The notes beneath the pieces were generated by a model that made no database searches, was not told the DNA's origin, and saw only the letters and a program-made list of their open reading frames with translations. This document shows positions 1 through 64,000 of a DNA stretch of 64,000 nucleotides, piece by piece (within the stretch, counting starts at the first letter, position 1; each line of letters begins with the position of its first letter). Made by a program: the position numbers and the translations under genes. The stretch comes from Patescibacteria group bacterium. GTDB lineage: Bacteria > Patescibacteriota > Patescibacteriia > Magasanikbacterales > GWA2-37-8. Where the stretch lies: contig SCQK01000007.1 of assembly GCA_004321885.1 (NCBI GenBank), positions 96,001 to 160,000 of the forward strand, read 5' to 3'.

Positions 1-3000
1 AGGTGTCGCGGCCGCGGTAAATGTTGTCGCTTAAAACCTGGCCCGTGTATTCATGGTCAAAATCCACCCACTTTTTACAGTTGGTAATGTCGCCTTCCGC
101 GGCTTTTTCCGGGGCCTGGGCGCACCGGCCAATGCCGTCGCAGACTTCTTTGAACTTGCTTTCTTTTTCGCTCCACACGCGGTGCGATGACTTGCATTGC
201 AGCCACTCGCCGCACTCGCGGTCGCGCACCACTTTGAGCACGGTGTTGGCGTTGTTTACCCCGCCTTTCTTGGAAACATCTATGGGTTGAACCAGCGCGT
301 AATTTTTGGCCGCGCTGTCGGCATAGGTGGCGGCCGTGTCATAGAGCTTGTTTGGCCAGTCGGTTTTGTCAAATAAAACACAGCCGGCTTTTTCGCTCAC
401 TTGTCCAACGCATTCTTTAGCCGCGGATTTTAATTTTTCATCGTTGATGATGTAATAGGCCTTGTCGCTGTCGTTGTGGTCCACATACTCGGTGCAGCCG
501 CTTTGCTGAGCCGGACATTCGCCCACGAAATTTTTGTACCGGCCTTTGTCGCCGTAAGACCACAGGTCATAAAGATTCCCGGCTTTCAAATAATCCGGAT
601 AGCAGGGCGACAAATCCTTGTCAACGCATTTCGGGGTCGGGTCGGTCGGAGTTAGTGTGATGCCTTTGGCGCAATCGCTGTCGCTGACGCAATATTTTTC
701 CAGATTGGTCTTGCTGTTCCCGTCGCACTGGCCCACACCTTTCCAAAACCAGCCGCTCGCTTTATTGCCAGCTCCCCCGGGCAAGGTTACATCAGCGCGA
801 TAAGAACAAATTTTCTGCCCAATAACAACCGGGTCTTTGAAATAGACCGTGCCGTCCGGAGAATTATATTCGTCACAACCCTCGGCCTCGCTTTGGCAAA
901 GATTTTTGTCATAGCCATCGGGGTCGTTTTTTACAAGAACCGTTTCGTAAGCATCGCCAGACGGAGTGGATTTTTTCTTACCGGCGTAAGTACAGCCGAC
1001 GTCAATCTCGTTGCAGTGGGCTGATTTGTCCGCCACCAAATATATGGGCTTGTCGGCCCGGGTGTCGGGGGGAATGAAAACCGTGGAAGCGGTGACTGTT
1101 CCGCCCGCGGTTTTGATGTCAGCTAATTCATATCCAAACACATTGACATAACAGCCCTTTTCTCCGACTGGAACCTGACAGGAAAATTCCTGGCTGGCCT
1201 GGATTCCTGCTTGCGCAGGAATGACAATTTTTACCTTTGTCCCCTCGGCTCCGGACAGCCACACATTGTACGCGCGCGGGCCCGAGTCCTCGGGCGTGTT
1301 GTATGTGTCGTACAGCGCAGTACAGCCAATGGCGTTTTCGCGGCACAAATTGCTAAAGCCCGTGAGATAAAACGGCGTATTGCGGGAATTGGCGTAAGCT
1401 GAACAGCCCAGGGCTTCGCCCGGCAGATTATCCGTGGGGTCGCTGTCGCAAATCTGGTCAACCTTGAGGGTTTTTTTGACCAGATAAATATAGTCGGTAA
1501 CTTCTTTCAAAGAAATGTTGTCTAAAAATACGCTGCCGACGTTGGCAAAGGAAAAAGTAAGGCTGGCCGCGTCTGTCTCGTTGACTTCCACTGGGCCGAG
1601 ATGATAATAGCGCCAGACATCGCTGACGCTCACCGCGCCCAGCGCGAATGAGGCAGTCTTGCCCAAAGCAACCGCAAGAGTAAGCGCGCCCGAGGACTTG
1701 GCCCAGAAAGTCAAATCATAACTCTTGCCGGTTTTGAGCGCCACATCTTTTACCGCTGTGCCGGCTGTGCCGCCGCCTGAATTTAAGACAGAAAATCCCA
1801 ATGAGTGCCCGCCCGGCCTGGTTGACTCGGCAGAAATGGCAATGGAACTGTTGCCCCCCGCCCAGCCAGTCAGGGCCGCGGCCTGAACTCCGGCTTCAAA
1901 TTCTTCGTAAAACACATTGCGCGTATTGTTGCCGGCATTGCCCTTGTACTCGCGGCAGGAGTTGTGCTGGGCCTGGCACGATAGGCTGATGCCGGCGGTG
2001 TTGTAGGCCGAGCCAGGCAGGCCATAGTAAAAGCAGGCGCCGTCTTTGTATTCGCCGTTTTGAAAACAATTAGCGCCATTGTAAAATTCCGGCTCGTTTA
2101 GGCGATACGGGGCGCAGGACTTGTCCACCGGAATGGTTTTGGCCAGCAGGCGGTAATAGACCGCGCCCTTGTCATCGTTGAATTGACGGCAGTCGGCGTC
2201 GGCCGTGCCGGCCTTGTAAAGCGCTTCGCTGCATTTCGCGTCATAACCAGTCAATTCGGCCTGGGTTTTGTACCAGTACTTTGGCGCCCCGGCCGCGACC
2301 GCATCTTCCACCAGGGTGTAGGTTTTTAATTGAAACCCGCCATAGGTGGAGCCTTCGTAGGTAAAGAAAACCTTGCCCTTGTCTTTTTCGGGCAAAACGC
2401 ACGGCCGCAAATAGGAAAAAAATTCCACCTGCTCGGTAAGACCGGCCGTGGTGGTGGACAGATTGGTAAAACTAGCGCACCCGGTCGCGGCCGACGGGCA
2501 CGAGGCGCCGGAGGCAGGAATAATATAAGCCAGGTCTTGGCCGGCCGAATAATTGCTGGGCATCTCGCGATAGCTGGCATAGCCCACGCACTTGGCATCG
2601 CACTGGTCGTTCCAGGTGATTTCGCCCTCGGTAATTGTAGCGGCCGTAAACTGGCCGGGCACGCGGTCGCCTAAATAGCTTTGCGGGCTATACCAGTCGC
2701 ACCCCACTTCGCTGGGCAAACACACCTGGGCATAGTTAACGCAATCTTTCTCCGGTTTGATGTTGGTCAAGTCAGCCACGGTTTCGGGCCAGTCTGTTGG
2801 CGGGGTGCCCGGGTTGGCATCGTAGCACTTCAAATAGTACGGCGCTTTTTTTAGAGACAATTTTTCAGTGGTACTAACGGTCTTGAAAATGGCACAGCCG
2901 GCTGAATTGGCCGAACAGCCCGAGGAGCCGGAGGATAAATTTTTATTGAAATAAATCGCGGAATTTTCGCCGATAGTTAGGTCGTCTGTGTTTTGCGCCA

Positions 3001-4849
3001 GCCAGGTGGACGAGGCGGCCGGGGTCTCTGCGCTTTTTTTCAGGCTATAAGCAGAACAGCCCACATTGTCTTTTTCACAATAGCCCGTGTCCAAGGTGCG
3101 CTGTAAATAGGCTGTTTGCGCGCCCGTGGTTTTGTTGGTAAAGGCCAGACAGGTGCGGTTTTGCGGCTTGCATTGGCCCGCGTCAAAACGCCAGACATTT
3201 TTCTCGCGCGAGCAATAGCCATAGGTGGCACAGTTGCCGTCTTTGTCATAGGCCACGCACGCAGACAAGTCCACGCATTCTTCCATTCTTTCGGGGCCGT
3301 CGGCCATCAGCAGATTGGGGCCGCTGGCCAGGGCGTTACAGCGCGAGGCCGGCGCTTTCAGCACCCAGTTCGGGTCTATCAAACGGCAAAAAGGCTTATT
3401 CACCGGGTCGTTGTCAATGACTCCGGAGCTGTTTTTATTGCAGTCATTAAACCCGTCCACCACTTGTTTTAATGTCCAAGGCTTGTCCGGATTGCTGTTT
3501 AAGGCCGCGATTTCAAAACCAAGCGGCAGGACGCGCGCCTTGCGCAGTTTTTTGATGTTGGAATAGCAGTAGGCCTGCTGATAACAGGCACGGTCCGTGT
3601 CTAAGGAATTATCCGGCGGAATCAGCTTCCAGTCGCCGTGCAGGCCCGGCCCGCCGGCTCCTCTTTGCAGGGCTTCGGCAATGGTGAGGGGCTTGCCGCC
3701 GCTGGCCTCCTGGGCCGCGCCCACCAGGCCCTCGTCGGCCGCGCAATTGTTTTGCGCCGGAGATTCCGGACAGCTGGAGAGCTCGGCCAGGATGTTGTAG
3801 CGCTCTTGCACCGTGGTTTTGGGCGTGAGCAATTCGCTGTACATTGTCTCGGCTTGGCGGCGGTCGCTTTGCCCGCCCACCGCGATAAAGTTCTCCGCGC
3901 TTGGACCGGCGCCGCCACCGCCGCCCTCATCGTAGCCGATGCCAAACGGAAACATGCCCTTGGACAGAAAATTTTTCACCATTTCCCCGGCCAGGGTGTT
4001 TAAGAACATTGAGATGGTGGAAGGAATAATTTGGAAAGTGCCTGAACCAATGGCCTGGCCCGCCATTTGCTGGCTCATTTTTTGCTGTTCCGATGGGGTC
4101 AAATTTTCCATTGTTTTTTTGGTGGCCTGGGCCGGCGTTTTTATTGCTCCGGAAATTAAAGACTCCACTCCCTTCATACCCTGACCCTCCTGGCGCTTCA
4201 AAAGAGCTTCATTTTTTTCTTCCATTATTATATTATCTATTTTCGCCCTTGAATCCATGTAAAGGCCGAGGTCGGTTTCTTCCACTTTAAGCGAGGCGTT
4301 GAAAACCTGGTCAAAGTTGCCCTCGGCCAGACCGCCGTAGCGGCTTTTCCAGGCCTCGCCGCCCCAATTTTTGACAAAGGAATTGAAATCGCAGGCCGGT
4401 TTGGCCGGTTCGCCATATTGAAATTTCAGCCCGATGCGAAAAGCCAGGTCAATTTTTATGTCCGGAATTTTGCACAAATTCAAACCAAGGGGCTTGCCCA
4501 ATTCTTCTATGGCCTTGCCAAACGCGTTGCCCCCGACGTTTTTCATATAGCTTCCCCAGCCGTCTTTGAAAGCCAGGCCGCTTTGGCCCTTGCCCCCGGC
4601 GGCCAGATACACAGCCGTGTCATAAGCAATTTTGCGCATGAAATATGAGGTAGCTTGCATGGCCGCGCTCATCACAGCCACCTGGGTGCCCTTTATTATT
4701 TTATCTTTTATTTGTTTGGCCAAATCCGGAATGTCTTTGGTGATAATGGCGGGCCACGCGGCTTGGGCCGTGCGCGGAAACAAAAAAGAACCGGCGAGGG
4801 TGGTAGCCAGCAGAATTACTGCAAGTATTGTGGCGCTGATTTTTTTCAT
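1..4849 (-). CDS. Very large secreted Cys/Asp/Gly-rich protein (partial; continues beyond window start; >1616 aa)
   Basis: Minus-strand frame open from the ATG at 4847-4849 to the window edge; no stop-terminated ORF is listed in this frame and I checked by hand that codons at both ends are stop-free. N-terminus MKKISATILAVILLATTLAGSFLFPRTAQA/AWP is a signal peptide. Many Cys residues and no recognisable enzymatic motif. Confidence 0.6.
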   Translation of the reverse strand, partial: MKKISATILAVILLATTLAGSFLFPRTAQAAWPAIITKDIPDLAKQIKDKIIKGTQVAVMSAAMQATSYFMRKIAYDTAVYLAAGGKGQSGLAFKDGWGSYMKNVGGNAFGKAIEELGKPLGLNLCKIPDIKIDLAFRIGLKFQYGEPAKPACDFNSFVKNWGGEAWKSRYGGLAEGNFDQVFNASLKVEETDLGLYMDSRAKIDNIIMEEKNEALLKRQEGQGMKGVESLISGAIKTPAQATKKTMENLTPSEQQKMSQQMAGQAIGSGTFQIIPSTISMFLNTLAGEMVKNFLSKGMFPFGIGYDEGGGGGAGPSAENFIAVGGQSDRRQAETMYSELLTPKTTVQERYNILAELSSCPESPAQNNCAADEGLVGAAQEASGGKPLTIAEALQRGAGGPGLHGDWKLIPPDNSLDTDRACYQQAYCYSNIKKLRKARVLPLGFEIAALNSNPDKPWTLKQVVDGFNDCNKNSSGVIDNDPVNKPFCRLIDPNWVLKAPASRCNALASGPNLLMADGPERMEECVDLSACVAYDKDGNCATYGYCSREKNVWRFDAGQCKPQNRTCLAFTNKTTGAQTAYLQRTLDTGYCEKDNVGCSAYSLKKSAETPAASSTWLAQNTDDLTIGENSAIYFNKNLSSGSSGCSANSAGCAIFKTVSTTEKLSLKKAPYYLKCYDANPGTPPTDWPETVADLTNIKPEKDCVNYAQVCLPSEVGCDWYSPQSYLGDRVPGQFTAATITEGEITWNDQCDAKCVGYASYREMPSNYSAGQDLAYIIPASGASCPSAATGCASFTNLSTTTAGLTEQVEFFSYLRPCVLPEKDKGKVFFTYEGSTYGGFQLKTYTLVEDAVAAGAPKYWYKTQAELTGYDAKCSEALYKAGTADADCRQFNDDKGAVYYRLLAKTIPVDKSCAPYRLNEPEFYNGANCFQNGEYKDGACFYYGLPGSAYNTAGISLSCQAQHNSCREYKGNAGNNTRNVFYEEFEAGVQAAALTGWAGGNSSIAISAESTRPGGHSLGFSVLNSGGGTAGTAVKDVALKTGKSYDLTFWAKSSGALTLAVALGKTASFALGAVSVSDVWRYYHLGPVEVNETDAASLTFSFANVGSVFLDNISLKEVTDYIYLVKKTLKVDQICDSDPTDNLPGEALGCSAYANSRNTPFYLTGFSNLCRENAIGCTALYDTYNTPEDSGPRAYNVWLSGAEGTKVKIVIPAQAGIQASQEFSCQVPVGEKGCYVNVFGYELADIKTAGGTVTASTVFIPPDTRADKPIYLVADKSAHCNEIDVGCTYAGKKKSTPSGDAYETVLVKNDPDGYDKNLCQSEAEGCDEYNSPDGTVYFKDPVVIGQKICSYRADVTLPGGAGNKASGWFWKGVGQCDGNSKTNLEKYCVSDSDCAKGITLTPTDPTPKCVDKDLSPCYPDYLKAGNLYDLWSYGDKGRYKNFVGECPAQQSGCTEYVDHNDSDKAYYIINDEKLKSAAKECVGQVSEKAGCVLFDKTDWPNKLYDTAATYADSAAKNYALVQPIDVSKKGGVNNANTVLKVVRDRECGEWLQCKSSHRVWSEKESKFKEVCDGIGRCAQAPEKAAEGDITNCKKWVDFDHEYTGQVLSDNIYRGRDT

Positions 4850-4852
4850 ACA

Positions 4853-4937
4853 TTTGTCATTGCGAGGAGTGGAGCGACGAAGCAATCCCTTGCGTTATGT
4901 CTGGGATTGCTTCGGCCTTTCAGGCCTCGCAATGACA
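4853..4937. repeat. Family B MITE-like element (gtcattgcgagg...cctcgcaatgac, ~80 bp), intergenic copy
   Basis: Terminal inverted repeats gtcattgcgagg / cctcgcaatgac with an internal gggattgcttcg motif; further copies at 19833-19915, 20934-21008, 22239-22313, 36107-36197 and 59758-59838. Confidence 0.8.
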
Positions 4938-5561
4938 CTATTGTTTTAACATACTCGCCGCGGCGCTCGTGGTGGAATTCATTATTTCTTGCACTGTGGC
5001 GAGCAAGTCATTGTCGGAAATTTTATCCAATATGTCTTTGTCCATCCCGGCCGCTGTCAGCATTTCGCGCAATTGCTTGGGGTCGCTTAGGGCCTTGTTG
5101 ATATCAAGCAAAGCCGTGCTTGTGGCCGGCGGTTCGGCCCCCAAAGCCGCGGGCGCGGCCGGCAAGGCCTCGCCGGCGCTCATCAGAGAACAATCTTTGC
5201 CCTCGGCGCAATTTGGATTGGCGCCCTTGTCAATCTCTTGTTTGTCGCTGGCGCCGTCGGAATCGCTGTCGGCCAAATACGGGCTGGTTTGATAAATATA
5301 CAGCTCATCAAAATCGTTTAAGCCATCTTTGTCTGTGTCGCGAAAACGCAGGGTTTCTATGCTAATCGTGTCGTGCGCTTGAAAAGGAGGAATTTTGCTG
5401 TTTAAGGCAAACGGCGCCAGCATGGTATTGCGCAACTGCAAATAGCCAAGCCCCACGGCGAGAAGCGCAAAAATAGATAGCAGTAACAACCCTATCTTTT
5501 GGTGTCTGGATAAGTGTTTTTGAAAATCTACCGGCGATTGTTCGTCCGGCATAGTAATCAT
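4938..5561 (-). CDS. Membrane-anchored protein with calcium-binding (thrombospondin type 3-like DxDxDG) repeats
   Basis: N-terminal TM helix (IGLLLLSIFALLAVGLGYL) and motifs DTDKDGLNDFDE and DSDSDGASDKQE; a similar motif pair occurs in the L,D-transpeptidase at 16668-17306. Confidence 0.5.
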   Translation of the reverse strand: MITMPDEQSPVDFQKHLSRHQKIGLLLLSIFALLAVGLGYLQLRNTMLAPFALNSKIPPFQAHDTISIETLRFRDTDKDGLNDFDELYIYQTSPYLADSDSDGASDKQEIDKGANPNCAEGKDCSLMSAGEALPAAPAALGAEPPATSTALLDINKALSDPKQLREMLTAAGMDKDILDKISDNDLLATVQEIMNSTTSAAASMLKQ

Positions 5562-5564
5562 CTG

Positions 5565-5628
5565 TCATGCTGAACTTGTTTCAGCATCTCCACTGGGGAT
5601 CCTGAAACAAGTTCAGGATGACAATGGT
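5565..5628. repeat. Family F palindromic repeat (ggatcctgaaacaagttcaggatgac)
   Basis: Inverted repeat ctgaacttgtttcag flanked by gtcat/atgac; copies at 13718-13748 (inside a CDS), 43140-43175 and within 61545-61590. Confidence 0.7.
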
Positions 5629-5636
5629 TTACATTA

Positions 5637-6662
5637 TTATACCACAAAATTGTCTCGCAGTAATGTGGATAACTGTTTCCACTGCTCTACGGATAATTCT
5701 TGAGCGCGAATGTTTGGGCCAATACCCATTTCAGTAAAAATTTTTTCCAATTTTTCTTTAGCGCCCTCATTGTCATTCCCCCGACTAAGTACGGGGGAAT
5801 CCAGCAACGGCTGTAAATTCTTTATCAATAATTTGCGTTTTTGCGCGAATCCGGCTTTGACCACTTTGAAGAACCACTGTTCATTGTCATCATCGCTGTC
5901 ATCGCTGGCTCCATAGTCCCCCAAAGGGGGCTGTGGAGCCAGAGTGCCGGCCGACATCACGGCTCCATAATCCCGGTCGCCTGCGGCGACCGTGGAACTA
6001 TGGAGCCAGCGATGTTGCTCCATTCCTCGCAATGACAATTTTATCACCGCGCTGTCCACCTTGGGTTCGGGCCAAAAAAATGTTTTCGGCACTTTCATTA
6101 TTATTTCCGGCTCGGCGTAATATTGAACGGAAACAGCAAGCAAAGACATATCCCCCGGCCCAGCGCAAATTCTTTCGGCCACTTCTTTTTGCACCATGAG
6201 TACCATCACGGACGGACTGTCCGCTTCTCCCGCAACAGCGGGATCCCGCTCGCCGCGGGACAAAAATTTACGCAACACGTTGGAAGTGATTTGATACGGC
6301 AGATTGGCCACAACTTTGTATTCTTTATTCCCCATTCCTAATTCTCTATTTTTCAACACATTTCCCCACGCAATTTCCACGTTCTTATGTTTCTTCACTT
6401 GCTCTTCCCAATACGGCTGGAGTTTTTTTTCAATTTCATAGGCAATGACTTTGCCGGCGCGCTCGGCCAGCGCAAAGGTGAGCGCGCCAAAACCCGGGCC
6501 GATTTCAACCACCGTGTCTTTTTTGGAAATTTCCGCCGCCGCGAGCATCTTTTCTATTGGCTCTTCGCGCAACAAAAAATTCTGCCCGTATCGTTTGCTG
6601 GGAGTGAGGCGATACTTGGAGCAGAGATATTTTAAGTGTGAGGTAGCAAATAAGATGGACAT
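5637..6662 (-). CDS. rsmA: 16S rRNA (adenine1518/1519-N6)-dimethyltransferase RsmA/KsgA, carrying three in-frame repeat insertions
   Basis: GQNFL start motif, SAM-binding VVEIGPGFGALT, NLPYQITS and VLMVQKEVAERI motifs. The C-terminal half contains repeat-derived segments (family E about 5925-6035, family A 5771-5804). Confidence 0.85.
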   Translation of the reverse strand: MSILFATSHLKYLCSKYRLTPSKRYGQNFLLREEPIEKMLAAAEISKKDTVVEIGPGFGALTFALAERAGKVIAYEIEKKLQPYWEEQVKKHKNVEIAWGNVLKNRELGMGNKEYKVVANLPYQITSNVLRKFLSRGERDPAVAGEADSPSVMVLMVQKEVAERICAGPGDMSLLAVSVQYYAEPEIIMKVPKTFFWPEPKVDSAVIKLSLRGMEQHRWLHSSTVAAGDRDYGAVMSAGTLAPQPPLGDYGASDDSDDDNEQWFFKVVKAGFAQKRKLLIKNLQPLLDSPVLSRGNDNEGAKEKLEKIFTEMGIGPNIRAQELSVEQWKQLSTLLRDNFVV

Positions 6663-6752
6663 AAGCGATAGGCGATATTCACTTTGCCCCGCCCTTCAAC
6701 CAGCAATCCGAAATATACCTATTAATAAAACTTTTGATATTGAACCATACTT

Positions 6753-7376
6753 CTATCGCTTATCGCTTATCTTCACGCACCCTTGCCTGATAATTTTAAT
6801 TTTTTCAAACTTCACGCTTACTATCGTACTTGGTTTTCTGCGCGGCAGTTTGCCGGCGTCCAGCAAAAAATCCGGCGCGTATTTTTTGCCGGCGAACTTT
6901 TTTATGATATCGCTACTATTATATATATCCCCTTCTCCGCCTATATTGGCCGAGGTGGCGACGAGCGGCCGGCCGAGCGCGGCGCATAATTTTTTGGCCA
7001 ATGGATGCGACGTGACGCGCAGGGCGAGGGTGTTGTTTGATACGACACCGGCGGCCAGACGAAAAGGGATTCCTCGCCGCGCTCGGAATGACAATGAAGC
7101 GACAATCGTGAGCGGGTCGTGCCAATATTGTTTTGCCAATTTTCCAATCGTCTTGTTCCAAACTAAATATTCTTTCGCCATGGCGACAGAAGACGCGACA
7201 ACCAAAAGCGGTTTGCTCTTTGGCCGCTTTTTTATCTTAAAAATTTTATCCACTGCTTTTTGATTCGCCGCGTCGCAACCCAAACCATACGAGGTCTCGG
7301 TGGGGAAAACGACAATTTGACCACTCTTCAAGGCAATAAAAATTTTTTCTATCTCACTTTTTTTCAAGATTATCAT
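6753..7376 (-). CDS. tsaC: L-threonylcarbamoyladenylate synthase (TsaC/YrdC/Sua5 family)
   Basis: YrdC-fold motifs VFPTETSYGLGCDA and LLVATSANIGGEG; contains a short repeat-derived insert (gggattcctcgccgcgctcggaatgaca around 7060-7095). Confidence 0.8.
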   Translation of the reverse strand: MIILKKSEIEKIFIALKSGQIVVFPTETSYGLGCDAANQKAVDKIFKIKKRPKSKPLLVVASSVAMAKEYLVWNKTIGKLAKQYWHDPLTIVASLSFRARRGIPFRLAAGVVSNNTLALRVTSHPLAKKLCAALGRPLVATSANIGGEGDIYNSSDIIKKFAGKKYAPDFLLDAGKLPRRKPSTIVSVKFEKIKIIRQGCVKISDKR

Positions 7377-7436
7377 AATCGATTAGATAAGCGATACGCG
7401 ATAGGCGAAGAGCAAATATCGCATATCGCTTATCGC

Positions 7437-8507
7437 TTATTTTTTAATCCACCTCAAATACGCCTCGCAGAGCGGCAGCAGCTCCCCTTCCAGCACCCCC
7501 TCAGGGTCGCTGGATTCGTACTCGGTGCGGTGGTCTTTTACCATGTGATAGGGGTGCAAAACATACGAGCGTATCTGATTCCCCCACTCGGCCGATTTAT
7601 ACTCCCCGCGCAATTCCTGTTTTTCTTTCGCCAGCTTCTCCTGCTCCAGCCGGTGCAGTTTCGCTTTCAAAACCTTCATGGCCGTTTCCTTATTCTGTTG
7701 TTGCGAGCGTTCGTTCTGGCACTGCACGCTGATGCCGGTGGGCGCGTGCACAATGCGCACGGCTGAATAAGTGGTGTTGACGCTTTGGCCCCCGTGCCCG
7801 CCGGACATAAAAGTATCAATGCGCAAATCCTTGGGGTCAATGGCAATTCTTACATCCTCGTCCAACTCGGGCAAAACCTCCACCAGGGCGAAAGAAGTGT
7901 GGCGCATTTTCTCGGCGTCAAAAGGCGAAATGCGCACCAGCCGGTGCACGCCGTGTTCGGATTTTAGATAGCCATAGCCGTAGCGGCCTTTCACTTCAAA
8001 CATGACTGACTTAAAGCCGGCTTCGGCCCCGCGCGATTCTTCCAATACTTTTGTTTTCCAGCCGCGCTTTTCGCAAAAACGCAGCAGCATGCGCGTGAGC
8101 ATGGCGGCCCAGTCCTGGGCCTCGGTGCCGCCGCTGCCGGCATGTATGGCAACGATGGCGTTGTTCTTGTCATAAAGGCCGGAGAGCAGTAAATAAAATT
8201 CATACTCGGTGAAATCTTTTTCCAACTGCGCGGTTTGCTTTTCCACTTCTTCGGTTAGCGAATCATCGGCCGAGAGTTCAAGCAAATCATCGGCCTTGTT
8301 TTCTATCTGTTCCCACTTTTCCAATTCTTTTTTTATGTCCTGGTAATCCTGCGCCACGGCCTGGGCGTTTTCCTGGTCGCGCCAAAAATCCGGCGCCTCC
8401 ATTTGCGCCGCCAGCTTTTCGGACTTTTTTTTCAGCTCATTTAGTTTCAACAATTTTTTTGTCCGCCCTATTTTTTCTTTTAATTCCGATAATTTTTTAC
8501 TAACCAT
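7437..8507 (-). CDS. prfB: Peptide chain release factor 2 (uninterrupted ORF, no programmed frameshift)
   Basis: GGQ motif (MSGGHGGQSVNTT), SPF tripeptide typical of RF2 and RF-1 domain signature RIVHAPTGISVQCQNERSQ; a continuous 356-aa ORF. Confidence 0.85.
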   Translation of the reverse strand: MVSKKLSELKEKIGRTKKLLKLNELKKKSEKLAAQMEAPDFWRDQENAQAVAQDYQDIKKELEKWEQIENKADDLLELSADDSLTEEVEKQTAQLEKDFTEYEFYLLLSGLYDKNNAIVAIHAGSGGTEAQDWAAMLTRMLLRFCEKRGWKTKVLEESRGAEAGFKSVMFEVKGRYGYGYLKSEHGVHRLVRISPFDAEKMRHTSFALVEVLPELDEDVRIAIDPKDLRIDTFMSGGHGGQSVNTTYSAVRIVHAPTGISVQCQNERSQQQNKETAMKVLKAKLHRLEQEKLAKEKQELRGEYKSAEWGNQIRSYVLHPYHMVKDHRTEYESSDPEGVLEGELLPLCEAYLRWIKK

Positions 8508-8528
8508 AGAATAACTGACGGAATTTTT

Positions 8529-9014
8529 TTAAAAAATTTTATCCAGCCCGACGGTCAAAACCGCGATTACCAGATTGGCGATAACCGTACCGACAAAAAG
8601 ATAAGGCCATGATTTTTTGAAAGGCAAACCGAGAATAAAAGCGATGAGCGAAGCCGTATAGCCGCCGTTTACCGGCAGAGGAATGGCCATAAAAATCAAA
8701 AGGCCTATAAGTTCGTATTTTTGATAACGGGCAAATTTTTTTTGCGCATGGGCCAGCGCCTTCAGCCACGCTTTGCCAAAAAATCCGGAATTCTGCGAAA
8801 CCCATTTGTGAAATTTGTCGGCCACCAGCAGAATCGCCGTAATCGGAATCATATTTCCCGCGATAATCAAAATCATCGCTTCCCAAACGGGCAAGCGATA
8901 CGCGACTATCGCCACCGGCAAAGCCACTCTTTCCACGAGCGGCAAAGCGGACATGATGATAGTAGCCAGAACCGGCGGAAACGAGGAAAAAAAATGGATG
9001 AATGCTTGAGTCAT
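8529..9014 (-). CDS. Small integral membrane protein (COG2426 / small multidrug export-like)
   Basis: Four predicted TM helices across 161 aa; N-terminal LPLVERVALPVAIVA motif resembles the small multidrug export family. Product assignment is tentative. Confidence 0.45.
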   Translation of the reverse strand: MTQAFIHFFSSFPPVLATIIMSALPLVERVALPVAIVAYRLPVWEAMILIIAGNMIPITAILLVADKFHKWVSQNSGFFGKAWLKALAHAQKKFARYQKYELIGLLIFMAIPLPVNGGYTASLIAFILGLPFKKSWPYLFVGTVIANLVIAVLTVGLDKIF

Positions 9015-9055
9015 AAATCATGGCGACAGACCCATCATACATCAAAATATCCATA

Positions 9056-9084
9056 TTGACAATCAGGAACGATTGCCATACTAT
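9056..9084 (+). promoter_or_regulatory. Sigma70-like promoter (TTGACA-17-TACTAT)
   Basis: ttgaca at 9056-9061, a 17-nt spacer, tactat at 9079-9084; an AGGAGG Shine-Dalgarno at 9111-9116 follows, upstream of the small ORF at 9123. Confidence 0.5.
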
Positions 9085-9122
9085 ATTTGAAACTCAAGGC
9101 TCATTCCCCCAAGGAGGGATTA

Positions 9123-9287
9123 TATGAAAACTCTGTTGTGGGTGATAATGATGGGCGGGCCATTTCTGATTCTGTGTAAGGACAGGTGGCTCATCTTCGT
9201 TGGCGCCATGATTATCGGCGCCTGGATTGTCGGCATTCTGGGTGCGGGCGTGGCCAGCGGACGCTCGCCGCAAGACCCGGAATAGTC
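9123..9287 (+). CDS. Small hydrophobic membrane protein (54 aa)
   Basis: ATG preceded by aaggaggg; translation MKTLLWVIMMGGPFLILCKDRWLIFVGAMIIGAWIVGILGAGVASGRSPQDPE. It has its own promoter and terminator; not in the ORF track because it is under 60 aa. Confidence 0.45.
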
Positions 9288-9299
9288 TCTATCGTTCGT

Positions 9300-9330
9300 G
9301 CCTCGCGCCACCCCGCGAGGCGTTTTTTTT
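9300..9330 (+). terminator. Rho-independent terminator
   Basis: 8-bp GC stem gcctcgcg/cgcgaggc with loop ccaccc, followed by eight T. Confidence 0.6.
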
Positions 9331-9342
9331 AAATAAATATCC

Positions 9343-9368
9343 CTCCCCTTCTAGGGGAGGGATAGGGG
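9343..9368. repeat. Family D GGGGAGGG hairpin (ccctcccct-tcta-ggggaggg), probable terminator of groEL
   Basis: Perfect short palindrome immediately after the groEL stop on the minus strand; the family has more than 20 copies in the window. Confidence 0.7.
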
Positions 9369-9395
9369 GGAAGAGCGCCTTGTTTTCTGCTCTTG

Positions 9396-11066
<1,671 letters not shown>

Positions 11067-11075
11067 CATTAATTT

Positions 11076-11366
11076 TTATTCAACTATCGCCAAGATGTCC
11101 TCCTGGGATAAAATTTTATATTCTTCTTTGCCGAGCTCAACCTTGTCGCCGCCCCAGGTTTTGAAAATCACATGGTCGCCGACTTTCACTTCCATTTTGG
11201 AGCGCTCACCGGATTCAAGCAGCTTGCCCGGGCCCACAGCTACCACATCGCCTTCGGCCTTTTTTCTTTCTTCCTCTGTCTTTGTTAAAACCAAACCAAA
11301 GGAAGTAACTTCTTCCTCTTTTGTCTGTTTGACCAATACATGGTCGCCTAATGGTTTTATCTGCAT
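11076..11366 (-). CDS. groS: Co-chaperonin GroES (Cpn10)
   Basis: 96 aa, MQIKPLGDHVLVK...VGPGK, typical Cpn10; immediately upstream of groEL. Confidence 0.9.
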   Translation of the reverse strand: MQIKPLGDHVLVKQTKEEEVTSFGLVLTKTEEERKKAEGDVVAVGPGKLLESGERSKMEVKVGDHVIFKTWGGDKVELGKEEYKILSQEDILAIVE

Positions 11367-11432
11367 ATATTATTCTGTCATTCCCCCGACTAAGTCGGGG
11401 GAATCCAGTTATAATTAAAAAAAAGACGCATA

Positions 11433-11459
11433 TTATCACTCTAAATACCAGAGTGATAA
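11433..11459 (-). promoter_or_regulatory. CIRCE-like inverted repeat (HrcA operator) upstream of groES-groEL
   Basis: ttatcactc-N9-gagtgataa, compared with the CIRCE consensus TTAGCACTC-N9-GAGTGCTAA; positioned between a family A repeat and the groES start. Confidence 0.65.
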
Positions 11460-11494
11460 CTGTGCACCTCATCTTACCATTTTCTCAAAAAATG

Positions 11495-12889
11495 TCAAGA
11501 CCTTCTGCGCCCAACCACCAAACCCCACACTCCCCACCAAAAAACCTGTCCCACGTACAATGACCACAAAAAGTGTTCAAAGAGCGCGGCCGCGAGCAGA
11601 GTAGCCAACACCGGAATGAAGACGCGATTATTCGCTGAAACAAACTGGCAGAGTTTTCTGTGGATTAAATAAAAAATAATAAAACCGAACAAGCCCAGCT
11701 CGGCAAACACCAAAACATAAGTATTATGGACCGGCAAAGAGTACAGGCTATGCGTGGCCGCCGCCAACCTGATTGGGTAAAAACCGGGGCCAACACCAAA
11801 CAAAGGATATTTTTTAATAAAAGCAAAGGCGTATTCATATTGATTTTGACGCTCGGAAATGGAGCGGGTTTCCAGCCGGGTATTGGCGCGAATGCGGGTG
11901 GCGAAGACAGGCCATAAGATGATGACAAAAGCAAAAATAACAAGCAAGCTATATGTAATTTGCTTAAAAATAAGCGAGGGGATTCTTCCGCGCGCCCCTT
12001 CAGGGCCTGGTCGAAATAACACCACTAACCAAAAAACCATTCCAACTGCCGCGGCAATCCACGCCCCGCGCGAAAACGATAAAATCAATCCGCTCAAAAC
12101 AAACGTCTGCCCAATGGAAAAAAGGATTTTGCGTCCGCCTTTTTCTATACGCGAATACAATACCAACCCCAGCACAAAAATCACCGCCAAATAAATTCCA
12201 AAAGGATTTGGCCCGCCCAAACTGCCGTACGGACGCAGAAGACGCGCGCCGGCAAACTCAATCACTCCGGCCCCGACGTCATAAGACGCGTGCCCTGCAA
12301 TTCCCAGCCACTTGCTCGCGAACACCCCTTGAACACAAAATTGATACAAGCCCAAAATCGCTTGCCCCACCCCGCCGAGCCATAACGCGCCCAGTGCCCC
12401 CCCCTTTATACTTCGTATTTGCTTGTTCGCTCGGAAGAAAAACTTCATTTTTCTTCTCTCGCTCACTTCGCAAATAAGGGGGGGCGACGGGGGGGTAAAG
12501 GCGACGACCACCCCGAGCGCCATGGCCTCAAGTAATTTGAAAACAAAATAAAAAGAAATACCCTTGTCAAAACTCTTCAAAACGCCGATTCCCAAAATAG
12601 CCAAAAAAATAATTAAATATAAAAGCGCTCGTTTTCTATTTTTCGCCCGCGCAAAAAAATCCCGTCGCGCTTCCTTGCTCCAAAATTTCTCCAGTAAAAA
12701 CAAAAGCAAAATAATCCAGAACAAAATTTCCGTGGCGTATAAGCTCACGGTTCCATATTCCCAAAATTGCCCGTTCAGTTCCCCGTATTTCCAGATATAA
12801 CGGGTTTGCCAAGGCAGGAGAAAGAAGAAAAGGAGTAAGAGGTAATACCGAATTCGTGAAATTAACATAAACAGAATGGCAAAATCCAA
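11495..12889 (-). CDS. Polytopic membrane protein, O-antigen ligase/polymerase (Wzy_C)-like
   Basis: 464 aa with about 10-12 TM helices and a large loop; the general architecture resembles O-antigen ligase family proteins. Tentative. Confidence 0.5.
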   Translation of the reverse strand: MDFAILFMLISRIRYYLLLLFFFLLPWQTRYIWKYGELNGQFWEYGTVSLYATEILFWIILLLFLLEKFWSKEARRDFFARAKNRKRALLYLIIFLAILGIGVLKSFDKGISFYFVFKLLEAMALGVVVAFTPPSPPLICEVSERRKMKFFFRANKQIRSIKGGALGALWLGGVGQAILGLYQFCVQGVFASKWLGIAGHASYDVGAGVIEFAGARLLRPYGSLGGPNPFGIYLAVIFVLGLVLYSRIEKGGRKILFSIGQTFVLSGLILSFSRGAWIAAAVGMVFWLVVLFRPGPEGARGRIPSLIFKQITYSLLVIFAFVIILWPVFATRIRANTRLETRSISERQNQYEYAFAFIKKYPLFGVGPGFYPIRLAAATHSLYSLPVHNTYVLVFAELGLFGFIIFYLIHRKLCQFVSANNRVFIPVLATLLAAALFEHFLWSLYVGQVFWWGVWGLVVGRRRS

Positions 12890-12934
12890 ATGCTTAAATT
12901 TGACATTGGGAATTGAATATTGGACATTGATTGG

Positions 12935-13972
12935 TCATTGGTAATTGGTAATTTTTAATTTCCACTCTTCTCTATATTTCGCCCTGGTGTCATTCTCGTG
13001 AAATTTCAAAATGCCGTCGGAAATCACCACGCTCTTGTCGCCCGCGGCGGCTTTTTCTTTCAAAGAGAACATAAGCCGAGCCATCTGAAGCGCTTTTACC
13101 TGCCCTTCAATCAAATCGCCATACGTTCCGGCCCACATTTTTTCCCAAATTGTTTTCCAAATTTTGCCAAGCCGTGAATCGCGCAAACGCAAGCGCGAAA
13201 CAACTTCAAATCGCGCCAAGGCATTGGGCAAGTATTTTTTTGTCCACGAATTCGCGGCCAAAAAATTGGCGTAATAATTGCCGGGGTCGTATATCGGAAT
13301 CATCTGGTGTATCCAATAAGCAAAATGTATGTCATCATCGGCCACGCGTAAATTTTCCAAATTTAAGTGTTCGCTGTCCGCGTAAAACGACAAACAGACG
13401 CGATTTTTGTGCTTTTGGCCATACACGCGCAAACCCCACAATCGCAAAATTAAATTGGTAAAAAACCGCGCCAACCAGACGCGGCGCGGGGCGGCGACGA
13501 TGAAAAAATCAATGTCGCTTTCTTCCTTCGCCTGCTCCATACCCACGCTGTTGCAGACAAAAACCGCTTTCACAAACGGCGCCGAACGGATTTTTTTGGC
13601 GGCCCGGCGCGCGATTTTTAATTTCTTCTCCGTTTCCGCCAGCCGCGCCCGCCGCGCCTCAACTGTCCCCGCTCGCCCGGGAAGAAAATAATAACTGAAT
13701 TTTGTTTCAACCTTTCTGTCATCCTGAACTTGCTTCAGGATCTCTAAAAATTGCGCAAACCCCATCGCCGGCGCCTGCCCCCACACCAAAGAATTTGGTG
13801 TGGGGGGCGTCCACAAAAAAGAATACACCTCTTCGCGCGTCAGAGGATAATCGGCCGAATCAAAATAAGCCAGAGTTTTCTGAATACTTTCAAGAAGAGC
13901 TTTTTCCATAGGGCTCTTTGTCTGAAATTTCCGCCGCACAAATTGCCAAGCCCTTGTTGCCAATTTCCACAA
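12935..13972 (-). CDS. Hypothetical protein (possible nucleotidyltransferase-fold; carries a family F repeat in frame)
   Basis: 345-aa ORF; GMEQAKEESDIDFFIV resembles a nucleotidyltransferase hG[GS]...D.D motif. 13718-13748 is a family F repeat translated as FAQFLEILKQVQDD. The start may instead be the Met at 13909, since the upstream gene ends at 13890. Confidence 0.45.
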   Translation of the reverse strand: MWKLATRAWQFVRRKFQTKSPMEKALLESIQKTLAYFDSADYPLTREEVYSFLWTPPTPNSLVWGQAPAMGFAQFLEILKQVQDDRKVETKFSYYFLPGRAGTVEARRARLAETEKKLKIARRAAKKIRSAPFVKAVFVCNSVGMEQAKEESDIDFFIVAAPRRVWLARFFTNLILRLWGLRVYGQKHKNRVCLSFYADSEHLNLENLRVADDDIHFAYWIHQMIPIYDPGNYYANFLAANSWTKKYLPNALARFEVVSRLRLRDSRLGKIWKTIWEKMWAGTYGDLIEGQVKALQMARLMFSLKEKAAAGDKSVVISDGILKFHENDTRAKYREEWKLKITNYQ

Positions 13973-14546
13973 GTGTTACGCCTTCAATCGTACCACTGAC
14001 GGTATGCCCGTTTTTCTTCAGCATATCCACAATTTTTTTCGCCTCAGCCGGATCTGTGACAAAAAAACGTTCTGCCGGCCTATTTTGCGGGTTTCCTGAT
14101 AGGCTTGTGTTAAGTTTGGAATTTTGGAACAATTCTTTGAATTTCGGAACATTGAAATCCGAAATATTTTTTAATTCAAAAATTTTTGACGTTTGCGAGT
14201 TTTTGAAAACAGACGGATTGGTTAAATTCAACATTTCATTTTCAAATTCAATCAGGCCCTTTGTCGCTTCGGCTGATTTTAATGTCGCCTTCTTGGCCAA
14301 CTCCCCTTTTTCTTCAACGCTGAATTTTGATCTGCCGAAGGAATTAACTACGTTTTGTTCGGTTTCCTGGACTTTGCCGCTAATCTGGCCCAGCAGTTTA
14401 ACGTAATCTTTCGGGTTTACGGGCTTAACATCCATTTTCTGACCGGCTACTGTCGCGAACCAACTGCCGCTCACAGTCGTTTCAGCCGCTTTTCCCGGCG
14501 CTCTTTCCTTTTCAAATTTTTTAATCCCTTCTCCTCTCTCCAGCAT
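13890..14546 (-). CDS. Hypothetical protein
   Basis: 218-aa ORF co-directional with the yidC/nusA operon; no recognisable motifs. The antisense ORF at 13918-14406 is less protein-like. Confidence 0.4.
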   Translation of the reverse strand: MLERGEGIKKFEKERAPGKAAETTVSGSWFATVAGQKMDVKPVNPKDYVKLLGQISGKVQETEQNVVNSFGRSKFSVEEKGELAKKATLKSAEATKGLIEFENEMLNLTNPSVFKNSQTSKIFELKNISDFNVPKFKELFQNSKLNTSLSGNPQNRPAERFFVTDPAEAKKIVDMLKKNGHTVSGTIEGVTLVEIGNKGLAICAAEISDKEPYGKSSS

Positions 14547-14555
14547 AAAATTTTC

Positions 14556-15314
14556 TTAAACCACCTTTCCTTCGATGACATTGGGCGAAGCCGGTGGATT
14601 TTTCTTGAAGAGATAAACTTGTTGAAGAGCCATCAGCAGGGTGCTGAAAAACCAATACAAAGTAAGACCGGCCGGCAAACTCATGCCGATAAGCACGGTC
14701 ATCAGCGGCATAAAATACAGCATCTGCTTATTCATCATGCTCATCATGGCTTCATCTTTGCTGCCGACTCCGGCGCCGGCCGGAGGCTTCTTGCCCTTGT
14801 TCATTGTCTTGGCCTGCCAAAACTGGGCCGCGCCGGCCAATACCGCCAAAATCACATTGGGCTTGGCCATATCAAAAAACCCGAAAGAAATCGGATTGAT
14901 TTTTCCCGGATTGGACACGAACGGATAAAGCCATTGACCCAAGTTGGCCGAAACCAAAGCATCGCGCAGAACCATGTACAAGGCGATTAAAATTGGCAGT
15001 TGGATAAGAATCGGCAAACACGAAGCGAACGGGTTCACTTTGTTGGTTTTGTACAATTCCATTATGGCCTGGGTCTGTTTTTGCTTGTCATCGGCGTACT
15101 GTTTTTTTATGGCCTCCATTCTCGGCTGAAGCTCTTGCAAAGAGCGCTGGGCCCTGATGGATGAAGTGGTAAGCGGCCACAAAGCCAGCCGCACCAAAAT
15201 CGTAATCGCCAAAATCACCAGACCGACGTCGTGGCCCGGCAGAATATCATAAAGGCCGACAAAGATATTGAAGATGGGCTGGTAAAGTACGGTGCGAAAG
15301 AGGGTGGAAAACAT
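14556..15314 (-). CDS. yidC: Membrane protein insertase YidC (short Oxa1-like form)
   Basis: 252 aa with five TM segments and the YidC/Oxa1 core (LWPLTTSSIRAQRSLQELQPRMEAIKKQY..., FASCLPILIQLPILIALY). Confidence 0.85.
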   Translation of the reverse strand: MFSTLFRTVLYQPIFNIFVGLYDILPGHDVGLVILAITILVRLALWPLTTSSIRAQRSLQELQPRMEAIKKQYADDKQKQTQAIMELYKTNKVNPFASCLPILIQLPILIALYMVLRDALVSANLGQWLYPFVSNPGKINPISFGFFDMAKPNVILAVLAGAAQFWQAKTMNKGKKPPAGAGVGSKDEAMMSMMNKQMLYFMPLMTVLIGMSLPAGLTLYWFFSTLLMALQQVYLFKKNPPASPNVIEGKVV

Positions 15315-15318
15315 ATTT

Positions 15319-16560
15319 TTATTCTTTAGTTTCTTCTACTGGCTCTTCTTTGCTTTCCCCAACCTTTTCCTCAATCGGTTCAGCCGCCGCTTCTTCGCTG
15401 GACATTTCCTGAGTGCCGCCCTTTTCTTTCACATTGATGCCCCAGCCCGTAAGCTGGGCCGCCAGGCGCACGTTTTGCCCGCCGCGGCCAATGGCCAAAG
15501 AAAACTGGTCCGGCGCGACATACGCCGAAGCCGTTTTGCTGGCTTCGTCCAATTCCACTTCCGCCACTTTGGCTGGAGACAGCGCGTTGGCAATATAGTT
15601 GACCGGACTTTCGCCATAACGGATGATATCTATTTTTTCTCCGCCCAGCTCTTCTATTATAGTATTGATGCGTCCACCGCGCTGGCCAATGCACGAACCG
15701 ATGGGGTCTATCTGCTCGTCGTTCGCGTCCACAGCCACCTTGGAACGGTAGCCGGGCTCGCGCGCGATGCCTTTTATTTCAATCAGTCCTTCTTTAAGCT
15801 CGGGAATTTCCTGCTTGAAAATTTCCCGCACCAAACCCGCGTCGGCGCGCGATAAAATTATCTCGGGTCCGCGCGGCCCCATCTGCACCGACTGCACCAA
15901 AAATTTCAGCTTGCTCCCGGAACGATAAAAATCGCGGCTGTTTTGCTGTTCCGCGGGCATAATGCCAGTAACTTTGCCCAAATCAACCAAAGTTTTTCTG
16001 CCTTCCACGCGCTGAATCGTGCCGACAATTACCTGACCTTCCTGACCCTTGAAGTCGTCAAACACCATACTGCGCTCGGCTTCGCGCACCTTTTGGATTA
16101 TCACCTGCTTGGCGGTCTGCGCGGCCATGCGTCCGAAATCGCCCCCAGCCTCCAGCTCAATTTCCAGCACCTCGCCGGCCCGGGCGCCTTTTTTGATTTT
16201 TTTCGCCTCCGAGAGCATCATTTCCAGCTTGGGATTAAAGCGCGGCAAATCAGCCACTTCTTCCTCGGTGAGCTCGCGGCCTTCCTCTTTGGCCTTTTCA
16301 CGCCGCTTGGTCAATTCTTCCTGGGCCGCGACCAGCGCCTCCTCGGCAGTATCTTCCACCACGATTTTCACGTCCCACGCTTTCATATCGCCGGTCTCGG
16401 GGTCAAATTTCACCTTGATGTTCTGTTGTTTGTTGCCAAAATCCTTGCGATAAGCCGCGGCCAGCGCCACTTCTATGGCCTCAAGCACCGCCTCGTAGGG
16501 CAGATTTTTTTCCTCGCACAAAAATTGTATGGCCTTGCTGATTTCCGACATAGTTGTCAT
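15319..16560 (-). CDS. nusA: Transcription termination/antitermination factor NusA
   Basis: N-terminal NusA domain, S1 domain and two KH domains (IGSCIGQRGGRI and IGRGGQNVRLAAQLTG). The start codon ATG lies inside the family A repeat at 16554-16589. Confidence 0.9.
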   Translation of the reverse strand: MTTMSEISKAIQFLCEEKNLPYEAVLEAIEVALAAAYRKDFGNKQQNIKVKFDPETGDMKAWDVKIVVEDTAEEALVAAQEELTKRREKAKEEGRELTEEEVADLPRFNPKLEMMLSEAKKIKKGARAGEVLEIELEAGGDFGRMAAQTAKQVIIQKVREAERSMVFDDFKGQEGQVIVGTIQRVEGRKTLVDLGKVTGIMPAEQQNSRDFYRSGSKLKFLVQSVQMGPRGPEIILSRADAGLVREIFKQEIPELKEGLIEIKGIAREPGYRSKVAVDANDEQIDPIGSCIGQRGGRINTIIEELGGEKIDIIRYGESPVNYIANALSPAKVAEVELDEASKTASAYVAPDQFSLAIGRGGQNVRLAAQLTGWGINVKEKGGTQEMSSEEAAAEPIEEKVGESKEEPVEETKE

Positions 16561-16667
16561 TCCCCCGACTTAGTCGGGGGAATCCAGTTATATTAAATTA
16601 AAGAGCCCTTCTTCCGAAGCGCTCTCTTAACAATCAAACCTTGGAATTAAGCATACACCTGTCTGAT

Positions 16668-17306
16668 TCAAATGTCAAGGGCCTTGGCGATATTTTGCGG
16701 CACATGGTGCGGGGTTTTGCCAAATACAACCACTTCATCGCCCGCTTCCAAAAAATTATATAATTTTTCCGCGTTTTTGTAAGCGATGTTCACACAGCCG
16801 TGACTCATGGGTTTTTTGCCAAACTGGTTGTGCCAATACGCGCCGTGGAGATAATAGTGCCTTTTGAATTCCAAATTCCACTTGGTATTGGGCAGGTTGT
16901 AACCGGGCCCGATATAATTCACCACCGGGACTTTGCGCATTATCGTGAATTTGCCCTTGGGCGTGGGCATGCTAACCAGACCGGTGGAAACCGGCATGGC
17001 GCCGATTTTTACATTATTGTAAAAATAATATAACTGCTGTTTGGCCAAATCTACCTCCACGCGGCGCGCGGAGGTTTTTTCTTTGTCCGGCGACAGCGGG
17101 TCGTGTCCGGTGTAAACCTCTTGTCCGTCTTTATAGCCGTCGGCGTCCGAGTCCGGATTGTTCAAATCCGTGCCCAAAGATGTCTCCAGCGCATCGGACA
17201 GGCCGTCTTTGTCTATATCCAAAACGGCCGCGAAAGTGGAGATGGGCAGTAGAATAAAGAATATAATGATTAATATTGTGTACCGCATAAAATTTTCAAT
17301 TACCAA
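16668..17306 (-). CDS. L,D-transpeptidase (YkuD domain) with N-terminal calcium-binding repeats
   Basis: Signal/TM N-terminus, DIDKDGLSDALE and DSDADGYKDGQE motifs, and a catalytic region with HGAYWH and SHGCVNI. Confidence 0.75.
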   Translation of the reverse strand: MVIENFMRYTILIIIFFILLPISTFAAVLDIDKDGLSDALETSLGTDLNNPDSDADGYKDGQEVYTGHDPLSPDKEKTSARRVEVDLAKQQLYYFYNNVKIGAMPVSTGLVSMPTPKGKFTIMRKVPVVNYIGPGYNLPNTKWNLEFKRHYYLHGAYWHNQFGKKPMSHGCVNIAYKNAEKLYNFLEAGDEVVVFGKTPHHVPQNIAKALDI

Positions 17307-17396
17307 TGACCAATTTCCAATAAATGTTCAATATCCAATTCCCGATGTCAAAATTTGACATTTGAACTTTATTATTGATTTGACATTTGTAATTTG

Positions 17397-18290
17397 TCAT
17401 TTCATAATTATATCTCCAATTTCGTCCGTTCGTAAAATTTCCGCGGCCGCACGTTCTAATTTTTTCAACACTCGCAAAGAGGGATGACCGTACCTATTTT
17501 TTCCCACGGAAATTATCGCTTTATCCGCGTTTACGGCTCGCAAAAACTCGGCGCTGGTGGAACTATCGCTGCCATGATGCCCGACTTTCAAAATATCGGA
17601 CCTCAACGCTGTACACCCCTCCCCTATTAGGGGAGGAACAGGGGGAGGGGTATTTTGGCTAGAACAATACTTCGCCAGCAACGCCTGCTCCAGCGGTTCC
17701 TCCATATCGCCGGTAAACATTATAGTCGTACTCGCTCTGGAAAGCCGGAAAACAATTGAACGATTGTTATAATCCCCATCTTTTGTATCTATGCCCAGGG
17801 CCGGGTCCGGGGCCAAAAAATTCAGCTCTGAACCGGCGAACGCCAGCTCTTTCGGGCCGCTTATCACGCTTGCAACCGCCCTCTCTTCCTGCTGGTATCT
17901 GTACCAAACCTGCCAGTACGCGTCAAATTCTTTCTTGGCTCCATTGGTGATAATATTTTTTACCTCGTATCTTTTTAAAACATCCGCACAGCCGCCGTAA
18001 TGGTCCAGGTCAGGATGCGTAATCAGCAAATAATCAATGGTGCGGTCGTAAAACGGCAGATACTTGCCCAGTTTAGTCAGCACTTTGCGATTGGGTCCGC
18101 AATCCACCAGCATTTTTGCGCCGTCATCAAACTGTATCAGCGCCGAGTCGCCCTGACCCACGTCAAAAAAAATAACGCGAAAACCTTTTTCCGCGAAAAA
18201 AAACAAATTAAAAAGCAAACCGAGAATTATTATCAGGCAACCAACCAGGGCCGAAACTACTTTCTTGCGCATAAAATCTGATTCACCCAC
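17397..18290 (-). CDS. comEC: ComEC/Rec2 C-terminal metallo-beta-lactamase domain protein
   Basis: MBL motifs FFDVGQGDS, LLITHPDLDHYGG, KVGHHGS and NRYGHP, with an N-terminal TM segment. Contains an in-frame family D hairpin (17612-17650, translated PPPVPPLIGEG). Confidence 0.8.
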   Translation of the reverse strand: MGESDFMRKKVVSALVGCLIIILGLLFNLFFFAEKGFRVIFFDVGQGDSALIQFDDGAKMLVDCGPNRKVLTKLGKYLPFYDRTIDYLLITHPDLDHYGGCADVLKRYEVKNIITNGAKKEFDAYWQVWYRYQQEERAVASVISGPKELAFAGSELNFLAPDPALGIDTKDGDYNNRSIVFRLSRASTTIMFTGDMEEPLEQALLAKYCSSQNTPPPVPPLIGEGCTALRSDILKVGHHGSDSSTSAEFLRAVNADKAIISVGKNRYGHPSLRVLKKLERAAAEILRTDEIGDIIMK

Positions 18291-18928
18291 TGTTCGTTTT
18301 CTTTGACAAAAATTTCTTTTTCCACGCCAAAAGATAGCTCTTCCAAGAACGCGCGGATTTTTTCCGGACGATGATAATATGATTCAATGAGCACTTCCAC
18401 CCCGCCGGTTTTCACGAGCGGCGGGTCTTTTTGGTTGATATTGGTCACCACAAAAATTCCGCCGTCTTTGAGCACGCGATAGACCTCGTCAAAAAACCGG
18501 CGCGGATCTTTTAGGTGCGCGATAAGAAAAGCGGCCAGCACGATGTCAAAGGTTTCGTTTGCAAACGGCAAATTTTCCGCGTCGCCCACCACTGTCGTAA
18601 TGTCATACTGAATTTGTTTCATTATCTCCGGTCGCAAAATTTTTCGCTTCAGCATCTCCAGCATCTTGGGCGAGATGTCCAAAGCGGTCACGCACGCTCC
18701 CCGCTTGGCCAAATACAAAGAGGCCCGCCCGGTGCCCGCGCCGACATCCAAAATTTTTTTGCCCGCCACCACACCAAAATTTTTAGTGTGGTGGCCGGAC
18801 ACGTCGCCGAGCATGGAAAATAATTTTCCCTGTTCAAAACTGTTCAGGTATTTTTCTTTTTCATCGTAATACTTGGCCGCCAAATTATATCCTTCGGCCG
18901 ATGACAGAACCTGTATTTTTTTGGTCAT
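18257..18928 (-). CDS. Class I SAM-dependent methyltransferase
   Basis: Motif I ILDVGAGTGRASLYLA, an acidic residue after beta2 (VTALDIS) and motif post-I FDIVLAAFL. Confidence 0.75.
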   Translation of the reverse strand: MTKKIQVLSSAEGYNLAAKYYDEKEKYLNSFEQGKLFSMLGDVSGHHTKNFGVVAGKKILDVGAGTGRASLYLAKRGACVTALDISPKMLEMLKRKILRPEIMKQIQYDITTVVGDAENLPFANETFDIVLAAFLIAHLKDPRRFFDEVYRVLKDGGIFVVTNINQKDPPLVKTGGVEVLIESYYHRPEKIRAFLEELSFGVEKEIFVKENEQWVNQILCARK

Positions 18929-20463
18929 AGATGTTTACCCCTCCCTAACCCTCCCCTTATAAAGGGGAGGGCAATAATAATATACAACAATATCGTCATC
19001 CACCAGCTGATTCGTATTTCCAGCGCGGCCCAGCCCTGTTTTCCAAACCATTCCACTAACATTATAACATACCCAAGTCCGACGCCAACAATCCAGGCCA
19101 CTATCTGTCCCAAAGGAAAAAATATGAAACCGAGCATGACCGCGGCGAATCCAAAAAGCATCAGCCACGGGATAATCCACAGCACCAGCAAATTCACGAG
19201 CGGCGCAACGATAGAGAGGCGGCCGAATTGAAACAGCATCAAAGGCAAAGTGGCGATGATGGCGGAAAGGGTTTGCACCAATGTTTGAAAGAAAAAATTA
19301 ATACTGTCATTGCGAGGAGCCGGAAGCGACGAAGCAATCCCAAGCGATAAATATACGAGTCCCAAAGTCGCTAAAAAAGACAGTTGAAACCCCGCGTCCC
19401 ACACCAGCACGTACGGATTAAAAAGCAACATCAGCGCCGCGGTCAGCGCCAGCACATTGCCCACGCGCGACAAGCGACCCATTTGTTGCGCCAGCAAAAC
19501 AATCACGCCCATTATTCCGGCGCGCACCACCGAAGCCGAGGCGCCGGTAAAGAGCACGAATAAAATTATGCCAACGACCACGGCCCAAAACGCGCGAGGG
19601 CGCGACAGCCCGGCCAGAATAAAAAAACTCATCAGCGCCAAGGCGATGATACTAATGTTGTATCCGGATATGGCGATAATATGAGTGATGCCCGAACGAT
19701 TAAAATCCTCCAGCAGCTCCGTCGGCAGGCCGCTACGCGCGCCGTAGAGCAGTCCGGCCATCAAACTGCTCTTCGGCTCTGGCCAAAGTTTGTCCACCTG
19801 ATTCGCGACAGCCGATTTAAGGCGTAACATGTCATTGCGAGCGACCGTAGGGAGCGCGGCAATCCCATTCTTTGCAAGGGATTGCTTCGTCGTTTCACTC
19901 CTCGCAATGACAGGATTCCCGCACACCGACCAAATCCCATAGCGCGCCAAATACTGGTCATAGCGAAATCCGTCCGGGCTCGCTTTTGGCTCTTGCAATA
20001 CACAAGACAAATTCAACTCCTCTCCATACTCATAGCGCGGATACAGTGGCAGCCAAAAAATAATTTTACCGGAAATATTTTTTGGACAAACAAACGACTG
20101 CCCCGCGCAACTTTTTACTTTCGCCACGTATTTCACGTTGCTTATCCCCGCTTCCGGCTCTTCGCTTACAGCCGCCGTCACTTCCATTTTCTCGCCGTTG
20201 TAATATTTGATACTGCTCGGCGTGATTTTCGGCACGCTGATTAAAAAACGCAAGCCGCCCAAAATAAAAAACAACGCGCAAAGCAGGGCGAAGCGCCAAA
20301 CTTTTTTCTGCCACAGCATTACGGCGAAAAAAAGCGCGGCAAACGCCGCGATAAACAAAGGAAACTGCCAATCACTATTTTCCTGAAGCGAAAACAAACT
20401 CACGCCGGCTATAAAACAAAAGCAAAACGCGAGAAACGTTTTGCTTTTAGAGTGCATTGTCAT
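18925..20463 (-). CDS. comEC: ComEC/Rec2 competence protein, N-terminal (DUF4131) plus polytopic competence-channel domain
   Basis: Competence-domain signature GLPTELLEDFNRSGITHIIAISGYNIS and multiple TM helices. I trimmed the start to MTMHSKSK (20463/20457) because the longer ORF (20697) overlaps leuS. Contains in-frame family B insertions (19300-19345 and 19833-19915). Confidence 0.75.
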   Translation of the reverse strand: MTMHSKSKTFLAFCFCFIAGVSLFSLQENSDWQFPLFIAAFAALFFAVMLWQKKVWRFALLCALFFILGGLRFLISVPKITPSSIKYYNGEKMEVTAAVSEEPEAGISNVKYVAKVKSCAGQSFVCPKNISGKIIFWLPLYPRYEYGEELNLSCVLQEPKASPDGFRYDQYLARYGIWSVCGNPVIARSETTKQSLAKNGIAALPTVARNDMLRLKSAVANQVDKLWPEPKSSLMAGLLYGARSGLPTELLEDFNRSGITHIIAISGYNISIIALALMSFFILAGLSRPRAFWAVVVGIILFVLFTGASASVVRAGIMGVIVLLAQQMGRLSRVGNVLALTAALMLLFNPYVLVWDAGFQLSFLATLGLVYLSLGIASSLPAPRNDSINFFFQTLVQTLSAIIATLPLMLFQFGRLSIVAPLVNLLVLWIIPWLMLFGFAAVMLGFIFFPLGQIVAWIVGVGLGYVIMLVEWFGKQGWAALEIRISWWMTILLYIIIALPFIRGGLGRGKHL

Positions 20464-20474
20464 TTTAAACACGC

Positions 20475-23012
20475 TCACACAACTATACTCACCAACTTTC
20501 CTTTCACGTAAATCACTTTCTTGGGTTGTTTGCCTTCCAGCCATCTCTGAATTTTTTCGCTGGCGAGCGCGCGGCTCTTCGCCTCTTCTTCGGAGATTCC
20601 CGCCACCACTTCCAAAGTGTCGCGCAACTTGCCATTCACCTGCACGGCCAGAGTGATTTCTTTTTCTTTGGCCAGCTCGGGGTCGTACTTCGGCCACGGT
20701 TCAAATGTGATGGATTTTTTATGTCCCAATAGCGACCACAACTCTTCGCACATGTGCGGAGCGAAGGGCGAAAGAATTTTTACGAATAATTCAAAATTCG
20801 CGATGGAAATTTTTGCCTGCTTTGAAAATTCATTACTCAATTCCATCATTTTCGCTATGGCCGTATTAAATCTCATCGCTTCAATATCTTCGGTGACTTT
20901 TTTGATTGTTTGGTGAAGTAGCTGCGTCATGCTGTCATTGCGAGGAGCCGAAGGCGACGTGGCAATCCCTTTCTTTGTTTGGGATTGCTTCGCTTCGCTC
21001 GCAATGACATTGAGCCCCCACACCCTCTCCAAAAACCTACGCACCCCTATCAATCCATTCGTATCCCACTCCACGGCCTGGTCAAACGGCCCCATGAACA
21101 TTATATACGTGCGCAAAGAATCCGCGCCGAATTTTTCCACCATTTCGTCCGGGTTTACCACGTTGCCTTTTGATTTACTCATTTTTTCTCCGCCTTTGGC
21201 TAAAATCATGCCGTGGCTGGTGCGTTTTTTGTACGGCTCACGCGTGGGCACAGCGCCGATGTCAAACAAAAACTGATTCCAAAAACGGGAATACAACAAA
21301 TGTAGAACCGTGTGCTCCATGCCGCCATTATACCAATCCACGCCGCCTTCGCCCGGCTTCGCGGGCTTCGGCGGGCAAAGCCAATATTTTAGCTTTTCCA
21401 TTGAGGCCAATTTCTTATCGTTTTTCGGGTCGCAGTAGCGCAAAAAATACCAACTGCTTCCGGCCCAATTCGGCATGGTGTCTGTTTCGCGCCGAGCCGG
21501 GCCGCCACATTTCGGGCATTTTGTTTTCACCCATTTTTCCATCGCGGCCAAGGGCGATTCGCCTGTGTCGGTCGGCTCATATTTTTTCACTTTCGGCAAT
21601 TCCAAAGGCAAATCTTCTTCCGCCAGCGGAATCCATCCTGGATTCAATCGCTCACCATCGTTTGGAAATTGGAAATTGGAAATTGGAAATTCCGCTTGTT
21701 TTTCGCACGCGGGACAAAAAACAAGCGGGATGGGTTCGCCCCAATAGCGCTGTCGCGAAAACACCCAATCGCGGAGTTTGTATTGCACTTTTTTCTCGCC
21801 AATCTTTTTTTCTTCCAGCCACTTCATTATTTTTTCCATCGGCTCGGGCACGATTTCCTTTATCGGCAAATTAAATTTCTTGGCAAACTCACTGTCGCGC
21901 TCGTCGTGCGCGGGCACGGCCATAATGGCGCCGGTGCCATAACCGGCCAAAACATAATCCGCTACCCACACCGGAATTTCCTTACCCGTGGCCGGGTTAA
22001 TCGCTTTGATACCCTTCAATTCCACGCCTGTTTTCTCTTTTTGAAGCTCTGTCCTCTCTAAATCCGATTTTTTCTTAGCTGATTCAACATATTTTTTTAC
22101 TTCGTCTATATTTGGAAATTGGAAATTGGAAATTGGAAATTTGAGGAGCGAAGCGACGAGTTCATGTTCGGGCGCGACAACCATGTACGTGGCGCCGAAG
22201 AGAGTGTCGGGGCGAGTGGTGAAGACCTCAAGCACACTGTCATTGCGAGGAGCCGAAGGCGACGTGGCAATCCCTTTCTTTGTTTGGGATTGCTTCACTT
22301 CGTTCGCAATGACAAATTTAATCATCGCGCCTTCGCTTCTGCCAATCCAATTTTCCTGCTGGACTTTTGCGCGTTCAATATAATCCACCTCTTTCAAGCC
22401 CTCCAGTAATTTATCCGCGTACTTGGTAATCGCCAGCATCCATTGCTCCTTATTGCGCCGCTCCACCGGCGTACCACAGCGCTCGCACTTGCCGTCCACC
22501 ACTTCCTCGTTGGCTAAGCCGATTTTACACGACGGGCACCAGTTTATGGGCATGGCTTTTTTGTAAGCCAAACCGTGCTTGAAAAGCTGTAAAAAAATCC
22601 ACTGGGTCCATTTGTAATATTTCGGGTCCGTGGTATCCACCTGCCGCGACCAATCAAAACTTAAACCGAGCGATTTTAGCTGGCGCGTGAAATTGGAGAT
22701 GTTTTTTTTCGTCACCTCGGCCGGGGGTTTGCCGGTCTTGATAGCAAAATTTTCCGTCGGCAGGCCGAAAGCGTCAAATCCAATAGGATACAAAACATTG
22801 TAGCCCTCCATGCGGCGCTTGCGCGAAATAATATCCATGGCCGTGTAGGCGCGCGGATGTCCCACGTGCAAACCCTCGCCGCTCGGATACGGAAACTCAA
22901 TCAAAGAATAAAACTTCTTTTTTTTCTTATCTTCTTTAACCTCAAAAGTCCCGTTCTCTTCCCAAAACTTCTGCCACTTTTTTTCAATTTTTTTCGGGTC
23001 GTATTTTGGCAT
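20475..23012 (-). CDS. leuS: Leucyl-tRNA synthetase, with four in-frame repeat insertions
   Basis: HVGH (HIGH-type) motif near the N-terminus, KMSKS, and editing domain. Two family B insertions (both translated ...[20 protein letters not shown]...) and two GGAAATT microsatellite insertions (FPISNFQFP). Confidence 0.9.
20934..21008. repeat. Family B element inserted in frame in leuS
   Basis: gtcattgcgaggagccgaaggcgacgtggcaatccctttctttgtttgggattgcttcgcttcgctcgcaatgac; an identical copy at 22239-22313 lies also inside leuS. Confidence 0.85.
22114..22141. repeat. Family C GGAAATT heptamer microsatellite (4 copies) inside leuS
   Basis: ggaaatt x4; other arrays at 21663-21683, 36368-36398, 58432-58460, 60418-60452, 60885-60915 and intergenic 17300-17345. 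Confidence 0.85.
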
Positions 23013-23013
23013 A

Positions 23014-23790
23014 TTATTTAAACAACTCCAATAATTTTTTATGCAAAACCGGATTGGCGACTATAATATCACACTCGCCTCTCTTCCACTCCTCTCCAAA
23101 ACTGTTTGTCCATTTGGCTCCGGCTTCGGTGGCGATAACATACGGCGCCAAAAAATCATGATAAAAACCGGCGTTGGTCACGACCGCGTCTATGCGGCCC
23201 GCGGCCAAATGGCACATGGTTAAAATTGTCCCCATATTATGTAGCCAGCACCCGGTGTCGCCGTTTATATTATTCCAAAAACGCACATAATCCTTAAATC
23301 TTTTTTGCCCGTTTCCGCAACCCACCGCGCCCTGGCTGAAAATCAAAAAACAATGCTCCACCTTATCGTAATTTCCAACTTTAATCCGCTCCCCGTTCAA
23401 GTACGCCCCCTCGCCTTTTTGCGCCCAAAACAATTCATCATTCATGGCATCGTAAATCGCGCTCAAGTATGGCGTTCCATTTTTTGTCAGGCCGACCATC
23501 ACGCACCACATCGCCACATGGTTGGCGAAGTTACGTGTGCCGTCTATTGGGTCTATCACCCAGGTATGCTCGGCCCCCGGATTTATTTCCTCTTTTCGTT
23601 CTTCGGAAATTATTCCGTGGTCCGGATATTTTTCCAAGATTTTTTCTATCAAAAATTTCTCCACTTCCGTGTCCGCTTCGGTAATTACGTCCGACGGATT
23701 TGATTTGACGCCGCTTTTGACCCCTTTCAAATAATATCCCTTGGCCAAATACCCGGCTTCTTTAATGGTGGATTTTACAAATTCAAGCAT
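23014..23790 (-). CDS. Inositol monophosphatase family protein (SuhB/CysQ-like)
   Basis: IMPase motifs [12 protein letters not shown] and the metal-binding region; 258 aa. Confidence 0.8.
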
Positions 23791-23895
23791 ACTTTATACC
23801 CCACCCTGTGTCCCTCCCCTAAAAGGGGAGGGGAATGTTTGCGTGCCTACATTTTATCGCAAACAGGGCTAAAAATCAAATTACGCCCGGATAAA

Positions 23896-23924
23896 TTGAC
23901 CTAACTGCCCAGTTCGTTTATACT
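23896..23924 (+). promoter_or_regulatory. Strong sigma70-like promoter (TTGACC-17-TATACT) of an orphan ~250-nt transcription unit
   Basis: ttgacc at 23896-23901, a 17-nt spacer, tatact at 23919-23924. Confidence 0.55.
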
Positions 23925-24000
23925 ATTGCTAAGCGTGGTGTGCTGTCTGTCGCTTATCAGCGGCTGAAAGCCCCACACAACACTCCAACGAGGAGGAACA

Positions 24001-24057
24001 ATGAAAGTCGGCAACAGAGCAGGCCCGGCCCAGAGCCGAGCCAACAACACGCGCTGA
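24001..24057 (+). CDS. Putative 18-aa small ORF (MKVGNRAGPAQSRANNTR) with a strong Shine-Dalgarno
   Basis: gaggagg sits 5 nt upstream of the ATG; it lies between the promoter at 23896 and the terminator at 24152. Coding status is uncertain and the transcript may instead be an sRNA. Confidence 0.3.
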   Translation: MKVGNRAGPAQSRANNTR

Positions 24058-24151
24058 TCGCAGAAGCCAACCGCCTCTTCGGGGCAGGAGGTGAAAATGC
24101 ACTGGCCGTGACAAACACGGACGGCGTAGGCACTGTGACGGAGCAGGACCA

Positions 24152-24182
24152 GGGGGCGGTCTCGACGACGCCCCTTTTTTTA
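24152..24182 (+). terminator. Rho-independent terminator
   Basis: Stem ggggcg/cgcccc with a 10-nt loop (gtctcgacga), followed by seven T. Confidence 0.6.
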
Positions 24183-24190
24183 ATCTCAGC

Positions 24191-24316
24191 TAAATTAAAA
24201 CGGAGGGTATATATAATTTTTGTAGCGGCCATCGCACCCCCGCGGGGCAGCGGTCGCCGCAGGCGACCCTGTTTGGCCGCAAAAAAATTATATATACCCT
24301 CCGTTGTTTTAATTTA
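24191..24316. repeat. Long perfect AT-rich palindrome (about 33-bp arms) enclosing a conserved 57-nt GC-rich structured core, copy 1 (downstream of trxA)
   Basis: Arms taaattaaaacggagggtatatataatttttg / caaaaaaattatatataccctccgttgttttaattta; core gcggccatcgcacccccgcggggcagcggtcgccgcaggcgaccctgtttggccgc. The right arm overlaps the trxA stop codon. Confidence 0.8.
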
Positions 24317-24634
24317 CGCGTACTTCTCCAGCATCTCTTTCAACTTCTCTTTCTGCACCCCGCCCGTCAGCTGGTCCACTATCTGGCCGTCCTTGAAAAC
24401 CATAAACGAAGGGATACTCAACACACTATACTGCGCGGCCGTGTCGCCGTTCTCGTCCACATTCATCTTGCCGATTTTAATGTTCTTGCCCTCAAATTCC
24501 TTGGCCAATTCTTCCACTATCGGCCCCATCATCTGGCACGGCCCGCACCACGGCGCCCAAAAATCCACAAACACCGGCTGTTTGGATTGCAAAACCTCCT
24601 CGTTAAAATTTTTGTCGGTAAACACGTTGTCCAT
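24314..24634 (-). CDS. trxA: Thioredoxin
   Basis: 106 aa with the WCGPC active site (FWAPWCGPCQMMGP). Confidence 0.9.
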   Translation of the reverse strand: MDNVFTDKNFNEEVLQSKQPVFVDFWAPWCGPCQMMGPIVEELAKEFEGKNIKIGKMNVDENGDTAAQYSVLSIPSFMVFKDGQIVDQLTGGVQKEKLKEMLEKYA

Positions 24635-24698
24635 ATTTATTTTTTTCTGGATTCCCCCGTACTTAGTCGGGGGAATGACAGCTTGTGTTTAATTATTA

Positions 24699-24803
24699 GC
24701 AAAGTTTTGTGATTTTTTTCGCAGCGGCCATCGCACCCCCAAGGGGCAGTGGTCGCCGCAGGCGACCCTGTTTGGCCGCAAAAAAAAATTCACAAAACTT
24801 TGC
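24699..24803. repeat. Copy 2 of the conserved 57-nt core in a different perfect palindrome (about 22-bp arms), upstream of trxA
   Basis: Arms gcaaagttttgtgatttttttc / gaaaaaaaaattcacaaaactttgc; core gcagcggccatcgcacccccaaggggcagtggtcgccgcaggcgaccctgtttggccgc, in the same orientation as copy 1. Confidence 0.8.
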
Positions 24804-24805
24804 CT

Positions 24806-26824
24806 TTAACTTAACACCAACTTTTTCTCCTTTTCCTCTTCCTTGTAACACTCCAGCACATCATCTATCTCCAATTTTAATTTACCCTCAAACTGCGCCC
24901 CGCACTCGCTACCCTCGGGCACTTCGTTCAAAATCTGCTTGGCCACCTGCAACTGCGACAACTTACCCAAGCCGATAATCTCTTCCCCGCGCTTTACTCG
25001 CGCTTTACAGCCCTTCTGCAGTTTGCCCTGTTCCACGCGGCCGCCGACTATCATATTGCCCTTGCCGGTGCGGAAAATCGCCACCACCTTGAACACCCCG
25101 AGTTCAGTAGTAATTTTTTCCGGACTCAACAACTTGCCCATTTCTTCTTTGACGAAATCCAGCAGGTCGTAAATTATTTTGTACTCATTATACACTAATT
25201 TTTTATCGCGCGCCATTTCTTGCGCCACCGGGTTGATGGTAACATTAAAAGCAAAAAGCATGGCGCCGGCGGCTTCGGCCTTGGCCACGTCATCTACCGT
25301 CACATTGCCCAGGCCCTTGCCCACCACGCGCACGCCCACCTCGTCATTTTTAATTTTTCCCAGCGAACCGATAATCGCTTCCAGCGAGCCGAGCGTATCG
25401 CCCTTCACCACCACGTTCAAAACCTTCTTTTGCTCGTCGCTTTCAGCCGCGCCCAGGGCAAAAGTTTCTTTTTCCGCGCCCATCTGCTTATTTTTTTTCT
25501 CTTTTATGTCAATGGCCTTGGCCCCGGCGGCCGCGGCCACGTCCAAAATATCCCCCACGGCCGGCGCCACCTTAAATCCCAGAATGCGCGCCGGACAGCT
25601 GGGCGGGGCCGTCAGCAAATTTTCTCCTTTGTGATTTTTCATGGCCCGCACCTTGCCGTAAATCTCGCCGTTTATCACCAGCGGGTCGTTCACGCGCAAA
25701 GTGCCGGTCTGCACCAAAATCGTGGCCACCGGGCCTTCGCCCTTGTCCACGTGCGCCTCAATGACCGTGCCCGCGGCCGAGCGGTCCGGATTGGCTTTAA
25801 TGCTGTCGGCATGCACGTCGGCCACTAAAAGCAACACATCAAGTAGCTTATCTATGTGCAAATTCTGTTTGGCGGAAATTTCCACCATGGGCGTGTCCCC
25901 GCCCCACTCCTCGCCTATCACTCCGTTTTGCGACAAATCAACGCGCACCTTTTGCGGGTCAGCTCCCTCTTTGTCAATTTTATTGAGCGCCACCACGGTC
26001 GGAATTTTGGCGGCCTTGATAATGTTTATCGCTTCCAAGGTTTGGGGCTTGACGCTGTCGTCGGCCGCCACCACCAGAATGGCGATGTCAGCCACCTTGG
26101 TGCCGCGGCTGCGCATCACCGTAAAGGCCTCGTGCCCGGGAGTGTCTATAAATGTCAGGGGGGATTTTTCTTTGGTTTTGGGATTGGTCCAAATCACCTG
26201 ATAAGCGCCGATGTGCTGGGTAATGCCACCAGCCTCGGATTCCATGACATTGGTGCGTCGAATAGCGTCTAACAATTTTGTTTTACCGTGGTCAACGTGC
26301 CCCATCACCACGATAACGGGCGGGCGGCGCGTGGTAGCGTCCGCGGCCAAAATTGATTCCAAATTATTTTCGTGCGCCGAGACTGCTTCGGTTTTTTGCT
26401 CGGGTTCGCGCACGGTAAAACCGAATTCCTGCGCCATCAGCACGGCCGTGTCATGGTCCAGGCGCTCGTTTTGCGCAGCCAAAATTCCGTTTTTCATGAG
26501 TTCAACGATAAGGCCGGTAACCGGCATCTGCAAAATATCGGCGAATTGGCGCACGGTCAGCTGGTTTGGTATGGCCACGCTGGCGCCGCTCGTCTGGCGC
26601 GCCTCTTTTTCCAGCTCTTTTTGTTTTTCTTTTTCCTTGCGCTCGCGCTCTTCCAGCACGAACTTTATCCGTTTCCAGGCGCGCTGAATCTGCTGGGCCA
26701 CGCGGTCATCCACTTTCACGGCCCGAGCGCCGATATCAAAACCAAACTCTGGCAAAATTTGCAAAAGTTTTTGGGGGTGGACTCGGAGTTGTCTGGCCAG
26801 TTCGCTTACGTTCATAAAGCTCAA
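24806..26824 (-). CDS. infB: Translation initiation factor IF-2
   Basis: GTPase domain (GHVDHGKTKLLD, DTPGHEAF, NKIDK), then IF-2 domains II-IV; 672 aa. Confidence 0.9.
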   Translation of the reverse strand: MSFMNVSELARQLRVHPQKLLQILPEFGFDIGARAVKVDDRVAQQIQRAWKRIKFVLEERERKEKEKQKELEKEARQTSGASVAIPNQLTVRQFADILQMPVTGLIVELMKNGILAAQNERLDHDTAVLMAQEFGFTVREPEQKTEAVSAHENNLESILAADATTRRPPVIVVMGHVDHGKTKLLDAIRRTNVMESEAGGITQHIGAYQVIWTNPKTKEKSPLTFIDTPGHEAFTVMRSRGTKVADIAILVVAADDSVKPQTLEAINIIKAAKIPTVVALNKIDKEGADPQKVRVDLSQNGVIGEEWGGDTPMVEISAKQNLHIDKLLDVLLLVADVHADSIKANPDRSAAGTVIEAHVDKGEGPVATILVQTGTLRVNDPLVINGEIYGKVRAMKNHKGENLLTAPPSCPARILGFKVAPAVGDILDVAAAAGAKAIDIKEKKNKQMGAEKETFALGAAESDEQKKVLNVVVKGDTLGSLEAIIGSLGKIKNDEVGVRVVGKGLGNVTVDDVAKAEAAGAMLFAFNVTINPVAQEMARDKKLVYNEYKIIYDLLDFVKEEMGKLLSPEKITTELGVFKVVAIFRTGKGNMIVGGRVEQGKLQKGCKARVKRGEEIIGLGKLSQLQVAKQILNEVPEGSECGAQFEGKLKLEIDDVLECYKEEEKEKKLVLS

Positions 26825-26826
26825 CT

Positions 26827-27240
26827 ACCCTCTCCTGTTAGGGGAGGGATAAAGGGATGGGGTATCCACTCAATATCCCTAAAATCTTACTCTCTTACAC
26901 TGAATTAGTCAAATACGGGAATATCGCTGGCTCCATAGTGCCCGACTTAGTCGGGGCTGTGGAGCCGTAATGCACTCTGGCTCCACGCACAGCATGGAGC
27001 CAGCGACATTTGACACGCGCCCGATTTTGTGATAAAGTGATTTCACAATTAAAATAATAATTCTGGATTCCCCCGACTTAGTCGGGGGAATGACAGATGA
27101 GATTTTTGAGGGAATTTTTTAAGAGGAAACTCGTATGGCTCGTGCGGCTGAAACTGCCAAAAATACGCTAACGAAAACACTTTCAAGCGCTATCCGTGTG
27201 TGGGTTCCCCCGTACTTAGTCGGGGGAATGACAAACGAAT
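26827..27240. repeat. Intergenic repeat hotspot with a family D hairpin, a family E element and two family A copies
   Basis: 26827-26862 (D), 26925-27010 (E: ggctccatagtgcccgacttagtcggggctgtggagcc...), 27063-27098 (A), 27203-27238 (A); a 500-bp spacer between infB and rny. Confidence 0.8.
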
Positions 27241-27332
27241 CGGCCATCACTTCGGCTTTGTTTGCGTTCGTAAAATAAACAAGGCCTCTCTTCTTAAAAT
27301 TTTCGCCCGCAAAAATCGCGGAAATTTTTTGT

Positions 27333-28862
27333 ATGACTAAAGAACTGCTCTGGGCGGTTATAACCGCTCTAATTACCGGCGCCGGCATCGCGCTCGGCTA
27401 TTTTTTGCGCAAAAAAATCGCCCAGGCCCAGGCCAATTCCATAGAAGCCAAGGCGGAAAAAATTCTGACCGAGGCCAAAACTAAACAACAAGAATTTATC
27501 CTGCAGGCCAAGGAAAAAGCCGAACATATCATAGACGAAGCCAAGCGCGAAGAAAAACAACTCCGCGCCGAATTGCACAACCTGCAACAGCGGCTGGAGC
27601 GGCGCGAAAGCATGTTTGACCAAAAACTTTTGGAATTTCAGGACAAACAGCAAAAGTTGCAGGAAAAGGTGGAGCGCGTCCAGCAGATAAAGCAAGAATT
27701 GGAACGAGCGCGCGAACAGGAAATGGTGAAATTACAGGAGCTGGCCGGCCTGACGCGCGATGAAGCCAAAACCGAATTGCTGAACCGCGTGGAACAGCAA
27801 AGCAAAGACGACCTGATGTTGCGCATAATGAAGCTGGAAAAAGAAAACAACGACGCCTTCCAGGAAAAAGCCAGGGATATAATCACCGAGGCCATTCAAC
27901 GTTGCGCGTCTTCGCACGCGGCCGACATCACTTCCACGACAGTAGCGCTGCCGAGCGAAGACATGAAAGGCCGAATCATCGGCAAGGAAGGCCGCAACAT
28001 CAAGACCATAGAAAAACTGACCGGTTGCGAACTGGTAATAGACGACAGCCCGGACACGATTATGGTTTCGGGCTTCTCGCCCATCCGCCGGCAAATCGCC
28101 AAGCTGGCGCTGGAAAAGCTGATGGCCGACGGCCGCATCCAGCCGGCGCGCATTGAAGAATTTATAGAAAAAGCCAAGCAGGATTTGGCTTTGGACATAA
28201 AAAAGGCGGGCGAAGAGGCCCTGTATAAAATGGGCATCACCGGCATTGACCCCAAACTGGTCGGCATCGTGGGACGGCTGAAATACCGTACCAGCTACGG
28301 CCAAAACATCCTAAACCATTCTATGGAAGTAGGCTACTTGTCGGGCCTTATCGCCAGCGAGCTGGGGCTGGACGCGGCCAAAGCCAAAAAGTGCGGCTTT
28401 TTCCATGACATCGGCAAGTCCGTGGACCAGGAAACCCAGGGCACTCACCCGGAAATCGGCGGGGTTATTCTGAAGAAATTCAACATGGACGAGGACCTGG
28501 TGCAGGCCGCGCAAACCCACCACAACGACAAACCATACAATATCTATTCTTCCATCGTCAAAGCCGCCGATGCCATTTCCGGCGCGCGCGTCGGGGCGCG
28601 CAAAGACAGCTACGAAGCCTTTGTGGCGCGCCTGGAAGAGCTGGAAAAAACCGCCGCGGCTTTTCCGGGCATTGAAAAAGTCTACGCCATTCAGGCCGGA
28701 CGCGAGGTGCGCGTGTTTGTGAAGCCCAATGAAATAGACGACTACTCGGCTTTTCAGCTGGCCAAAGACATTGCCCGCAAGATTGAGCAGGACTTGCAGT
28801 ACCCGGGCGAAATCCGCGTCAGCATTATCCGCGAAACCCGCGTGGTGGAATACGCCAGATAA
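27333..28862 (+). CDS. rny: Ribonuclease Y
   Basis: N-terminal TM anchor, coiled coil, KH domain (IIGKEGRNIKTIEKLTG) and HD domain (HSMEV...FFHDIGK...THH); 509 aa. Confidence 0.85.
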   Translation: MTKELLWAVITALITGAGIALGYFLRKKIAQAQANSIEAKAEKILTEAKTKQQEFILQAKEKAEHIIDEAKREEKQLRAELHNLQQRLERRESMFDQKLLEFQDKQQKLQEKVERVQQIKQELERAREQEMVKLQELAGLTRDEAKTELLNRVEQQSKDDLMLRIMKLEKENNDAFQEKARDIITEAIQRCASSHAADITSTTVALPSEDMKGRIIGKEGRNIKTIEKLTGCELVIDDSPDTIMVSGFSPIRRQIAKLALEKLMADGRIQPARIEEFIEKAKQDLALDIKKAGEEALYKMGITGIDPKLVGIVGRLKYRTSYGQNILNHSMEVGYLSGLIASELGLDAAKAKKCGFFHDIGKSVDQETQGTHPEIGGVILKKFNMDEDLVQAAQTHHNDKPYNIYSSIVKAADAISGARVGARKDSYEAFVARLEELEKTAAAFPGIEKVYAIQAGREVRVFVKPNEIDDYSAFQLAKDIARKIEQDLQYPGEIRVSIIRETRVVEYAR

Positions 28863-28984
28863 TCAACTGTCATTTCACGGCCTTTACTGTCATTCCAGCG
28901 CAGGCGGGAATCCACGGTGGTCAAAACAATTATTTTGTGTTAGAGTTATCCATATGCCTAACTTCAACCGAAAGGGGGTGACTT

Positions 28985-29263
28985 ATGAATAAAGCAGAAT
29001 TAGCCCAGAAACTGGCGGAAAAATTGAATGTCGCCAAGAAACAGGCCGAAGATATGTTGAATACTTTCACTGACCTGGTTACCGAAGCGCTCAAAAAAGG
29101 CGAAGAGGTGGTGCTTACTGGTTTCGGCGCTTTCAGCGCCAAACAGCGCGCCGCCCGCCAAGGCGTCAATCCGCAGAACCCTTCGCAGAAAATCAGCATC
29201 CCGGCTGTCACCGTGCCGAAATTCAAAGCCGGCAAGGCCCTGAAAGACGCTTTGAAACAGTGA
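28985..29263 (+). CDS. hup: DNA-binding protein HU
   Basis: 92 aa with HU/IHF signatures (GFGAFSAKQRAARQGVNPQN...IPAVTVPKFKAGKALKDA); GGGGGTG Shine-Dalgarno upstream. Confidence 0.85.
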   Translation: MNKAELAQKLAEKLNVAKKQAEDMLNTFTDLVTEALKKGEEVVLTGFGAFSAKQRAARQGVNPQNPSQKISIPAVTVPKFKAGKALKDALKQ

Positions 29264-29307
29264 TTATTTTGAGCAAAAAGGCCCCCGCCGCAAACGGAGG
29301 GCTTTAT

Positions 29308-29379
29308 GGCCCCATCGTCTAATGGTTAGGACGCTGCCCTTTCAAGGCGGAAATCCGGGTTCGATTCCCGGTAGGGTCA
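29308..29379 (+). tRNA. tRNA-Glu (anticodon UUC); CCA not encoded
   Basis: Manual fold: acceptor ggcccca/tagggtc (one C-A mismatch), D arm gtct-aatggttag-gacg, anticodon stem ctgcc/ggcgg with loop ctTTCaa, T arm ccggg-ttcgatt-cccgg. Confidence 0.75.
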
Positions 29380-29456
29380 CACACTTCAATACTTCAAATT
29401 GTAAAATTATTGTACAGCTGATATAATACATATATTAATATATCATCAGTACAAAT

Positions 29457-30149
29457 ATGCGCAAGCTAAAAAAACAGCAGGCTATTTTGTTACGGCGACA
29501 AGGAAAAAGCTACAACGAAATAAGGAAGATCCTCGATCTCCCCTCAAAAGGAACACTGAGCGTCTGGTTCAAAGATATGGCGCTGTCGCCGGAAGCCAAA
29601 AAGAGATTGGCACGCAATGTAAATCTGGCGCGCAAACGAGGACTGTTTCGTTTCAATCGAGAACGCACCAAACTTTGTCAGGCCGAAAACAAACGCTTGA
29701 GGAAAGAAGCTCAAAAAGTCATCAGGAAACTTACCCCGCGAGAACTCTTGCTAACTTGTGTGGCCCTTTATTGGGGTGAGGGGTATAAAAGTCACAATCA
29801 GCCGAAATTAAGCCTGACCAATACCGAACCTGAACTCATTGCTTTGTTCATGCGTTTTATCCGCGAAATCCTACGAATTCCGGACGAACGCATTCGCACG
29901 CATATTCATATCCATCCCAACGTTAATATCCAGAGGGCAATAAAATTTTGGTCGCAAGTGACCCGATTGCCAATGGAAAATTTTCGCGTAATAATGGCGG
30001 CAAGTCGTGCTAGCCTAGGTAAACGTCCTGTTAATTCTCTGCCTTACGGAACACTTGATGTTCGTGTGCATGCCAGACAAACTTTTTTTACCATGATGGG
30101 CTATATTGATTCGCTCAAAAAAGAAAGTAAAATTAGCAAAATCCATTAA
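29457..30149 (+). CDS. HTH-domain protein with a possible LAGLIDADG-like endonuclease domain (tentative)
   Basis: N-terminal helix-turn-helix (ILLRRQGKSYNEIRKILDL); the central VALYWGEGYKS...ELIALFMRFIREIL loosely resembles a LAGLIDADG helix/beta region. Lower GC than its neighbours and adjacent to tRNA-Glu. Confidence 0.35.
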   Translation: MRKLKKQQAILLRRQGKSYNEIRKILDLPSKGTLSVWFKDMALSPEAKKRLARNVNLARKRGLFRFNRERTKLCQAENKRLRKEAQKVIRKLTPRELLLTCVALYWGEGYKSHNQPKLSLTNTEPELIALFMRFIREILRIPDERIRTHIHIHPNVNIQRAIKFWSQVTRLPMENFRVIMAASRASLGKRPVNSLPYGTLDVRVHARQTFFTMMGYIDSLKKESKISKIH

Positions 30150-30295
30150 TCGTTTCTGCTATCTATCAGGCATTGGTTGCTCTAGGGAATCGAACGCCGG
30201 AGCGATGTCGCGCGAGCTTGCGGGCGAGCGCGACCGCGAGGCGGTGGCCAGCCCGAGCGAGCGGAAGCGAGCGAGAGGCGAGGCCGATTCCCGTT

Positions 30296-30330
30296 GGGGC
30301 TACGAAAAAATCCCCCCGATTAAATCGGAG
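30296..30330. terminator. Bidirectional intrinsic terminator-like hairpin (A-run / stem / T-run)
   Basis: aaaaaatccccccgattaaatcggagggattttttt between convergent genes. Confidence 0.5.
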
Positions 30331-30351
30331 GGATTTTTTTGCCAGAAATTA

Positions 30352-31332
30352 TTATTGGCAGTTGGCTTTGACCGTCAAACTGTTATCTTCTTTTGTGGTT
30401 TCTTTTATAAAATCGTCTTTTGCCACTTGCACCCCCACATCCGCCCCACAAACCGCTTTCTTCCAGGTAAACTCAAACTCCTGCTTTTGACCAGGCCCCA
30501 GGGCCATAAAAATATAATACCATGTGCTCACATAGCCATTGACATACATGGTCGCGCCCGGTCCTTTTTTAGTGTTAAAATTTAACCCGCCCACGGCGTA
30601 AGCCGCTCCTTCGTTTGTCACGGTCGCGATTACTTTAACTTTTTGGCCTTCGCTAAATTGACTCGGTTCAAACCTGATATCGGTTAAAACCAAATTAGGC
30701 AATAATTCAATTTTGGAGAAATCAACCAAACCGCTTATCAACCTCGCGTACCAAGGCCGCTTCACCGTCGTTATGGCGTTGGTATCGGCCGCGATATCCA
30801 CCCGGCTTTTCACCTTGAAAGGAATAAAACCAAATAGCTTGCCTTCTTCTTCCACCCTGGCTCTATAAATCGGTTTATTATTTTCCACTTTCAATTCCAG
30901 GCCTTTGAGCGCGCCGCCCGGCAACCCCTTCTTTTCCACCACCTTATTTAAACTTTTGTAGACAACGGCCGGCTCCATTTTTAAGGTATAAGTGGCGCTG
31001 TTGATTTCACCGCTCAAAATCAAACTGCCGTTCTTCACGGCTACATCTGTTTCCGCTTCTATGTTTTTCAACTCGGCGCTTTTTAGCTGGTTATCAGACG
31101 GCGTTGGGGACGGCGGCGGATCAGGGTCGCCAAGTTCCGTTAGCAAGGCGGGGTTTGACCGCGCCGCGCCGGGCAATGGCGGCTCCGGCTGAGGATTGAG
31201 CTGATTTCCTTCCACCGGTGCCACGGTCTTGGCCGGCGTTACGGACCGAACCGGAGTGAGATAAACCGCGCTGGCGGCTGACGTCGCGCCAAAAAGCAAT
31301 CCCGCGACAATTAGAACTTGTATTTTATGCAT
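30352..31332 (-). CDS. Secreted protein with Pro-rich linker and C-terminal CARDB-like domain
   Basis: Signal peptide MHKIQVLIVAGLLFGATSAASA; C-terminal KVKVIATVTNEGAAYAVGG, typical of CARDB/Ig-like adhesion domains. Confidence 0.55.
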   Translation of the reverse strand: MHKIQVLIVAGLLFGATSAASAVYLTPVRSVTPAKTVAPVEGNQLNPQPEPPLPGAARSNPALLTELGDPDPPPSPTPSDNQLKSAELKNIEAETDVAVKNGSLILSGEINSATYTLKMEPAVVYKSLNKVVEKKGLPGGALKGLELKVENNKPIYRARVEEEGKLFGFIPFKVKSRVDIAADTNAITTVKRPWYARLISGLVDFSKIELLPNLVLTDIRFEPSQFSEGQKVKVIATVTNEGAAYAVGGLNFNTKKGPGATMYVNGYVSTWYYIFMALGPGQKQEFEFTWKKAVCGADVGVQVAKDDFIKETTKEDNSLTVKANCQ

Positions 31333-31540
31333 ACAAAATTATTTAACATTTGCGGAGCGTAAGCATCCGCTATCCGCAGGTATCTTAACACAAATGGATT
31401 AAATACGCTACTTTCAAGTATAACATGGTATAAAAAATTCCGCTGAATGGAGCTTGTGGACTGTTAAAAAAAACTGTAATTGGTCAACAAATAAAAATAG
31501 TGGTATAATATAGAAAATTAATTTAAATAATTAAATTATT

Positions 31541-34264
31541 ATGCCAAAACTAAAACCCCAGCTACTCCTCATTGCTTTAGCAACTATTTTAATATCGTCT
31601 GGTTTTGTTTTTGCGGTAAAAAAAATTCTAACTGTATCTGCAGTCAATAAGACGGCTTCTCTTGCCGAATTTAGCCCTCTTATTCCAACTTCTTCAGCGC
31701 AAGCGGATATCCCCACGGAACAAATACAAAAACTCCAGATTAAGAATTTTAAGAATGGAGCGAAATCTATCGAGCAAGATATTAAAGTGTTAAAAAAACA
31801 ACTATCTGCGTTGGCGCGGCGGAAAGTGGCCATACCATCGTTTTCTCCCGAAGGTATTTCAAATAACTTAACTAAACTGAAAACGCTAATTAAACAAATT
31901 AAAGCCATGCAAAGTTGGGGGGAATTAAATGTGTTAAAGCGGGAGATGAGTGAGCCGATGCGCCAACTATCTATAGATAGCCATCAAGTAGAGGTTTTAG
32001 CGCGCTGGCCGGATGCCTTAAAGCTATTAAATCAGGAACTAAACCGGCTAGTTCGCGAGGTTAAGCGCGCCAAACCGATTATTGAACGGCTATTTAAGAA
32101 GGAAGCTGATTTAACTGATGCTTATCGTGAATTTGACGCGGATGTCAACAAGATAAAACTAACCTTGGCAGAAGCAAATACCAAGATATCGGCCGGCGAT
32201 TTAGAAGCCGCTTTTAGCATTATTGAAATTGATTTTTTTGATCAAATAGATAACGTGGAACAAAATTACCGCTCCATAATTATCATAAGCAATTTAGGCC
32301 GCTTTGCTTCCTATCTTAAACAAAACATTACCACAAGCCAAAACGAAATTAAGTCGTTGAAGAAAAAAGGCATTGATGCGAGCGAACTTCAGGATTTGTT
32401 AAGTCATATCAAGACCAACGGCAACGATGTTTTGGCATTGATAAAAGCCAAACCCATTGACGAGGATGCGATTCTTTCCGGAATTCAAGAGATGGACGAA
32501 TTAAAACAGGATTTTTCCGACAAAGTAAGCGAAGTTACCGATGGAGAAGAGATGTCGTGGGGTAAAGATGGCAGTTTTTTTTCTAAAACAGAACTATCTT
32601 CAAAGGCTGTAGAAGCAATAAGTTGGCTACAGAAACAAGTTAACTGGACCGCCTCTGTTCCTGTAACGAGCATGGATGTTCCATCAAGTGAAACAACATT
32701 GACCGCGCCTCAGTCTGGTAATCAATCAACCTCAACACCTTCAAGCGCCACACCGGCAACACCAGCCACTCCAGCGGTCTCTTCTTCTGTCAGCGCCGCC
32801 CCGGCTTCACCGGCGGTTCCAGCCACGCCCGCACAACCAGCATTAACCGCAGACACGACGGTTCCTTCCACGCCCACAAATCTAACCGCTAATTCTTCCA
32901 GTTCTGTTCAAATTAATCTGGCTTGGACCGCTTCAACAGATAATGTTGGTGTGACTGGTTATCGCATCTATCGCGGAGGCGTCCAAATGGGCACTTCAAA
33001 TACCACTAATTATTCCGATACAGGACTTTCTTCGTTAACTACTTATTCTTATACTGTGGCGGCTTATGATGCGGCTGGTAATGTTTCTCCTCAATCAACT
33101 TCGGCAAGCGCCACAACACAGGCATTAGACACAACTCCGCCTGTCATCTCCTCGGTTTCAGTATCTCTTACCTCCGATTCTGCCACCATTACTTGGACAA
33201 CCAATGAATCTTCTGATTCACAAGCGAGTTATGGGTTGACATCCTCATATGGCAATACAACTCCATTGAACTCTTCTCCGGTTGTTTGGCATTCTGTTTC
33301 GCTTTCAAATTTAACTGGTGGCACAACTTTTCATTACAAAGTAATCTCCACAGATGGTTCAGGGAATAAAACCGAAAGCGGAGATGCAACTTTTACAACA
33401 ACATCTTCTGTCTTGCCAGCACCGAGTTTTCTTACGAAATGGGGTTCTCGGGGTTCTGATAATGGACAGTTTAATTCTCCTTTCGGTATCGCCGTAGATG
33501 CCAGTGGCAATGTTTATGTGGTGGACAGCCACAATCACCGTATTCAGAAATTCACCAGCAATGGCGTGTTTACCACCAAGTGGGGCTCTTCGGGTTCTGG
33601 CGACGGGCAGTTTTCTTACCCTTTCAGCATCGCCGTAAATGCCAGTGGTAATATTTATGTGACGGATGACAATAAGCATATTCAAAAATTTACCAACGAC
33701 GGCACCTTTATCCTCAAATGGGGCTCTTATGGTTCTGGTAATGAGCAGTTTTCTAGTCCTGAGGCTATCGCCGTAGATGCCGGTGGCAATGTTTATGTGG
33801 TGGACAGACCTAATAACCGCGTCCAAAAATTTACTGGGGATGGCACATTTATTACTAAGTGGGGCTCTTCGGGTTCTGGCGACGGGCAGTTTCAAGATCC
33901 TCGTGGTATCGCCATAGATGGTAGTGGCAATGTTTATGTGGTGGATTCCTCCAATAGCCGTGTCCAAAAATTTACTAGCGATGGCGCTTTTATCACTAAG
34001 TGGGGCTCTTCGGGTTCTGGCGATGGACAGTTTTTTACTCCTTTCAATATCGCCGTAGATGCCAGTGGCAATGTTTATGTGGCGGACGGCTACAATAATC
34101 GTGTTCAAAAATTTACCAGCAATGGCGTGTTTATCACCAAGTGGGGCTCTTCGGGTTCTGGCGATGGACAGTTTTCCCTTCCTCGTGGTATCGCCATAGA
34201 TGGTAGTGGCAATGCCTACGTGACGGAAGCCGACAACAGCCGCGTCCAAAAATTCGCTCCGTAA
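31541..34264 (+). CDS. Large secreted protein: coiled-coil region, Ser/Thr/Pro linker, two fibronectin type III domains and a six-bladed NHL-repeat beta-propeller
   Basis: Signal/TM N-terminus; FN3-like segments (LTANSSSSVQINLAWTAS...YSYTVAAYD); six NHL repeats of the form GxGxGQFxxPxGIAVDxSGNVYVxDxxNxRVQKF. Confidence 0.75.
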   Translation: MPKLKPQLLLIALATILISSGFVFAVKKILTVSAVNKTASLAEFSPLIPTSSAQADIPTEQIQKLQIKNFKNGAKSIEQDIKVLKKQLSALARRKVAIPSFSPEGISNNLTKLKTLIKQIKAMQSWGELNVLKREMSEPMRQLSIDSHQVEVLARWPDALKLLNQELNRLVREVKRAKPIIERLFKKEADLTDAYREFDADVNKIKLTLAEANTKISAGDLEAAFSIIEIDFFDQIDNVEQNYRSIIIISNLGRFASYLKQNITTSQNEIKSLKKKGIDASELQDLLSHIKTNGNDVLALIKAKPIDEDAILSGIQEMDELKQDFSDKVSEVTDGEEMSWGKDGSFFSKTELSSKAVEAISWLQKQVNWTASVPVTSMDVPSSETTLTAPQSGNQSTSTPSSATPATPATPAVSSSVSAAPASPAVPATPAQPALTADTTVPSTPTNLTANSSSSVQINLAWTASTDNVGVTGYRIYRGGVQMGTSNTTNYSDTGLSSLTTYSYTVAAYDAAGNVSPQSTSASATTQALDTTPPVISSVSVSLTSDSATITWTTNESSDSQASYGLTSSYGNTTPLNSSPVVWHSVSLSNLTGGTTFHYKVISTDGSGNKTESGDATFTTTSSVLPAPSFLTKWGSRGSDNGQFNSPFGIAVDASGNVYVVDSHNHRIQKFTSNGVFTTKWGSSGSGDGQFSYPFSIAVNASGNIYVTDDNKHIQKFTNDGTFILKWGSYGSGNEQFSSPEAIAVDAGGNVYVVDRPNNRVQKFTGDGTFITKWGSSGSGDGQFQDPRGIAIDGSGNVYVVDSSNSRVQKFTSDGAFITKWGSSGSGDGQFFTPFNIAVDASGNVYVADGYNNRVQKFTSNGVFITKWGSSGSGDGQFSLPRGIAIDGSGNAYVTEADNSRVQKFAP

Positions 34265-34406
34265 AACAATTAGACCGTTATTAACAAAAAAATTCCGCTT
34301 AAACGGGGCTTGTGGACTGTTTACTTCCAAATAGCCAATGTTTGTGGTATAATAAATCCAGTTAATTCTTAACTTGGGCTTGCGCCCTGCGCGGCCCGCA
34401 ATATAT

Positions 34407-34688
34407 ATGGCAGGTTTGACGAAGTCAGCCCTGTTGTCCGCCCTGGCGGAGACAACCGGTCTGGCCAAGAAAGACGTCGTCGGCCTCATGGACGCCATGA
34501 TGGAATTGGCGTACAAAGAGGTCAAGAAAAGCGGGGTATTCGTGGTGCCCGGCTTGGGCAAGCTGGTAAAGGTGCATCGCGCCGCGCGCGAAGGCCGCAA
34601 TCCGGCTACCGGAGCGAGCATCCATATTCCGGCAAAAACCGTGGTGAAATTCCGCGTGGCCAAGGCCGCCAAAGAAGCGGTACTGTAA
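34407..34688 (+). CDS. DNA-binding protein HU/IHF family (second copy)
   Basis: MAGLTKSALLSALAETTGLAKKDV...GRNPATGASIHIPAKTVVKFRVAKAAKEA. I trimmed the start from 34374 to the Met at 34407, which matches the HU N-terminus. Confidence 0.7.
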   Translation: MAGLTKSALLSALAETTGLAKKDVVGLMDAMMELAYKEVKKSGVFVVPGLGKLVKVHRAAREGRNPATGASIHIPAKTVVKFRVAKAAKEAVL

Positions 34689-34706
34689 AAATTACGTAAA
34701 TTAAAA

Positions 34707-34735
34707 AGACCTCGATTTAACCGGGGTCTTTTTAA
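34707..34735. terminator. Hairpin with flanking A/T runs (bidirectional terminator-like)
   Basis: aaaaagacctcgatttaaccggggtctttttaa between convergent genes. Confidence 0.45.
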
Positions 34736-34742
34736 TTTGTTG

Positions 34743-35138
34743 CTAAAATTTGAATTTCTCTCCGTATTGGCCGAGAAGCGGCAGTGGTTCTTGTTTCCCG
34801 CCCAAAGCGTTCATGATGCCCAAAATCAAGAGAATCAACAAACCAATGGAAGCCAACCAGCCCACCACCCAACCGATAAAAGGAATCATAGCGATAATCC
34901 AGGTAACGACCCAGCCAAGGAACAAAGTCAGCCCCTGCTTCACGTGATATTTCACGAACGGATCATTCTTCGCGTCCGTGAGCAGAGGCACGAAGAAAAT
35001 AAGATAAGCGACCACGGCCATGCCGGTATTTTTTTGCGCCTGATTGGGCTGCGGCGGCTGTGCCGGCGGTTGAGGCGGCGGCGTTGGCTGCGGCTGTGGC
35101 GCCGAGGTCGGCGTTTGTCCCATTTGGTTCTCGTCCAT
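34743..35138 (-). CDS. DUF4870-like membrane protein with Pro/Gln-rich N-terminus
   Basis: VVAYLIFFVPLLTDAKNDPFVKYHVKQGLTLFLGWVV matches the DUF4870 architecture; about three TM segments. Confidence 0.55.
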   Translation of the reverse strand: MDENQMGQTPTSAPQPQPTPPPQPPAQPPQPNQAQKNTGMAVVAYLIFFVPLLTDAKNDPFVKYHVKQGLTLFLGWVVTWIIAMIPFIGWVVGWLASIGLLILLILGIMNALGGKQEPLPLLGQYGEKFKF

Positions 35139-35255
35139 AGAGGAAAAAATTAATGACTAAGATAGAGATATGATACACCTTGAACAAAAAACGGGCAATA
35201 GCAAATACCGAGCGCGTTGACATCAGCCCTTTTTTTAGGGTATTATTAAGCCAAT

Positions 35256-35441
35256 GTCAGGGTAGCTCAGTTGGTAAGAGCACAGGATTCACCCTCCCAC
35301 CAAAATGGCTGGGTAGCTCAGTTGGTAAGAGCACGGGATTCATAACCCCGAGGTCGGCAGTTCGATTCTGCCCCCAGTCACGATTGTTTGGTGGGAGGGT
35401 GAATAACCCTGAGGTCGAGGGTTCGACTCCCTCCCCTGACA
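35256..35441 (+). tRNA. tRNA(CAU)-like gene interrupted in the anticodon loop by a 112-bp insertion (candidate intron or pseudogene)
   Basis: Perfect acceptor gtcaggg/ccctgac, D arm gctc-agttggtaa-gagc, T arm gaggg-ttcgact-ccctc. The anticodon stem cagga/ccctg is split by caccctcccacc...ggtgggagggtg (a 14-bp helix) that encloses the tRNA at 35307-35380. Removing 35292-35403 yields the loop ttCATaa. Confidence 0.5.
35307..35380 (+). tRNA. tRNA-Met/Ile2 (anticodon CAU), elongator type; CCA not encoded; nested inside the interrupted tRNA
   Basis: Acceptor ggctggg/cccagtc (G-U at 2:71), D arm gctc-agttggtaa-gagc, anticodon stem cggga/ccccg with loop ttCATaa, variable loop aggtc, T arm ggcag-ttcgatt-ctgcc. 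G1-C72 argues against an initiator. Confidence 0.8.
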
Positions 35442-35443
35442 CT

Positions 35444-36529
35444 ATGCTTCTGTTAGGCATAGAGTCATCTTGCGACGATACTTCAGTGGCCCTGGTCGCC
35501 TGCGGCGAACGGGGCTGTTTTGTGGTTGCCGAAAAAACCGCTTCGCAAACCGCGCTCCATAAAAAATACGGGGGCGTGGTGCCGGAAATAGCCGGGCGGG
35601 CGCACGCGGAAAAAATCGTGCCCCTGATTGAGGCGGTTCTGCGAGGAAAAAAGCCGGATGTTATCGCCGTAACCGCCGGACCCGGATTGATTACCGGTTT
35701 GCTGGTTGGCGTGGAAGCGGCGCGCGTTTTGTCATACGCGTGGAATGTGCCGCTATTGGCGGTAAATCATATTGAAGGGCACATCTATTCCGTGGAATTG
35801 GAAAACGAAAAAATCAAGTTCCCCGCTCTCGCGCTTATTGCCAGCGGTGGTCATACCGAGCTGATTTTTATGAAAAACCACGGCCAGCACAAACTGCTTG
35901 GCGCCACGCGCGACGACGCGGCCGGCGAATGTTTTGACAAGGTCGCCAAACTGCTCGGTCTCCCCTACCCGGGCGGTCCGGAAATTTCTCGGCTGGCGAT
36001 TGGCGGCGACCCGGGCGCCATAAAATTTCCGCGGCCGATGATAGAAAGCGATAATTACGACTTCAGTTTTGCCGGATTAAAAACCGCGGCGCTGTATTGG
36101 TTAAGGGATAATGTCATTGCGAGGCCTGAAAGGCCGAAGCAATCCCCCACAATCAAGCAAGGGATTGCTTCGCTTCGTTCCACTTCGCTCGCAATGACAA
36201 TGAATGATTTCTGCGCCAGTTTTGAGCAAGCGATAGTAGACGTCTTGGTCGCGAAAACTCTGAAAGCGGCCAGACAATACAAACCGAAAACCGTTATTCT
36301 TGCTGGCGGGGTTTCGGCGAACAAGAAACTTCGCTCTGCGCTTGAAAAGGCAATAAAAACTCTCGCTCCAATTACCAATTTCCAATTACCAATTTCCAAT
36401 TATTGTATGGACAACGCGGCCATGCTCGCCGTGGCCGGATATTATCGCGCGAAGAAAAAAAATTTCACTGATTGGAAAAAAATCCAAGCTGACCCGAATT
36501 GGACGATTTCTGGATTCCCCCGTACTTAG
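35444..36529 (+). CDS. tsaD: tRNA N6-adenosine threonylcarbamoyltransferase TsaD (Kae1/YgjD family) with in-frame repeat insertions
   Basis: MLLLGIESSCDDTSVAL start, HIEGH metal-binding motif and GGVSAN. I trimmed the start from 35180 because that ORF runs through the tRNA genes. Insertions: family B (36107-36197), GGAAATT-type (36368-36398) and family A at the 3' end (36512-36546). Confidence 0.85.
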   Translation: MLLLGIESSCDDTSVALVACGERGCFVVAEKTASQTALHKKYGGVVPEIAGRAHAEKIVPLIEAVLRGKKPDVIAVTAGPGLITGLLVGVEAARVLSYAWNVPLLAVNHIEGHIYSVELENEKIKFPALALIASGGHTELIFMKNHGQHKLLGATRDDAAGECFDKVAKLLGLPYPGGPEISRLAIGGDPGAIKFPRPMIESDNYDFSFAGLKTAALYWLRDNVIARPERPKQSPTIKQGIASLRSTSLAMTMNDFCASFEQAIVDVLVAKTLKAARQYKPKTVILAGGVSANKKLRSALEKAIKTLAPITNFQLPISNYCMDNAAMLAVAGYYRAKKKNFTDWKKIQADPNWTISGFPRT

Positions 36530-36551
36530 TCGGGGGAATGACAAACTTGCG

Positions 36552-39500
36552 TTAAATATTCACCCGCGGGCCCAGCACAGTGCCCCTGCCCAAAAGCGCT
36601 TCCAGTTCTTCCAGTAAATTTTCTTTGAGCTCCACCGAATACGAGGTCTTGATAATTTTATGACTAACGGACAAAAATACTTTTCTGTTCCCCGGATACT
36701 TTGCTAAAATCGCTTTGATGACGTTGGCTTTTTCTTTGAGCACACTTTTATCCACTGATATTTTCAAACCATCCAGCGCCTCTTCGCCAACGCGCGGCCG
36801 CACCTCGCTGGCAATCTCTTCCTCGGGCGCATAGCGGCGCACCGAGGGATAGGCGTGGTTTACTAATAGCTGTCCGGCCAAATCTTTGGCGTTTTCTTTG
36901 GTAAGCAAATAGGCCTTTTCCACGAACAGCTTGTCATCACCCTCTTCTTTGGAGGTCCGGCCCACCACGGCCACGGGCTTGCCTTCCTGCCACACCTCTT
37001 TGGTGCTTTCCAACGTGCGCGGGAAAACCAATAATTCCAGATTGCCGCTCGTGTCGCCGATGGTAACAAAAAGCATGGGCTGGCCCTGGCGCGTGATTTT
37101 TTTCTTCACACTTTCCACCATGCCGCCCACTGTTACCCAACTGTCGCGCGGCTGGCCGCCGAGCTCGCGAACCGGCGTCAGCGCCCTGGTCATCTCTTCG
37201 GCGAAATACGCGAACGGATGGGCGGTAACGTACAAACCGAGCAGTTCTTTTTCCCAGGATAATTTTTCTTCCTCGGTGGCTACCAGCGCCGGAGCCAGTG
37301 TTACTTTGGCGGCCAATTCAATGGCCGTGCCCATAAACAGCGAATTTTGGTTAGATACGCGCTTTTCCTGCGTTTGCTTGATGAAGCTCAATAAATTTTC
37401 AATGTTGGCCAAAAGTAATCCCCGGTCGTGGCCAAAGCAATCAAGCGCCCCGCATTTGAGCAAACTCTCCAATGATTTTTTGTTCAAATCCTTGTCTTGC
37501 ACGCGCGACAAAAAGTTTTCCAAATTTTCGTAGCGGCCGTTGTTCTTTCGTTCGCGATAAATCACCTCGGCGATATGCTCTCCCAAATTTTTGATGCCGT
37601 TGAGACCGAAACGGATATGGGCTTTTGTTTCGCCCTCAGACGCAATCATCGCGAAACTCTTAAAGCTCTCGTTTATATCCGGCGGCAAAACCTTGAGCCC
37701 CATGCGCTCGCACTCGGCGATGATTTCCGGCACCTTGTCTATGTCTCCGCTTTCGGCGATTAAAACTGCGGTCATGTACTGAATCGGAAAATTCGCTTTC
37801 ATGTAGGCGGTCTGGTACGCGACTATCGCGTAACTTGCGGCATGGCTTTTATTGAATCCGTAAGCCGCGAACGGCTCTATCAATTCCCACAAACGGTGAA
37901 TTTTTATCTCTTTGATTTTGCCGTGCTCCACACAGCCCTTAAAAAACTTATCCTTTTGCTTGGCCATTTCCGCCGGAATTTTTTTGCCCATGGCTTTTCT
38001 GAACTTATCGGCCTCTTCCCAATTATAGCCGGCTAAATTTATAGCTGTGAGCAAGACATCGTCCTGATAAACAATCAGGCCCAGCGATTGGTCCAAATAG
38101 TCCTTCATGCGCGGGTCAAGGTAATCTATCAGCTCGGGATGATTTTTGCGCCGGATATATTCGGGAATTGATTCCATTGGGCCCGGACGGAAAAGCGCCA
38201 CCATGGCCATGATGTCAAAAATTGATTCGGGCTTTAGCTCTTTCAAATAGCGCGTCATGCCCGAGCCGGAAAGCTGGAACACGCCCACGGTTTCCCCGCG
38301 CGCCAGCATTTCGTAAGTTTTCTTATCGTTCCAGGGATACAAATTTTCCAGGTTGATTTTTTGCCCGGTGGTTTTTTCCACGATTTCCACGGCATGCCCC
38401 AAAATGGAAAGATTGCGGATGCCCAAAAAGTCCATTTTAAGCAGGCCGGCCGCTTCCACAGAATGCATTTCATACTGAGTGGTCACGCGCTCGCCGCCGG
38501 TCTCTCTTTGCACCGGCGTAAAGTCGGTCAGCGGGGTCGGAGCGATGACTACGCCGGCCGCGTGGATGGAAGTATGCCGGCCGCACCCCTCTATTTTTTG
38601 CGCCAAATCCAACAGCCGTTTGGCCTCGGCATTTTTGTCATACAATTCTTTCAACGCCGGTTCCAGCTCTATGGCGCGCGCGATAGTCATGTGAAACCCC
38701 TGGGCGCCAAAGGGAATAAGCTTAGCCACCTGGTCGCAAAAAGAATAGGAGTAGCCCAGGGCCCGGCCCACGTCGCGCACAGCCCCGCGCGCGAGCATGG
38801 TGCCGAAGGTGATAATCTGCGCCACCTTGTCGGCCCCGTATTTTTGCGTGACATAGGCAATCATTTCGTCGCGGCGATCGTCGGCAAAATCCGCGTCAAT
38901 ATCGGGCGGGCTGGGACGGAATGGATTTAAGAAACGTTCAAAAGGCAGTTTGAAAAAAAGCGGATTGGCATTGACAATACCCATGGCATAGGACACGATG
39001 GAGCCGGCGGCCGAGCCCCTGGTGGTTTCAATTATCCCGTGCTCGTGCGCGTAATTCACATAATCGGCCACAGCCAAAAAATACGGCGAATAACCTTTTT
39101 TGCAAATCACATCTAACTCATATTCCACGCGCGTTTTTACTTCAGCCGTAATTTCTAAGAGCTTGGGCAGGCGCTCGTACACCTGTTCGCGCAAATACTG
39201 GTCGGCTGTTTTACCCTCCGGGATGACAATGGGCGGAAAATGCCATTTATTCAGCTGTAATTTCAGGTCCACCCGCTCAGCGATTTTGACGGTATTGGCC
39301 AGGGCCTCGGGCGCGTGGCGAAAGCGGCTCGCGATTTCTTCGGCCGGGCACAGCGACAAATCCATTCCCGCCATGGTGCGGCGGTTCGGTTCGTCCAGGG
39401 TTTTACCGTCGCGGATGCAGGTCACAATATCCTGGGCCTCGGCGTCCGCGGGGTTAAGGTAGTGCGCGTCGCGCGTTACGATAAGCCCTACGCCGGTGTC

Positions 39501-40085
39501 GGCCGACAGTTGAACAAGTTTTGTGTTCAAGTCCATCTGCCCTTCCAAAGCCGGCAAATCCATCAGCTCCAGATAAAAATTCTCTTTGCCAAAAATAGCT
39601 TCGTATTCCAGCGCGGTCTTTTTCGCCTTTTCGTAATTGTTTTCTTTGAGCAAATTATGCGCCACCTCGCCGTGCATGCAAGCCGAAGCCGCCAGCAGGC
39701 CATCGTGATACTGGCGCAGGAGTTCTTTGTCCAGCCGCGGTTTGTAATAAAAGCCCTCCAAATGTCCCAGCGAGGACAGCTTCATTAAATTTTTGTAGCC
39801 GGCGTAATTTAACGCCAGAAGCAGAAGGTGAAAATATTTTTGGTCATTGGGATTTTTTTCAAAACGGCTGTTGGGCGCCAAATACGCTTCCATGCCAATG
39901 ATGGGCTTGATGCCCTCTTTGCGGCAGGCCTCGTAGAATTCAATGGCCCCGTACATGTTGCCGTGGTCCGTCAGAGCGAGTGCCGAAAAACCGCGCGCCT
40001 TGGCGGTTTTCACCAGCTCATCTATTTTCGGCAGACCATCCAACAGCGAATAATGGGAGTGGACGTGGAGGTGGACAAAAGACAT
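36552..40085 (-). CDS. dnaE: DNA polymerase III alpha subunit
   Basis: 1177 aa; N-terminal PHP domain (HLHVHSHYSLLDGL), polymerase core and OB fold. Confidence 0.9.
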   Translation of the reverse strand: MSFVHLHVHSHYSLLDGLPKIDELVKTAKARGFSALALTDHGNMYGAIEFYEACRKEGIKPIIGMEAYLAPNSRFEKNPNDQKYFHLLLLALNYAGYKNLMKLSSLGHLEGFYYKPRLDKELLRQYHDGLLAASACMHGEVAHNLLKENNYEKAKKTALEYEAIFGKENFYLELMDLPALEGQMDLNTKLVQLSADTGVGLIVTRDAHYLNPADAEAQDIVTCIRDGKTLDEPNRRTMAGMDLSLCPAEEIASRFRHAPEALANTVKIAERVDLKLQLNKWHFPPIVIPEGKTADQYLREQVYERLPKLLEITAEVKTRVEYELDVICKKGYSPYFLAVADYVNYAHEHGIIETTRGSAAGSIVSYAMGIVNANPLFFKLPFERFLNPFRPSPPDIDADFADDRRDEMIAYVTQKYGADKVAQIITFGTMLARGAVRDVGRALGYSYSFCDQVAKLIPFGAQGFHMTIARAIELEPALKELYDKNAEAKRLLDLAQKIEGCGRHTSIHAAGVVIAPTPLTDFTPVQRETGGERVTTQYEMHSVEAAGLLKMDFLGIRNLSILGHAVEIVEKTTGQKINLENLYPWNDKKTYEMLARGETVGVFQLSGSGMTRYLKELKPESIFDIMAMVALFRPGPMESIPEYIRRKNHPELIDYLDPRMKDYLDQSLGLIVYQDDVLLTAINLAGYNWEEADKFRKAMGKKIPAEMAKQKDKFFKGCVEHGKIKEIKIHRLWELIEPFAAYGFNKSHAASYAIVAYQTAYMKANFPIQYMTAVLIAESGDIDKVPEIIAECERMGLKVLPPDINESFKSFAMIASEGETKAHIRFGLNGIKNLGEHIAEVIYRERKNNGRYENLENFLSRVQDKDLNKKSLESLLKCGALDCFGHDRGLLLANIENLLSFIKQTQEKRVSNQNSLFMGTAIELAAKVTLAPALVATEEEKLSWEKELLGLYVTAHPFAYFAEEMTRALTPVRELGGQPRDSWVTVGGMVESVKKKITRQGQPMLFVTIGDTSGNLELLVFPRTLESTKEVWQEGKPVAVVGRTSKEEGDDKLFVEKAYLLTKENAKDLAGQLLVNHAYPSVRRYAPEEEIASEVRPRVGEEALDGLKISVDKSVLKEKANVIKAILAKYPGNRKVFLSVSHKIIKTSYSVELKENLLEELEALLGRGTVLGPRVNI

Positions 40086-40219
40086 ATTTGTGTAAAAGTC
40101 CCCTCCCTAATAGGGGAGGGATAAAGGGTGGGGTTAAATCGCCACTATGTTACCTCAACTATTCTTTTTTATCAAACAAAAATCCCTCCCTTTTAGGGGA
40201 GGGACAGGAGCGGGCTAAA

Positions 40220-40606
40220 TCACTTCCTGAACGCGTCGGCGGCTTTATGCATGCCCTTGGCCGTGGCTTCCACTGCTTTGTCCACCGCTTCTTTGGCCGC
40301 GTGGTCAAAATTTTTGGCCCCCTGATGCGCCCAGTGCCGGGCCTTATTTTTGACAAAATTCTTCACATACCCGGCCGCGCCGTGGCCGGCCATGGAAAGC
40401 AGGCCGGAAATCTGCTCCACCTTGCGGCGGATATACGTGACCGTGTCGGTGAGCCCCTGCAAGCGGGTGCGGAACTCTTCCACGATTTGGCTGGTATTGC
40501 GCAACAAACGCGCCAGATAATAAAACATCCAGCACATAAAGCCAGTTACCCACAGCACGCAAAATGCCAGCACCAGATACAAAATATCTTTGGAGTTTTC
40601 AAACAT
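40220..40606 (-). CDS. Hypothetical membrane-anchored protein (DUF948-like architecture)
   Basis: N-terminal TM helix followed by a helical, basic C-terminal region; 128 aa. Confidence 0.45.
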   Translation of the reverse strand: MFENSKDILYLVLAFCVLWVTGFMCWMFYYLARLLRNTSQIVEEFRTRLQGLTDTVTYIRRKVEQISGLLSMAGHGAAGYVKNFVKNKARHWAHQGAKNFDHAAKEAVDKAVEATAKGMHKAADAFRK

Positions 40607-40656
40607 ACTATGTTAATGAAAAATAACGACGGATATAGTATACCACAATTTTCTCA

Positions 40657-43137
40657 CTAACGCATCTTGGCGCCAAACTTTTCTTCCAAAATTTTCCTCG
40701 CTTTCTCGCACGCCGCGTCCACCTCGGCCGAGGTCAGGGTTTTTTCCGCGTCCCCGTAGGTCAAGTGGTAGGCCATACTTTTGGAATCCGCGGCCAACTC
40801 ATTGCCCTCGTAAACATCAAACAACTCAACTTTTTTTAGCAAGACATCGGCGCCTTTGAGAGCGTCCAAAATTTCACCGTGAGCCGTTTCTTTCTTCACC
40901 GTGAAAGCAATATCACGCTCCGATTCCGGATAAACCGGCACCGGCGCGTAGGCGGATTTTGAACGAAAAATTTTTTCCGACAGTTTGGTCAAATTTATCC
41001 GCAAGACACCCACCCGTTTGTCCAAGCCGTAATTTGCCCCGACCGACGGATTTAATTCGCAAACAACTCCGACCATTGCGCCGCCATGGGAAAACAAAGA
41101 TAGCCGCGTCGGATGCTCCCAAGGCAAAACCTTATCTATTTTCGCCAGTTCAAATTGCCTGCCCAAAGACGCAAACACAACCTCCAGCGCGCGCCGCGCT
41201 TCCCAATAACCAGCATTGGTTTTTTTGTCAACGCAAACCGCGGTCAACCAAGTATCCTGATGCGGCAAGAGCTGACTGCTGTTTTTAGCCGCGCGCGGAC
41301 CGGATTCTTCGGACATAAACACCTGCCCGGTTTCAAAAATTTTCACCGAGGAATAACGCTCCAGATTGGCGGCCAGATTATCCAATAAATTCGGCAATAA
41401 ATTGCGGCGCAAATACGGTTTTTCTTTGGACAACGGATTATCCAGTTCAATATATTTGGCCATATCATCGCCCAAATTTTTTATCTGCGCTTCGCTGACA
41501 AATGAATAATTGTAGACCTCGCTGTAGCCCAACTCTCTCACGAGTGTTTCGCCGGCTTTCCTTTCCAAAACACGCAAACGATTGGCTTCAGACGGCGCCA
41601 CTGAAAAAGCAGGCAGAGACGGCGGAATATTGTTGAAACCGTAAAAGCGCGCCACTTCTTCCACCAAATCCTCGGCCGAAGAGATGTCTTTGGTCGCGCG
41701 CCAGGTGGGCGCCAATACCGACAAAACATCTTTTTTCGTTTTAACCACAAAACCCAACCGTTCCAAAATTTTGATGGTTTCTTTTTTGTTCAATTCCACG
41801 CCCAGCCGCTTGGCCGCGAAGGCTAAAGGCAATTCAATAGGCCCGCGCTTGGATTTGAAGTCCGCCGCGTCAGCGATATTGCTCGCCACGCGGCTGGCCG
41901 GACACAATTCCAACGTCAGCTGAACCGCGCGGCGCAGAGCCAGTTCGGCTAGATTCGGGTCCAACGACTTTTCAAAACGCGCCGATGACTCGGTGCGCAG
42001 ACCCAATTTGCCGGCGGTTTTGCGAATCGAGCCGGCGTCAAAATTGGCTGATTCAAAAATAATGGTTGAGGTGCTGTCGGTAACGCCGCTGTTTAACCCG
42101 CCCATCACCCCGGCAATCGCCACCGGTTCTTTTTCGTCGGCGATCACAAGCATGCTTGAATACAATTTGTGTTCAGTGCCGTCAAGGGTCGTGAACTTTT
42201 CTCCTTCTTTGGCCGGCCGCACCACAATCTTTTTTTCCTTGAAACGCGCCGCGTCAAACGCGTGCATGGGCTGTCCCAAATCCAGCATCACGTAATTGGT
42301 AATATCAACGACGTTGTTTATGGGCCGCACGCCGGCCGCGAGCAATCGCTTTTTCAGCCAGCCCGGCGATGATTTGATGTCCACTCCTTCTATGGCCGCG
42401 GCCATGTAGCGCGGACACAGCTTTTTGCCTGTCCTCACACCAAAATCTTTGGTGTGGGGGTCTTTCACTTCCACGCGCAAACTGATTTTTTTGCCTCCGC
42501 CTCGGGCGGATATTTTGGGCGGGGTATAACCACCAAATTCTTTACGATAAAGCGCCGCTACTTCGCGGGCGATGCCGTAGTGGCCCCACAAGTCAGGCCG
42601 ATGCGACAAAGATTTGTTGTCCACTTCCAGCACCGCGTCGTCCAAACCCAAAGCGACGGAGAGCGGCCTGCCGACCTGCGCCTTGACGCCGGTCAAATCA
42701 ATTATTTCTTTTTCTTCGCGCAAGGGAAACATTTCTTCCAAACCGATTTCCGTGGCCGAACAAATCATGCCCTGCGAATCCACGCCGCGAATGGCGGCCG
42801 GTTGTAATTCCACCGGCTCCCCGGCTCCGTGCCAGCGCACCCTGGCGCCCGCTTTGGCCAGGGCCACCAGCATTTTTTCGCGCACGTTACTACCGCCGCA
42901 AACGATTTTTAATTTCTTTTCGCCCACGTCAACCACGCAAACTTTTAATTTGTCAGCGTTGGGGTGTTTCTCCACTTTCAGCACTTTGCCCACCACAATA
43001 TTTTCCAAACTTTTTTCCTGCCGCTCCACTTTCTCCACTTCCACCACGCTCATTTTCAGTTTCTCAGCCACATCTTCTGGCGTCACCGAATCGGGCAAAC
43101 GCACGTAATCTTTTAACCACTTATATGAAATCAACAT
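40657..43137 (-). CDS. pheT: Phenylalanyl-tRNA synthetase beta subunit
   Basis: 826 aa; N-terminal tRNA-binding domain (MLISYKWLKDY), B3/B4 and B5 domains, C-terminal FDX-ACB domain. Confidence 0.9.
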   Translation of the reverse strand: MLISYKWLKDYVRLPDSVTPEDVAEKLKMSVVEVEKVERQEKSLENIVVGKVLKVEKHPNADKLKVCVVDVGEKKLKIVCGGSNVREKMLVALAKAGARVRWHGAGEPVELQPAAIRGVDSQGMICSATEIGLEEMFPLREEKEIIDLTGVKAQVGRPLSVALGLDDAVLEVDNKSLSHRPDLWGHYGIAREVAALYRKEFGGYTPPKISARGGGKKISLRVEVKDPHTKDFGVRTGKKLCPRYMAAAIEGVDIKSSPGWLKKRLLAAGVRPINNVVDITNYVMLDLGQPMHAFDAARFKEKKIVVRPAKEGEKFTTLDGTEHKLYSSMLVIADEKEPVAIAGVMGGLNSGVTDSTSTIIFESANFDAGSIRKTAGKLGLRTESSARFEKSLDPNLAELALRRAVQLTLELCPASRVASNIADAADFKSKRGPIELPLAFAAKRLGVELNKKETIKILERLGFVVKTKKDVLSVLAPTWRATKDISSAEDLVEEVARFYGFNNIPPSLPAFSVAPSEANRLRVLERKAGETLVRELGYSEVYNYSFVSEAQIKNLGDDMAKYIELDNPLSKEKPYLRRNLLPNLLDNLAANLERYSSVKIFETGQVFMSEESGPRAAKNSSQLLPHQDTWLTAVCVDKKTNAGYWEARRALEVVFASLGRQFELAKIDKVLPWEHPTRLSLFSHGGAMVGVVCELNPSVGANYGLDKRVGVLRINLTKLSEKIFRSKSAYAPVPVYPESERDIAFTVKKETAHGEILDALKGADVLLKKVELFDVYEGNELAADSKSMAYHLTYGDAEKTLTSAEVDAACEKARKILEEKFGAKMR

Positions 43138-43172
43138 AAACGGGGATCCTGAAACAAGTTCAGGATGACAAT

Positions 43173-44204
43173 TTAAAACTGTTTTATGAATCGCAAATCT
43201 CCGCTCTCCAAATGGCGAACGTCTTCAATGCCGTATTTAAGCATGACCAAACGGGTAAGGCCGAAACCAAACGCGAACCCGGAATAAATTTTTGGGTCAA
43301 CACCGCCTTCTCTGAGCACATTAGGGTGAATCATTCCTCCAGGCATCACTTCAAGCCATCCGGTATTTTTGCACACTCGACATCCTTTTCCGTGACACAA
43401 AAAACAAGTCAATTCTCCGCGCACGCCCGGTTCTACGAATGGATAAAATTTCGGCATTAAGCGCAGCTCGGTACCGACGCCAAATAAATGATCCGCGACT
43501 GCCTGCATCACGCCTTTCATGTGAGCAAAGCTGATATTTTTATCTATTACTATTCCTTCAAGTTGATAAAATGTATGCTCATGCCTTGGGTCAGTAGCTT
43601 CATTCCGATAACATTTGCCCGGAACAATCGCCCGCAGGGGCACCCCGTATTTTTGCATGGCCCGCACCTGCACCGAAGAAGTATGCGTGCGCAAAACCCA
43701 ATCCGAATGCCCTTTGATGTAAAAAGTGTCCTGCATGTCGCGCGCCGGATGCTCGGGTGGAATATTAACGGCCGTAAAATTGTAATAATCGCTTTCAAGT
43801 TCCGGCCCGTCCAAAACCATAAAACCCATGGAGGTAAACAAATCTTCCAAGTCCTTTTGCACCAAAGTATTGGGATGAAAATGCCCGCGTTCCTCCACAG
43901 GCAAAGCCGGCTGGGTGACATCCACCCGCTCTTTTTCCAAACTGTTCTTCCACTCCCCTGTCATCAGTTCGGATTTTTTCGCCGCCAGCGCCTTTTCTAT
44001 CGCCCCCTTCACCTCGTTCGCCAATTGTCCGGCGCTTTTTTTCTCTTCATCGCTCAAATTTTTCAACCCCTTCAAAAGCAAAGTCAGCTCGCCGCTCTTG
44101 CGGCCCAGCAATTTTATTTCTAACTGTTCCAATTCGCCCGCGCTTTTGGTCGCCCCGATCTCGCGCAAGGCCGATTCCTTTAATTGAACAAGTTTGTCTA
44201 TCAT
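43173..44204 (-). CDS. pheS: Phenylalanyl-tRNA synthetase alpha subunit
   Basis: Class II aaRS motifs (FRNE, GLERL-like); start trimmed to MIDKLVQLKE (44204), because the longer ORF to 44261 overlaps the upstream gene. Confidence 0.85.
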   Translation of the reverse strand: MIDKLVQLKESALREIGATKSAGELEQLEIKLLGRKSGELTLLLKGLKNLSDEEKKSAGQLANEVKGAIEKALAAKKSELMTGEWKNSLEKERVDVTQPALPVEERGHFHPNTLVQKDLEDLFTSMGFMVLDGPELESDYYNFTAVNIPPEHPARDMQDTFYIKGHSDWVLRTHTSSVQVRAMQKYGVPLRAIVPGKCYRNEATDPRHEHTFYQLEGIVIDKNISFAHMKGVMQAVADHLFGVGTELRLMPKFYPFVEPGVRGELTCFLCHGKGCRVCKNTGWLEVMPGGMIHPNVLREGGVDPKIYSGFAFGFGLTRLVMLKYGIEDVRHLESGDLRFIKQF

Positions 44205-44227
44205 ACTGAAATAAAAAAATTTATAAT

Positions 44228-44752
44228 TTATTTCCACCACCGCGGCAAATGTTCCGAACATGCCTTAAAAAGCTCTTCTGATACAAGGTTGCGGTGATTA
44301 CGCATAATAAATGGCAAATTTCTGACATGCGCGCCCGGATAAATGCCAACTATCTTGGCGTCTTTATCGGCGATCGTGATGACGGATTTTTTCATGTCCG
44401 CTCCAGCGTCGCGAAGACCATAATCAAATTCTTCTGTTACTATATTATATGCCGAAATCCAGCCACCGAGACAATCAATAAATTTACCGCCTAAGCCGCA
44501 ACCGTCTTCAATGCACATTGGTAAATCGTTTATCACATACACATAAAAATACGATGGGGTCACGATATCAAAAGGCGGGTGCCGGACAGTATGAGTCCCG
44601 GCTCCTTCCGCCGCCTTCATGCCAAGAGCTATGGTCTCGTACTGTTTGACACCAAAAGGATACTTTTGCCAGACAAAAATGCCGACACCGACAAAAATAG
44701 TCGCGAGAAGCGCCAAAATTATTTTTTTTCTATGGCGCAATACAAAACTCAT
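44228..44752 (-). CDS. Hypothetical membrane-anchored (N-in, periplasmic domain) protein; possible immunity partner of the upstream gene
   Basis: TM helix ILALLATIFVGVGIFVW and about 140 aa of extracytoplasmic domain with four Cys; separated by only 2 nt from the upstream gene. Confidence 0.45.
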   Translation of the reverse strand: MSFVLRHRKKIILALLATIFVGVGIFVWQKYPFGVKQYETIALGMKAAEGAGTHTVRHPPFDIVTPSYFYVYVINDLPMCIEDGCGLGGKFIDCLGGWISAYNIVTEEFDYGLRDAGADMKKSVITIADKDAKIVGIYPGAHVRNLPFIMRNHRNLVSEELFKACSEHLPRWWK

Positions 44753-44754
44753 AC

Positions 44755-45732
44755 TTAATCCACTATTTCCAGCACGCCGACGCTCATAAAATCGCCCTTG
44801 CGCGCTTTGATTAATGAATCATAAATTTCCATCCAGCGTTTAACTTCAATAATAGTCATGCAGCCGCGCGAATGCCCACCTGCGTGGAGATATCTTTCGC
44901 CGCTATGACCAATCTTAAACCAAGTCATGGCCCGTTTTGATTCATCCATATAACTCTCACCGCCCTTATGTGCGTAATCCGGAATTTCAATATCATATAA
45001 CCCTTTTTCCCAAGGCATATCCGGATAATCAGTTGCTTGATATTTTTTATCTTTCAAGAAGAAAACTTTTTGGGAGATGGAATACTTGGCGCGAATCATC
45101 GGCTTGTGATTAACGCCGGAAATAAACCAGGAGGAACCGTTGTCGCGCAATTTGATGGATGCCATTTTACCGCGATACGGACCTTCTAAGATAATAAAAT
45201 ACTCTCTTTCGTTAGATACTCGTTCCGGTTTTAGTTTTAAAAAAGCGGGCACTGGTCTTACTAACTTACTATCTTCAATCCTCACAATTAAAAACCCTTG
45301 CGAACCGTCTATATCAGGCACATAACGCACCGCATCAGAGACAACTGCTTCCAAGATTATTTCAAAAAGCGCGGTTTTTGAACCCCATGATTTGCCCCAA
45401 ATTGAACGGGTTTCTTTTATTTGAACCTCAAAAGGAAACTTTTGGGGTTTATTGTCGGAGGTATCAATTTTTATAGTGCTTTGCGCCCTGCCGACGTCGT
45501 TAAATAAAATATCTTTTTCAATAACGGTAACCGTAACCTCGGTTTTAAATTGCTGTTGATCGGTTTCAATTTTCCTCATTTCGCTGTCTATTTTCTCTGT
45601 CGTGCCGGCTTTAATTCTTTTATCCACGCGCAAAAACTTTCCCAGTATTTCAATTTCTATACGGATATCGTCGCCGATAGAATCGCCGCTGTATTTTATT
45701 TTTGTCAGTTTTAGCTGAACGGATTTAAGCAT
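44755..45732 (-). CDS. Hypothetical protein with C-terminal L,D-transpeptidase-like (YkuD/DUF2778, Tlde1-like) motif and no signal peptide
   Basis: C-terminal IGHSGERYLHAGGHSRGCMTI resembles the H-x-G...S-x-G-C catalytic signature of L,D-transpeptidase-fold proteins; the N-terminal 200 aa are of unknown function and carry no secretion signal. Confidence 0.45.
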   Translation of the reverse strand: MLKSVQLKLTKIKYSGDSIGDDIRIEIEILGKFLRVDKRIKAGTTEKIDSEMRKIETDQQQFKTEVTVTVIEKDILFNDVGRAQSTIKIDTSDNKPQKFPFEVQIKETRSIWGKSWGSKTALFEIILEAVVSDAVRYVPDIDGSQGFLIVRIEDSKLVRPVPAFLKLKPERVSNEREYFIILEGPYRGKMASIKLRDNGSSWFISGVNHKPMIRAKYSISQKVFFLKDKKYQATDYPDMPWEKGLYDIEIPDYAHKGGESYMDESKRAMTWFKIGHSGERYLHAGGHSRGCMTIIEVKRWMEIYDSLIKARKGDFMSVGVLEIVD

Positions 45733-45747
45733 AAATTTTTTGGCCTT

Positions 45748-46851
45748 TTAAAAAATCTTTTGGAAAAACGCGCCGATGGCGCCGCTAAAACGGCCGATAT
45801 CTTTTACGGTCACCAGCACCACCAGCAACATCAGCAAAACAAATCCAACTGTATGCGCGACTTGCTCGTAGCGCGGCGTAATCGGCCGCCGCAAAATTTT
45901 GCTGAGCCCCAAAAACAGCAAACGCCCGCCATCCAAAGCCGGAATCGGCAAGATGTTGATAATCGCGAGATTCAAAGAAAGCAAAGCGACGAAGTTTATC
46001 ATATAGGCCCAACCCATACGCGCCACCTGCCCGGTCATCACCGCGATACCCACCGGGCCGGATACTGCTTCACCAACAGGCTCGCCCGCGAACAGACCGC
46101 GAATTAACAAATAAAACGCGAGCACAATTTCTTTTAAATAATATCCGGTGGCCAGTATGCCTTCCGAAATGGCCTTATACCACGGATATTTAACAGTGCC
46201 GATTTCGGCCAACCCCACGCCAATGCCGGCGCGGCCCGATTCATAAACAAACGGCTTGATTTTTTTGGTGATTGTTTCCGTGCCGCGCTTCACCGTGACC
46301 GAGATTTCTTTATCCTTGTTGGCGGCCACGTATTCCTGCATCTGTTTTAACCGCGGCTGTTCTATGGCGTCAAGACGCGTGATGGAATCACCGGGTTTGA
46401 GTCCGGCGGCCTCGGCCGGTTTGCCCGAAATTACCTGGGCTATCTGCAACTGTCTGTCTTTTACACCTTCCACGGACGCGAACGAATCCACGGCCTGCGG
46501 CATGCCGACAGCGAAACCGATGGAAAGCAGGACCGCGGCCAAAACCACATTCATTCCAACTCCGGCAAACAAGGTAATCGCGCGCTTCCACATTTTTTGC
46601 GCGCCAAAACTATCCGGACCGGTTTCATCCGCGTCTTCACCTTTAATCTTCACAAACCCGCCGAGTGGAATCAAATTAAAGGAATACATTACGCCGGATT
46701 TTTTGCTTGTATATTTGAAAAGCCGCGGCGGAAAACCGAAACCGAATTCATACACCTTCATGCCGCTTTTGCGCGCAACAATAAAATGCCCGAATTCGTG
46801 GGAGAGGACCAAAATTGCCAAAACAGCGAGGAAGATTAACAAAGTTAACAT
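45748..46851 (-). CDS. rseP: Site-2 protease RseP (zinc metalloprotease with PDZ domain)
   Basis: HEFGHF (HExxH) in TM1, a PDZ domain and the C-terminal LDGG motif (IPALDGGRLLF). Confidence 0.85.
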   Translation of the reverse strand: MLTLLIFLAVLAILVLSHEFGHFIVARKSGMKVYEFGFGFPPRLFKYTSKKSGVMYSFNLIPLGGFVKIKGEDADETGPDSFGAQKMWKRAITLFAGVGMNVVLAAVLLSIGFAVGMPQAVDSFASVEGVKDRQLQIAQVISGKPAEAAGLKPGDSITRLDAIEQPRLKQMQEYVAANKDKEISVTVKRGTETITKKIKPFVYESGRAGIGVGLAEIGTVKYPWYKAISEGILATGYYLKEIVLAFYLLIRGLFAGEPVGEAVSGPVGIAVMTGQVARMGWAYMINFVALLSLNLAIINILPIPALDGGRLLFLGLSKILRRPITPRYEQVAHTVGFVLLMLLVVLVTVKDIGRFSGAIGAFFQKIF

Positions 46852-46929
46852 ACCTTTATTAGCTATTGCTCAAATTCCGCTTATTATATACAATATATAA
46901 TGTAATTTATTCTTAAACCAACGCGAAGT

Positions 46930-47496
46930 ATGATGATACTTTACATCATTTTGCCGGTAGTGGCAATAGTGGCGGTGTGGCTGATTGCCACGTATAACGG
47001 GCTTATCCGCTCCAAAAACCGCGTGGATGAGGCATTCTCTGACATAGACGTGCAACTTAAACGCCGCTATGATTTGATTCCGAATCTGGTGGAAACCGTG
47101 AAGGGCTACATGACGCACGAGCAGAATACGCTGGTGAAATTGACCGAAGCGCGCGCCGCGGCCATGTCCGCGCATGATAATAAAAACGCTTCGCTGGCCG
47201 ACAAGGAAAAAGCCGAGAACATGTTAAGCGAAACATTAAAAAGTTTGTTCGCGGTGACGGAAAATTATCCGGACCTCAAGGCCAGCCAGAACTTCTTGCA
47301 GTTGCAGGATGAATTGAGCGATACGGAAAACAAAATTCAGGCCTCACGCCGCTTTTACAACGGCAACGTGCGCGACTTCAACACCAAGATTCAGGTGTTC
47401 CCCACCAATATGGTGGCCGGTTGGTTGAAATTCGTGAAATACGAATTTTTCCAAGCCGCCGAGGGTGAAAGACAAAACGTACAGGTGAAATTTTAA
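46930..47496 (+). CDS. lemA: LemA family protein
   Basis: N-terminal TM helix plus the conserved LemA core (YNGLIRSKNRVDEAFSDIDVQLKRRYDLIPNLVETVKGY). Confidence 0.8.
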   Translation: MMILYIILPVVAIVAVWLIATYNGLIRSKNRVDEAFSDIDVQLKRRYDLIPNLVETVKGYMTHEQNTLVKLTEARAAAMSAHDNKNASLADKEKAENMLSETLKSLFAVTENYPDLKASQNFLQLQDELSDTENKIQASRRFYNGNVRDFNTKIQVFPTNMVAGWLKFVKYEFFQAAEGERQNVQVKF

Positions 47497-47502
47497 TGGC
47501 GT

Positions 47503-48393
47503 ATGTACTCCCAAATAGATTCCAACAAGCGCAAAAGCGTCTTCTTGATGATGATATTTATCGCCTTCATCATTGTTTTGGGTTATGTCTTTGATAAGGT
47601 ATGGGGCGCGCCGGGCGCGTATAGCGGTGTGTTTTTCGCTATCTTTATTTCGCTCCTCATGACCATGATTTCATATTTTAGCGGCGACAAAATCGCGCTC
47701 CTCACCACCGGCGCCAAACCGATAATAAAAGAAGAAAACCGCTACCTGTACAACATGGTGGAAAATCTCTGCATCACATCGGGTATGCCCGTGCCGAAAA
47801 TATATATCATTGAAGACGAGGCAATAAACGCTTTCGCCACCGGGCGCAAACCGGAGTTGTCTTCCATCGCTGTAACTACCGGGGCAATAAAAAAATTGGC
47901 CAACGAGGAGCTGGAAGGGGTGCTGGCGCACGAATTGTCGCATATAAAAAATTACGACATCCGCTTCATGATGCTGGTGGCGGTGATGGTGGGCTCCATA
48001 GCTATTCTCTCGGATATTTTTATGCGCGCGCGCTGGTTTGGCGGCGGACGGCGTTCTGATTCAGACCGCGGAGGACAAGCCGGCTCTATTTTGCTTATTG
48101 CCGGCGTGATTCTGGCCATTCTCTCGCCCTTAATCGCCGAACTGATCAAGCTGTCTATTTCACGCAAACGCGAATATCTGGCCGACGCCTCGGGTTCTCT
48201 GCTCACCCGCTACCCCGAAGGTCTAGCGCGGGCTCTGGAAAAAATAGCGTCCGAAAACCGGCCCATGGCGCACGCCTCCAAGGCCACGGCTCACCTTTTT
48301 ATCGCCAATCCTTTCAGCGGCCGCAAAGTGGCCGCCTTGTTCTCCACCCATCCGCCGATTGAGGAAAGAATAAAAATCCTGCGGGGAATGTAA
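47503..48393 (+). CDS. htpX: Zinc metalloprotease HtpX (peptidase M48)
   Basis: HELSHIKNYD (HExxH) plus a downstream Glu (EYLADASG) and four TM segments; the classic lemA-htpX pairing. Confidence 0.85.
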   Translation: MYSQIDSNKRKSVFLMMIFIAFIIVLGYVFDKVWGAPGAYSGVFFAIFISLLMTMISYFSGDKIALLTTGAKPIIKEENRYLYNMVENLCITSGMPVPKIYIIEDEAINAFATGRKPELSSIAVTTGAIKKLANEELEGVLAHELSHIKNYDIRFMMLVAVMVGSIAILSDIFMRARWFGGGRRSDSDRGGQAGSILLIAGVILAILSPLIAELIKLSISRKREYLADASGSLLTRYPEGLARALEKIASENRPMAHASKATAHLFIANPFSGRKVAALFSTHPPIEERIKILRGM

Positions 48394-48436
48394 TTTCCCT
48401 CCCCTTTATAAGGGGAGGGATAGGGAGGGGTAAATT

Positions 48437-48943
48437 ATGCTTTCCATCAAACTCCATCGCCAAAAACCCGGACTGTGCGGACCGGCTTGCCTGAAAATGG
48501 CGCTGGAATTTTTTTCGGCCAAAGGCCGACCCGCCTTTGGCGGGGGCAAAAGCGAAGCCGAATTGACGCGACTGGCCAAAGGCACAAAAAACAAAGGCAC
48601 AAACGCGGCTGATTTACTGGGCGTGGCGCGCTCACTCGGGTTTGATGGATTTATTAAGGACTCCGCGGAAATAAAAGACATAAAAAAATTTGTTGTAAAC
48701 AACAAAATCCCCGTTATAGTGGATTGGTTTTCTCGCGACGACGGCCATTACAGCGTGGTCGTTGACGTTGATAACAAAAATATTTTTCTGGCCGACCCGG
48801 AAACGGCGAAAATAAAAAAGATTGATTTAAAAACTTTCAAACGCGTCTGGTTTGATTTCCCGGGCGATTTTCTAAAAACCAAAAACGAAATTATTATCCG
48901 AAGGATGATTGTCATTTGGCCGACCAATTTCCTCTCCCCTTGA
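48437..48943 (+). CDS. Papain-like peptidase C39-like domain protein
   Basis: Catalytic Cys in GLCGPACLKMAL and a His in DGHYSVVVDV, typical of the C39 / peptidase_C39_2 fold; no ABC transporter partner nearby. Confidence 0.5.
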   Translation: MLSIKLHRQKPGLCGPACLKMALEFFSAKGRPAFGGGKSEAELTRLAKGTKNKGTNAADLLGVARSLGFDGFIKDSAEIKDIKKFVVNNKIPVIVDWFSRDDGHYSVVVDVDNKNIFLADPETAKIKKIDLKTFKRVWFDFPGDFLKTKNEIIIRRMIVIWPTNFLSP

Positions 48944-49045
48944 TAAGAGGAGAGCGAGAGAGGGGTATCGCGGTTTCCCCTCCCCTTTTTAAGGGGAGGG
49001 TGAGGGATGAGTAATCGTCAATTCCCCCGCCCCTTTATAAGGGGC
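48935..49045. repeat. Three tandem family D GGGGAGGG hairpins
   Basis: cctctccccttgataagaggagag, cccctcccctttttaaggggaggg and cccccgcccctttataaggggcgggcggggg variants. Confidence 0.8.
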
Positions 49046-49074
49046 GGGCGGGGGTGGGGTAAACAATCGCCAGT

Positions 49075-49509
49075 ATGCCAACAAAATTTTACAACAAACC
49101 GATTCTTAAAAAAATCAGGAGCAAACTTCGTAATGAGATGACAAGGGGAGAAAAAATTTTGTGGTCAAAATTGCGAAGAAAAAATTTAGAATTCAAATTC
49201 CGCAGACAATACGGAATAGGAAATTACGTTCTTGATTTTTACTGTGTAGAATTGAAACTGGCGATTGAAATTGACGGGCTTTCGCACCACAGCGAGAAAG
49301 CGTTTGAAGAGGATTGCAAACGACAAAAATATTTGGAATCGTTGGGAATAACTGTAATGAGATACAACAGCGAAGATGTTTTTAAAAAATTGGAGCAGGT
49401 GGCCGAGCAAATTTATCAGACGTGTCAGAACTTAAACGCGAAATTGCCTACCCCCACCTCGCCTCCCCCTTATAAAGGGGGAGAAAGTCGGCGATTTCTC
49501 TCCCCTTGA
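49075..49509 (+). CDS. DUF559 / Vsr-like endonuclease domain protein
   Basis: LRRKNLEFKFRRQYGIGNYVLDFYCVELKLAIEIDGLSHH...D..R...LESLGITVMRYNSEDV is a classic DUF559 (PD-(D/E)xK, Vsr-like) signature; the C-terminal tail is translated from a GGGGAGGG hairpin. Confidence 0.7.
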   Translation: MPTKFYNKPILKKIRSKLRNEMTRGEKILWSKLRRKNLEFKFRRQYGIGNYVLDFYCVELKLAIEIDGLSHHSEKAFEEDCKRQKYLESLGITVMRYNSEDVFKKLEQVAEQIYQTCQNLNAKLPTPTSPPPYKGGESRRFLSP

Positions 49510-49554
49510 TAAGGGGAGAGCGAGAGAGGGGTAAACACTCTTACTCACACTAAA

Positions 49555-49833
49555 TTATTTTTTCTTCCACGGGTCTTCTACATCCGATAAAGACGGAATT
49601 TTTTTATGTTTTTTAGCAATTGCAGCAGCTGCTCGCTTCAAATCTTCTGTAGCGTCAGGCATTTCGTTTACAGAAGGGACCTGGACCCTAAGAAGTTGAA
49701 TGTCTTTATATAACGTTCCGTCACTGGTTCTAACTGCGTAGTAAGTAAAAGCATTCGGATCTGGATATTTTTTTGGTTGTATAACCCTGACCTCTACGAT
49801 TGTCCCTAAACTTTGGCCGTTTACGACGATCAT
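49555..49833 (-). CDS. Hypothetical small protein (92 aa)
   Basis: The only ORF of any length in a 570-bp gap, and its composition is protein-like; no motif recognised. Confidence 0.35.
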   Translation of the reverse strand: MIVVNGQSLGTIVEVRVIQPKKYPDPNAFTYYAVRTSDGTLYKDIQLLRVQVPSVNEMPDATEDLKRAAAAIAKKHKKIPSLSDVEDPWKKK

Positions 49834-50121
49834 TTCTTTTCCGATCTCGGGAACATCTTTTACATAGATTGTCCCTTCTACGTATTCGCGCGGTGGTTGA
49901 TGTTCTGGTATATTAGTATTGAATTAATTTTATATAAAGTTGACCCTCATAACTAACCGCGTAGACTGATATTATACAGGCCTCATGTTTTACGGTCAAT
50001 TGGAGTTCTGCAAGACAATCTTACTCCACCCCACCTCGCCTCCCCCTTGGAGAGGAAACAACGATTACCCCTCCCCAACCCTCCCCTTATAAATGACGAT
50101 TACCCCTCTCTAACTCTCCCC

Positions 50122-51516
50122 TTATAAAGGGGAGAGAAACGACGACACTTCTTTTGTCTTATCGGTCATCAGCGACTCTGAACGCGCTTCCAAGTTGAGG
50201 CGCATTTTGTTTTCGGTGTTTGACGCGCGCACGTTAAACCACCAGTCCGGCCATTCAAAAGACAGCCCGTCAAAGTCATATTTCAAATTCGCGCCATACT
50301 TTTCCCGCAAAGCAACGAACACCGCCTGCTTGTCTTCCACCGCGAAATTGATTTCACCCGAATGAAAATACTTATACAAAGGCGCGCAATACTCGCTTAT
50401 CGTCTTCCCGCTCTCGGACAGCTCCTGCAAAATCTTCAAGAGCATTATCTCCGGCGCCTCAAAAGTGCCGTGCGGCATTTTCAAGAAAAAATGCCCGGAT
50501 GATTCGCCGGCGAACACAGCTCCGGTCTCGGCCATCTTTTCTTTTATCAGCGAATGCCCCACTTTGGTCACCATTGGTTTGCCGCCGGCCTCCACGATCA
50601 TGTCCTCGGTGATTTTGCCAGGCCGAACATCGTAGCAAATTGTCGCGCCCGGATACTCGCGCAAAAATATCTGCGCCAAAATGCCACGCACTATGGCCGG
50701 CTCTATTGTCTTGCCTTTTTCGTCAACAAAAAATACTCGGTCCGCGTCGCCATCAAGAGCCACGCCCAAATCAGCGCCGGTTTCAACAACTTTTTCTTGA
50801 AGCGCGCGGTTGTTTACATCTTTCAAAGGATCGGCCTCGTGATTTGGAAAATTACCGTCCAGTTCAAAATACAAAGGCACTAACTCGCACGGTAAATGTT
50901 TGAATAATTCTTCCATCAAAGGTCCGCCCATACCGTTGGCCGAATCAACCACCACTTTGAGTGGATTAATTTTCTTCACGTCCGCCTGGGTGAGAGCGAA
51001 GGCGATGTGATCCGCGATGACGTTTTCTTTTTTTGACAATACCCCCTTCTCACCTCCCCCTTGTAAAGGGGGAGGGATTGCGCCACCCGCGATCATATCG
51101 CGGATTTCCATTATTCCGGTATCTCCACTTATCGGACCGGCCGCGGCGCGCACCATCTTAAACCCGTTATACTTCGCCGGATTGTGTGAGGCCGATACTT
51201 GCAAGCCGCCGTCATAGCCGTAATGGGCCACGGAAAAATAAAAAGTCGGCGTGGAAACCAAACCAACGTCAATCACGTTCACGCCTTGCTCCAAAATTCC
51301 TTTGATAACCGCGTTTGCCAAAACCGGAGAAGAAGCGCGCATGTCGCGGCCCACAACGACTGTTACCCCTCCCTCACCCTCCCCTTGTAAAGGGGAGGGA
51401 GTGCGCCTGATAAACTCCGCGAACGCCCGCCCCACCTTAAAAGCCAAACCCTCGTTTAATTCATCCGGATACACCCCCCTGATGTCATAGGCCTTAAAAA
51501 TTTGTGCTGGAAACAT
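50122..51516 (-). CDS. Phosphoglucomutase/phosphomannomutase (alpha-D-phosphohexomutase family) with two in-frame GGGGAGGG hairpin insertions
   Basis: Active-site SASHNPAKYNGFK, metal-binding GDADRVFFVDEKG and sugar-binding GESSGH. Hairpins at 51050-51078 and 51378-51400 are translated as PPLQGGGEKG and SPLQGEGEGG. Confidence 0.85.
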   Translation of the reverse strand: MFPAQIFKAYDIRGVYPDELNEGLAFKVGRAFAEFIRRTPSPLQGEGEGGVTVVVGRDMRASSPVLANAVIKGILEQGVNVIDVGLVSTPTFYFSVAHYGYDGGLQVSASHNPAKYNGFKMVRAAAGPISGDTGIMEIRDMIAGGAIPPPLQGGGEKGVLSKKENVIADHIAFALTQADVKKINPLKVVVDSANGMGGPLMEELFKHLPCELVPLYFELDGNFPNHEADPLKDVNNRALQEKVVETGADLGVALDGDADRVFFVDEKGKTIEPAIVRGILAQIFLREYPGATICYDVRPGKITEDMIVEAGGKPMVTKVGHSLIKEKMAETGAVFAGESSGHFFLKMPHGTFEAPEIMLLKILQELSESGKTISEYCAPLYKYFHSGEINFAVEDKQAVFVALREKYGANLKYDFDGLSFEWPDWWFNVRASNTENKMRLNLEARSESLMTDKTKEVSSFLSPL

Positions 51517-51637
51517 AATTTTGCTTGAAATATTAATGCAAGTACTATATAATAATAATGTAAATTGGGCAAGGTTTATTTCTGGATTCCCGCTCCCTGT
51601 TCAGAGCCAGGGACAAGTTTCGTGGGAATAACAAACT

Positions 51638-54022
51638 ATGAACATCATGGACCGTTTTTCCACTCATCTGCGCGAGGCGCTGGTGCGCGGCATCCGCCTG
51701 GCCACCGAGCTGGGCAACGAACAGGTAGAGCCCGCGCATTTGTTGTTCGCGCTCTTTACCCAAAAAGGGTCCGTGGCCGCCGAAATGCTGGTCAAATTCA
51801 AGATTGATTCCAAAACTATTGAACGCGCCATCATGGACCTGCCCTCCAGAAAAAGCGAACGTCAGGAAGGATTCAACGCGCAAATCATCATCACCCCCCT
51901 CTCGGCCGGCGCCAAAGCAGCTATGGAAAAGGCCATCTTATCCGCCCAGGAAAACAGCCACAACTACATCGGCACCGAGCATTTGCTTTACGCGCTTATA
52001 AAAATCAAAGACAATATTTTGGAAAATATTTTCTCCGCCAGCAACACCGACGAGCGCGAACTGTTGGCGCAAGTGGAATCCTTGCTCGCCAACTCCACCA
52101 AATTTCCGGCCATCAGCGAAATGGCCGACATCTTTGAAAAAATCCAAGAAAATTTGGAAGAAAATTTTCTGCCGCCGTCCGCTCCGCGGCCAAACGACAA
52201 AAATAAAAATAAGAAAAAAAACGGGGCCCTGGAATATTTTGCCGCCAATCTCACCAGCCCCGACATCCAAAAATACATTGACCCGGTCATCGGCCGCCAA
52301 GCCGAAATAGAACGTCTGGAGCATATCCTTTGCCGCCGCACCAAAAACAACCCCATCTTGCTCGGCGACCCTGGTGTGGGCAAGACCGCCATTGTGGAAG
52401 GCATGGCCAAAAAAATCCTGGCCAACGACGTGCCTGACATACTGCTGAACAAAAAAATCTATTCGCTGGATATGGGCCTCCTCATCGCCGGCACCATTTA
52501 TCGCGGCGAGTTTGAGGCGCGCATCAAGCAAATCATAGACGAGGTAGCGGCCAATCCCGACATCATTCTTTTCATAGATGAAATCCACAACATCGTGGGC
52601 ACCGGCTCCAATCAGGGCACCATGGACGCGGCCAATATCCTAAAACCGGCCCTGGCCCGCGGGCAAATCCGCTGTATCGGCGCCACCACCCCGGGCGAAT
52701 ACAAAAAATACATTGAAAGCGACCCGGCCCTGGAGCGCCGCTTCCAGCCCATCTACATCAAACAGCCGAGCGTGGAAGAAACTATCAAAATTTTAAGCGG
52801 GGTGCGCAAAAATTACGAACAGTACCACAATCTTAAAATCACCAACTCGGCCATAGAAGCGGCCGTAAAACTCTCCGACCGTTTTATCGCCAATAAACTT
52901 TTGCCGGACAAGGCCATAGATTTACTGGATGAAACCGGCGCGGCCAAGCGTCTGAAAACGCGCTTGCCGCTGGCGGAAAAAATTCATCGCTTCGGCATTA
53001 TTACGGCCGACGACGTAGCCAGACAGCTGGCCAAAATCATCCAAACGCCGGTTGATTCATTGTTGTTAAACGAAAAAGAAAGGCTGGTCTCGCTGGAAGA
53101 CGAGCTGAAAAAATATATCGTGGGCCAAGACGAAACCATCGGCGGGGTGAGCAAGTTTATCCGGCAGGCGCAACTGCAGTTGTCTAATCCCAACCGGCCC
53201 ATGGCTTCGTTTCTGTTTGTCGGCGAAAGCGGGGTGGGCAAAACCGAGCTGGCCAAAGTGATGGCGCAGGCGCTTTATCCCGGCCGCGAGGCGCTCATTA
53301 AGCTGGACATGAGCGAATTCAGCGAAAGCCACAGCGTTTCCAAACTCTTGGGCTCGCCGGCCGGCTATGTGGGCTATCGCGAAAGCAACCAATTGATAGA
53401 CGCGCTAAAAATAAACCCGTACAGCGTGATTTTGTTTGATGAAATAGACAAAGCGCACAAAGACGTTTCCAAATTGCTTTTGCAAATGCTGGAAAACGGC
53501 GAGGCCACTGATTCTTCGGGCAAAAAAGTTTCACTAAAACATTCTGTCATAGTGCTCACCACTTCCTGGGGAGCGCAGGATATCAAAAAATCCGCTTTCG
53601 GATTCAGTGGTAGTAAAACGGACAACAACTGTCATTCCCGCGAAAGCGGGAATCCAGTCGCCAAGGAAACCGAATCCCGCCTCAAAGAAAAACTGAAAGA
53701 ATTTTTCTCGGCCGAACTCATCAATCGGCTGGACAAAATCTTCTTGTTTAATAATTTATCGGCCGAAGATCTCGGTAAAATCGGCCAAATGGAAATTGAA
53801 CGGCTGAACGAACGCCTGAAAAGATACAAAACCGCGGTGGCGGCCGAGCCGGAATTTTTGGACTGGCTTACGCGGGTATCGGCCAAAAACAGCAACGCGC
53901 GCGATGTGCGTCAGGAGGTGCGCGGGGCCATAGAAAACCTGATGGCTGAAATTATTCTCGCCGAAAACATCAAAGACGGCTACTCGCTTTTTGTGGAAGA
54001 AGACCGAATAAGAATACGGTAA
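51638..54022 (+). CDS. clpC: ATP-dependent Clp protease ATP-binding subunit (ClpC-like AAA+ with two nucleotide-binding domains)
   Basis: Clp_N repeats, Walker A1 [13 protein letters not shown] and Walker A2 [12 protein letters not shown], ClpB/ClpC D2 small domain; an in-frame repeat (53629-53657) is translated [10 protein letters not shown]. Confidence 0.85.
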
Positions 54023-54108
54023 ACCGCGCGAACCCCCTCCCCTATTAGGGGAGGGGGAACCCAATTACTCCTCCCCCTTTTAGGGGGAGGATAAAGGAGG
54101 GGGTATTT

Positions 54109-54705
54109 ATGCCACAACAAAACTATGCACAACCATTAGTACAAGAACAGCCCGACCCAATGGCGCCTGATGTCTATGGCGAAGGACCCGCGCGCGCAAC
54201 TGAATCGGAAGAATCCGACGAGCAAAAAGCCGCGCGCGAAGCCGAAGAGGAAGAACGGGAAAACGACCTCGCGCAAAAACGGCAAAAAGACCGCGTGGGC
54301 ACTGGCGTTCGCGGAGCCGTCAATCAAAGCAAGTTCGCCCAAAAAGCTATGGAAATAAAAAATTTTCGCAAAATTAAAAATATAAAAAAAGAAATTCAAG
54401 AAAATGAAAAGGAGAAAACCAAGAAAGAAAAAGAAATAAAAAAAATCAGAAGAAAAATTTTCTGGGGCTGGGTCAGAACCATTGGACTGGTGATAATTAC
54501 GGGCGGCGTAGGCACTTTCATGCTTTTGAAAAAAATGTGGGATTCAAAATCTGAACAGGATAAAATTAAAAAATTAAAAAAGGAAATAAAAGATTTGGAG
54601 AAAAAAATGAAAGAAAAAGAAGAGCAGGTTCAGGATTTAATGATAATTTGGAAGAAAAAACAGCGCGAACAGCCGCAGGAATTTGATAACGCTCCGGCGT
54701 ATTAA
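54109..54705 (+). CDS. Hypothetical Lys/Glu-rich protein with one TM helix
   Basis: Acidic N-terminus, a central TM helix (WVRTIGLVIITGGVGTFMLL) and K/E-rich coiled-coil-like flanks; good Shine-Dalgarno (aaggagggggt). Confidence 0.5.
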   Translation: MPQQNYAQPLVQEQPDPMAPDVYGEGPARATESEESDEQKAAREAEEEERENDLAQKRQKDRVGTGVRGAVNQSKFAQKAMEIKNFRKIKNIKKEIQENEKEKTKKEKEIKKIRRKIFWGWVRTIGLVIITGGVGTFMLLKKMWDSKSEQDKIKKLKKEIKDLEKKMKEKEEQVQDLMIIWKKKQREQPQEFDNAPAY

Positions 54706-54731
54706 ATAAAATTTTATTGTATTCATAAAGC

Positions 54732-55961
54732 TTGTCAATGAATATGTCCGTCAAAAAAATTTTCCTCATCGTCCTCCTGCTTCTGGTGGCGGTTCTTATC
54801 GGTATCGGGCTTTATAAAATGTTTATTGGCGCCAAGCCGGCCGCCAAAATCCCCTATCAACCGCCCGCACCCATTACCCCGGGCGTACTGCCGCCCTCGG
54901 GCGCGCGCACTACGACCGGCGCGGGCGTTCCCGCGGGCGCCATTTTGCCTTCGGCCGGTTTTATGGTGCAAACCTCCACCCCGGCCGGATTCTACAAAGC
55001 CGAGCCAGTCACCCAAATCAGCGCCGACTACGCGGTTTATCCTTCACTGAACCAAACCGGCGGCTTCCGTTATTACAACGCGGCCGACGGCAAATTTTAC
55101 GACATCCGAAACGGCAAAATTACTCCCCTTTCGGACCAGGTCTTTTACAACGCTTCAAACGTCACCTGGGCCAAAAACCGTGACATTGTCGTGATAGAAT
55201 ATCCGGACCAGTCAAAAATCATCTACAATTTTGAAACCGAAAAGCAGGTAACTTTGCCCAAACACTGGAGCGAATTTTCTTTTTCTCCCGAAGGCAAAGA
55301 GATCGCGGCCAAAAGCATTGGCCTGGCCCCGGAAAATCGCTGGTTGGTTACCACGCGAGACGACGGCACCGGCACCAAAACCATAGAACCCATGGGAAAC
55401 AACGCCGACCGCGTGCTGGTGGACTGGTCTCCCAGCCGGCAAGCCGTGGCTTTTTCGCGCACCGGCGAGCCCCTTGGCGCCGAACGCCAGGAAATTTTGC
55501 TCGTTGGCCTGAACGGCGAAAATTTCAAATCCTTGGTGGTTGAGGGCGAAAACTTTTTGCCCAAATGGTCTACCACCGGCAAAAAATTATTATACAGCGT
55601 GGACAGTTCGCGCACGGATTTTAATCCCGAACTCTGGATAAGCGACGCCTATGGCGACCGCATCGGCGATAACAGACAAACCTTAAAATTAAACACCTGG
55701 GCCGACAAGTGCGCTTTCGCGAGCGACGATGCTTTGTACTGCGCCGTGCCCAAAGAATTGCCCCAGGGCGCGGGCATGGCGCGCGACATTGCCAACGGCC
55801 TGGCCGACGAATTGTACAAAATTGACCTGCGCACCGGTCTCAAAACAGTCGTGCCCCTGGGCGGCGATTACAATATCACCAATATTTCTTTTGATGCCGC
55901 CAAATCCGCGTTGTATTTCACGGATTTAAATAAGAGCGGGGTGTTTGAAAGCAAATTATGA
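54732..55961 (+). CDS. Membrane-anchored protein with PD40/TolB-like beta-propeller region
   Basis: N-terminal TM helix, a Pro-rich linker, then repeated motifs resembling TolB/PD40 blades. Confidence 0.45.
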   Translation: MSMNMSVKKIFLIVLLLLVAVLIGIGLYKMFIGAKPAAKIPYQPPAPITPGVLPPSGARTTTGAGVPAGAILPSAGFMVQTSTPAGFYKAEPVTQISADYAVYPSLNQTGGFRYYNAADGKFYDIRNGKITPLSDQVFYNASNVTWAKNRDIVVIEYPDQSKIIYNFETEKQVTLPKHWSEFSFSPEGKEIAAKSIGLAPENRWLVTTRDDGTGTKTIEPMGNNADRVLVDWSPSRQAVAFSRTGEPLGAERQEILLVGLNGENFKSLVVEGENFLPKWSTTGKKLLYSVDSSRTDFNPELWISDAYGDRIGDNRQTLKLNTWADKCAFASDDALYCAVPKELPQGAGMARDIANGLADELYKIDLRTGLKTVVPLGGDYNITNISFDAAKSALYFTDLNKSGVFESKL

Positions 55962-56611
55962 CCAAAAAATTTTTCTTGGTGCTCGGCTTAATTCTTATTG
56001 CGACCGGTCTTTTATTCTACAAGCAAATCCGCCGCGCCCTCGGCATTACTGTCACGCCCAATGCCCTGCCGCTTATTGAATTTACCAGCGTCAATATTCC
56101 AGAAGGCGGTTTCACTCCTGTTTTGGGCAACCCGGGCGCGGACATCACCGTAGTGGAATTCGCGGACTTTGCCTGCGGCGAGTGTAAAAAAATTCATTAC
56201 GGTTTAAGCGATTACATCGCAAAAAACCCGCAAAAGGCGCGCCTGATTTGGCGAGGCGTGCCGGCCGGAAAATGGTACGCGGCCGGAAACACACTATCTC
56301 ACCAGGCCTCTTATTGCGCCGACAAGCAGGGCAAATTTTGGCAATTCGCGGCCATGGCCATGTCTGATAAAAATAATCTAACCGAAGCCGGACTGAAAAA
56401 AATGGCTGAGGGTTTGAATCTAAATTTGGTTGCCTGGGGGCGCTGTGCCAACTCCGAAGAAGCCAAACAGGCGGTAACAGCGAACTCCGACATTGCCGCC
56501 GGTCTCGGCATCCGCGCGCTGCCGGGCATTTTTATTAACAACCGCCGCATCAATCTGGACGCCCAGGCCGACATCGTGGAAATTCTCAAAAAATTCGTGG
56601 AAAAAGAATAA
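55958..56611 (+). CDS. DsbA-like thiol:disulfide oxidoreductase (thioredoxin fold, membrane-anchored)
   Basis: N-terminal TM helix and the CxxC active site in FADFACGECKKIHYG. Confidence 0.7.
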   Translation: MTKKFFLVLGLILIATGLLFYKQIRRALGITVTPNALPLIEFTSVNIPEGGFTPVLGNPGADITVVEFADFACGECKKIHYGLSDYIAKNPQKARLIWRGVPAGKWYAAGNTLSHQASYCADKQGKFWQFAAMAMSDKNNLTEAGLKKMAEGLNLNLVAWGRCANSEEAKQAVTANSDIAAGLGIRALPGIFINNRRINLDAQADIVEILKKFVEKE

Positions 56612-56728
56612 AATTGCTGGGGCTCCATAGTCCGAAGTCTCGCCGCTGGCTCCATACTGTGTGTGGAGCCACAATGCACCCTGGCTCCATAGTCCCCGAC
56701 TCAATCGGGGCTGTGGAGCCAGCCATCA
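56612..56728. repeat. Family E repeat cluster (ggctccatagtcc...ggctgtggagcc)
   Basis: Three or four tandem imperfect copies, one with the ccccgactcaatcgggg core; related copies at 26925-27010 and inside rsmA (5925-6035). Confidence 0.8.
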
Positions 56729-56731
56729 ATT

Positions 56732-58231
56732 ATGTCCCGTAAAATTTTTCTCACAATCTTTCTCGCCGCGCTTTTGTTTTCTTTTGCCAGCGCTGATTTC
56801 ACGCTGGCGGCGGATTATTGCCGCGTAAAATTAGATGTGACTGCTGTCAGTAAAACCACTCTTGCTTGCTACGACATTAGCGCTTTATCAAATTATCCAA
56901 AGTTCAAAGGAAAAGAGGCGGGAGATATCTGCAATGAATTTTACGGCGACTTGGAAAACCAGGAACCGACCGTTAAAAACTATACAGCCCATGAATGTGT
57001 TTCGGCAGAGTCTTTGGAAGAGTGCAAAAAAGGAAATGAAGCGCCGGCCTGCCCCAAAACAAAACTGGAAGTAATCACAAAATTAACAGCTGAACTAAGA
57101 CCGCCGGCCACGGCTATCCGCATTCCCGGGCTTTCTTTCAGCGAGATAAACAAAAATATTACCGAAGACGCGGCGGGAAATAAATATCTCAACATCCCCT
57201 GGATAGGTGAAATGCTTACAGCCGTGTACAAATTCGCCATCACCATTGTCAGCATCGTGGCCGTGATAATGATTATCATTCAGGGCGCGCGGGTGGTGAC
57301 ATCCGGCGGAGGCGAAGCCAAAATGGACGCGTACAAAAAAATCATTCAGGCCATCATCGGCCTGGCCATCGCCTGGGGTTCTTACGCGATTTTATATAAC
57401 ATCAATCCGGATTTGGTGACCTTCAAGGCGTTGAAGGTGAGATATATCCAACCCATACCAATGCCAGAATTCGCGGATGATTTACAAACCACAAAAAATG
57501 ATACAACCAGTGATTCAAGCGGGTATTCTTCTGTGTTTGCAAATTGTCCAATAACTCTATCAGCTCCATTTTCGCCAAGTGGAAACCCCGCAAACGAAGC
57601 GCGAACAAAAGAATTTTATGACAAAATAAATTCGGTTATTAAGGGTACTACTTTAAGCGACAAAATATTACAAATCGCCGAAGCCGCTTCAAAATGTCAG
57701 ATTCATTTTGGCTCATGCGGAAGAACAATAGGAACTGTTTATACACTGGCTGGTATTACTACAAAAAGTTACGGCAGTGATTGCTTAACAAAACCAAAAG
57801 GATGCTGGACGCATGAACAGTCAAAACAACTTAACACCATATCAAGTAGCTTGATAAAATCATTTCCAAACTACCGTTGCGGACGAGATTGTAAAGGAAA
57901 CAAAGACAGCCCGAGCGGCTGTGCTAATTCGGACAAGGAAGCGAGAAAAAAAATGTTGAGCACTCTGCTATCTGACTCCAACTTGACCAGTAAAGGGTGG
58001 CCGGATACTTGGGCTAATGATTTAAAACCTGGAGATACATTCTGGGTTTACAATGGGAATACGAGTTGTTCCGGATTGCATACCGCGTTATTTTTAGGGT
58101 GGGCGTCAGATGGCGTCGCAAAAGTTATCCAAGGAGCAGCTGGCAAAGCGGTTGGTATGGGGTCCATTTGCATCAAAAAAAGTTGTGGGGAAAGAATGAA
58201 TCCTTTAATAAAAACTTTTCGGCCACAATGA
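56732..58231 (+). CDS. Secreted/membrane Cys-rich protein with a VirB2/TrbC-pilin-like double TM hairpin and a C-terminal Cys/His-containing domain (possibly a CHAP/NlpC-like hydrolase)
   Basis: Signal peptide, then LTAVYKFAITIVSIVAVIMIIIQGARVVTSGGGEAKMDAYKKIIQAIIGLAIAWGSYAIL (two TM helices joined by a short loop), then a domain with about 14 Cys and a GLHTALFLGW motif. Domain assignments are speculative. Confidence 0.5.
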   Translation: MSRKIFLTIFLAALLFSFASADFTLAADYCRVKLDVTAVSKTTLACYDISALSNYPKFKGKEAGDICNEFYGDLENQEPTVKNYTAHECVSAESLEECKKGNEAPACPKTKLEVITKLTAELRPPATAIRIPGLSFSEINKNITEDAAGNKYLNIPWIGEMLTAVYKFAITIVSIVAVIMIIIQGARVVTSGGGEAKMDAYKKIIQAIIGLAIAWGSYAILYNINPDLVTFKALKVRYIQPIPMPEFADDLQTTKNDTTSDSSGYSSVFANCPITLSAPFSPSGNPANEARTKEFYDKINSVIKGTTLSDKILQIAEAASKCQIHFGSCGRTIGTVYTLAGITTKSYGSDCLTKPKGCWTHEQSKQLNTISSSLIKSFPNYRCGRDCKGNKDSPSGCANSDKEARKKMLSTLLSDSNLTSKGWPDTWANDLKPGDTFWVYNGNTSCSGLHTALFLGWASDGVAKVIQGAAGKAVGMGSICIKKSCGERMNPLIKTFRPQ

Positions 58232-58326
58232 AAAATCCAACTTCAACATTTTTTTGTTCCAACTGCGGCGCCCAGTTCATGAAGTGGACCGGACGGCCCA
58301 CCCACTTGAACTCGCAATATTTATGA
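58228..58326 (+). CDS. 32-codon upstream ORF mimicking the RadA N-terminus (MKNPTSTFFCSNCGAQFMKWTG...)
   Basis: Its ATG overlaps the stop of the upstream gene (ATGA) and its stop overlaps the radA ATG (ATGA). The peptide parallels RadA MKDGFKTIFICSNCDAQFTKWVG. Confidence 0.3.
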   Translation: MKNPTSTFFCSNCGAQFMKWTGRPTHLNSQYL

Positions 58327-59759
58327 AAGATGGCTTTAAAACAATTTTTATCTGCTCAAATTGCGACGCGCAATTTACCAAGTGGGTGGGTAAATGTTTG
58401 GAATGCGGGAAGTGGGGAACAATTGAAAAATCCCAATTTCCAATTTCCAATTTCCAATCAAATTCCAAACTCCAAAATCCAAACACCCAAAATTATCCAC
58501 CAGTAACGACGAAAAGACTTTCAGAGATAGACAGCGCGGAAGCCAAAAGGATAAAAACAAACATTGATGAATTAGACAGAGTGCTTGGAGGGGGGCTCGT
58601 GCCGGGCTCCCTTGTTTTATTGGGCGGCGAGCCGGGCATCGGCAAATCCACTTTGGCAGCGCAATTGGCGGCCGCGATTCCCAACACCTTATATATTTCC
58701 GGCGAAGAATCCGCCGAACAGATTAAATTGCGCTTTGAGCGATTGGGGATTCCGGGTCAAGCCCGGAATGACAATAATGAGACCTTGCGCTTCGCGAACG
58801 CGACGAGCGTGGAGAGTGTGATAGCGGCCATGGATTCCCCCGTACTTAGTCGGGGGAATGACAGTAAAAACGAGACGGTCGGAATGACAAAACCACAACT
58901 CGTTATTGTTGACTCAATTCAGACAACGAGATCAGACGAAGTAGAGGGCGAGGCCGGAAGTATAAACCAAGTGCGGGCCTGCGCGGTTAAACTCATGGAA
59001 GCGGCAAAATCCACGGGCGTACCGATTGTTTTAATCGGCCAAGTGACCAAAGACGGCGCCGTGGCCGGCCCCAAAACCCTGGAACATCTGGTGGACACTG
59101 TGCTCTATCTGGAAGGCGACCGCTTTCACCAATTCAGAATCTTGCGCGCCGCCAAAAATCGCTTTGGCTCAACCGATGAAGTCGGAATTTTTTCCATGGA
59201 AGAAAACGGCCTGCGAGAAGTGAAAAATCCATCGGCCGCGTTTTTGTCCGGACGCGAAGAAAATGTGCCCGGCTCTTGCGTTACCTGCCTGATGGAAGGC
59301 ACCCGTCCCCTGCTGATTGAAGTGCAGGCGCTCGTAACAAAAACTAACTTCGGCTATCCCCAGCGCCGGGCCTCGGGCTTTGACCTAAACCGCTTGCAAG
59401 TGCTTATCGGCGTGCTGACCAAACGCGCCGGACTGCCGCTGGACACTTATGATGTATTTTTGAATGTCGTGGGCGGGATAAGCGCCGAGGAACCGGCCGT
59501 GGACTTGGCCGTGGTGCTCTCCATCGCTTCGGCCACGAAAAACAAACAACTGCCCAAGGGGCTGGCCGCTTTTGGCGAAGTGGGTTTGGGCGGCGAAGTG
59601 CGCGCCGTCAGCCAAGCCAAAAAACGTCTGGATGAAATCAAAAAAATGGGATTTGAATTCGCCGTGGTGCCGGCTTCTTCCGAAGAATACAAAGCGGGCG
59701 GCATCAAAATCGCGCCGGTAAAAAATGTGAAAGAATTAGTAGAAAGGATTGTCTTGTGA
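58323..59759 (+). CDS. radA: DNA repair protein RadA/Sms with about 60 aa of repeat-derived in-frame insertions
   Basis: C4 zinc ribbon (CSNCDAQFTKWVGKCLECGKW), Walker A GGEPGIGKST, KNRFG motif and Lon-like C-terminal domain. Insertions: GGAAATT-type (58432-58460), family A variants (58748-58775 and 58833-58865). Confidence 0.9.
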   Translation: MKDGFKTIFICSNCDAQFTKWVGKCLECGKWGTIEKSQFPISNFQSNSKLQNPNTQNYPPVTTKRLSEIDSAEAKRIKTNIDELDRVLGGGLVPGSLVLLGGEPGIGKSTLAAQLAAAIPNTLYISGEESAEQIKLRFERLGIPGQARNDNNETLRFANATSVESVIAAMDSPVLSRGNDSKNETVGMTKPQLVIVDSIQTTRSDEVEGEAGSINQVRACAVKLMEAAKSTGVPIVLIGQVTKDGAVAGPKTLEHLVDTVLYLEGDRFHQFRILRAAKNRFGSTDEVGIFSMEENGLREVKNPSAAFLSGREENVPGSCVTCLMEGTRPLLIEVQALVTKTNFGYPQRRASGFDLNRLQVLIGVLTKRAGLPLDTYDVFLNVVGGISAEEPAVDLAVVLSIASATKNKQLPKGLAAFGEVGLGGEVRAVSQAKKRLDEIKKMGFEFAVVPASSEEYKAGGIKIAPVKNVKELVERIVL

Positions 59760-59838
59760 CTGTCATTGCGAGGCCTGAAAGGCCGAAGCAATCCCTTGCA
59801 ATGTGGGATGGGATTGCTTCGCTTCGCTTGCAATGACA
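59758..59838. repeat. Family B element exactly filling the radA/recG convergent spacer
   Basis: gtcattgcgaggcctgaaaggccgaagcaatcccttgcaatgtgggatgggattgcttcgcttcgcttgcaatgac. Confidence 0.85.
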
Positions 59839-62013
59839 TTACTCCAAATGCACTGCATTCTCCCACTCTTTAATCTTCGCCGTTAAGGTCGGAAATTTCC
59901 CCAATCTCGGCGCCACTTGCCGCGCCGCCTCGCGCGCTTTTTTTATTATCTCTTTATCCGTCAGCTTGGCCAAACGCAAATTCATAAACCCGCTCTGGGC
60001 CGTGCCATAGACCTCGCCGGGCCCGCGCATTTCCAAATCCTTTTCCGCCAGCTTGAACCCGTCGTTATTTTTTTCAAAAAATCGCAGGCGCTCCAGGGCG
60101 CGCGGCGACTCCTGCTCCACGAACAAAAAACAATATGACTGATGAACCGAACGCCCCACCCGGCCGCGAAATTGGTGTAACTGGGCCAATCCAAACCTCT
60201 CGGCCCCCTCTATCATCATCACGCTGGTGTTTGGAATATCCACACCCACCTCCACCACAGACGTGGAAACCAAAATATCCAACTCGCGCTTCCTGAATTT
60301 TTCCATTGTCCCGTCTTTTTCTTTTGGTTTGAGGCGTCCATGCAAATATCCCACCCGCAAATCCGGAAATATATTTTTTGAAAGTTTTTCAAATTCTGAA
60401 AGCACCGATTTCTTGTCGTCTTTTGGAAATTGGAAATTGGAAATTGGAAATTCTTCGTTGTTTGCCCCAATTAAAGGGCAAACAACGAAGCACTGCCTGC
60501 CTTTTTTTACTTGTTCGCGGATAAAAGTGTACGCCTTGACGCGATTTACCGGCTCCACCAGCCGCGTCAAAATTTTCTTGCGGCCCGGCGGCAATTCGTT
60601 GATAATGGAAACATCCAGGTCGCCGTAAACCATGAGGGCCAGAGAGCGCGGTATCGGCGTGGCGGTCATGCTCAAAAAATGCGCGCCGCCTCCCTTTTCT
60701 TTTATCGTCTTTCTCTGCCCCACCCCGAAACGATGCTGTTCATCCACAATCACCAAACCCAATCTTTCAAACTCCACTCCTTCTGTCAGTAAAGCATGTG
60801 TGCCAATAATAATTTGAATATTATTACTCTTGATCTTTTCCAAAAAATCTTTTTTATTAAATTTTGAAAATTGGTCATTGGTCATTGATTGGAAATTGGA
60901 AATTGGAAATTGGGATTTTGAACCAGTCAATAAGCCCACTTTAACTTTATGCCCAAGAAGATTAACGATTGAATTATAATGTTGCACCGCAAGTATCTCG
61001 GTGGGCGCCATCAGCACGGCTTGGTAGCCATTCAAAGCCGCGTTGTACATGGCCATAGCCGCCACCACGGTCTTGCCCGAACCGACATCGCCCGACAGCA
61101 GGCGATTCATCGGCGTGGTTTTTTGCAAGTCCTGTAAAATTTCCCAGGCCGAAATTTTTTGCGTTTTGGTTAGTGTAAAAGGCAAACTCGCCACAAATTC
61201 CTTGATGGCGTTTTCGTTAAAAGCGAGGGACGGGGCTTTGGCGTCGGCTTTTTCCAGCCGCGACAGTTCGGCTTTAAGCTGAATCAAAAATAACTCATCA
61301 AATTTCAGACGCTCGGTGCTTTTGGCCAAATCAATTTCATCTTTGGGAAAGTGAATACCCTGCAAAGCCGATGATAAAGGCGCTAAATCATACTTGTCTA
61401 AAATTTCATCAGGCAGCCATTCTTGCATTGCGGCCGATAATACAATCACCTGGCTAACCAAAAAACGAATCTGTTTTTGGGTCAGCCCGGCCGTAAGCGG
61501 ATACATCGGCACCAGTCGCGCCGTGTGGGTCGTATACAAACCCTCCCCTTTCAGAGCCTGCCCTGAACTTGTTTCAGGGGGAGGGACAGAGGGTGGGGTA
61601 TTCACTCGCTCATACACCGGCCCAATCATCTGCGCCCCCAACATATCGGTCCGCGCCTTGCCCGACAAAAAAACCTCGTCCCCGGGCCTAAGCGTCTTGC
61701 CAATAAACGGCTGATTAAACCAGACCACGCGCAAACTACCGCTCGCGTCCGAAACCAGCGCTTCGGTGATGTTTTTTCTCTGACGCGGACTGCGCTTGTT
61801 GGCGATGAGCTCAACTTTGGCGCGCACTGTCACCGCCTCCCCGTGTTTCAGGTCGGCGATTTTTACCACGCTCCGAAAATCCTCGTAACGGAAAGGAAAA
61901 TAAAAAAGAAGGTCGGCCGCCGTGGCCACACCCAAACGCTCCAGCCGCTTGGCCGTGGTCTTGCCCACTCGGGAAAGTTGTGAGATTGGGGTGTTTAAGT
62001 TCATAATCAGCAT
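59839..62013 (-). CDS. recG: ATP-dependent DNA helicase RecG with in-frame repeat insertions
   Basis: Wedge/OB domain, helicase motifs I GDVGSGKT, II DEQH and VI QFRGRVGRS. Insertions: two GGAAATT arrays (60418-60452 and 60885-60915; translated FPISNFQ) and a family D/F hybrid hairpin (61541-61590). Confidence 0.9.
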   Translation of the reverse strand: MLIMNLNTPISQLSRVGKTTAKRLERLGVATAADLLFYFPFRYEDFRSVVKIADLKHGEAVTVRAKVELIANKRSPRQRKNITEALVSDASGSLRVVWFNQPFIGKTLRPGDEVFLSGKARTDMLGAQMIGPVYERVNTPPSVPPPETSSGQALKGEGLYTTHTARLVPMYPLTAGLTQKQIRFLVSQVIVLSAAMQEWLPDEILDKYDLAPLSSALQGIHFPKDEIDLAKSTERLKFDELFLIQLKAELSRLEKADAKAPSLAFNENAIKEFVASLPFTLTKTQKISAWEILQDLQKTTPMNRLLSGDVGSGKTVVAAMAMYNAALNGYQAVLMAPTEILAVQHYNSIVNLLGHKVKVGLLTGSKSQFPISNFQSMTNDQFSKFNKKDFLEKIKSNNIQIIIGTHALLTEGVEFERLGLVIVDEQHRFGVGQRKTIKEKGGGAHFLSMTATPIPRSLALMVYGDLDVSIINELPPGRKKILTRLVEPVNRVKAYTFIREQVKKGRQCFVVCPLIGANNEEFPISNFQFPKDDKKSVLSEFEKLSKNIFPDLRVGYLHGRLKPKEKDGTMEKFRKRELDILVSTSVVEVGVDIPNTSVMMIEGAERFGLAQLHQFRGRVGRSVHQSYCFLFVEQESPRALERLRFFEKNNDGFKLAEKDLEMRGPGEVYGTAQSGFMNLRLAKLTDKEIIKKAREAARQVAPRLGKFPTLTAKIKEWENAVHLE

Positions 62014-62019
62014 TATACC

Positions 62020-62050
62020 AAAACCGGCCGCCTTTGGCGACCGGTCTTCA
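62020..62050 (-). terminator. Terminator hairpin for the upstream gene, followed on the minus strand by a TATAAT -10 box for recG
   Basis: Minus-strand read aagaccggtcgccaaaggcggccggtttt then ggtataatgctgatATG. Confidence 0.45.
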
Positions 62051-62057
62051 TTGATTA

Positions 62058-63461
62058 TTATTCATTGTCCTCTGCTATTCCTTTTCTTGCTCTCTCTCGT
62101 TCTTCTCTGGCGGCTTTTGACGAAAATGGTTTATGTGTAACTATATCTATCCCTCCTGCTCCTTTTGCAACATGACTTTCAATTTTTTTGTATGGCTTGG
62201 GTGTTTTTGGTTTATCAATCACAGGCGCCGCATATTGCTCCATCACAAACGGTTTCTTTTCCGGCGGTATAAATACTTGCGCCCGCGGACGCTTATTCCT
62301 GAATATTGTTTTTGTTTTGTCTACTACTACATCTGTTTCATCTACTACTACATCCTTTTCACTTATCGCTTCTTCTTCGCCCGCCTGAAATTCGGCTATC
62401 TCGTGCGCCGCACGCTTTTTCGCCTGATAATTCGCCGCTTCCTGCGCCCCGACAGCGCTCATCGCCAATCCGGCCGCGGCCACGCCAGTAGCCAGCTTGC
62501 CTATTTTTCTTCCAACTTTTTTACCCAGGTCCGGTACTGTCTTATCCGGCGCCACCTCCCGAGCTCGCTCCGTCTGTGGAATATCCTCTATCCTCTTCTC
62601 TGTCTTTTGTGCAGACAATAACTCTTCTTGTATCTGTAGTTCCAGATTAACTATGTCAGCCTTAAGTTGGGCTTTTTGTGCGCGCTTTTCTTTGCTGAAT
62701 ATGGAAAACACGCCAAACCTCGCCAGCTCCGCTTTCTTGGCCGCGATTTGCGCCGACAATTTATCCATCACGTCGCCCTGTTTAAACCATTTCTTGTCCT
62801 CATACGAAAAATCATCTTCCAACAAATTTTCATCAATACTCGTCGGCGCGCCATTAGCCTCTTGGTGGACAGCCGCCCACTCCTCCATATCTTTCGCTTT
62901 CACGAATGTTTCTTTCGGCTTTTTGTATATCGCCTTGCCAACTGTTTTCAGCTCTTTTGTTCCTGCCCTATATTCCGCTATTTTATCCTTAAATTCATCC
63001 AATTTTTTCCCTAATTCATCCACTTCCTTCTTGGTTGCTACAACATCAAAAAATTTTTCCAAAATTTTAACATCTAAATCAAACTCTTTCTTTTCTTCTT
63101 TTGACAAACCGCTTTTTGCTTCAACAAATTCATTTCTTGCTCTATCTAATTCTCGCTTTCTATGTGTTTCTTCCAAGACACCTCTTCCAATCAGTTCCTC
63201 AACTTCTTCATCTTCGCTAACAATATCTGTGTCCTTTATTCCTTTTTCCCTGGCCCATGGGACGCGTTGTTCTTGAGTAGACGGCGGTAACTCTCTACTT
63301 TCTTGAACTTCAAACATATCCCCTTCGTCTAATTCAATGTCGTTATCTTCGGTTGGAACGGGTGGCATTTTCGCTCGTTTTTTATCCGCTATCAAACGCC
63401 CTAATTCTTCGGAGCTTAATCTGCGGGCTAAGCCGCCTTCGCCTCTTCTTGGCATATACAA
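62058..63461 (-). CDS. Hypothetical Glu/Lys-rich coiled-coil protein with one TM helix near the C-terminal third
   Basis: 467-aa ORF of low complexity (K/E-rich), with a TM segment (GKLATGVAAAGLAMSAVGA). Confidence 0.5.
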   Translation of the reverse strand: MYMPRRGEGGLARRLSSEELGRLIADKKRAKMPPVPTEDNDIELDEGDMFEVQESRELPPSTQEQRVPWAREKGIKDTDIVSEDEEVEELIGRGVLEETHRKRELDRARNEFVEAKSGLSKEEKKEFDLDVKILEKFFDVVATKKEVDELGKKLDEFKDKIAEYRAGTKELKTVGKAIYKKPKETFVKAKDMEEWAAVHQEANGAPTSIDENLLEDDFSYEDKKWFKQGDVMDKLSAQIAAKKAELARFGVFSIFSKEKRAQKAQLKADIVNLELQIQEELLSAQKTEKRIEDIPQTERAREVAPDKTVPDLGKKVGRKIGKLATGVAAAGLAMSAVGAQEAANYQAKKRAAHEIAEFQAGEEEAISEKDVVVDETDVVVDKTKTIFRNKRPRAQVFIPPEKKPFVMEQYAAPVIDKPKTPKPYKKIESHVAKGAGGIDIVTHKPFSSKAAREERERARKGIAEDNE

Positions 63462-63524
63462 AATGGTTAATTGTTTTTAATGTCTGCTCTCTTTTTAATA
63501 TTATACACCAAATCCAAACGTCAA

Positions 63525-64000
63525 TCAATCCTTCTTTATCTCCAGCACAAGCGGCTCGGACAGGTTGCGATAGCCGCCGCTGTTGTATAGCTGCAAATCC
63601 GGAAATTTTATTTTAGCGCCATTTTCGCTCAACTCGTAGAGCACGCCCTTGGCGGCGGTTTCCAGAGCGACCGCGCCCGCGGACACGTTCGCGGTCTTGC
63701 CGGAAAGCAAATTCTTGGCGCTCCAGCCGGCCGTGCTGAATTGACCCGCTGTCATCTTCACCGCGAAAGTCCCGTCTTTCAAAACACCGGCCCCGCCCAA
63801 ATCAAACTCCAATTCGTGGTCGTAATTAAAATCCATGGCGCTGACAGCCGCCTGCCCGGCAATATATTGGGGCGGAAATTTTTCCCGGTACTTCACTTTT
63901 ACTTTCCACTTGCCCAGATACGGATACTTGGCGCCCTTGGCGGCGGGCCCGGTCATTTCCCCATCAGCGGCAAAATCAAGCGCGCCTTTGTAATTGGCCG
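63525..64000 (-). CDS. Hypothetical protein (5' partial; continues beyond window end)
   Basis: The reading frame stays open upstream of the Met at 63956 to the window edge (...ANYKGALDFAADGEMTGPAAKG...). Confidence 0.4.
   Translation of the reverse strand, partial: ANYKGALDFAADGEMTGPAAKGAKYPYLGKWKVKVKYREKFPPQYIAGQAAVSAMDFNYDHELEFDLGGAGVLKDGTFAVKMTAGQFSTAGWSAKNLLSGKTANVSAGAVALETAAKGVLYELSENGAKIKFPDLQLYNSGGYRNLSEPLVLEIKKD

Follow-up and report, generated by a model that had tools for sequence, protein, structure and literature searches.

A candidate peptidoglycan-targeting enzyme and its membrane-anchored, thioredoxin-fold partner encoded in tandem in a Patescibacteria bacterium

Two adjacent open reading frames, here termed A and B, lie between the genes for RseP and PheS in the window analyzed (the whole 64,000-nucleotide stretch of Patescibacteria DNA, whose numbering is used throughout); their features are collected in Table 1. 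Both were recovered on the minus strand at the positions given by the initial annotation, as frames of 325 and 174 residues. B lies downstream of A across a gap of 2 nt (junction TAA-GT-ATG), and the order RseP-A-B-PheS-PheT is co-directional with gaps of 2-15 nt, the RseP stop codon standing only 15 nt ahead of the A start. Searches at E ≤ 1e-3 retrieved 381 homologs of A and 209 of B, with best matches of each at 53-79% identity; both A and B are real genes. Promoter and terminator scans of the locus gave nothing better than shuffle level.

Table 1. Features of the A/B locus, in window coordinates.
Feature	Position	Strand	Description
Gene A	44755..45732	minus	ORF; 325-aa signal-less protein with C2-like N-domain and L,D-peptidase-fold catalytic module; candidate effector
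A residues 1-135	45328..45732	minus	Eight-stranded C2-type β-sandwich
A residues 136-325 and stop	44755..45327	minus	Catalytic module: β-rich subdomain and YkuD/Tlde1-like core; occurs alone or fused in other phyla
A residues 276-293, catalytic motif HSGERYLHAGGHSRGCMT	44854..44907	minus	Predicted dyad His283 (44884-44886) and Cys291 (44860-44862), with Ser288 and Gly290
Gene B	44228..44752	minus	ORF; candidate immunity protein of 174 aa, anchored in the membrane with an extracytoplasmic domain
B residues 11-29	44666..44722	minus	Predicted transmembrane helix acting as signal anchor (N-in/C-out), with RHRKK ahead of it
B residues 60-174	44231..44575	minus	Degenerate thioredoxin-like fold

Within ±7 kb the neighbors are RseP, PheS, PheT, DnaE, LemA, HtpX, a C39 peptidase, DUF559 and PGM. 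Genes for a secretion system, T6SS or eCIS/CIS are absent from this interval, and the earlier remark that no T6SS or other secretion genes lie nearby holds for the ±7 kb examined. Conserved housekeeping synteny was considered and set aside: RseP lies upstream only here and in one other locus (L026), and PheS/PheT were found next to A in no other locus. An origin as a phage or tail lysin was also rejected, there being no PHROG match and only two short-form matches in IMG/VR, one of them beside a serine recombinase.

The initial annotation described A as lacking a signal peptide, and inspection of the coding sequence and of related proteins bears this out. The N-terminus is not hydrophobic, the best 19-residue Kyte-Doolittle mean (1.25) coming from an internal window; no in-frame start is available upstream, because the RseP stop is so close; and homologs begin at the same position as A. 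A cryptic signal peptide or an alternative start was rejected on these grounds. In the AF2 model of A (pLDDT 90.2, pTM 0.76) the N-terminal portion folds as an eight-stranded β-sandwich of C2 type. The N-terminal domain, earlier given as 200 aa long and of unknown function, is a 135-residue C2-like domain, with residues from about 136 to 325 constituting a single conserved catalytic module. Conserved acidic and polar residues of the N-domain (S18, G20, E72, D74, N78, D79, R109 and S110) sit in the β1-β2, β5-β6 and β7-β8 loops, as delimited by DSSP strand boundaries. The Pfam C2 HMM does not match A. The same N-domain is also found fused to SH3 and SLT domains in other proteins.

The closest structural matches of the catalytic module are L,D-carboxypeptidases and L,D-transpeptidases, and its three-dimensional fold is that of the YkuD/L,D-transpeptidase enzymes; the structural comparison proposed earlier as a way to overturn this assignment left it standing. 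The motif does not end the protein, as had been stated: IGHSGERYLHAGGHSRGCMTI occupies residues 274-294, and 31 further residues follow. Across a diverse alignment of 30 sequences (A3), H283, G285, G290, C291 and T293 are invariant, S/T288 is conserved, and H276 varies. The proposed His...Cys signature thus survives in H283 and C291, invariant in the family, and falls for H276, the other histidine of the motif; because His276 is not invariant in the wider family it was rejected as the catalytic histidine in favor of His283, and the predicted dyad of A is His283/Cys291. A carries the His...[S/T]-x-G-C motif of the YkuD group with invariant Cys and His, although the canonical HXX14-17[S/T]HGC spacing of YkuD enzymes is longer than that in A.

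When the HMM searches against DUF2778 and YkuD that the initial annotation had recommended were run, A fell below both family thresholds. YkuD (PF03734) gave no match to A in Pfam even at E ≤ 10, none in 30 diverse relatives at E ≤ 1, and none in NCBIfam; Tlde1/DUF2778 (PF10908, gathering score 30.1 bits) likewise failed to match A. Sub-threshold matches to PF10908 (Tlde1_dom) were obtained over the catalytic motif in 14 of the 30 diverse relatives, the best at E 1.1e-6; further sub-threshold matches scored 15.0 bits in L070 and 13.3 bits in one Flavobacteria-type member, and one member of the family (P0394) bears the UniRef label 'YkuD domain-containing protein'. By sequence comparison, the A family is best described as an unannotated sister family of Tlde1/DUF2778, not a member of it. 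With A, A1 and A3 as queries, neither sequence nor profile searches of PDB chains returned anything relevant. In direct HMM searches, neither A nor B had a meaningful match in Pfam, NCBIfam, PADLOC or PHROGs, a GH97_C match at E 0.017 being due to chance.

B begins with MSFVLRHRKK, which leads into a 19-residue hydrophobic helix (KD19 maximum 2.38) flanked by four K/R residues before and two after; from this K/R-rich N-terminus and hydrophobic helix an N-in/C-out orientation is predicted. The AF2 model of B has a helix over residues 3-30. A DLW-39 match and a weak phrog_16988 match (E 0.01) both fall on the transmembrane helix. The earlier description of B as a membrane-anchored protein with four cysteines is confirmed, the cysteines being C80, C85, C94 and C165, all invariant in the close family. 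Only thioredoxin-superfamily structures matched the ectodomain, in which the C80-x4-C85 pair is situated at the β1/α1 junction and C94/C165 constitute a second pair. Every CPR B-like protein keeps the C80/C85 pair; among five non-CPR B-like partners, three (L081, L078, L070) lack both cysteines, one (L076) has the first only, and L062 alone has the pair. By fold, B belongs with the thioredoxin-like proteins TlpA, ResA and DsbE. By motif and family HMM it does not: B has Cx4C in place of CxxC, Pfam thioredoxin, redoxin and AhpC-TSA give no match even at E ≤ 10, and NCBIfam thioredoxin/redoxin models give none. B is unlikely to be a canonical thiol-disulfide oxidoreductase, given its Cx4C spacing and the cysteines missing from most non-CPR B-like proteins.

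The 381 homologs of A come nearly all from Patescibacteria; the top 120 share 58-69% identity, and length is constant across named CPR lineages. An exhaustive search expands the family to 676 clusters at 50% identity, ranging over eCIS cargo, Firmicutes, Bacteroidota, Cyanobacteria and, above all, CPR. Besides the CPR form with its C2-like N-domain, the module (residues ~134-325) occurs as stand-alone short forms and C-terminal to eCIS_core (DUF4157) in L080 (E 1e-32), L081 (E 4e-28), P0326, P0334 and P0366. The L080 locus also contains CIS_tube and AAA genes, and a sister eCIS_core protein at L081 bears a peptidoglycan Amidase_2 in the corresponding C-terminal position. Further fusions join the module to Amidase_3 (P0333) and Peptidase_C70 (P0317). 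It thus displays the arrangement of a polymorphic toxin, in which a toxin domain stands C-terminal to differing delivery N-termini. A itself has no eCIS_core domain; nor does it qualify as a T6SS effector, T6SS genes being absent within ±7 kb and PAAR, Rhs, VgrG or MIX fusions among the relatives examined.

The module is nearly always followed by a gene for a small exported protein, drawn from at least five unrelated partner families, one of which comprises the B-like proteins. In 46 CPR loci a B-like partner lies directly downstream of A in 29 and a family IV partner in 12, and this downstream anchored partner is the sole conserved neighbor of A. The B profile also matches a lipoprotein encoded after a Leptospirales eCIS toxin (E 4e-10); in L081 the eCIS toxin carrying the A module is followed by a B-like lipoprotein. 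At three loci (L006, L010, L018) an A protein of 58-65% identity is paired with a non-homologous partner. There are also orphan cassettes and duplicates: L069 has an orphan toxin fragment and a second partner copy, a second B-like gene (P0122, EPN28_03885) is located elsewhere in the same assembly as A and B, and some partner domains are duplicated in tandem. The loci therefore also show the second hallmark of polymorphic toxins, an adjacent, variable small gene whose product would reside at the toxin's site of action, together with orphan copies. Compared between the same genomes, A shows 67% and B 61% identity, and the adjacent PheT 34%.

From the observed features of the genes (their structure, topology, folds and invariant residues) and of their relatives (the modular distribution and the linkage of A to a partner), we favor, at a probability of roughly 60%, the reading that A and B make up a cassette of effector and immunity protein, directed at peptidoglycan, in this Patescibacteria (CPR) member. 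A toxin/immunity pair had been proposed by the initial annotation, and the proposal draws support from the occurrence of the module as the C-terminal toxin domain of eCIS_core proteins, from its several unrelated exported partners, and from the partner being the only conserved neighbor in CPR. In such a cassette the C2-type β-sandwich would target A or help to deliver it, perhaps by attaching to membrane or envelope with the conserved acidic tip of its loops, and the C-terminal part would act on peptidoglycan with the Cys/His chemistry of YkuD-type L,D-transpeptidases. If the reaction resembles that of Tlde1, Csd6 and Pgp2, His283 would activate Cys291 for attack on the bond that follows the L-center of residue 3 in the stem peptide; tetrapeptide stems would have their terminal D-Ala trimmed or exchanged, and the target wall would thereby lose cross-link donors and acceptors. 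Since B is predicted to be inserted N-in/C-out, its thioredoxin-like ectodomain would be placed where the cell wall is, and there it may bind and block A that reaches the wall of the producer or a sibling. Export of A is an assumption, because the ±7 kb contain no secretion system, T6SS or eCIS genes and A carries no signal.

Some observations sit less comfortably with a cassette, among them the lack of any meaningful PADLOC or PHROGs match. The 58-69% identity, constant length, mostly single copy per locus and housekeeping surroundings look more like those of a core gene than of an arms-race toxin, and the pairing of similar A proteins with a non-homologous partner (at the three loci noted above) is unusual for cognate immunity. 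A broader proposal, which we rate as less likely than not, would account for the high conservation. On this view CPR episymbionts would possess a weapon, or a means of manipulating the host, that is specific to their lineage. Its C2-type tag would deliver signal-less wall enzymes (a Tlde1-like L,D-peptidase here and, in sister proteins, a lytic transglycosylase of the SLT type) by an export route that is neither T6SS nor eCIS, so that the host wall is remodeled at the attachment site, and the thioredoxin-fold ectoprotein would protect the symbiont's own wall; the unusual degree of conservation would stem from an essential part in epibiotic life and not from an arms race.

High conservation and a constant length in the CPR lineages would also suit an enzyme of the cell's own wall metabolism, a reading we regard as unlikely. 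A would then be a housekeeping L,D-carboxypeptidase or transpeptidase. Tethered by its C2 domain to the cytoplasmic face of the membrane, it could act on lipid-linked precursors or on muropeptides that had been imported or recycled, or it could be exported non-classically for wall maturation; B would be its membrane partner or regulator. The tight, co-directional placement of the two genes between RseP and PheS/PheT, the recurrence of RseP directly upstream in L026, the missing signal peptide and the want of secretion genes nearby are all in keeping with this, as is a related C2-SH3-SLT-TM protein predicted to be N-in, whose C2 and SLT parts would be cytoplasmic too. An exported partner, however, is hardly sensible for a cytoplasmic enzyme, and unrelated exported proteins replace that partner elsewhere; no other neighbor is conserved in the 46 CPR loci, which show no mur, fts or pbp linkage. 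The use of the module elsewhere as eCIS cargo and in fusion to lytic amidases, and the orphan cassettes and duplicated copies, also argue against a housekeeping role, and the far greater conservation of A and B than of PheT between the same genomes suggests lateral spread.

It is improbable, in our view, that the Cys291/His283 enzyme has some other target, such as a protein-wall linkage (as for DpaA) or, via C2, a host surface protein or lipid, with B still the protector: the similarity to characterized enzymes does lie under family thresholds, and C2 folds bind lipid or protein in known contexts, but the domains with which the module is fused or alternates are all peptidoglycan enzymes (Amidase_2, Amidase_3, SLT), its best structural matches are those given above, and its partners are extracytoplasmic, at the site of the wall. 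That B is a TlpA/ResA-like redox helper, keeping the catalytic Cys of exported A reduced or oxidizing it to switch A off, is very improbable: the exclusively thioredoxin-like structural matches and the placement of the CPR-wide C80-x4-C85 pair where Trx enzymes have CxxC speak for it, and against it stand a spacing that is never CxxC, the loss of both cysteines in three of five non-CPR B-like proteins with the pair retained by one only, the absence of Pfam matches and the lack of thioredoxin similarity among partners in other lineages.

A substantial part of bacterial diversity belongs to the Patescibacteria, whose members live attached to other microbes; to our knowledge, very little has been established about the molecules that they use on hosts or competitors. 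If A and B form a cassette, this unannotated family would extend the Tlde1/L,D-peptidase toxin clan beyond the proteobacterial T6SS, and B, with its thioredoxin fold, would be a kind of candidate immunity protein new to this family. The recurrence of a bacterial C2-like domain on two different predicted wall-cleaving enzymes offers a handle for finding the CPR delivery route. The locus also suggests testable reagents, namely the catalytic module of 190 residues, its C291A and H283A mutants and the ectodomain of B in soluble form. Should the housekeeping interpretation be the true one, the pair would point to an L,D-peptidase that acts on the cytoplasmic face when CPR recycle their wall, which would also be new.

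Comparison with known systems places the pair among several better-characterized groups. Like eukaryotic-type C2 domains (synaptotagmin, dysferlin, perforin, cPLA2), the A N-domain clusters conserved acidic residues in loops at one tip; unlike them it is bacterial, stands at the extreme N-terminus of wall-degrading enzymes and escapes the Pfam C2 model. B shares with TlpA, ResA and DsbE a membrane-anchored, extracytoplasmic thioredoxin-type fold, and differs in having neither CxxC nor a Pfam thioredoxin/redoxin match and in its genetic partner, a toxin-like enzyme in place of cytochrome maturation genes. The L,D-carboxypeptidases Csd6 (H. pylori) and Pgp2 (C. jejuni) and the L,D-transpeptidases LdtMt2 and YkuD are housekeeping enzymes that are secreted and have a signal peptide or an anchor; they match Pfam YkuD and have no associated immunity gene, whereas A is signal-less, has no such match and shows 8-15% identity to them in structural alignments. 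The eCIS_core (DUF4157, PF13699) toxins of extracellular contractile injection systems carry the A-type module as C-terminal cargo; A instead begins with a C2-like β-sandwich and has no CIS genes nearby. A further parallel is Tlde1a/Tldi1 (Tae5/Tai5), the L,D-carboxypeptidase/transpeptidase effector (DUF2778, PF10908) and immunity protein of the Salmonella SPI-6 T6SS, in which the catalytic residues are H121/S128/G130/C131 (PMC9638812). A differs from Tlde1a in motif spacing (H-x4-S-x-G-C versus H-x6-S-x-G-C), in its additional C2-like N-domain and ~100-residue β subdomain, and in its host, Patescibacteria without a T6SS, DUF2778 having been reported only in α/β/γ-proteobacteria; gene order is reversed, Tai5 lying upstream of its effector and B downstream of A, and the thioredoxin-like fold of B contrasts with the DUF2195 of Tlde1 immunity. 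Both A and Tlde1a are nonetheless small, signal-less Cys/His enzymes with an altered L,D-transpeptidase fold and a compact H...S-x-G-C motif, the gene of each forming a bicistron with that of an exported immunity protein (a candidate one in the case of B), and Tlde1 immunity proteins, like the partners of A, are highly divergent between subfamilies.

The initial annotation had proposed that two ORFs within 44228-45732 encode a signal-less L,D-transpeptidase (Ldt)-fold protein (A) and a membrane-anchored candidate immunity partner (B), and both were found there on the minus strand, B starting 2 nt after A across the junction TAA-GT-ATG. These are real, conserved genes with 381 (A) and 209 (B) homologs at E<=1e-3 and exact database counterparts in a 'Patescibacteria group bacterium' MAG. 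The lack of a signal peptide in A was likewise confirmed, the N-terminus not being hydrophobic and the maximal 19-residue Kyte-Doolittle window (1.25) being internal; an alternative start was ruled out because RseP stops only 15 nt before the A ATG and homologs share this N-terminal residue as their start. B has the anchor and four cysteines attributed to it, with MSFVLRHRKK preceding a 19-residue hydrophobic helix (KD 2.38); since four K/R residues precede this helix and two follow it, an N-in/C-out topology is predicted.

The surrounding gene string is co-directional, tightly packed and housekeeping in character, with M50/RseP upstream and PheS, PheT and DnaE downstream; LemA, HtpX, a C39 peptidase, DUF559 and phosphoglucomutase lie on the far side. 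Promoter and terminator scans gave no signal above shuffle level. The true PheS start is probably an internal Met (MIDKLVQ..., about 44204), leaving a short intergenic gap to B. The LemA and HtpX-like pair is divergent from the RseP-A-B-PheST string, the C39-like protein stands alone without an adjacent ABC transporter, and the DUF559/REase-like gene could represent a short insertion of mobile or restriction-related origin.

Table. Features in the window and at loci (L) surrounding homologs
Feature	Coordinates	Strand	Details
A	44755-45732	-	325 aa; EPN28_02105
B	44228-44752	-	174 aa; EPN28_02100
PheS ORF as mechanically called	43173-44261	-	overlaps B 3' end by 34 nt
LemA and HtpX-like M48 peptidase	46930-48393	+	188 aa and 296 aa
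Peptidase_C39-like protein	48437-48943	+	168 aa; E 5e-13
DUF559/REase-like protein	49075-49509	+	144 aa; E 2e-31; low-GC (0.41) stretch
Similar stand-alone C39 gene	L085:1658-2269		adjoins D-Ala-D-Ala ligase
P0328	L084:2070-3857		N-domain protein
P0354 and next ORF	L085:8001-9931		split by assembly gap
Region with short-form homolog	L083:4340-6609		203 aa; 69-kb IMG/VR contig
Orphan cassette	L069:3435-4295		Riflebacteria
'GEYYHIFNRGN' ORF, example	L018:7684-8454		
'GEYYHIFNRGN' ORF, example	L027:4954-5977		

No Pfam, NCBIfam, PADLOC or PHROGs model matched A, nor did any PDB chain, profiles included. An AlphaFold2 model based on 30 homologs has high confidence (pLDDT 90.2, pTM 0.76): residues 3-133 contain eight β-strands, a β-rich region follows, and the C-terminal part includes a helix at 297-308. 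Foldseek retrieved almost only C2 domains (prob ~1.0), with Ldt matches absent from the top 50; the folds of A, as modelled, are C2-type and YkuD-type. Residues 274-294 read IGHSGERYLHAGGHSRGCMTI. An exhaustive profile search returned 676 representatives at E<=1e-3, and in an alignment of 30 diverse catalytic modules (residues ~134-325) from this set (mean identity 36%) G244, H255, Y261, W271, F272, H283, G285, G290, C291, T293, W300 and R311 are invariant, the conserved motif around His283 and Cys291 being [YF]-[LIF]-H-x-G-x-x-[ST]-x-G-C-x-T. H276, considered as catalytic histidine, is not invariant among these modules and was rejected. The motif is compact, as in Tlde1a (H121-x6-S128-x-G130-C131), unlike the canonical Ldt motif HXX14-17[S/T]HGC (PMC9638812). 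In Pfam scans of the 30 members, each run singly, 14 gave sub-threshold PF10908 Tlde1_dom matches (best E 1.1e-6) that, where displayed, span the catalytic motif (profile positions 87-114 of 120). DUF5675 was matched by four and YkuD by none, and UniRef names a short member from Paenibacillus (P0394) 'YkuD domain-containing protein'. The most fitting description of the family is a sister group of Tlde1/DUF2778, so far unannotated, that has the YkuD fold and belongs to neither Pfam family.

Comparative genomics supplied the main new evidence on A and B. Among GTDB species representatives, full-length A occurs in about 60 Patescibacteria (CPR) at 31-68% identity, some MAGs having two copies. Outside CPR, full-length relatives (31-33% identity) were found in Saganbacteria (L061) and Oligoflexia (L062); most matches there cover residues ~134-325 only, partial matches deriving from Thiomargarita, Deltaproteobacteria, Cyanobium, Allomuricauda and Flavobacteriales, Blastocatellia, Planctomycetota, Riflebacteria, Leptospirales and Margulisiibacteriota, and module family members occur also in Firmicutes. 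The modularity resembles that of polymorphic toxins. At L080 and L081 the module forms the C-terminal end of proteins of 624 and 648 aa that carry eCIS_core (PF13699, formerly DUF4157; E 1e-32 and 4e-28); L080 additionally has genes for another eCIS_core protein, a CIS tube protein and an AAA+ ATPase, and a neighbouring eCIS_core paralog at L081 carries a peptidoglycan Amidase_2 C-terminal to that domain. Fusion to eCIS_core recurs in homologs P0326, P0334 and P0366, and the module is joined elsewhere to Peptidase_C70 (P0317) and Amidase_3 (P0333). The C2-like N-domain of A recurs at the extreme N-terminus of the CPR protein P0328, without a signal peptide, followed by SH3_3, an SLT lytic transglycosylase, a single TM helix and an FG-GAP-like C-terminus, an architecture shared by P0354 together with its next ORF. 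The two halves of A are thus both linked to wall-cleaving enzymes and to toxin-delivery modules.

By the positive-inside rule, the C2-SH3-SLT part of P0328-type proteins is predicted to be cytoplasmic, an odd placement for a lytic transglycosylase, and these proteins may share the presumed export route of A. The short-form homolog at L083, one of only two matches in the IMG/VR viral collection, is preceded by a serine-recombinase-like gene ~1 kb upstream and has no evident exported partner.

Directly after the module, in nearly every locus, lies a small gene whose product has a signal, lipoprotein or signal-anchor N-terminus, and these partners represent at least five unrelated families. Family I is B-like, the B profile matching the lipoprotein that follows the eCIS toxin of Leptospirales (E 4e-10), L078 (1e-5) and, more weakly, Flavobacteria partners. 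Family II (L066, L071, L074, L075) is helical, family III belongs to Riflebacteria, and families IV (212-216 aa, 12 loci) and V (240-249 aa) are anchored CPR proteins. None has a significant Pfam match; a faint one of family V to PdaC (E 0.003) carries no weight. Across the 46 CPR loci surveyed, the downstream partner was the only neighbour common to more than eight (B-like in 29/46, family IV in 12/46).

Several loci show further variations. B-like partners of 295-444 aa at five CPR loci (L038, L044, L048, L050, L055) contain two tandem B-like (thioredoxin-like) domains. At L069, a truncated toxin module (96 aa) and a second family-III partner copy form an orphan cassette downstream of an intact pair. 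EPN28_03885 (P0122), a second B-like gene 75% identical to B, lies on another contig of this assembly, from which no second A appears among the best 120 of 381 A homologs; it could belong to a second cassette or be an orphan immunity gene. ORFs of 229 aa with 'GEYYHIFNRGN', which we take to be IS200/Y1-transposase-like, occur <4 kb from A in 8/46 CPR loci, and a 195-aa and 159-aa gene pair lies upstream of A in seven Falkowbacteria-type loci.

We favor, at a probability of roughly 0.6, the reading of A and B as an effector/immunity pair, for which it is awkward that A proteins 58-65% identical to this one (L006, L010, L018) have a family V partner, not B. Strong conservation of A, housekeeping gene surroundings and a missing secretion system would suit a housekeeping wall enzyme with a membrane partner; we nonetheless consider this unlikely, as synteny is not conserved, the module is fused elsewhere to eCIS and amidase domains, partners are swapped, and orphan cassettes occur. 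Among CPR loci, RseP is found upstream of A only here and at L026. Identities between this genome and L005 are 34% for PheT, 67% for A and 61% for B, and with L026 43% for RseP and 54% for A; these suggest, from two data points only, that A and B either spread laterally among CPR or are very strongly constrained.

As effector, A would leave the producer cell, its C2-like domain perhaps serving in targeting or loading. By analogy with Tlde1, Csd6, Pgp2 and Ldts, Cys291 would attack the stem peptide at the L-centre of residue 3 to give an acyl-enzyme, and D-Ala4 would be released or exchanged, weakening cross-linking in the target wall; that A is a real enzyme with a target other than peptidoglycan seems to us quite improbable. 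By similar analogy, the B ectodomain would bind A where the producer's membrane faces the wall, and block it. That CPR have a delivery system of their own, in which wall enzymes tagged with C2 are used on host cells, is a tentative and somewhat doubtful extension.

In B, the C80-x4-C85 pair sits at the β1/α1 junction, the CxxC position of thioredoxins, and is kept in every CPR B-like protein, even at ~30% identity; C94/C165 are limited to a close subfamily. Among five non-CPR B-like proteins, three lack both pair cysteines, that of L076 has the first only, and that of L062 alone has both. B thus has a thioredoxin fold, as modelled, of degenerate type; it is predicted to be displayed on the extracytoplasmic face of the membrane, is probably stabilised by disulfides, and is probably not a canonical oxidoreductase. 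A role for B as redox helper for the catalytic cysteine of A is very improbable, as its spacing is Cx4C, most non-CPR B-likes have lost the cysteines, and other lineages have non-thioredoxin partners.

In the literature searched, DUF2778 is reported only in α/β/γ-proteobacteria, with mention of neither Patescibacteria nor eCIS-fused forms; L,D-peptidase polymorphic toxins were predicted by Zhang et al. 2012, as cited in that literature. The closest characterised system is Tlde1/Tldi1, from which the pair described here differs in that A lacks HMM membership and has an additional C2-like domain and β subdomain, the immunity fold of B is new, the gene order is different, and the host group is without T6SS. 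Common to both are the fold class, a compact motif, a signal-less effector and an exported, divergent immunity protein.
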